Part shown: positions 1-64,000 of the stretch, piece by piece | Numbering within the stretch: the first letter of the stretch is position 1 | Layout: each line of letters begins with the position of its first letter | Position numbers and translations under genes: made by a program | DNA from: Phallusia mammillata | Lineage: Eukaryota | Assembly: GCA_965637545.1 (NCBI GenBank) | Contig: OZ281497.1 | Location: forward strand, 15,686,001 to 15,750,000 | DNA length: 64,000 nt | Direction: 5' to 3' | Notes under the pieces: generated by a model | What the model saw: only the letters and a program-made list of their open reading frames with translations | Told to the model about the DNA's origin: nothing | Database searches by the model: none

Positions 1-2421
1 ATTGATGCCAAACTGTCACAATGATTAAACTCATACGACCGTAAGGCAATGCAACAAATTGCTTTTGCGTATTACGTCCAACCGTAAATGGGAATCGGCA
101 CTGCTGGTGCGCAAGTAAAATATTCCAACCGAACGTCACAAACACGGATAGTTAACGACCCTTCTGACTCCAGAATCGGGCCATTTGAGTTTATGTTTTC
201 GGCGTATAATGTATGCTGCTTTAGCCGCGTGTAGCGGTAAAGAATCCGAAAGCTCATTTGCCCGCAACAAACAAGTACAGTTGAATCACCGAATTTATTT
301 TGTGTTTTTGTCTTTAATCGCAACACGATTCTGAGAACGAAAAAGAAGAAGTCGTATGTTTCGTACCTTCACCATCATGATGCAGTCATCATGCAGGTGC
401 AAATCCTATAACATTACCACAAAACAACAGCTATTCATCGGTGGATAACCGCTTTTAATGTGAAAATTGAAATAAATTATGGCTTTGATCAATCAAAATA
501 AAGTAGCTTCAGAAAAGAAAATTTGTTGTGGTTAGTATACAGCTGCACAGTTTTTTCTCAACCTGAAAAAAAACGGCTCCGTAAAAAATCACCTGTTTAT
601 TCTTGGGAAACGTGACCAATGACGGCACTGTGCATAACATTAAAAACGACTTTTCATGTCTTTGCAAAGCCCGTAACATTTACTTGGTAAGTGCAAATAA
701 ATTCGCCCCGAAATAGTCGTTATTCATCTTGCATGCCAAGTTGGATATCACAAGATCATTTTATATTCAGTCCCAAAATATCATGTCTGCTTGACCTTGC
801 ACGTTATTGAACAGTGGAATTTGACCGTGCCTTTAACTACCAAAGCCTGGCAGAGGAAATCCAAAAAGCCGGCGCCAGCATTACCCTCTATTTCTTTCAT
901 CGTTTTTTTTTTTTTTTTTCAATAAAGATTTGTATCTTATCTTAATATAATTTGTGCTTTGTCATATCTGTTGTGAATTTGACGTGTTCTTGTTGACTCA
1001 TAGTTTTATTTTAAGTTTAGGCAAAATCATTACCGGTGTGCTCTTTCCGATTTCCAACGCTTGTCACGTGCCGAGTGACGTAAACCAATGACACCTGAAG
1101 CGCGAATTTTCATGTTTCTGAATCTACATGTTGTCGAGACATGTAAAAAAACGTTTAATCGCATTTCGGTGTCACTCTTTGGCCGCAGATGTTGCGAGAA
1201 TTGCTGTGACCTGTCGTTTTGTAAATCACTATTCCCGTGGATTACCTTCGAAACAACAAAGTACTGTGACCATATTTGGAAAACAACTGTCGTCAGGTTG
1301 TAGGTCAATTCTGCCGACTTAGTATTTTCGAGTTGGTAAATGGGAAACAAATCATAATTCCAAAAAACTATAAAACGTTTGGAGCCAGTCTAGAAACATA
1401 TTACCTTACAAGGCAAGGCCAAAAAACGAATGACTATTTTATTGCTTTGTTGTTTAAAAAGTTCAAACATAAATAACAATGCAGAGAAAGAAAAGTGTCT
1501 GTCGTTTTTGTTCCCCTGGATGTCTAGCAAGGGGATCTAGTTTTTTTAAAATAATTAATATATCATGTTACCAAAATTATTCATGTTTTCGACCACAACG
1601 AGTCTGTCGACGAGATCCTTTGGCAAATCTTGTAGCAAGATCAAAGTCGTTATAAAAATCAAAGTTGTTTATCAAGGCCGACTAGTTGTTGACTTTTGTA
1701 GCCCAATCCACAAGTCCGTGAATTCCCCTTTTCTAAAGTGTGCAGTCAGCAAAAGTTATGTGACCTCCTAGAATACTGACTTCAACAATATAATTAGTTT
1801 CACAGAAAAACGAAAATAAGATAGGATTTTTGTCACGGCCGAAATTCCCAACTATTTGTGGATGTCAACAAAGACTCAAGCACGGACACTTGTCACAGGA
1901 CGGCCACTTTGCGTGACGATGATTCCAAAGTCTTTCATCCATCCGATACATTAACTCTCGCTCGGGGTTTAATGAGGCATCATTCAGATTAAAAGTTCTC
2001 ATCAAATGTCCCGTTCATTGGATTTGGTCTCAACGTTCGTGAGAATGCGTGTAGGTGGGACACGTGTTTTAAGCACCGTATTTTTCAACAAACTTATGGA
2101 GAACGAAAACATATCGAGGTAGGCTTCTGTGTCATATTTGTTCCTTTTATAGGAACCAAAAAACAAAAAAAATAGATTTTCATAATAAGTGTCACAGTGT
2201 TACCTTACAGTTGAAGAAAATGAAACCTCGGTTAATGCGGATCTTCGCCTATTTTGGAAAAAAAATTAGTCCAAACGGGTCCGGATTAATCGAGGTTTAC
2301 TGTACTTGTTACGCGGACGGGAAAAGTAACAAATCTCCCAAAAAAATGATTCCGTGAAAGAATAGACTGAATCTATAACACAAGAGCTAACAGTATTAAG
2401 TCGGGGTTTTGTTTCCTAAAC

Positions 2422-2949
2422 CAGTGCTCTTCAACCTTTTTAGTGACACGGAACCCCCAAGGTGTTTTGTCAAACTTTGCGGAACCCCCCATAGAATCAT
2501 TTTGAATGAATGTAACTCAAGTAGGCTGAATCAAAGCAACATACATTTTTACGTAACACACCCCAAGCACATAACAAATGTTGACTTCAATTAAATTAAA
2601 CGATTTACTGAAACGCATTGTCATGTTATTTAGATTGGTCGTTTGTACATTTATCTCAGAATTCAAAGAGAGATTATCAAGACTTTGATTATTACGTCAC
2701 AATTGATCAATGGTGTAATCAAGGTTAACTAGATTGTACAGCCCTTTCAGGGTTCCGCGAAGCAAATCTAGTTAACCAAGGTTAACTAGATTGCATTGCT
2801 GTTCGCAACAATGATATTATGAATCATTTATGTTTGAATTGCTACACATAAGCTCTGCGAACCCCTGTGCGACCCTTACAGTTCGCGGAACCCCTGAAAG
2901 GGCTGTACGGAACCCCAGGGTTCCGCGGAACCCCGGTTGGGAACCACTG
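2422..2949. mobile_element. Non-autonomous hAT-type MITE
   Basis: TIRs CAGTGCTCTTCAACC ... GGTTGGGAACCACTG; 8-bp flanks TCCTAAAC/TCTTAAAC (7/8 TSD); repeated subterminal GGAACCCC motifs; no ORF. Confidence 0.85.
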
Positions 2950-4748
2950 TCTTAAACGAATGCATATATTTGCATTGTTCCAAACTCGTCATACACCAAA
3001 CTCATAAAACCCTCAGATAATAATCTCAAAATCTTTTGAGGTTTCGGACGGGATACATGCTTAATCATACGTGATTTTAATTGCTAGAGCACGTAGTTTC
3101 ATCGCAGAATCATTCTCACACCATGAGGAATAGCACGTGCTGTCAGCTTCGTTGCGCGCAGTGTTAACACGATTACACTGCCCGTGGCCGCAGAAAAACA
3201 AGTCGTCGACATCTCGTTGGTGAAGTTGACGGCGACTTGTGGTTTAGTAATAAGTGAAAAATTCCGAGAAGAGAAAACGATTAACTAGAACACGAGCGAA
3301 AGACAAATCACCTCCATGAGAAGTTGTCGCCCTCTCAAACACACCCTGCTCACTATGTCATCGTTGCCATTGTCAACACCCGAGACAAAGCAAACTGGAG
3401 AGCGAATACTTGAGGTGAACGCCGGTGTGCGGGACTTCAAAGCAATCACATTTGCAACTCACGACGCGAAATACGTCATTTTTCTGTCGGAAATGGATAT
3501 GAGATAAAAATAAGTAAAGGTACGAAGTTGATTTTTCCAGGAAATGAGAAAGTGACATATAACCAGGAGGTTGGTTCAAGTTTATAACTATCAGAAACAT
3601 CTAATGACTGCTGATTTTCAAATTTAAATGCCAACAAAATGATAAACTAACGTGTCGAAGGTCAACTTTTTGTCTCTACTTGTGGAAAGCTTTTTCATTG
3701 TACTGAGTTGCTGAATGACATTTAAAGATCGAGAAAAGATGTAGTGTGTGAGATTGTACACGCTCAAGACCGTTTGCCAAAACATGCAAGCTAAGACAAT
3801 ACGTGATGAGTAAAAACTGATCGGAAAACACGAATTCGATGCAACCTGTCCAGTGCGGCTGCAAGTTTTGGCATATTTTCAAATTAATTCAGTGCATGAT
3901 AGTTCGAATCTAAATACTTCAATGCAAATGGTAAAAAAAAGTTTCGATTTGAAATCATCTAATAAAGTCTGCTGCCAGGTGGGCGGATTTAGTATAAATT
4001 CATGTTAAGTGCTTCATCGGAGTTTGGCGTGACTTGACTCTCTTGTAAAAATCTGTGGCAAAATCTTCACCAAAACATACCATTGTTTAAATTTATCCTT
4101 TGATCACTAATAGAAATGTGTTTGTAATGATACTTAGTATTGAGCATCAAACTGCATGAATTGAATGAATTTCATTTGCCCTCGGTCAAGATTGTTGGAA
4201 GCTCGTTAAATTCCGATGCAATCTGCAGCTCGGCCAAGTGACCAGGACAATCAATGCAGAAGCAATTCGATCTCGTTAGATAAGCGTCAACGTGTAAAGT
4301 TTAGTAACTATATCTGCCCTGCCCGTCAAGTGACATTTCACTATCTTAAAACGCATGTGATCGATCTGGTGTCCAAATATATTTAATGCATGACGGACTT
4401 GAAGGCGCATGTCGTCGTGACCATCTTTCGTTTCGCGTTGACAGCTTTCTGTTATATAACATTTATATTGTATTGTATAATGTATTAATTATAGCTAAAT
4501 TCATATTAATTATAGCTAAATTTAACGAGTAAAGACGCATTCCACGGCCATGGCTGTAAAAAACAAATGGTCTCTTATTGGACGTTAAAAAACAGGCAGC
4601 GCATTTAAGGCAGGGACAAGAAAAACAGTTGCGATGGCAACCTGAGTAGGCAGGAGTTCAAGTCGACTACAATAGTTTCAACAAACTTTAAGGGTAAAGG
4701 TACAACAAAAGAAGTAAAATCGGGCGAAAATGGCGTGTTCTTTAGCAA

Positions 4749-6106
4749 TTAGGTGGATGCAGAATAGGGGGGAATATCCATTGGAGTTTTTCGAATTTCC
4801 GGCTTGACGTAGGCCGTACGGGATGTGGTAATAAACGACTTGTATCGTTCTTTGTCCAAGTCGTGGTCGAGTTCGGGCTGATGGCCTGGGAAGGCGGTTG
4901 GCTCTTTGCCTACAAAATGATTAGGAAACGATTTGCCGGCGATCACATGCTGAATCGTGCAATTACAGCAGACGTAATATAACTCGGGCCAAAACTAGGA
5001 CAAACTTTCGCCCCATACCTGCCAGTCGTTTCAGCTGCATGATTTTCGCTGTCGTGTTCCCACTTTGTAAATGTGAGCTTGGTTTGTAATCGTTTGATGA
5101 TGTGGTTTCGAAGTAATGATCATACTGAAAAAACACACTGATTTATTGTCGTTAAATACATTGGTTTCAACTTACAAAAGCAGCGTTTTAATCATCTTAC
5201 TCTACTATTTTTAGGATTTGTTGGCGACCGTACTGACAATTTAAAAACAAATTATATGAATAAATCATGCCATATCTATGCCTTGTGCAAAAGTCGTCAA
5301 AAACGTTTGCTTTCAAGCAGTGCAAAATTTGCCATCGCCCATTTATAAAACTTGAAATCGAATATGTGAAAAAAGTATTTACTTGGGTGAGTGATGAACT
5401 AACTGTAGGGCAACAAAGCAAACATGACTGGGCTGCTGACAATGGGCTACTGTTACGCAGAGCTATTGTTTTACCAGTTAAAGCGCTGCTACTGTCGAAG
5501 TTACACTTAACGCACTTGAGAGGGCAGCGACTTTTGTTCCAAGGTTTTGTGAATTCCGTATCTCTGTTCATTCCAATTGCCAATCAAGGTACCATTGCTG
5601 TAGCTGCTTTCCTTTGTGGTGCATCTCCATCCAAACTGTGTAAATTTTTCTTGGTCATGTGTGTGGGTCCAAACCTCACCCAGACCTAATTAAATGGTGA
5701 ACAGTAAGTGCTGTGACTTTTATACCACTTGACGTTACAGGATATAAAAAGGTGATAAAACCTAAACACGATACCCGGTAAAAATCATTACTCTTAAACT
5801 GTCTCTGAACTGCGAGTGCTAAGGATGTTTGGCGCCTAAAAAGTAGCCACCGAAGGTTTTGAGCTCATAAGCCTACTTTAGGTGGCAGCTTAAATATAAG
5901 CCTATCACTAGTAAATGTCCGCAAAATCTTCAAATAACGATGTAAATCCACTTCTTACGTAATTTACAAACTGATTCAACTTTCAAATTGATACCACACA
6001 GGACTGATGGGTATTTTTACGCTATGGGAAATTGTTCATTGAACTTACCTGACGCCCGTACACCGTATCGAAACGATGGATTTGTGCTTGTCTCGTGCAG
6101 AGCCAT
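4749..6106 (-). CDS. CFAP68: Cilia- and flagella-associated protein 68 (C11orf1/UPF0686 family), ~164 aa, 4 coding exons
   Basis: Exons 6106-6049, 5685-5516, 5124-5019, 4909-4749, all GT-AG and phase-compatible. Translation contains GLGEVW...QFGWRCTTKESSYSNGTLIGNWNEQRY...LPSQYDHYFETT...KEPTAFPGHQPELD, matching human CFAP68 motifs as recalled (GEVW, GWRCTT, GNWNQERY, HYFETT, FPGHQPELD). Confidence 0.92.
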
Positions 6107-6206
6107 ATCAAAACAATGTGTTGGTAATTTATTATTTTACTGATGGGCACAACATAACCTGTCCACTACCGAAACTCAAGTTCTTTCCGCTCAGCTAGCT
6201 GTGGTC

Positions 6207-6220
6207 GTTACTATAGCAAT
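6207..6220. promoter_or_regulatory. Candidate RFX X-box upstream of CFAP68
   Basis: GTTACTATAGCAAT, one mismatch from GTYNCYATRGNAAC, ~100 bp 5' of the CFAP68 ATG; a YY1-like GCGCCATCTT lies next to it at 6228-6237. Confidence 0.5.
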
Positions 6221-6750
6221 AGTAAGTGCGCCATCTTGTGTTAGAATGCATAATTTTAATTATTCGGGGTACAAAATTTAAATAATTTGGCAACAAACAC
6301 GAAAGTTCATGAATGCTGTTTTAATCACGTCAAGAACCCAATCCATCTAGTTACACACAAGTTCACACAACCAAAGCATTCTACGAAATAGTCTGCACAT
6401 TCTCACTTTACTAGTATAAAGGCACCAACCACAAACGCATTTTATACACCTCGAAACCTAATACATGTATGTGTGTTGGTTACAATAATGATGAAACCAC
6501 TTATTCAAGTGAGGTTAGAAGAGTACTATCAATTCGCGAAAAAGTATAGCCTACAGTGGCTTAACACAAATATGAATTGCAAATGTGACAATACGATTGT
6601 GAAAGTAAACTTAAAGGGAAGTTATCTTACACATCATTAACAATTTTAAATTCGAAACTTTTGAGGAATAGTGTGTACATAACATTAGAATGAAAATTTG
6701 GTAAATGTGATACGCAGACACAAGATCTGCAATTATAGGCGCCAACATAT

Positions 6751-30193
<23,443 letters not shown>

Positions 30194-30965
30194 TATACTT
30201 TCATCCGCTGTTTTTGTTTTAAAGTTTTCCAAATCAATGGAATTAACCTAGTTGAAAATCTGGAAAACACAATAATCTCCTGTCCATACACGTGCTAAAG
30301 GCACACAATAAAAAAATAAAAAAAAGAGCAACAATGTGTTTCGTGTTTCGTCTTTATCCCTACCACTGCCGTTTGCAGAGTGCTTCACAATCGTGTGTTT
30401 CCTTCCTCTCCAGTTTGACGTCAGATATGAATATCAGATGTTTCTCGCATGATTGGTCAAGCGTACAGGTTACCACAGTGATATTCATTTAATCAAGACG
30501 GCGTTTGAAAAGCTGTTTCAGGGTTTACAAAATGTATTGACAAAGGTAGAGTTCAGATATTTATATGTAAACACAGTTTTAACCAGCGTATTGTATGTAG
30601 TTCTAACTTGGCTTTCAATGTAAAACTTGACTGGGCAGAGTGTTGCTATCGCAAATGTATAAAACTGCAGCAAGAATTTAAAAAAAATGAGGTTTTCATG
30701 TAACATTCATTAGTTTCAGGACGTTTTACCTGTTTGATTTGCAATTAATTATGTTTTTTTGCTGTGGAATGTTCTATAAAGTTTTGCAAATGAGTAGGCT
30801 GTATGTCAGTTTTATCACTTTTTTTCACAAGTAAATTTAAAATGTAGAGTAGGTTACTCTTTAAATTACAATAATATACAACTATAGTTTAGAAGTTGTT
30901 TTGTGTCCACTAGAGTAAACTTTTTGACAATGTAATCAGTGTTTTTAGTGGTTTGAACAGTAAAC
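30194..30965. promoter_or_regulatory. Divergent (bidirectional) promoter/5' UTR region of DPYD and CIMAP2
   Basis: The ATGs at 30193 (-) and 30966 (+) point apart and are 772 bp apart. Acceptor-like TGTGTTTTCCAG (- strand, ending 30260) and TTTGAACAG (ending 30960) precede the two starts. Confidence 0.7.
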
Positions 30966-33688
30966 ATGGCAACTAAGCTATTCCAGGGTGCACCATTTGG
31001 TACACAAACTGCAAGGTAAATTGGTTTAGTAATGTTTTGCAATTTGGGGTAAATATTTCAAACTGTTTTTCTCACAACTTTTAAGATTTGATGTATCTGG
31101 TGTTCATCCCCAAAGTAAAGTCCCTGGAACTTTTACTCAAGTGCCTTACTGCAAAAAGTCAACTGATGACCTCCAAAGAAAGTAAAAATTGTTTTAGTGC
31201 AACTTAATAGCATGAACAGTGTTTTCTTTAATCTGTTCTGTGTTTCTGTATACAATTTTGAATACAATGACTTAAATTAGGATTCTTGATGTAATAAATG
31301 ATAACTGTAGAGTTAAATGCAGACAATATCCAACAATACAATTAACTATCCCACTTTTCATGTGAAACTTGAAATCTAAGCAGGCTTGTTATACCTTTAG
31401 ATTAGCACCTGGAACTTACCATGTGGATGTTGGGGGGTTTAATGAAGAATCTGTTTCTGAGAGATCATCTGGACCAGGCTGGCAGCAAGCATATGAAACT
31501 ATGCGAATGGCAAGAATACCACATTTGCTGTATCGGTATGAAGCATTCACTTTTCAAAGTTTTGTACCGTAACTGGAATCACTGTCAACAATGCATCAGT
31601 GATATAAAGGCATGTTTATTTTGTTTAGGGAACAATGGATGAAAAAGAAAGAGCAAAAGCGCAAGTTGGGCCCTGGTACATATAATGTCAATAAACTGGA
31701 CTTTATTGAATCGTTGGAAAAAAAGCCATCCAGTACTCGTGGAATTTGTGCAACTAGGGAACAAAGATTCCGCAAGAAATTTTCGGTAAGAAAAGTGTAC
31801 GTTAAGTTTATAGAGTGTTCAGTGTTATTTACCCTGATAATGACGACGTGTATAGGACGTCGAAATGTCAGAATAAAATTAGATTTGCCTGAAGAGCTCT
31901 ATAAACTTAATATTGTGCCTGGCAACAATAGCTGATATAAATGTGTATGTTGTTTGTTATAATGTGTTTAAACATAATTTTTTTAGAGTGCCACTCCTGG
32001 ACCTGGCACTTATGGCAAGGGTGGAGAACCATCTGCATTACTTGAAGAAAGGCAGGCTAAGTCAGCAAGCATTGTAGGAATGTTAGATGCTGGTAAAACA
32101 AATGACCAGTAAACTGTGTTGTTGTTCAGACTACAGTAGTTATGTTGTTTTCTAGGTTCATCTACACAAAGGGCACTGCCAACAGTTGGTTGCGAACTGG
32201 CACCTGGAAGGTATGAAAAAGAAAGCTTCACTGAACAAATTCTTAACAAAGTAGTCAGCAAACGAGGACCATATGATCTGTTTACTGGTGAAAGAAACAA
32301 GCCAAATAAAACTGGACATTATGCTGTTGTGGTGAGTATTCGTTTTTTCTTGCTGCGAAATTTGTACTAAATGTTTGTCACACACAGACTGCCAGTGATC
32401 TTGGACCTGGTGAATATAATTTATCTTCATTTTTGGATGTGTGGGAAAACGAACATAGAAGGAAGCAGGGCCAGTTTGGAAAGGTATCAAACAAATTTTG
32501 TCTTTTTACATGGTGAAATCAACAAACCAAATACCTTGATTGAATTATATATTGTTCACATGTAATTATTTTATCATAACCCACTAATATTATGCATTTC
32601 CGCTGGTGTGCTCACAATATTTCGTTCAATGCTCTGATGGAGCCCTTTCGTTCTGGTGGGCGAAATGTCTACAAAAATACACGTTCTTGAAAAACAACTA
32701 GTATTTGGTTCAGCATCACACCAGTTGAATGACAAATTTATAAAATAACTTTGTTATCCCAAAACATTGACCGCTTTTGCAGGTTCAACAATACCCTGAC
32801 CAACCGCCAGAGCGTGTTTACTGTTGCACATTATCCCAATGTCCACGACGTCCTAACAGTCCTGCCCCAAACAGTTACTCAACCGACAGAAAGTCTGATA
32901 AAATACGAGATCTTCCAGCTTTTCTTTCGTCAGCAGAAAGATCTGATAAACGGGCACACAAGTTCTTCACAGGAAACACGGTAGGTGGAAAATTCTGGTT
33001 TTCTGTTTCCTATCAATCGTGTTGCTTGTAACCTTACTGTTGTGGTTCAGTCTGGAGGTTTGTTGAACGTTTAAACTGTTATTCGCACCTGACCGTGTCT
33101 TGTTACCTTACTGTGTTATTAGTTTGCTTTAGGAAAGTCTGTTGGATTAGTTTTGTGTTTCAGTACGAAAATGTACACGTATTGGGTGTGATTTTGTCAC
33201 GTTTAATATAAAACGCTTTGTAGATATAAAATCACTGACTTGAAATGTAATAGACTTCGGCTGTTTAACAAAAAAGGTGGTATTTCTTGATAATAATTCG
33301 GCGTGTCATTGGCAGAATCCAGTGGGTGCCGGTCGATACAACGTCCAGCGATGGTCAGAGGCCCAACATCGCTATGGAAGTTGTCACGTGTTTAACTCCA
33401 GTCAGCCCAGATTTTATTCAAGGGAACGAGATTTTTACATGAAGTAAATTTTATTTCTTTTTATTAGTGCATCGTAGAGGTTGTGTAATTTATAAAATAC
33501 GCAGAATCTTTTGATCATTATGATTTTGCCTATCGCCGTTGCTTGCTTCGGTTCGTTGACGGGTTGCACTATTTTGCAGGGAACGGGTCCGTGCTAAGGA
33601 CGTGCCATTGTCTGAGCGGGTTTTTCTGGTCGGTTCTGCCAGATCACGTAAGCACAGGGCCACCAACGGAGCACCAGCATCTGCCTGA
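30966..33688 (+). CDS. CIMAP2: Ciliary microtubule-associated protein 2 / lymphocyte expansion molecule (C1orf177), ~416 aa, 10 coding exons
   Basis: Exons 30966-31015, 31086-31181, 31401-31535, 31629-31785, 31987-32092, 32156-32331, 32388-32483, 32783-32980, 33316-33443, 33580-33688. Motifs: FQGAPFGTQTARFDVSGVHP, repeated (L/P)GPGTY (SHIPPO-like), KPSSTRG, KRGPYDLFTGER, PPERVYCCTLSQCPR and NPVGAGRY, matching human LEXM as recalled. Confidence 0.92.
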
Positions 33689-34973
33689 AGTTACTGCCAG
33701 TATAGAGGCATCCATACATGTATTGTTTAAAAAGCCATTTCACGCAAAAATGTATTTATAAATTGTGACCATCACTGTCTGCTTCCCATTGAGATTATTC
33801 CCCTCGTAGTTCAATTTGTTATCCACTGTGTTGTGTAAATTCGCAACTCGCAACTTTTTTGATGTTTTCGTTGAGCCATCGTTGTTACTGAAGCCTGCGC
33901 TGCTTGGACGAATGTTACTGTTACGCCCCCCATTTACTTTGATAACTTATATGCGTATGAATGTGATTGCGATTGTATGCAATTTTTGCCTCTGCTTCGT
34001 TCTGTCGAAACAGATCGACAAAACGCTCACTGTTTGCCAATCGGAAGCACTCGAAAATATTAATCGCTTGAAAGTTGTTGGTGGTATTTGTGTTTGTTAG
34101 CTAGCATCGAGTGGTTCTGAACTATTTGGGCCTCCAAAAAAAAGCGACTATTGTGCGCTTTATTGCTCAATTACACTTAGGTGCCGTATGCCAGTACAGG
34201 TTAAGGAGCAGGGTCTTGTTTTGGAACACTGGTTTCCAACGGGTAAGCGAACCCCGAAATGGGATGGTGATGAGAGCCCGCTTCTAAGAGGGGTTATTTA
34301 CACACCCTGACAAATTTCTGAAACTACAAAGGGTTTGGAACCGCTTTTTAGGAATATTATCCGAACTTTATTTTTACACACTGATATTCAACTTGTAAAT
34401 TAAACCAGACACATTTGTGGTTTTTAGATAATTTTATTTGAAAGAAACTTTCAACGCAAGAATGGTGTGATCTGCCTTCAAATGCAAGTCCTTGACTGCA
34501 CTATACACGGTCTGTAATATTTGGTGCAAACCCAAACAAGGCAGCCAAAGGCTTGCATTTGAAGGCAGATAAACTGGGTAAGGTTAAAATAACCTTTCCA
34601 AAGTCTATTGCACTCGGCAAATGCAAAGCCTTCGACTGCTAAATTCAATGATCTCACAGTGGCGTGTCTAATTTTGCTAAAAACCAGTATAGTGCAGTCA
34701 AGTGTCCCCAAAATAGGGTAAATATGTCAGTGTTGTTAATACATACAAAGTGATAAAAAATATTGGGTTACACTAATCAGTTTTTCACTGCAAAACAAAA
34801 CGTTTTCAATGGGGCGATTTTTTTCACACTATTAAACAGACAAATGCGTGTACATTATTGTCTACTATCACACGTGGCAAAAAAACGAAATTCGGCATGA
34901 AACGAAGTGTGCGGTGCTGTACATATAATGGAACAAACGTGATGTGATAGAGGCGTATATGTGCCACTCCAAT

Positions 34974-43097
<8,124 letters not shown>

Positions 43098-45397
43098 TGT
43101 GCTAATATTTGTTTATCAAGCTGCAAAAAAAATTACCTATACATGCATGTAGTTTGATAAAATAGGTTATTTGTCAGTTTGATATAATAATAGTAAACAG
43201 AGCCAAAATAGTTGTCAAAAGTGTAAGTTGAATTCAGATACTGAATTTTGACAGACAAAAAAACTTGATCATAACATGGTACATTTGCTTTTCTGTCCAA
43301 ATAAACGTGCTCGAGGAAAAAAATCCGAAACTATTTATGTCAAGCGGCAAGTTGTAGAGCAGACGACTAAAAGGTACGAAGTAATTAAAAAGGATGCGCG
43401 GTAAATAAAATTGATTAATTAAATATATAATGCCGAACTTCAAACCTTTATGCAGACGATTTGATTAGCGCCGCCAGCAGTCCTCAAGCACGTGAAAAAG
43501 AAAGAACACGCTTTTTCCGGAACAAAAGTGCAACAGCGCAACGAGTGGTGAAAAATATAATAAGTGCGTCATCAAAACAGAGTTTTTTTGTCCATAATAG
43601 GCCTACCATACGTCTTCTTTTTGGAGGGCATGTCCTACTTTTTAACGAAAAGTAAATTGTCCTCCAGGGACAATAAAAAATGCCCAAATGTCCTCCTCTT
43701 TGAATTTTCTGTATTTGCTAAATGTCTAAATAACACTTGTGACTTCAAAAGCGACCAATAGTGTGAGTTGTGGTCATTGTTAATTGAAATTAACAATTTA
43801 TAGTAAGTTAAAACTTCATCCAAATTGGACTATAATAATTGATTGCGTAAAATTCTTGTGCTTTCCTTTTTTTTGGCTCAAAAGTAAGTGTTAATATTGT
43901 AACTTGTAACCTGAAAATTGAAAACTCTACATAGTCTTACAATCTGGGGGTGCCTTATTTTGACTGGCCAAAACGATAACTCTGGCAACAGTGGTGAAAT
44001 GTGAATTTATTATTTTTATACCAGTAACGGTCAAATTGTCCCCCAAAACAAGTAGGCCTAGGTCTAAACTACTAGCACCAAATCTGCCCAGACAAAGCTC
44101 ACATCAGATTTTGATTTTTTGTGTGTGTATGTTTTACGAAACATTCTTTACATTTGGCTTGGTTAACTTGCTTGTGGAGTGATGCTGGGAGAAAATATAA
44201 ATGCCACAAAGTCTTTACCAAAACGACAAAAAACGCGATGAAGATTACCATCGCAAGACATAACCAACAGCTACTACACCTTAGTTCTGTTGTCTATTGC
44301 GACATCTTCTTGCACACAAAACCTTTGACCAAAAAGGCAGGTTTACCAAACTATAACACAATTCTTATGCAATGAAAAACTTTTTCTGAACATTAGGTAT
44401 GACACCCAGTACAGTTCTGCTTGCAATACATTCACCGAAAGACGATTCTCATTGCATGTCCGTGCTTGAGTAGCCCATATTACGATCTCCTTTGTGTGAA
44501 CATTAAATTATTTCACTAACCGCATCTCCTCGCACAGCTGGAAGTGGGACTCCGGGCCATTATTTCGTGTGTCGAAATATAAACTTATTGTTTTTCTTTT
44601 GCAATGACATACAATGTCATGTCAGAAGTCTTGGTCAAGTGTTGAAACCTGTCTTGCACAAAACAGCCCGAGAAAACGCCTCGCTGGCTGATAAACGATC
44701 AAAATAGCCAGGAATGACAGTCGCAGTCTGTTGCGGAACGAAGGTATACAAAACGGGGAAGAGTAATGTAAAGACACCAATGGTGTTTTAATCTATTGGC
44801 TAACTTACTATTTAAGCCATTCTTGACTGTAAAAGTAGAAGTAGAAAGGATGTTCGGGCTTGACGACTGGCCCCGGAGAAAAAAAAATGCTACAGGTTCT
44901 GCCAGGCGAAGATTTCGGTTTGACCCCAACCTGTCGAGGTGGTTTCGATACGCTACTTTCTGTTCAATTTAGAATGGCAAATAAGTCTACTATCTTCAAT
45001 AAACCGGACAGAAAAACACTAGTTTCGTCACGTACAAAACCATGTGGACCTCTGGTCGATTTTAAATTTTCATGTAAACCAAGTGGCTTAAAACAATTTT
45101 TTTTAGCTTTGCAGGACAAACACTTAAATTTACATGGAAACACCGCTTGTACTGTGAAGAACAATTACAAAAAAAACACAACCAAAAAGAATGGTAAAGA
45201 ACAATGCCATGTACAATTTTCCACAATTTTCGCTTTTTGATTTGGTCCTGTGGGACGAGGCACTGTAGCAAATAGCGCTGGTAAAAAAGCAATGTTAGCT
45301 GTCAACATGGGCATTGGACCTCGCCACACGTCTGGAAACCCCCGTTCCATTGTGACAATAGCCCTTTTTGAGACACCACGACGTTTCTGCATATCTT

Positions 45398-48300
45398 TTA
45401 ACCCACTATCTTGTTAATAAACATCTCGAGTTCAACGTCGTAATCATCGTCGTCGTATTTGATGTCGTCCTCGGCCGCCGCAAGATCAAACTGGTCAGCA
45501 TCTGCCGGCGACCAATCATTGTAATCGCCTGCCCATGGAGGTTCGTCAAGGGGGTTAGTCGTGTACTGCGCCGCATCCGGGACACTTGGCTAAACACACG
45601 AAATAGTATTTATAATTTAACGACTAAATTGGCCGTGTTCCTACAGTACAGTACGTACCCCAGCCATGTTATAAGCTTGGTCATCAAATCTCGCCAAAAA
45701 CTTATTGTAAAACTCTGGGTCTGCAGCGTCAGCAGCAGTATATTGAACGCCGTCCGGTGTGAAAAAAACTGGTTCATTCTTAAAATAAAAAATATGCAAT
45801 TATATAGGATAAGACTCACAAAAGATTTTTAACATTATCGTATGATCACCGTAAACTGTTGATTATTATCAAACGAAAATGTTAAAAGATCCTACATAGT
45901 CTTACAAATCACCTCGTTTATCTGCCATGATTTGGTAGTTTTTTATCTAATGAATAAATGCTTATACTTATCAATATTTCACTTACAATCATAAAACTTT
46001 CATTTGTAGGACTTTCTTGCTGACCCGGATAAAACTGCTTTGTATTCGATGCTGCTTGTGTCTCTTCTTTGGAAACTCGGCCCCAATTATCTGCACGCAG
46101 TTTCTTGAAGCCACTTAAAAGGTTTGTTGTAGCCTTGCTTAGCTTCACTGATTGTTTGTCATCGTCCAAAAATGAAATAAGATTGTCCAAGATAGATTGC
46201 ATTTTTTCTGCCGAGCCCTTTTCATCATCTTTTAAAGAATCTTCCATCGACATAACCGTCAACTAAAAACACGCAACAGATTTATTTTTGCAAAAACATA
46301 CGAATTTCACCAAACTAGCCACCATATAAATTACAAGATTCTCAGGTCAGATCTTGAGGGTCTCAAACAGAGATGCACAGAGTCTAAATCAGATTCAGGC
46401 CAAACCCGAAAATTGGGCTGTTTTGTCGAAAAATTCGAATGAACCTACGGGATCATTTGTGACGTCATGCCAATTCGTACCCTACCCCTAAGTACGTAAT
46501 TACATGGGTATTGCTCCCAGGCAGTCGTTTTAGCACGGGAAACTGTGGTTACATTAAGAAATATCGATCTTTTTAGGTGGAGACAATGACGATGCTTTGG
46601 TAAAAACAATGTAAATAAACAATCATTGGGTTTTTAGTGGCATTGCTACATCTTTAAATCCACACATGGGTTCTTGTTTAAACAAAGCATGGAGTGTCAG
46701 CAATCAACATGCAATGATTTCTTTGTTACAAACAAACACACAACCTCGTTTCATATTTTTGATTTTTGTTTGCATTTTGTGCTCTAATTTCTGGAAGTTT
46801 ATAACATTTTCTTTGTACATATTTTTTAATAACAAAGATTATTTTGATGATGAGTGCAAGTTATGGCCAGTTCTAACAAACAATGTAATGTGTAGAAAAA
46901 ACATGCATTATAATGTTGTTTATAACTGTTTTGGAAGGTAGGAAAAAGATAGGTCAGTCTGTGATAACTGCAAAACAAGCAACAGCAACATTCATACCTT
47001 TAACACTCTGACCACACATTGGATATTTTCATCATTTGCATGCTTGATTAACTTTTCCATTACACCCAAAATTGCACGACCAAGGATGGCAAATCTTTCC
47101 AGTTTTCCACTTGGTCTTTCCATCATTAAACTGAGAAATAGTTCTGATACAAAGTGGGTAAAACCTCTCGCCCTGCAAAAGGCAATTTTTGATTTGATTA
47201 GGATTGCCAGAAGTTGCATACATTTTTTATTTGTCATTATGAAAGCAGGTTTAAATATACAAATGTGAGGGTCATTTTATTAACACCACGCCTCATAGAA
47301 AAGGGACACTAAACTACATACTTTAAGTGCCTATGTAATTGTTTACATTTTTTATCACATAAAACAGTAGTTCTCAAACTGTGCGTCGAGACGCCCTAGT
47401 GCGTTGTTTCAATTTTCCAAGGGCGTCGCAGAATAGTTCAGTTTCGTGGCTTTTTGGTGTAGTATCAATAAACACAATTTTAATAATAAGTTTCCTCATT
47501 AACTTTCATTTGCTGGGGCGTCTCAAGTCCAGAAAACCTTTTCAGAGGCGTTGCAGCAAAAAAAGTTTGAGAACCACTGACATAAAAACTTTTGCAAGCA
47601 ATACTCTACTGGCAAGTAAGGCCTTGGTTGGAACACAAAATAAAGTTGAAAGCTAAAACTTTACTCTGATTTACCTTTCAATTGTTATATCATCACTACC
47701 AAGTGCATTATCCATGTTTTGAAACTCCTTCTGTGCCTTTGACAGCAAAATTGACCGAAATTTCGGAATGCCTGTGTCGGATCTGGCTAAAGTGTCACAT
47801 AATTGAGCTCCAAGATACCTGAAGTTTGGCTCAATAATGCACTACAGAGAAAAAAACACGATTTGTAATAAAGAAAGGACGAATGAAATGTTTTAGTGCT
47901 TACAGTTTCATAAATTATATCCACAGCCTTTTGTACTGTAGATTCGGGCAGTGCGTAACTTTTTAATGTTTTCAGCATACTTGGAACTGTACTATCAAAA
48001 CAAGCTGGATAAACAATTAGATTGTTGATGCACTGGTTAATATGCTCAACTGCATCTGCAACATAATTTTTTATATAAGACACCAACTAACAGAATGATT
48101 AGCTTAAAAGTGTAAGTGAAATACCGTGCTCATCAATTGTTGTAAGAGGTGGAACTTGAGCCTTTTTTACCTGAAAAAATACAAAATATGTTTTTTCCAA
48201 TTGCTATTAGGGCAAAAACATACAAAATGTGTTTATTCCAATGGCTATTAGGGCAAAAACCTGTTTGTTTAAACAACCTGAAGTTAGATATCCTGCTATT

Positions 48301-51300
48301 ATGATCATTGTCTGACCAATATCCGAAATGTTCAGCGCAAAGTCATTTCTCTAAAGCTTTAAACATAGTTTTCCTTATCAACTTTTCTAACCATGATCAT
48401 TTATAGGCATCAACATCACCAACAAGGCATCATAAAAGTCCTTACCATGCTAAAATAAAAGTCTTGTAAATTACCTTACTCTGTAACTCTGTCAGGCACT
48501 CCTGTTCAGACTGAAAACCAAGATGATCAAGGGGACAAAGACCTAATATTGGCAACTGTTTTGTTGAAGTGTAAGCATTTTGCTCATAGTTCTTAACAAA
48601 TGGAAATGATGAAAGTACTAGCAAATCTGACTGTTCATTTTTTGTGTGGCTGTCATTACTTGTACTGAAAGAACTTTGACACTGGTTTGATAATAATTTA
48701 TCCACTTTTGGGTCTATATTTGACTCCTTGTCAATGTGACATCTTCTGGCTGCAGACATCATCTTAACAGGCGTACTCATAGTCATTAGGTGCTTTGGCT
48801 TTTTTAGAGGACTTGGATGCAGATTAGGGCCATCCATAGGATTTTGAAAAATGTTTGTTTCAAAAGGATCCACAATGTCTTCTCCTATCACATCAAGCCA
48901 GTATGGAGCATACCAGCCCTGGCCATTATCCTGTCCTGATTCTTCTGTGCTAAGCATCTTGTACCCCTGTTGTTCTCTATCATACATTTGTGCTCGGTCT
49001 GAATCAGGGCTTAAAGGAAGGTTTAGCTTGGGAACAACAACAACCTCCCCACCACCCTCTGCGCTGACATCCATTTGCAATCCAGAAATATCACTTTTTT
49101 CCTGCTTATTTGTACAAAAAAAGTATTGAGGCACACAAAACTACATAAGCTGAAGAAATGTTTTGTCTCTAGACTTTGGGTATTAAAAAGGTTTAAAACC
49201 TTGGTTTTTAATAAAAGCTTGAGTGTGACACATTTTAAACACTATTTGGCCTGAAAATTAGCAAATAAGATGGCAGTGAATACACCAAGTTAAAAGAGCT
49301 CCTCAAAAGTTTAAAGCTATATTTCTCAACACTCCAAGTTTCAGCTATCATGTCAACTGGTGTTTTGTGTAAAATAATAGTAGCCGCCACATAACTTACA
49401 GCAAATTGTGGAACAAACTCTGCTGCTGTGGCTGAGAGATTTGATGATGAGAGGATCTGTTCTGGGTTTATATTTGTTGAACTTTCTGCAAACATATATT
49501 TTTGGTGCCGTTTGGTATATTTTTGCCACATGTAAAGCAAGCAAGTTGATCATTTACCGGTATAGTTGTTTGTTTCAGGATTTAATATTCCCAACTGCCT
49601 ATCACGAAACTGCTTTAGTGCTTCTGGTGATTGAAAAGGTGCAGCAGCATCTTTTAAATCTGACAGACAACAATTCTGCATAAATTTGTGCCTGTGTTCA
49701 ATTTAAACAAATTTATTTTTTAATTGTCCAGTATATCAGATACTGCATTTTTTGAAGATGCAGACTTTATGGATAGATATTCATAGATTAGTGATTCTTC
49801 AATACACCAAATTCGAAACAGGGTTTATTTTAGCAACTGTATAAACTGTTTATTTTCCACTGAATTAAGATAAATACACCAATATCCCAAGTCATTAGCA
49901 AACCTTTTTGTAAAACAGCTAAAGCCCCTTTTGATATGGTAGTGGGTTTTTTCATCATGGTATTCTTTATTTCTTCAGCTTCTTGTGCTGCTTTATGCAT
50001 TCTATCAACCTTGATATCTACAAAATATCAAAAAAGAAATGTTTGTAATATACAGACAAATCTGGTTAATTACATAATTCTTTTAATTGCATTGCAATCA
50101 AAAATCCCAAACCCTGCCAATCAAAAAATAATAACGATAACTACATTGGCAAGGCTTTTTCCACACTCTTCTCTCCTCTCCTTTTCTGTTTTCTGTAACC
50201 AGGGCCCTGGAGAGCGAAAAAATATGCTGGTGCAGGTCAATTTCTGGGTCCCCCTTTGAACACTAAAGTCATGTCTAGAATAGTTTGTTCAGTTGCACTG
50301 TAGTTTATGCGCTGATGATCAAACATTTAATAAGTTCATTCGTCACTCAGAGCTAACAGAAGCAAGTTGACCAATGGATAATTGACACTTATTAAACAGC
50401 TTGGACAAGAACGTCAAACCGTAGGATTTTTGAAAGTCTAAAATTTCTATATTTTTACTACATGCGCAGGAGTGGGGAACCTGTGGCTTTGTAGGGACTA
50501 AGTACGGCATTGTACGTCAAAATTTGTTACTACGATGTTTAAAATTACAGACTGCACCAGGCGCTGAAAAATATACAGAACGTATTTTTGACCTTTATTC
50601 CACATTACTATTTATTAGTTCTAGGGCAGCGGTTTTCAAACAAGAGTCAAAGGTCCCATAGTGGTACACAAAGCAATTTCCGTAGCACTAGCACGAGCCC
50701 AAGGTTCTACAATCTTATCTTGAGTTGTAAAAGAACAATTATTTGCGAATAAGCGAATTTTTATACTCGTCTGTGATGTCATAAGCTGCTCTTAGATCAT
50801 CGGTATTTGTAAACAAGCGAGTTTCTGGGTTAATAGTAAAGGTAAAAATGTAGTAAACGATTTTGTTTAGCTTGAACCGTAAGTTCTATAACTCTACGAG
50901 ATAATAGCAAAACGACCATTTTGTAAGTCGGGAAGTTTCAACACTATTGCCCTTGGCCTGGGAAATAGGCTATGCGGCCTGAACCGTTTGGTGGCCTTTA
51001 TAAACAAAAAGGTTTCCCACTCCTGCGCTAGAGCGTTTGTACAGCAAAGTAAATGCGTAAAACCAAGTACTTGGTCTTGTTATTTACTGCGTTTGCTTAA
51101 ACCAGGGGTCACCAAACTACTGCCCGGGGTCCAGGTCTGTCCATTTCATTCAAACCGCGACCGTATTTTATCTTTGGTTTGCCAAATCGTACTTATAACT
51201 TTGCAACATTCAGAACTAGTCTTGGTTAAGTTTGTTGGCCACTGGCTTAAACCAGCGGCAACTACAACACAATGCCAGCGAAAGAAAGAAAGTTTTTGCA

Positions 51301-53950
51301 TGTAACAGCGACTCCGTTATGATAAAGTTCAGCAAAAACTAGAAGGGTGGCTTAGCACATATTGCCCTTGCATATACACTATAACCTATTTTAAAACATA
51401 AATATATTTCCTATGCTTATTTTGTATTGGGTCCCATATTAGCCATCGTCTTTTATAACTTTAGTCGTTTCTGCAGGCAAAAACTCATGGGTCCCCACAC
51501 ATGCAAAGTTGAAAATAATGCAAGTATGTCTTATTTAACGTTTTAAAAAACTGACCCATTTTAAGGGGCTAGTAGGGCAACTAATTGGGTTCGACACACA
51601 AACTAAAAAATATATAAAAACCACAATGACTCAATCAATAGTACTGCAAAATTTCAGCCCAATCCACCAATGTTCACAATTTCGACCACTAGAGGTGTTT
51701 TGAGCAAAAACCGTTACTGTTTCTGACGTCATAGGGCTGTTAACAAGCCCCTAACTGCCATGGCGCAAAAATGACCACCAAGCAACCCACCAACGAGCAA
51801 CATACAACTGGTTGCCCTTGTAACACTATTGCTCCAAAGAAATCTTTCGTTTGTGGTGCCTAGTAACATACAAATACGTTTTACACTTTAGGGGCTTGTG
51901 GGGTAAATGTTAGGACTACAGGGTTGAACACAACAATCGACGCCTATAAATGGCATACTATACAAGAAATCCAAATTTCAGCCAATTCTGACACTGTTTA
52001 AAAACTCACCCATTTTAGGGGGCTAGCGGGGTAAATACTGGGGTTATCAACAAAAACAAAGTGGGATGCACATCTACATGAATATATCTACCATCTGTGT
52101 AAATTTCAGCCAAATCCATCTAACATTTGATGGAAAAACGAGTCGGACAAACTTTGGGTAAAAACACCCATTTTAGGGGGCGAGCGGGGTAAATACTGGG
52201 GTTATCAACAAAAACAAAGTGGGATGCACATCTACATAACTATATCTACCATCTGTGTAAATTTCAGCCAAATCCATCAAACATTTGATGAAAAAACCAG
52301 TCGGACAAACTTCCGGGGAAAATACCCATTTTAGGGGGCTAGCGGGGTAAATACTGGGGTTATCAACAAAAACAAAGTGGGATGCACATCTACATAACTA
52401 TATCTACCATCTGTGTAAATTTCAGCCAAATCCATCAAACATTTGATGGAAAACCGAGTCGGACAAACTTTGGGAAGAAAAAAAAAAAAAAAAAAAAAAA
52501 ACAATTCGTGTAAAATCAATATGTGTCCCCTTCAGGGAAGGGAACCCATAATAACTACGAATCGCACCGTAAAGTTCTGTTGTTGTGTGGTTAAAGCCAA
52601 CTGAACCGGTTATCTGGTGGGGATTATCTTTTTTATTGTTTGTGTACCGAGTGAAGTCACGTCTTTTCATAGCTAAGACTCAAGTCAAGTCTTTGAAAAT
52701 AGTGACTTACATGACTTATACTGCAATAAATGTTACCATTGACATTGCTAATCCTTACCAAGCAATGGACACAACTGTGGCACAAAAATAGAAACATCGC
52801 AAAGAGATCTCGCTAAAATTCGCGCATGTACCGACCTAACAATCATTAAACTTGTTGCATCGAATCATTATGGGCCCCCTAGACTCTCATGGGCCCCGGT
52901 GCGGCGCACCGGCTGCACCCCCCTCTTGTGGGGCCTGTCTGTAACCTATAGTCTTCTCACTTTCTATGCAACCCTTGCCTTAATAAAGGGTAACAGTGTG
53001 ACGTAAAGCACCAATAAAGCGATCTGGCAGCATGTGTGCTAGTTGAAAAGTGTGTGAATGCACCATACCCAGAAAGTTAGGAAGCATGATGTCATGTTCT
53101 GCACTGTGATTGGTACTTTGGTTTTGAAAGAGTAATTTTTCTACTCTCAGCTAGAAATAGTTGAAAATACTGAACTGTCACCACAGATGACAGTCATATC
53201 AACTTTGTTTTAGCTGGGAAAGTGTTAATGAGCAACAGCGGGCACTGTGTACATTTTAAACTAGTTCATCACATATTCCGGTTAATCACATCAAACATCC
53301 TGGAAAATTAATGATGTGATTAACCGAAGTCGTCTGTAATACAAAATTGAGTAACAAATATATTTGTTTGTACACTTACCAGCAGCTTCTGAATCTACAT
53401 TCGAAATTAGTGGATTGACAAAATTTTGGGTTGTTGAGTTTTGTCTGGGTTGTTGAGGGTTTAAATGTGGAGTACCATATGGCACATATTGCTGTTGCAT
53501 GTTGTTGTAGGGCTGTGGAGGTGGATTTCTCCAATTTTGGCTTCTGTCAGCTGCACTTTCGGAAGGCTGAGCTGTGCTCCATGCCCTTTGAGGTGGATTA
53601 CTTTGTGGCATCATGCTCATACTGTTTCCTGAAATACTAGAATACGGCGTGGGGTCAGATGTTTGAATGTATCCACCTTGTTGGGATGGTGTATAGAATA
53701 TGTTAGAAACATTTCCTTCCACTGGTGCTTGTTGATGCTGGTAAGGCATCGAATCACGCATTGATGACAAATTAAAGTCTGAACCAACACTGTTGTTTGA
53801 AGGTTGGCTATGCCAGCTGTGCTGACTTGAAGCAGGAACGCCATAACTTTGTGAGGGGTGGTTTACTGGTGACTGTGAACTTGGCTTTGCAACAGAACTT
53901 GGATCCCATACTCCAATTTCTATATGGGAGTTTTCAGATCGATTTGACAT
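45398..53950 (-). CDS. PAIP1: Poly(A)-binding protein-interacting protein 1-like with long N-terminal extension, ~835 aa, ~11 coding exons
   Basis: Exons 53950-53380, 50017-49904, 49659-49558, 49485-49400, 49101-48475, 48170-48125, 48055-47904, 47841-47675, 47172-46998, 46262-45987, 45589-45398 are phase-compatible. PAM2 motif SNLSATAAEFVP; MIF4G-like region PNFRYLGAQLC...FRSILL...FVSELFL...DENIQCVVRVLK...LRADNWGRV; acidic C-tail. The N-terminal exons are less certain than the MIF4G part. Confidence 0.86.
47365..47579. mobile_element. hAT-type MITE in a PAIP1 intron
   Basis: TIRs CAGTAGTTCTCAAACT / AGTTTGAGAACCACTG; perfect TSD ACATAAAA. Confidence 0.9.
50467..51025. mobile_element. hAT-like MITE nested in 50200-52937
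   Basis: TIRs CAGGAGTGGGGAACC / GGTTTCCCACTCCTG; no direct TSD recognisable. Confidence 0.6.
51103..51244. mobile_element. Short hAT-type MITE nested in 50200-52937
   Basis: TIRs CAGGGGTCACCAAACT / AGTTTGTTGGCCACTG; perfect TSD GCTTAAAC. Confidence 0.88.
51338..52552 (+). mobile_element. Helentron-like non-autonomous element (HINE/DINE-1 architecture), copy 1
   Basis: 5' end ACTAGAAGGG...CACATATTG...CCCTT; matching 3' subterminal inverted repeat CAATATGTG followed by a stem-loop GTCCCCTTC-AGG-GAAGGG(A/G)AC and CCATAATAA; internal tandem units; no TSD seen. Confidence 0.72.
52008..52481 (+). repeat. Three 158-bp tandem units inside Helentron-like copy 1
   Basis: ACCCATTTTAGGGGG recurs at 52008, 52166 and 52324; two more degenerate units lie upstream. 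Confidence 0.92.
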
Positions 53951-54703
53951 AATGCAGCAAAAATTGTCAATAGATTGCCTGATTTTTTTGTAATAATAAT
54001 AGTGTTTACAAACTAAAAAAAACACAAAAATTATGATTTTTTGGAAACATGCAAAGGTATTTATTGAAACTTTGAAATGTCTAAACCCAGGCACAATACA
54101 AAAAGCTGTGTGGGCATTTTTTTTTAAAGTTTAAACAAAAAATCAGATATGTCATATGTGTTCTGTTTATCGAAAATCACAACTGAGCTGTAAGTAAGAA
54201 CAACTGAACAAGAACCTTTAGCTGATGTCCTACGAACAATTGCAAATTTAGTACAAGCTGTGGGAATGAAAATGTCCCACCACTTCATAAAAAAACAGCA
54301 TAATAACAAAAACACGTTGGCGCATTTTGTCGTTATATTCCATGCCATAATTTCTATGCTTTTATTTACGATGTCTATGTCCCGAAATAATGCGTGGATC
54401 AGTCACGCGTGACACAACAACAACATTGACTGGATTCAAAGTCAACAGTCAACACCGCGGTCCGCTGGCCATAAAGAGTGAAAGGAACAAGTCTGCTTGA
54501 AGTGTTTTGCAGGTATCACTCCTTCGTTTTACATCATTTACATTAACTTGACACTGCATTGTTTTGTCATAAAGTAACGACCGTTTTTACCAGTGTAAAA
54601 TCAAATAACAAGTTTTTAGGTGGGCAGGTGGCCTCACAGAAACAAGTTTTCTGGGAAAAACATGTTTTTTTTCCTTGCTCAACAAACTATTTTTGCAGGA
54701 AAG
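53951..54703. promoter_or_regulatory. Divergent promoter/5' UTR region of PAIP1 and the Rab-kinase gene
   Basis: ATGs at 53950 (-) and 54704 (+) are 753 bp apart. Perfect 12-bp palindrome GTCACGCGTGAC at 54402-54413; probable 5' UTR intron 54513-54698 on the + strand. Confidence 0.7.
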
Positions 54704-57700
54704 ATGCCTTTGCCGGACTTTCGTATTTTATTGATTGGGGATTCCAGTGTTGGAAAGCGAGAAATCCTAATAGCATTTGAAGGTCGCAAATATACAACAC
54801 CACTTGCAGGTAACATCCTATCTAATGCTGCATTACAATAAGTAAGCACAACATACACCTTAAATTTCCCAACGATTTCATTTAAAACTGGCCGCACTGA
54901 TTGTCGGTAATGCAAGTTAATGATTATGTTTATGATGCTTCACAATGTTTTACTCTAAAATACACAATCTATAAATAGTATGTACTATTTAAGCTATACA
55001 ATTCTGATAAAAAATATGCCATGCTTCATGCAAACAGACTTAGTTCCAGTCACTTCCTGATTTTTTGCAATCCACCCCTAAAACAGTATATAGTTGTAGA
55101 TTGTGTATTGTGTAGAAAGTTTGAAAAAATTAAGTAGATTGTTGGAATAAATAGTGTTTACATGCAGCTTGGCCATTATATACTACATTGCTAGCTCAAT
55201 TTTTTAATTTGCCAGTTATGGAATGTTAGGCATTGATTTCATAGTTTAATTATCAGAAACAATCATTGCAAAAAGTGCATATTTGACCAACAAAAACTTT
55301 AATGCATTACAAAATATAGCAATGTGTTTCATTATTACAATGTGGTAGTGATAATACATTACAAAATATGTCACAACATGGTATATGTATAAATATTCGT
55401 CAATTTGATGTTGAATGATGTTGCACAGGAACATTAACTGGAAGTTTTTGTTTTGTTCTGAGGTTTTGAACTTAAAACAGAAGAGTTTGATGTCAATGGA
55501 AACATGGTCAAAGTTGAATTATGGTGAGAATTGTTATGTTTTTGATATTTTGTTACATTCAATCAATGCTTATTATGGGTCCCCTTCCCTGAAGGGGACA
55601 CATATTGATTTTACTCGAATTGTTTGTTTGTTTTTTCTTTTTTTTTCTTCCTTTTTTTTTTCTTCCCAAAGTTTGTCCGACTCGTTTTTCTATCAAATGT
55701 TTGATGGAATTGGCTGAAATTTACACAGATGGTAGATATAGTTATGTAGATGTGCATCCCACTTTGTTTTTGTTGATAACCCCAGTATTTACCCCGCTAG
55801 CCGCCTAAAATGGGTATTTTTCCCGGAAGTTTGTCCGACTCATTTTTCCATCAAATGTGTTTGGCTGAAATTTACACAGATGGTAGATATAGTTATGTAG
55901 ATGTGCATCCCACTTTGGTTTTGTTGATAACCCCAGTATTTACCCCGCTCGCCCCCTAAAATGGGTGTTTTTACCCAAAGTTTGTCCGACTCGTTTTTCC
56001 ATCAAATGTTTGATGGATTTGGCTGAAATTTACACAGATGGTAGATATATTCATGTAGATGTGCATCCCACTTTGTTTTTGTTGATAACCCCAGTATTTA
56101 CCCCGCTAGCCCCCTAAAATGGGTGAGTTTTTAAACAGTGTCAGAATTGACTGAAATTTGGATTTCTTGTATAGTATGCCATTTATAGGTGTCGATTGTT
56201 GTGTTCAACCCTGTAGTCCTACATTTACCCCACAAGCCCCTAAAGTGTAAAACGTATTTGTATGTTACTGGGCACCACAGACGAAAGATTTCTTTGGAGC
56301 AATAGTGTTACAAGGGCAACCAGTTGTATGTTGCTCGTTGGTGGGTTGCTTGGTGGTTGTTTTTGCGCCATGGCAGTTAGGGGGTTGTTAACAGCCCTAT
56401 GACGTCAGAAACAGTAACGGTTGTTGCTCAAAACACCTCTAGTGGTCGAAATTTTAAACATTGGCGGATTGGGCTGAAATTTTGCAGTACTATTGATTGA
56501 GTCATTGTGGTTTTTATATATTTTTTAGTTTGTGTGTCGAACCGAATTAGTTGCCCTACTAGCCCCCTAAAATGGGTCAGTTTTTTAAAACATTAAATAG
56601 GACATACTTCAAACAATATCTGGGGTGAATCTAATTTTGTAGTTTGTATTCTACATAGTATTATTATTTAAGCCCAGTGCCAGTCACTGTGTTTTACCTT
56701 ACAACACCAGACTTTCTCATGGTTATCTCTTGAATTGCATTATTTTCAACTTTGCATGTGTGGGGACCCATGAGTTTTTGCCTGCAGAAACGACTAAAGT
56801 TATAAAAGACGATGGCTAATATGGGACCCAATACAAAATAAGCATAGGAAATATATTTATGTTTTAAAATAGGTTATAGTGTATATGCAAGGGCAATATG
56901 TGCTAAGCCACCCTTCTAGTTTTAATAAAATTTTACATTACAAAAACAATCATACTATATTGTCTTCAACGTTTGTTTTTACAGCGATAGTCAAGGATCA
57001 GATAGTTCTGCAAAACTTGATTCTACATTTTATGAGAAAACCGTTCAGGTAAAAATTTTGATTTGCCAATTACCTTTCAAACCTCTTTACTTTTAGTTGA
57101 CTAAGGCAAAAAATGTACTATACATTGTTTAAACAAGTTTATTGGCATAAAGTGCCTTTTGTTTTGCAGGGTGTATTTCTTATTTACGATGATGCAAAAT
57201 CTTTTGAAAATTTGCCTCGTTGGCTACATAATGTAAACCAGGTAAAAAAAGTTATTTTTTTAAGGTTATTACTATGTCAAACTTCTCTGCATATTGTAGA
57301 ACATTTCAAGTGCCATGAAAACAGTACTTTGCTATAAAAGACAACAAAAAAAGTGTGATGTCCTTGATAAACAGGGAAAACAGGTACATTATCATCATTT
57401 TTGTACAGTAGTATTTAAATCATTTCCTATTTTGGGACAATGCAAAAATTGTATAGTTTGCTTCGAAAAATCAATGTGAATTTCAAGTGTTTCATCAAAA
57501 GGAGAGGACTATGATTTCAAAGGTTGGTAGGCCCAGTTTACATAAACATACATGTCTGCCTTGTGTTGGCATCAACAAAGTACTAGTTTCATTTTTAGAT
57601 TGTTTACAACATGGTTAAGGAATCCCTCTCAAAACAGCTTACAAAAAACGATGTAAGTTTTTATGGTAAATTTACGGTTAAATCAATAAATGCTTCTTCT

Positions 57701-60256
57701 TTGTTAAGAAAGATGAAGTAAAAAAGTCAGTTCCTGTTGTGAAAATGAAACCTCCACAAAAGCCAAGACAAAGAAAAAAAATGGTCAGTTTTTTAAATGT
57801 TTTAAAATAAAAACCCTGACAATTACTGATACAAGATTTGGTAAAAATGGGTTTTGCACTTAGTTACTCTAGGTTTGCTTTATTCTGGGACAGCAACATA
57901 CATTTAAAACCCACAAATCTGCATACATTTAAAACCCACAAATAAAAATGTATTACTTGGAACTTTATGCCCAAAGTAACCCACATGTTTCTGTCTGCCA
58001 AAGAAACTAGTTGTAAAACATGCAATGATCCCAATCTCATGCAATATAGAAGACCATATATGGAAAAAAATTTACATTTCGCTTTTTTGTTTAACCATCA
58101 CCAACCCAGATCACAGAATCTTCAATTGAACAAATCACTACTAGTAAGTTGCAAGAAGCTTCCAGCAAAGATAATCCAAACATTAAAGGTTTGAAACAAG
58201 CCAATGAACCACACAATGTGAAAGATCTAAAATTGGCAAAACAGGTTAGAAAATGGGTCTTTTTAAAAAAAAATATTTTTATTATTTTTTTATGATTAGG
58301 CATTGTTTGTGTTTTAGATAGATCAAACTTCTGATGCTGCATTTACAATATTTGTGGAATGTTGCAAAGACCACTCTCTGGAACTGCAGGAGGTAGACCA
58401 TGAATTTAAACAAATGTAGATTACAATTTATCAAAATTTTGGAAAATATTTTTAGATGGTGTCAATTAATTGACATTTCCAACTTGTGGAGTGTAACATA
58501 ATTTCTTATCTTTGAATTTCCACCCAAATAGAAAAGCAGTCAATGTCATCCATATTGTTGTTGTTTAGATTATAAAGCAGATGCAAAAATCATCAAGGAA
58601 ACAAAGTTGGTTTGAGGAACAGTGTAATGCAGCTCAGAGCAAGGCATTGCAGCAACTTGATGGAAGTTTGCATCAATTTAACATTGTATTGGCTACTAAA
58701 ATAAAAAGTAGTTTTGCTGAGAACATAAAGATAATGAAAGAAGTTTTCCAAGACCTATGTCGGCCCAAATTCAAGGTTTGAGTTTTAGGTGTACCAAGGT
58801 ATTTCACCTTTCAAAAACCATTGTTTTACAGGTAAACATAAACTTGTATAAACCAAATGAATTTTCTATGTGTAAGTCAAACTCATCTCTTGGAAAGGGT
58901 GGCTTTGGTGTCGTACACCTTGCATTTCATGAATCACTTGGATGGGTAGCTATTAAAACACAGAAGGGGGCAGATAAGGCCAGGTATGTGTTTTGTTTTT
59001 TATTTTCACAATGCTAAGCACATCAAAGCTAATTTCTTACATCATGTGGCCTACATTGTGACATATCAACAACCTGTGGCCCACCAAGCAAAGTTATCCG
59101 ACTCTTTTACCCCCTATCCAAAATTGTTTCTGTTACTTACAACAACCTCTATTTATAAAATCAAAAACATTTAAGAAAAAAATATTATTTGAAATGCTCC
59201 GCATAATCCTTGCTGATCATGGTAGCAGCCAGCGACTTTTGAAAGGTTGCCGGCCCACTACCACCATCAACTTATTGCTTAAGAGCAGAGAATTTAAAAC
59301 ATTGATAGATTAATACATTTTGTACTAAGTATAGGTTATCAGTCATCTCACATAAAACAATTCAGTATATCTTCAGAACACTATGTATGGGATGTATATG
59401 CGCCATTTGTTACCCAAAAATTATTATTTTTGTTTACAGCTTTCTGAACGAAAGTACAATTGCCCAGATGGCTCATCACCCCAATGTTGTAGAAATGTTT
59501 GGTATAATCAGCCATCTAGATGGCAGTTTCGACCTCGTCATGGAATATATGTCCGGTGGCTCTTTGGCACATCTAATATTTAACAGTGCTATCAAGCAAA
59601 TGAATTTACTCCACCTAAAGCTTCGGATGTTTTCTGATATTGCGTCAGGAATAGCCTTTCTGCACAATATTTTCGTTGACCGTCGGATTGCTCACAACGA
59701 TGTTAAACCCCACAACGTACTTTTGACGTCCGAGATCAACTGTAAAATATCCGACTTTGGAGGCGCCAATTTTGAAACGCGCACGGAGTTTGCACAGGAC
59801 GAGCCACGAAAATTAACCCCGTATACCAGGATTTTTGCTTCGCCAGAGCGACTTGCCAGTCTTGAGAATTTAACAAAAGCCTCCGACGTGCACAGTTTTG
59901 GTATGACTGGGTACTGCATCCTGGAAGAATCTTTGCCGAACAAAGATCGACAGGAGGGCGAATTTGCAGACCTGATCAAAAGCGGTCAACGACCAAGTTT
60001 TTCAGACTGTAGCAACATAACTGGCGAGAGTCTCGAGATTCTTGAATTCCTGCAGTTCGTTGTGTGTAAGTCGTGGCAACAGGATCCAAGTAAACGCCCG
60101 TCGATGTTGGACATACGAGATAATCTACTCGAGTTTCTTGCTAAGAAAGAGGTCACCGTATGCATGAAGCAAGCCCTTGATGCTGCAGTTGCCCTTAAGC
60201 TTCAGCACCGTCCGTTTGACAAGTCGTCTCTAATTCTTATGATGCCTCGCAAATGA
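54704..60256 (+). CDS. Rab-like (degenerate small GTPase) domain fused to a RIPK-like/TKL non-RD protein kinase, ~649 aa, 13 coding exons
   Basis: Exons 54704-54809, 55481-55523, 56985-57048, 57170-57241, 57300-57383, 57457-57522, 57599-57652, 57709-57783, 58110-58244, 58318-58392, 58569-58775, 58832-58983, 59440-60256 are all GT-AG and in phase (1950 nt). N-terminus: FRILLIGDSSVGK...FDVNGNMVKVELCDSQG...GVFLIYD...SFENLPRWL. C-terminus: LGKGGFGVV, VAIK, HHPNVV, HNDVKPHNVLL, KISDFG, ASPE, KASDVHSFG, WQQDPSKRP. AATAAA near 60442. Confidence 0.82.
55572..56920 (-). mobile_element. Helentron-like non-autonomous element, copy 2 (inverted relative to copy 1)
   Basis: Reverse complement of 51338-52552 with the same termini and the same three-unit array (151-158 bp units, ~55650-56124), plus ~135 bp (about 56611-56745) absent from copy 1. 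Confidence 0.75.
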
Positions 60257-61436
60257 ATTTGAAGCCTTTTTATGCAAGTTTTTTATTGAACAGTTTCGAT
60301 TTGAAAATCTATGCAACTTGTAAATTGATCGCACTCAGTGAATGGTGCAAAAAAATACGCTATTTCTGTGTTTTATTTCTGCACGCTTTGGGCAAATGAA
60401 ATTTCTTCTGAGTAATTGTTTGCAATTTTGGGATGCCTAAAAATAAATAAAAAAGGTTGTGACATCTTCAAACGCACTGATAGAGCAGCGGTTTCAGACG
60501 TTTCTCAGCTTATTTAGCAAATAGTATTGGTGTAGTGATGACAGCCGAAATTGGGTCAAATTAGTGGTTATTATTTGTGACACTTTTTGGGGGGATAACT
60601 TAGTTATGTGGGGTAGCGACATTGGAAAAAAACTGGAAGTTACTTTATGACCTGTCAATAAGCCCTTGCGTTGTTCGTATCGTTGTTTCGCTTTTGTTGA
60701 TTTCGGGGTTTTGTTGACGAGTAGAGTGTTGTTACCCTGATGATGGACGTCAAAACAACGATACAAACTTCGTATTTGCCAGAAGGGCATCTGTAAAATC
60801 GTAAATCACCCAGCCGTAGGCCTATACATACGTCACATCTCAGAAACATGATCTTGGACCATGATTTTCCCCATTACTGATAACCAAAATAGGTCAAGAC
60901 ATGTTACGTTTGCATTACTGACAGAATTGTCCGGACCTTTGGTATTTTTACCTTATTTATCTGGACCTTTCACAAAACTAATTGAGTAGCCTGGTTTAGA
61001 GCTTCCGCCAAAACAATTTCATGATTTGCCCTTAACACTCCTCTAACTCCTTAGGACTGCTCATAGACTAGAGTAGACACTATAGGTATGACTATTTCAC
61101 AAGTTGTATGAAAAGAAACACACGAACAAACGAACATAAAACAACCTTTATCAATTGGCGAAATACACATTAGCGGATTTTGACAGAATATTAACCCGCG
61201 CTTATTTACACCAAATATAGAATCTAGAATTTCGAGTTTAGAATAGAACTAAAATGAATTTAACGTTTGTAGGCGCGGTAAGTTATTTATATTACACATT
61301 TTTATTAGAAAACGGAAATGTTCAAAAGCAAAATTAAAACGAACGAGAATAGAAATCAATGAACAGGATTTGTGCTTGATGAACCGAAGTCATCACGCGT
61401 GATTATAGACTCAAGGTTAATGGGGTCGATCTAAAA

Positions 61437-63679
61437 CAGTGGTTCTTAACCTTTTTATAACGGCCGAACCCCTGCAATATTCTTTAGCCTTTGGTCGAAC
61501 CCCAAAGTTACATCCTAGGTTTTAAACCCATTTTGTTTGGTAAGTAATAATTAGTGTTTGTTCAAACGTAGTGGCAACAGTTACTGTTTGTCATTTTGTT
61601 AAATTCTGACATCATAATACAAGCAACTTGTTTCATGATTGCATTAATTCCGGTAATTTTTAGTTTTTACCAAAATGAAGCATTGTATTTTTAGCATCTG
61701 TACACAAACATAAAAAAGATGAAGTAATAAGTTTTTGCTGCCAACAAAATTTTGTTGTTTTTCTGCTTACGAACAACGCGAACAATGCTCTTTGTTACGT
61801 CAAAAAAAGAAAATAAAACCTTAGTGCAGGTGCACAACCATTTTGCTGGGACAGCCGCATGGCAGATTCTTATTTCACCAACGGCCGCCATTTACCTGCT
61901 TATTTTTGTTTAAAAATACTTGGTTTATATCATGTATTTACCATCTAATAGCGCCCAACAAGCCCAGATTAATTTCTAGCTCGGTGCACAGATTGAGCTG
62001 CACAGCGAGGAGATCAGTCTTAAGTGTTTATGATGTCATAATCTATATTGTGATGCTTGTGGTACCTGTTTTGTTCGCATTGTTGGCAGACAATATGCGT
62101 ACAAAAAGTCTGACACATATACTTATTAGGCTGGTAATACTCTTCTAAGTACCACAAAAACTGTTTAGGCAGTTTAAAACACCCCTGCATAAGTTTACCT
62201 TTCCAGTGTTTTAATATTGAGCAAATACAAATTGCCGTTTTAGCGACTATAGACCCTAAAGCAGTGGTTCTTAACCGGAGTTCGATCGAACCCCAGGGAT
62301 TCGGTAACGCCGAATCAGGGGTTCGACGAAGGTCTTTTTGAAGTACAATACAAACACTCGCTTTTGTCAAACTTTAAGGTCTATATAGTCGCTAAAACGG
62401 CAATTTGTATTTGCTCAATATTAAAACACTGGAAAGGTAAACTTATGCAGGGGTGTTTTAAACTGCTCTAAACAGTTTTTGTGGTACTAAAAAGAGTATT
62501 ACCAGCTTAATAACCATATGTGTCAGACTTTTTTTACGCCTACTGTGTGCCAACAACGCGAACAAACAGGTACCACAAGCATCACAATATAGATTATGAC
62601 ATCATAAACACTTACGACTGATCTCCTCGCTGTGCAGTTCAATCTGTGCACCGAACTAGAAAATAATCTGGGCTTTTGGGGCGCTTTAGATGGTAAATAC
62701 ATGATATAAACCAAGTATTGTAAAGCAAAAATAAGCACGCAAATGGCGGCCGTTGGTGAAATAAGAATCTGCGATGCGGCCGTCCTAGCAAAATGGTTGT
62801 GCACCCATGCACTAAGGCAGTGTTTCCCAACCTATGGGTCGCGACCCAAAGTTGGGTCGCCTGAAAATTCTGTTGGGTCGCCTGTTTTTTTAACAAAAAC
62901 ATCCACTATTTGACTTTGTTTCGTAGTGTTATTATTTTATTTCCCAAGACTTTAAATTGTTGGCAAATAATAATTTTGTGACAACATGATGTGATAATGG
63001 GTAATTCTGTTTGTGACGTCATAAAATATGTGTTAGATCACTGTTGAGCGTTGTCTGGCTGATAATGCTTTGAACCAGCTCTCAAGTTCGGGCTAAATGG
63101 AAATATTTGGTCAATAAAACAATTATTATTTGTTTGATAATTTCTTTTTCAAAACTGGCGTAGTAATTTTTAAAAAACTTTCGTGATTTAGAGACAAAAA
63201 TACGACCAAAATAGTAAGAAGGTATGTCCATGGGTCGCGAGAGACCACAAAACAAAATTTTGGGAAGTATTTTGGGTCGCGTCAAAAAAAGGTTGGGAAC
63301 CACTGCACTAAGGTTTTATTTTCTTTTTTGACATAACAAAGAGCATTGTTCGTAAGCAGAAACACAACGAAATTTTGTTGGCAGCAAAAACTTATTACTT
63401 CATCTTTTTGAAGTTGCTAAAAATACAATGCTTTATTTTGGTAAAAACTAAAAATTGCCGAAATTAAAGCAATCATGAAACAAGTACGCTGTTGTACTAT
63501 TATGTCAGAATTCAACAAAATGACAAACAGTAACTGTTGCCACTACGTTTGAACAAAAACTAATTATGACCCACCAAACAAAATGGGTTAAAAACCTATA
63601 GGATGTACCTTTGGGGTTCGACCAAAGGCTGAAGAATATCGTAGGGGTTCGGCCGTTATAAAAAGGTTAAGAACCACTG
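61437..63679. mobile_element. ~2.2-kb fold-back palindrome bounded by hAT-type TIRs
   Basis: Ends CAGTGGTTCTTAACC / GGTTAAGAACCACTG. The left arm (61437-62261) is the reverse complement of the right arm (62372-63679, excluding the inserted MITE). The centre holds a truncated CAGTGGTTCTTAACC MITE end. Outer flanks are only 5/8 alike. Confidence 0.88.
62818..63305. mobile_element. hAT-type MITE inserted in the right arm of the palindrome
   Basis: TIRs CAGTGTTTCCCAACC / GGTTGGGAACCACTG; perfect TSD CACTAAGG; GGGTCGCG subterminal motifs as in 24334-25009. Confidence 0.92.
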
Positions 63680-64000
63680 GTCTAGATGGTGTGATGGTCA
63701 AATTTTTAAAAAAATTTGCATCCGGCCCAAAGGGCAGAGTGAACCCACCTTGACCCCCCCTAACCAAAAACCTGCGGACGCCCTTGGGTGGGTTCAAACT
63801 TTAAAAGTGCTGAAGTAGTGTCAAATTAGCTCAGCTAAACATTAAAAAATTGGCAAAAGCTTTAAAAATTATATTTTCAGTTCAATCATTTGTTTAATCC
63901 CTTCAACATTCTTAAATTTACCGCGAGCTATGTTTTTTTGAAAATAGTCGAAAAACATACGGAATATTAAAGATCGACATATGTATAGTACGACGGTTAA

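What the first reader, a model, noticed from the sequence alone, without database searches (positions are those of the whole stretch)
54704..60256. Rab-like GTPase fold spliced in frame to a RIPK-like kinase: an unfamiliar GTPase-kinase architecture
Seen: 13 canonical exons join without a stop into Rab-like domain (~1-165 aa), then a ~160-aa linker (basic, S/T/Q-rich, predicted helical), then a TKL kinase. The Rab part has no C-terminal prenylation Cys motif. Established: the familiar animal GTPase+kinase proteins are Roco proteins (LRRK1/2, DAPK1), which carry a ROC-COR tandem, usually with LRR/ANK repeats; RIPKs normally carry death, CARD, ANK or RHIM modules. No COR, LRR, ANK or death domain is recognisable here. 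Inference: a lineage-specific signalling protein in which a small-GTPase fold regulates or localises a RIPK-type kinase, possibly in innate immunity or cell death. I cannot tell whether it has been described.
Basis: partly seen in the sequence, partly recalled or inferred. Interest (0 to 1): 0.85.

Follow-up and report, generated by a model that had tools for sequence, protein, structure and literature searches.

The report
Rab-like domain fused to RIPK-like kinase
A sea-squirt (Phallusia mammillata) gene really does make one spliced mRNA joining a degenerate Rab-type GTPase fold to an intact RIPK1-like kinase, one of many domain-swapped members of an ascidian-only kinase expansion; the pairing is undescribed, but the GTPase part looks switch-dead.

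Summary
Thirteen GT-AG coding exons (54704-60256, + strand), plus a 5' non-coding exon, give a 655-aa ORF. Transcript-type contigs from four studies show all 12 junctions. An independently deposited Phallusia mammillata protein (CAB3265596.1, auto-named "shkD-like") has the same length and differs at 4 residues.

- **Residues 1-169:** a full Ras/Rab fold, closest to Rab35/10/8, with no lipid-anchor Cys. The nucleotide motifs are damaged: P-loop Ser to Arg, switch-I Thr lost, catalytic Gln to Ser, G4 and G5 altered. It is probably a pseudo-GTPase, not a switch.
- **Residues 170-239:** a Lys-rich, likely disordered segment.
- **Residues 232-328:** two helices, one about 69 residues long.
- **Residues 345-620:** a kinase closest to RIPK1/2/3, with every catalytic residue kept (non-RD, HND).

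I found no COR, LRR, ANK, death, CARD or RHIM module, so it is not a Roco protein and not a canonical RIPK.

The kinase sits in a strongly supported clade. All 20 members whose source I looked up are ascidian. Members carry swapped partners: GBP, SPRY, SH3, NACHT, Kelch, TSP1, and in one Clavelina protein a C-terminal Rab-like domain.

No same-architecture ortholog was found in protein databases. One metagenome contig is a possible ortholog. The scan had already noted a different GTPase-kinase fusion (atlastin/GBP type) elsewhere in this genome.

Verdict: real and undescribed, a lineage-specific variant of moderate interest.

The parts
54470..54512 (+). 5' non-coding exon (start approximate), spliced to the acceptor just before the ATG
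   Evidence: In one search a 53-letter loose end of an X6 contig lies before 54691, and its shown letters match window 54476 onward. A GT donor follows 54512. The last 8 nt of this exon equal the end of the intron, so the junction is ambiguous by 8 nt.
54704..54809 (+). Coding exon 1 (aa 1-35): start codon, strand beta-1 and the P-loop GDSSVGKR
   Evidence: junction 54807>55461 seen in 4 runs. In one search this exon alone scores Ras 0.011 and Roc 0.046.
55463..55523 (+). Coding exon 2 (aa 36-55): switch I / interswitch strands
   Evidence: junctions seen in 4 runs.
56985..57048 (+). Coding exon 3 (aa 56-77): switch II, reading DSQGSD
57170..57241 (+). Coding exon 4 (aa 78-101): beta-4/alpha-3, the best-conserved Rab-like piece
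   Evidence: The only piece with a detectable counterpart in the metagenome contig (L003:2332-2406).
57300..57383 (+). Coding exon 5 (aa 102-129): beta-5 and the altered G4 region (YKRQQKKCD)
57384..57456 (+). Intron 5 (73 nt), retained in the X1 full-length contig; reading through it stops the protein at 160 aa
   Evidence: X1 record 1 is continuous over 57298-57652, while X6 and X17 are spliced here. One search gives the read-through product.
57457..57522 (+). Coding exon 6 (aa 130-151): altered G5 (HQK in place of SAK)
57523..57598 (+). Intron 6 (76 nt), retained in contigs of X1, X5 and X17; reading through it stops the protein at 182 aa
57599..57652 (+). Coding exon 7 (aa 152-169): C-terminal helix of the Rab fold
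57709..58244 (+). Coding exons 8 and 9 (57709-57783, 58110-58244; aa 170-239): Lys/Pro/Ser/Gln-rich basic segment, including KMKPPQKPRQRKKM
   Evidence: net charge +9, 21% Lys. No family or solved relative. No secondary structure in the low-confidence single-sequence model.
58318..58775 (+). Coding exons 10 and 11 (58318-58392, 58569-58775; aa 240-333): helical stalk
   Evidence: helices 232-254 and 260-328, pLDDT about 57-81; a/d hydrophobic pattern strongest over 300-334.
58832..58983 (+). Coding exon 12 (aa 334-383): kinase N-lobe, Gly loop G354-G359, beta-3 Lys375
59440..60256 (+). Coding exon 13 (aa 384-655 and stop): rest of the kinase (E388, H469-N-D471, K473, N476, D489-F-G, S518-P-E) and a 35-aa tail
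   Evidence: (Pkinase 1.4e-28), then.
60257..60451 (+). 3' UTR, covered by contigs at least to 60400; putative AATAAA at 60446-60451
   Evidence: contigs reach 60400, the end of the stretch laid. The sequence print shows the hexamer. The poly(A) site itself was not shown.

Best explanation
This is a genuine, expressed gene of Phallusia mammillata; no second copy lies in this window. The 655-aa protein has four parts.

1. **Rab-derived domain.** It keeps the whole small-GTPase fold but has lost the residues needed for a normal Mg-GTP cycle, and it has no lipid anchor. It most likely acts as a protein-binding or localising module (a pseudo-GTPase).
2. **Basic disordered tether.**
3. **Long alpha-helical stalk.** It may mediate self-association.
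4. **C-terminal RIPK1-like kinase.** It is catalytically competent and non-RD.

The kinase belongs to an ascidian-restricted expansion in which the same kinase has repeatedly been joined to different sensor or adaptor domains.

Proposed working: partners bound by the Rab-like module, plus helix-mediated clustering, bring kinase domains together. The kinases then auto-activate and signal, as RIPKs do through induced proximity.

Shown: gene structure, joined transcript, domain identities, motif states, clade membership. Inferred: absence of GTP switching, self-association, and the signalling or immune role.
For: - **Gene and transcript:**
- **Rab fold:** Pfam Ras 62.5 bits over the full profile; Rab35 7.8e-19; TM 0.83 to Rab clusters.
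- **Damaged G motifs:**. No CaaX or CC end.
- **Kinase affinity:** RIPK1 7e-27, well above the next family. Foldseek top hits are RIPK2/1/3 for a model with pLDDT 86.9.
- **Kinase competence:** it keeps every invariant or near-invariant catalytic residue of 80 relatives: K375, E388, H469, D471, K473, N476, D489-F-G, P519-E520, D533, R603.
- **Helical stalk:**
- **Clade:** 45 rows with 100/99 support. P0001 is sister to a metagenome kinase (100/98). All 20 members whose source I looked up are Clavelina, Ciona or Phallusia, and the next branch out is amphioxus.
- **Partner domains in the clade:** GBP in 3 members, SH3 in 3, SPRY in 3, Ras in 2, and NACHT, Kelch, TSP1, SH2 and TPR in 1 each.
- **Literature context:** canonical RIPK1 (kinase + RHIM + death domain) is reported absent from tunicates (PMC12119088).
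Against: - No biochemical data exist. The P-loop Lys18, Asp57 and Gly60 survive, and a KKCD motif could serve as G4, so nucleotide binding is not excluded.
- The helices have only moderate confidence and no detectable homologs. Dimerisation is a guess.
- Two of the four runs assembled forms retaining intron 5 and/or 6, which stop the protein inside the Rab fold. Full-length protein may therefore be a minor product in some samples.
- No confirmed same-architecture ortholog was found, so purifying selection on the fusion is not demonstrated.
Confidence: 0.6

Rival explanations
1. Working GTP switch, as the first reader proposed and as in Roco proteins. The Rab-like domain still binds guanine nucleotide, and its state controls the fused kinase or its localisation within the same molecule.
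For: The full GTPase fold is kept. P-loop Lys18, switch-II Asp57 and Gly60 are present. If the alignment to the Clavelina Rab-like domain is used, G4 reads KKCD, keeping Lys and the guanine-specifying Asp. The related Clavelina kinase-kinase-Rab protein P0078 has canonical G1, G4 and G5.
Against: The Mg-coordinating Ser/Thr of the P-loop is Arg19. The switch-I Thr aligns to Leu34. The catalytic Gln is Ser61. G5 SAK is HQK. G4 needs a 4-residue insertion to be rescued. No COR dimerisation device is present.
Confidence: 0.2
2. Young or weakly constrained chimera. Exon shuffling in a fast-evolving kinase family produced a fusion whose Rab part is decaying. Much of the RNA is unproductive (intron-retaining, probably degraded), so the fusion has little specific function.
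For: G motifs are degenerate. No relative of residues 1-340 was found among 5.8 billion proteins other than the protein itself. Introns 5/6 are retained in contigs of X1, X5 and X17, giving premature stops. Domain partners turn over quickly in the clade.
Against: - The ORF is intact over 13 exons and in two independent alleles, with no change in the Rab part.
- The full Ras profile is matched end to end at 62.5 bits.
- The gene is present in transcript assemblies of at least five studies.
- Fully spliced forms exist (X6, X17).
- A contig from another organism carries a Rab-like exon on the same strand upstream of the sister kinase. Its divergence is similar to the kinase's (39% against 44% identity).
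Confidence: 0.15
3. Truncated Roco protein: a LRRK/DAPK-type Roc-COR-kinase gene that has lost most of its COR and its repeats.
For: Pfam Roc is above its cut-off (36.3 against 27 bits). The domain order GTPase then kinase is that of LRRK. LRRK kinases are counted among RIP kinases (RIPK6/7; abstract of PMC9573974).
Against: - Ras scores far higher than Roc (62.5 against 36.3 bits).
- All 60 listed solved relatives of the N-terminus are true Rabs, none a Roc.
- None of the 60 listed solved matches of the kinase is an LRRK.
- The kinase nests inside the ascidian RIPK1-like clade.
- The 165-aa linker gives no COR hit even at E<=10 and is predicted as a disordered segment plus two helices.
Confidence: 0.03

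Closest known systems
RIPK1/RIPK2/RIPK3 (receptor-interacting protein kinases, TKL group)
   Same: The kinase domain is closest to these in sequence (RIPK1 7e-27, RIPK3 4e-20) and in fold. Like RIPK1 (HKD in the alignment) it is a non-RD kinase (HND). It pairs a kinase with a separate interaction module.
   Different: The kinase is C-terminal, not N-terminal. There is no RHIM, death, CARD or ankyrin module. The partner is a Rab-like fold plus a helical stalk. It lies in a clade in which every member looked up is ascidian.
Roco proteins (LRRK1/2, DAPK1, MFHAS1; Roc-COR tandem)
   Same: A Ras-superfamily GTPase fold and a TKL kinase share one polypeptide, with the GTPase N-terminal of the kinase. 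The Pfam Roc model also matches.
   Different: No COR, LRR or ANK. The GTPase is closer to bona fide Rabs than to Roc. Its G motifs are degenerate, whereas (from general knowledge, not tested here) Roc domains bind and hydrolyse GTP.
Rab35 / Rab10 / Rab8 / Sec4 (Rab group I); large multi-domain Rabs (Rab40 with SOCS box, Rab44-46 with EF-hands)
   Same: Best sequence and structure matches of residues 1-169. The multi-domain Rab clusters show that Rab folds do get fused to other modules in animals (rows 2 and 6).
   Different: - No C-terminal Cys prenylation motif.
- P-loop Ser to Arg, switch-I Thr lost, Gln to Ser, G4 and G5 altered.
- It is fused to a kinase.
- The switch-II Thr that LRRK2 phosphorylates in Rab8/10/35 (from general knowledge) aligns to Lys66 here.
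Clavelina lepadiformis XP_076818014.1 / CAK8679994.1 (P0078; kinase-kinase-Rab-like, 1211 aa)
   Same: An ascidian protein of the same kinase clade that also carries a Rab8/10-like domain. Both Rab-like domains read G-S-D in switch II where the Rabs aligned here (Rab35, Rab10) read G-Q-E.
   Different: The domain order is reversed and the kinase is duplicated. Its Rab-like domain keeps GxxxxGKS, NKCD and SAK. The two Rab-like domains are only 27% identical, and each is closer to true Rabs than to the other. Common origin is therefore open.
MLKL (four-helix bundle + brace helices + pseudokinase)
   Same: Helices lie directly N-terminal of a RIPK-related kinase fold. The ESM Atlas structure search ranks an MLKL cluster first (TM 0.62 by target, 328 residues aligned). 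There is a sub-threshold Pfam SesA hit at 238-287 (E 0.01).
   Different: No MLKL_N or other four-helix-bundle family match. No sequence match of the linker to any solved chain. The 50 Foldseek PDB matches shown include no MLKL and cover about the length of the kinase domain. The kinase is not a pseudokinase.

Membership tests
Ras superfamily / Rab family small GTPase | Small-GTPase fold (Pfam Ras above the gathering score over the whole profile) | tested here: met
   Ras 62.5 bits against a cut-off of 21.6, residues 7-159 on profile positions 1-159 of 162. TM 0.83 to Rab clusters.
Ras superfamily / Rab family small GTPase | Intact G1-G5 nucleotide-binding and hydrolysis motifs | tested here: not met
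   G1 is GDSSVGKR (Ser/Thr to Arg19). The G2 Thr aligns to Leu34. G3 is DSQG-S (Gln to Ser61). G4 is YKRQ, or KKCD after a 4-residue insertion. G5 is HQK.
Ras superfamily / Rab family small GTPase | C-terminal Cys prenylation motif (CC, CXC or CaaX) after a hypervariable tail | tested here: not met
   The domain is internal and the protein ends ...LILMMPRK. The regex search found none.
Roco (Roc-COR) proteins | Roc GTPase domain | tested here: inconclusive
   Pfam Roc 36.3 bits against a cut-off of 27, but Ras scores 62.5. All 60 listed solved relatives are Rabs.
Roco (Roc-COR) proteins | COR domain directly C-terminal of Roc | tested here: not met
   No COR hit in P0001 or in residues 160-350 at E<=10. 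The linker is 165 aa: a disordered segment plus two helices. No solved relative.
Roco (Roc-COR) proteins | LRR and/or ankyrin repeats (usual, not universal) | tested here: not met
   No such Pfam hits.
RIP kinases (RIPK1-3 type) | Kinase domain most similar to RIPK1-3 | tested here: met
   RIPK1 97.9 bits, against 77 bits for the next family. The Foldseek top 24 are RIPK2/1/3. NCBI names clade relatives 'RIPK1-like'.
RIP kinases (RIPK1-3 type) | N-terminal kinase followed by a RHIM, death, CARD or ankyrin module | tested here: not met
   The kinase is C-terminal. There are no Death, CARD or Ank Pfam hits and no RHIM core tetrad.
Active eukaryotic protein kinase | Gly loop, beta-3 Lys, alpha-C Glu, catalytic Asp, Asn, DFG and APE-type motif | tested here: met
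   G354-G359, K375, E388, D471, K473, N476, D489-F-G and S518-P-E are all present. They coincide with the invariant columns of 80 and of 45 relatives. Activity itself was not tested.
MLKL-like executioners | N-terminal four-helix bundle (MLKL_N or HeLo-type) and a pseudokinase | tested here: not met
   No MLKL_N hit, only SesA at E 0.01 below its cut-off. Only two helices are predicted. The catalytic residues are intact.

The most novel reading that the evidence does not exclude
The Rab-like module could be an integrated decoy. It would be a switch-dead mimic of Rab1/8/10/35-type GTPases, which from general knowledge are favourite targets of bacterial effectors. Wired through a clustering helix to a RIPK-like kinase, binding or modification of the mimic by a pathogen factor (or by a host Rab regulator) would trigger immune or death signalling.

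On this reading it is one sensor in an ascidian family that also couples GBP, SPRY and NACHT modules to the same kinase. That would be an animal counterpart of plant NLR integrated decoys, built on a kinase. A common origin with the Clavelina kinase-Rab protein (both read G-S-D in switch II) would make Rab-kinase coupling older than the split between phlebobranch and aplousobranch ascidians.
Probability: 0.12. Interest if true: 0.8.

Novelty: new variant of a known kind. Interest (0 to 1): 0.45.

Why it matters
It adds a third way, beside Roco proteins and canonical RIPKs, of coupling a GTPase fold to a RIPK-type kinase in a chordate, here without COR and probably without a nucleotide switch.

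It also exposes a kinase clade, ascidian wherever its members' sources were checked, that has repeatedly captured modules used for pathogen sensing in vertebrates (GBP, SPRY, NACHT). Tunicates are reported to lack canonical RIPK1 (PMC12119088), so this family is a candidate for what replaced death-domain/RHIM RIPK signalling in vertebrates' closest relatives.

The protein is small enough for direct tests of nucleotide binding, kinase activity and oligomerisation. Phallusia is an established experimental ascidian. The value is moderate, because the gene may be confined to a narrow lineage and its function is unknown.

Tried and rejected
- **Single-sequence AlphaFold of the whole protein** gave an unusable model (pLDDT 37). 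I replaced it with residues 230-655 plus an 80-row alignment.
- **Word-indexed searches** with residues 1-340 and 1-170 found only the protein itself or nothing. The Rab part is too divergent to share 5-residue words with true Rabs. A blank here says little about distant relatives or about proteins outside the length window.
- **The region-limited kinase search** added only Clavelina P0018 and a plant kinase.
- **MLKL-like bundle idea.** The leads were SesA at E 0.01 and the Atlas structure row. Neither the PDB sequence search, nor Pfam at E<=10, nor Foldseek backed it, so I dropped it.
- **Stalk homology.** Aligning the 130 residues upstream of the kinase in eight clade members showed no convincing shared stalk. 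Atlas matches of the linker were unrelated bacterial helical proteins with TM<=0.45.
- **Paralogs in the window.** tblastn of the model against the window found none.
- **More Rab-like exons in the metagenome contig.** Only the exon-4 equivalent was found. The same method on the window itself also detects only exon 4, and exon 1 weakly, so it cannot settle the contig's architecture.
- **Synteny between window and contig** gave one short, non-collinear ORF match of unknown nature. It is not usable.
- **The metagenome-wide scan** with a two-row kinase alignment returned only generic kinases of about 30% identity, because the patterns were too unspecific.
- **Literature searches**, including by accession, found no description.

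Full report
**What is in the sequence.** The window has no N and about 38% G+C. Between 54704 and 60256 on the + strand I rebuilt 13 coding exons. Every one is flanked by AG...GT with a pyrimidine-rich acceptor. Together they give a 1968-nt CDS and a 655-aa protein.

**Transcript evidence.** Twenty public runs of one organism hold the stretch. Two hold nearly all of it and are the genome. Eighteen hold 0.31-0.41 of the sampled words, about the exonic share.
- I laid contigs from four of those runs, each from a different study. All 12 junctions appear as GT..AG skips.
- A 2399-nt contig in X1 runs from 54691 to beyond 60400.
- X6 record 14 joins the 5' end to exon 9, X5 record 12 joins exons 6-12, and X17 record 7 joins exons 8/9-13.
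- The Rab part and the kinase part are therefore on one RNA.
- A loose end in X6, together with the sequence, shows a further 5' non-coding exon ending near 54512.

**Independent confirmation and organism.** An exhaustive HMMER search with exon 13 returned a 655-aa protein at 100% identity (P0001). It is CAB3265596.1 / UniProt A0A6F9DRK6, [quoted passage not shown]. It differs from my model at four residues, 270, 304, 316 and 374, which are allelic and match differences seen in the reads. The architecture is thus already in public databases, with Pfam Ras, Roc and kinase precomputed. The automatic name hides it.

**Domain identities.**
- *Pfam on P0001:* Ras 4.5e-17 over residues 7-159 (profile 1-159 of 162), Roc 7.4e-9, Pkinase 6e-34 over 350-609. 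There is no COR, LRR, Ank, Death or CARD, even at E<=10 on the linker alone.
- *N-terminus:* against all solved chains it is closest to Rab35 (7.8e-19), then Rab10, Sec4, Rab8A and Ypt1/Rab1. The ESM Atlas model of residues 1-170 superposes on Rab clusters at TM 0.83 over 164 residues.
- *Kinase:* it is closest to RIPK1 (7e-27, 97.9 bits). Next come a plant lectin receptor kinase (77 bits), RIPK3 (about 76 bits) and Src.
- *Kinase model:* an AlphaFold model of residues 230-655 built with an 80-row alignment has mean pLDDT 86.9. Its best Foldseek matches are RIPK2, RIPK1 and RIPK3.

**The GTPase part is probably not a switch.** In the HMMER alignment to Rab35:
- The P-loop is GDSSVGKR. Lys18 is kept, but the Mg-binding Ser/Thr is Arg19.
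- The switch-I Thr aligns to Leu34.
- Switch II is DSQGSD. Asp57 and Gly60 are kept, but the catalytic Gln is Ser61.
- NKxD aligns to YKRQ.
- SAK is lost.

The BLAST alignment to the Clavelina Rab-like domain instead places a 4-residue insertion and reads G4 as KKCD and G5 as HQK. Lys and the guanine-specifying Asp may therefore survive.

There is no C-terminal Cys motif. My reading, as an inference, is that the domain is hydrolysis-dead. It is probably also impaired in Mg-nucleotide binding. I put the odds of a pseudo-GTPase at roughly 70%.

**The kinase looks active.** Gly loop 354-359, K375, E388, H469-N-D471, K473, N476, D489-F-G and S518-P-E are all present. They coincide with the invariant or near-invariant columns of 80 relatives and of the 45-member clade. 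HND makes it a non-RD kinase, like RIPK1's HKD seen in the alignment.

**The linker.**
- Residues 170-239 are 21% Lys, net charge +9, with a KMKPPQKPRQRKKM cluster.
- The model predicts helices at 232-254 and 260-328. The second is about 69 residues long, with pLDDT rising to about 80 next to the kinase. The a/d hydrophobic pattern is best over 300-334.
- Nothing in PDB sequences, Pfam or the Atlas explains this region.
- Two weak pointers to MLKL/HeLo-type bundles were not backed by Foldseek.

**Family context.**
- In a maximum-likelihood tree of 80 kinase domains, P0001 lies in a 45-row clade with 100/99 support.
- All 20 members whose source I looked up are ascidian (Clavelina lepadiformis, Ciona intestinalis, Phallusia mammillata). 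The next branch out is an amphioxus "ANKK1".
- Full-length members carry very different partners. GBP, SH3 and SPRY each occur in 3 members and Ras in 2. NACHT, Kelch, TSP1, SH2 and TPR each occur in 1.
- The second Ras-bearing member is Clavelina P0078, with two kinase domains followed by a Rab8/10-like domain with canonical G1, G4 and G5. Like P0001 it reads G-S-D in switch II.
- The two Rab-like domains are only 27% identical, so one origin or two cannot be decided.
That fits the GBP-bearing clade members seen here.
- A published survey found no canonical RIPK1 (kinase + RHIM + death domain) in tunicates (PMC12119088).

**Orthologs.**
- Searches with residues 1-340, with 1-170 and with the kinase region found no protein of the same architecture. 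These searches have the length and word limits the operators describe.
- The sister of P0001 in the tree (100/98 support, 44-46% identity) is the last exon of a gene on eukaryote-like contigs from JGI and ENA metagenomes and one Logan run. The host is unknown.
- That contig has collinear equivalents of exons 12 and 13. About 8 kb upstream on the same strand it has a Ras-type beta-4/alpha-3 exon, found with two different Rab-like queries at E 0.006 and 7e-4.
- The same method on the window detects little more than exon 4, so the missing exons are not informative. I rate a conserved fusion in that organism at about even odds.

**Isoforms.** X1's full-length contig retains introns 5 and 6. X5 and X17 have contigs retaining intron 6. 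X6 and X17 also show both introns spliced. Retention stops the protein at 160 or 182 aa, inside the Rab fold. This could be unprocessed RNA or regulated intron detention. Contigs cannot give proportions.

**How it most likely works.** The protein has an intact non-RD RIPK-like kinase and a helical stalk beside it. Its Rab-shaped module has no anchor and a broken nucleotide site.
- The best-supported model is an induced-proximity signalling kinase.
- In this model the Rab-like domain binds partners such as Rab effectors, regulators or mimics. The stalk, and perhaps the basic tether, promote clustering, and the kinase auto-activates.
- The shown parts are the gene, the RNA, the domains, the motif states and the clade. 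The rest is inference.
- Rivals are a still-working GTP switch (0.2), a weakly constrained chimera (0.15) and a truncated Roco protein (0.03).

**Novelty.** I found no paper describing this protein or a Rab-RIPK architecture in animals. The library is incomplete.
- The protein fails the membership tests for a true Rab, for Roco, for canonical RIPK and for MLKL.
- It is best called a new variant of the multi-domain RIPK-like kinases.
- Interest is moderate, because domain shuffling in lineage-specific kinase expansions is common and the GTPase is degenerate.
- The family as a whole, and the decoy reading, deserve experimental follow-up.

Noticed in passing
window 55570-56923 (intron 2) and 51335-52554: A repeat element of about 1.35 kb with internal 157-158-nt tandem units sits in intron 2. 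It has an inverted copy 3-5 kb upstream, with arms 94-100% complementary. RNA contig depth over it is hundreds to thousands of times that of the gene, so it is a multi-copy, transcribed mobile-element-like repeat. I saw no joint that suggests inversion.
   Followed up: partly
window 57384-57456 and 57523-57598: The short introns 5 (73 nt) and 6 (76 nt) are retained in assembled transcripts of X1, X5 and X17 but spliced in X6 and X17. Retention gives stops after 160 or 182 aa. This may be detained-intron regulation or simply pre-mRNA.
   Followed up: partly
window 53291-54094, minus strand: A 267-aa open reading stretch rich in Gln, Pro and Ser runs on the opposite strand about 400 bp upstream of the 5' non-coding exon. 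It is probably the first large exon of a divergently transcribed neighbour sharing a bidirectional promoter. It has no Pfam match.
   Followed up: partly
P0078 / P0155 (Clavelina lepadiformis XP_076818014.1): An ascidian protein with two tandem RIPK-like kinase domains followed by a near-canonical Rab8/10-like domain whose catalytic Gln is Ser. It is a second, differently ordered Rab-kinase architecture in tunicates.
   Followed up: partly
45-row ascidian kinase clade (alignment A2): Members of the same kinase clade carry GBP, SPRY, SH3, NACHT, Kelch, TSP1, SH2 or TPR domains, or several kinase domains in tandem. This is a strikingly promiscuous family that seems undescribed as such.
   Followed up: partly
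L004:16187-16354 (minus strand) and window 52752-53003 (+): A short ORF upstream of the gene in the window has a 41%-identical counterpart (E 1.4e-7) downstream of the sister kinase on the metagenome contig, in the opposite relative orientation. It has no Pfam match. It could be a remnant of synteny or a shared repeat.
   Followed up: partly
P0002 (1069 aa): The second-best hit of the kinase search has 15 partial kinase-domain stretches (profile positions about 78-161 repeated). It is an odd array of kinase fragments of unknown origin.
   Followed up: no
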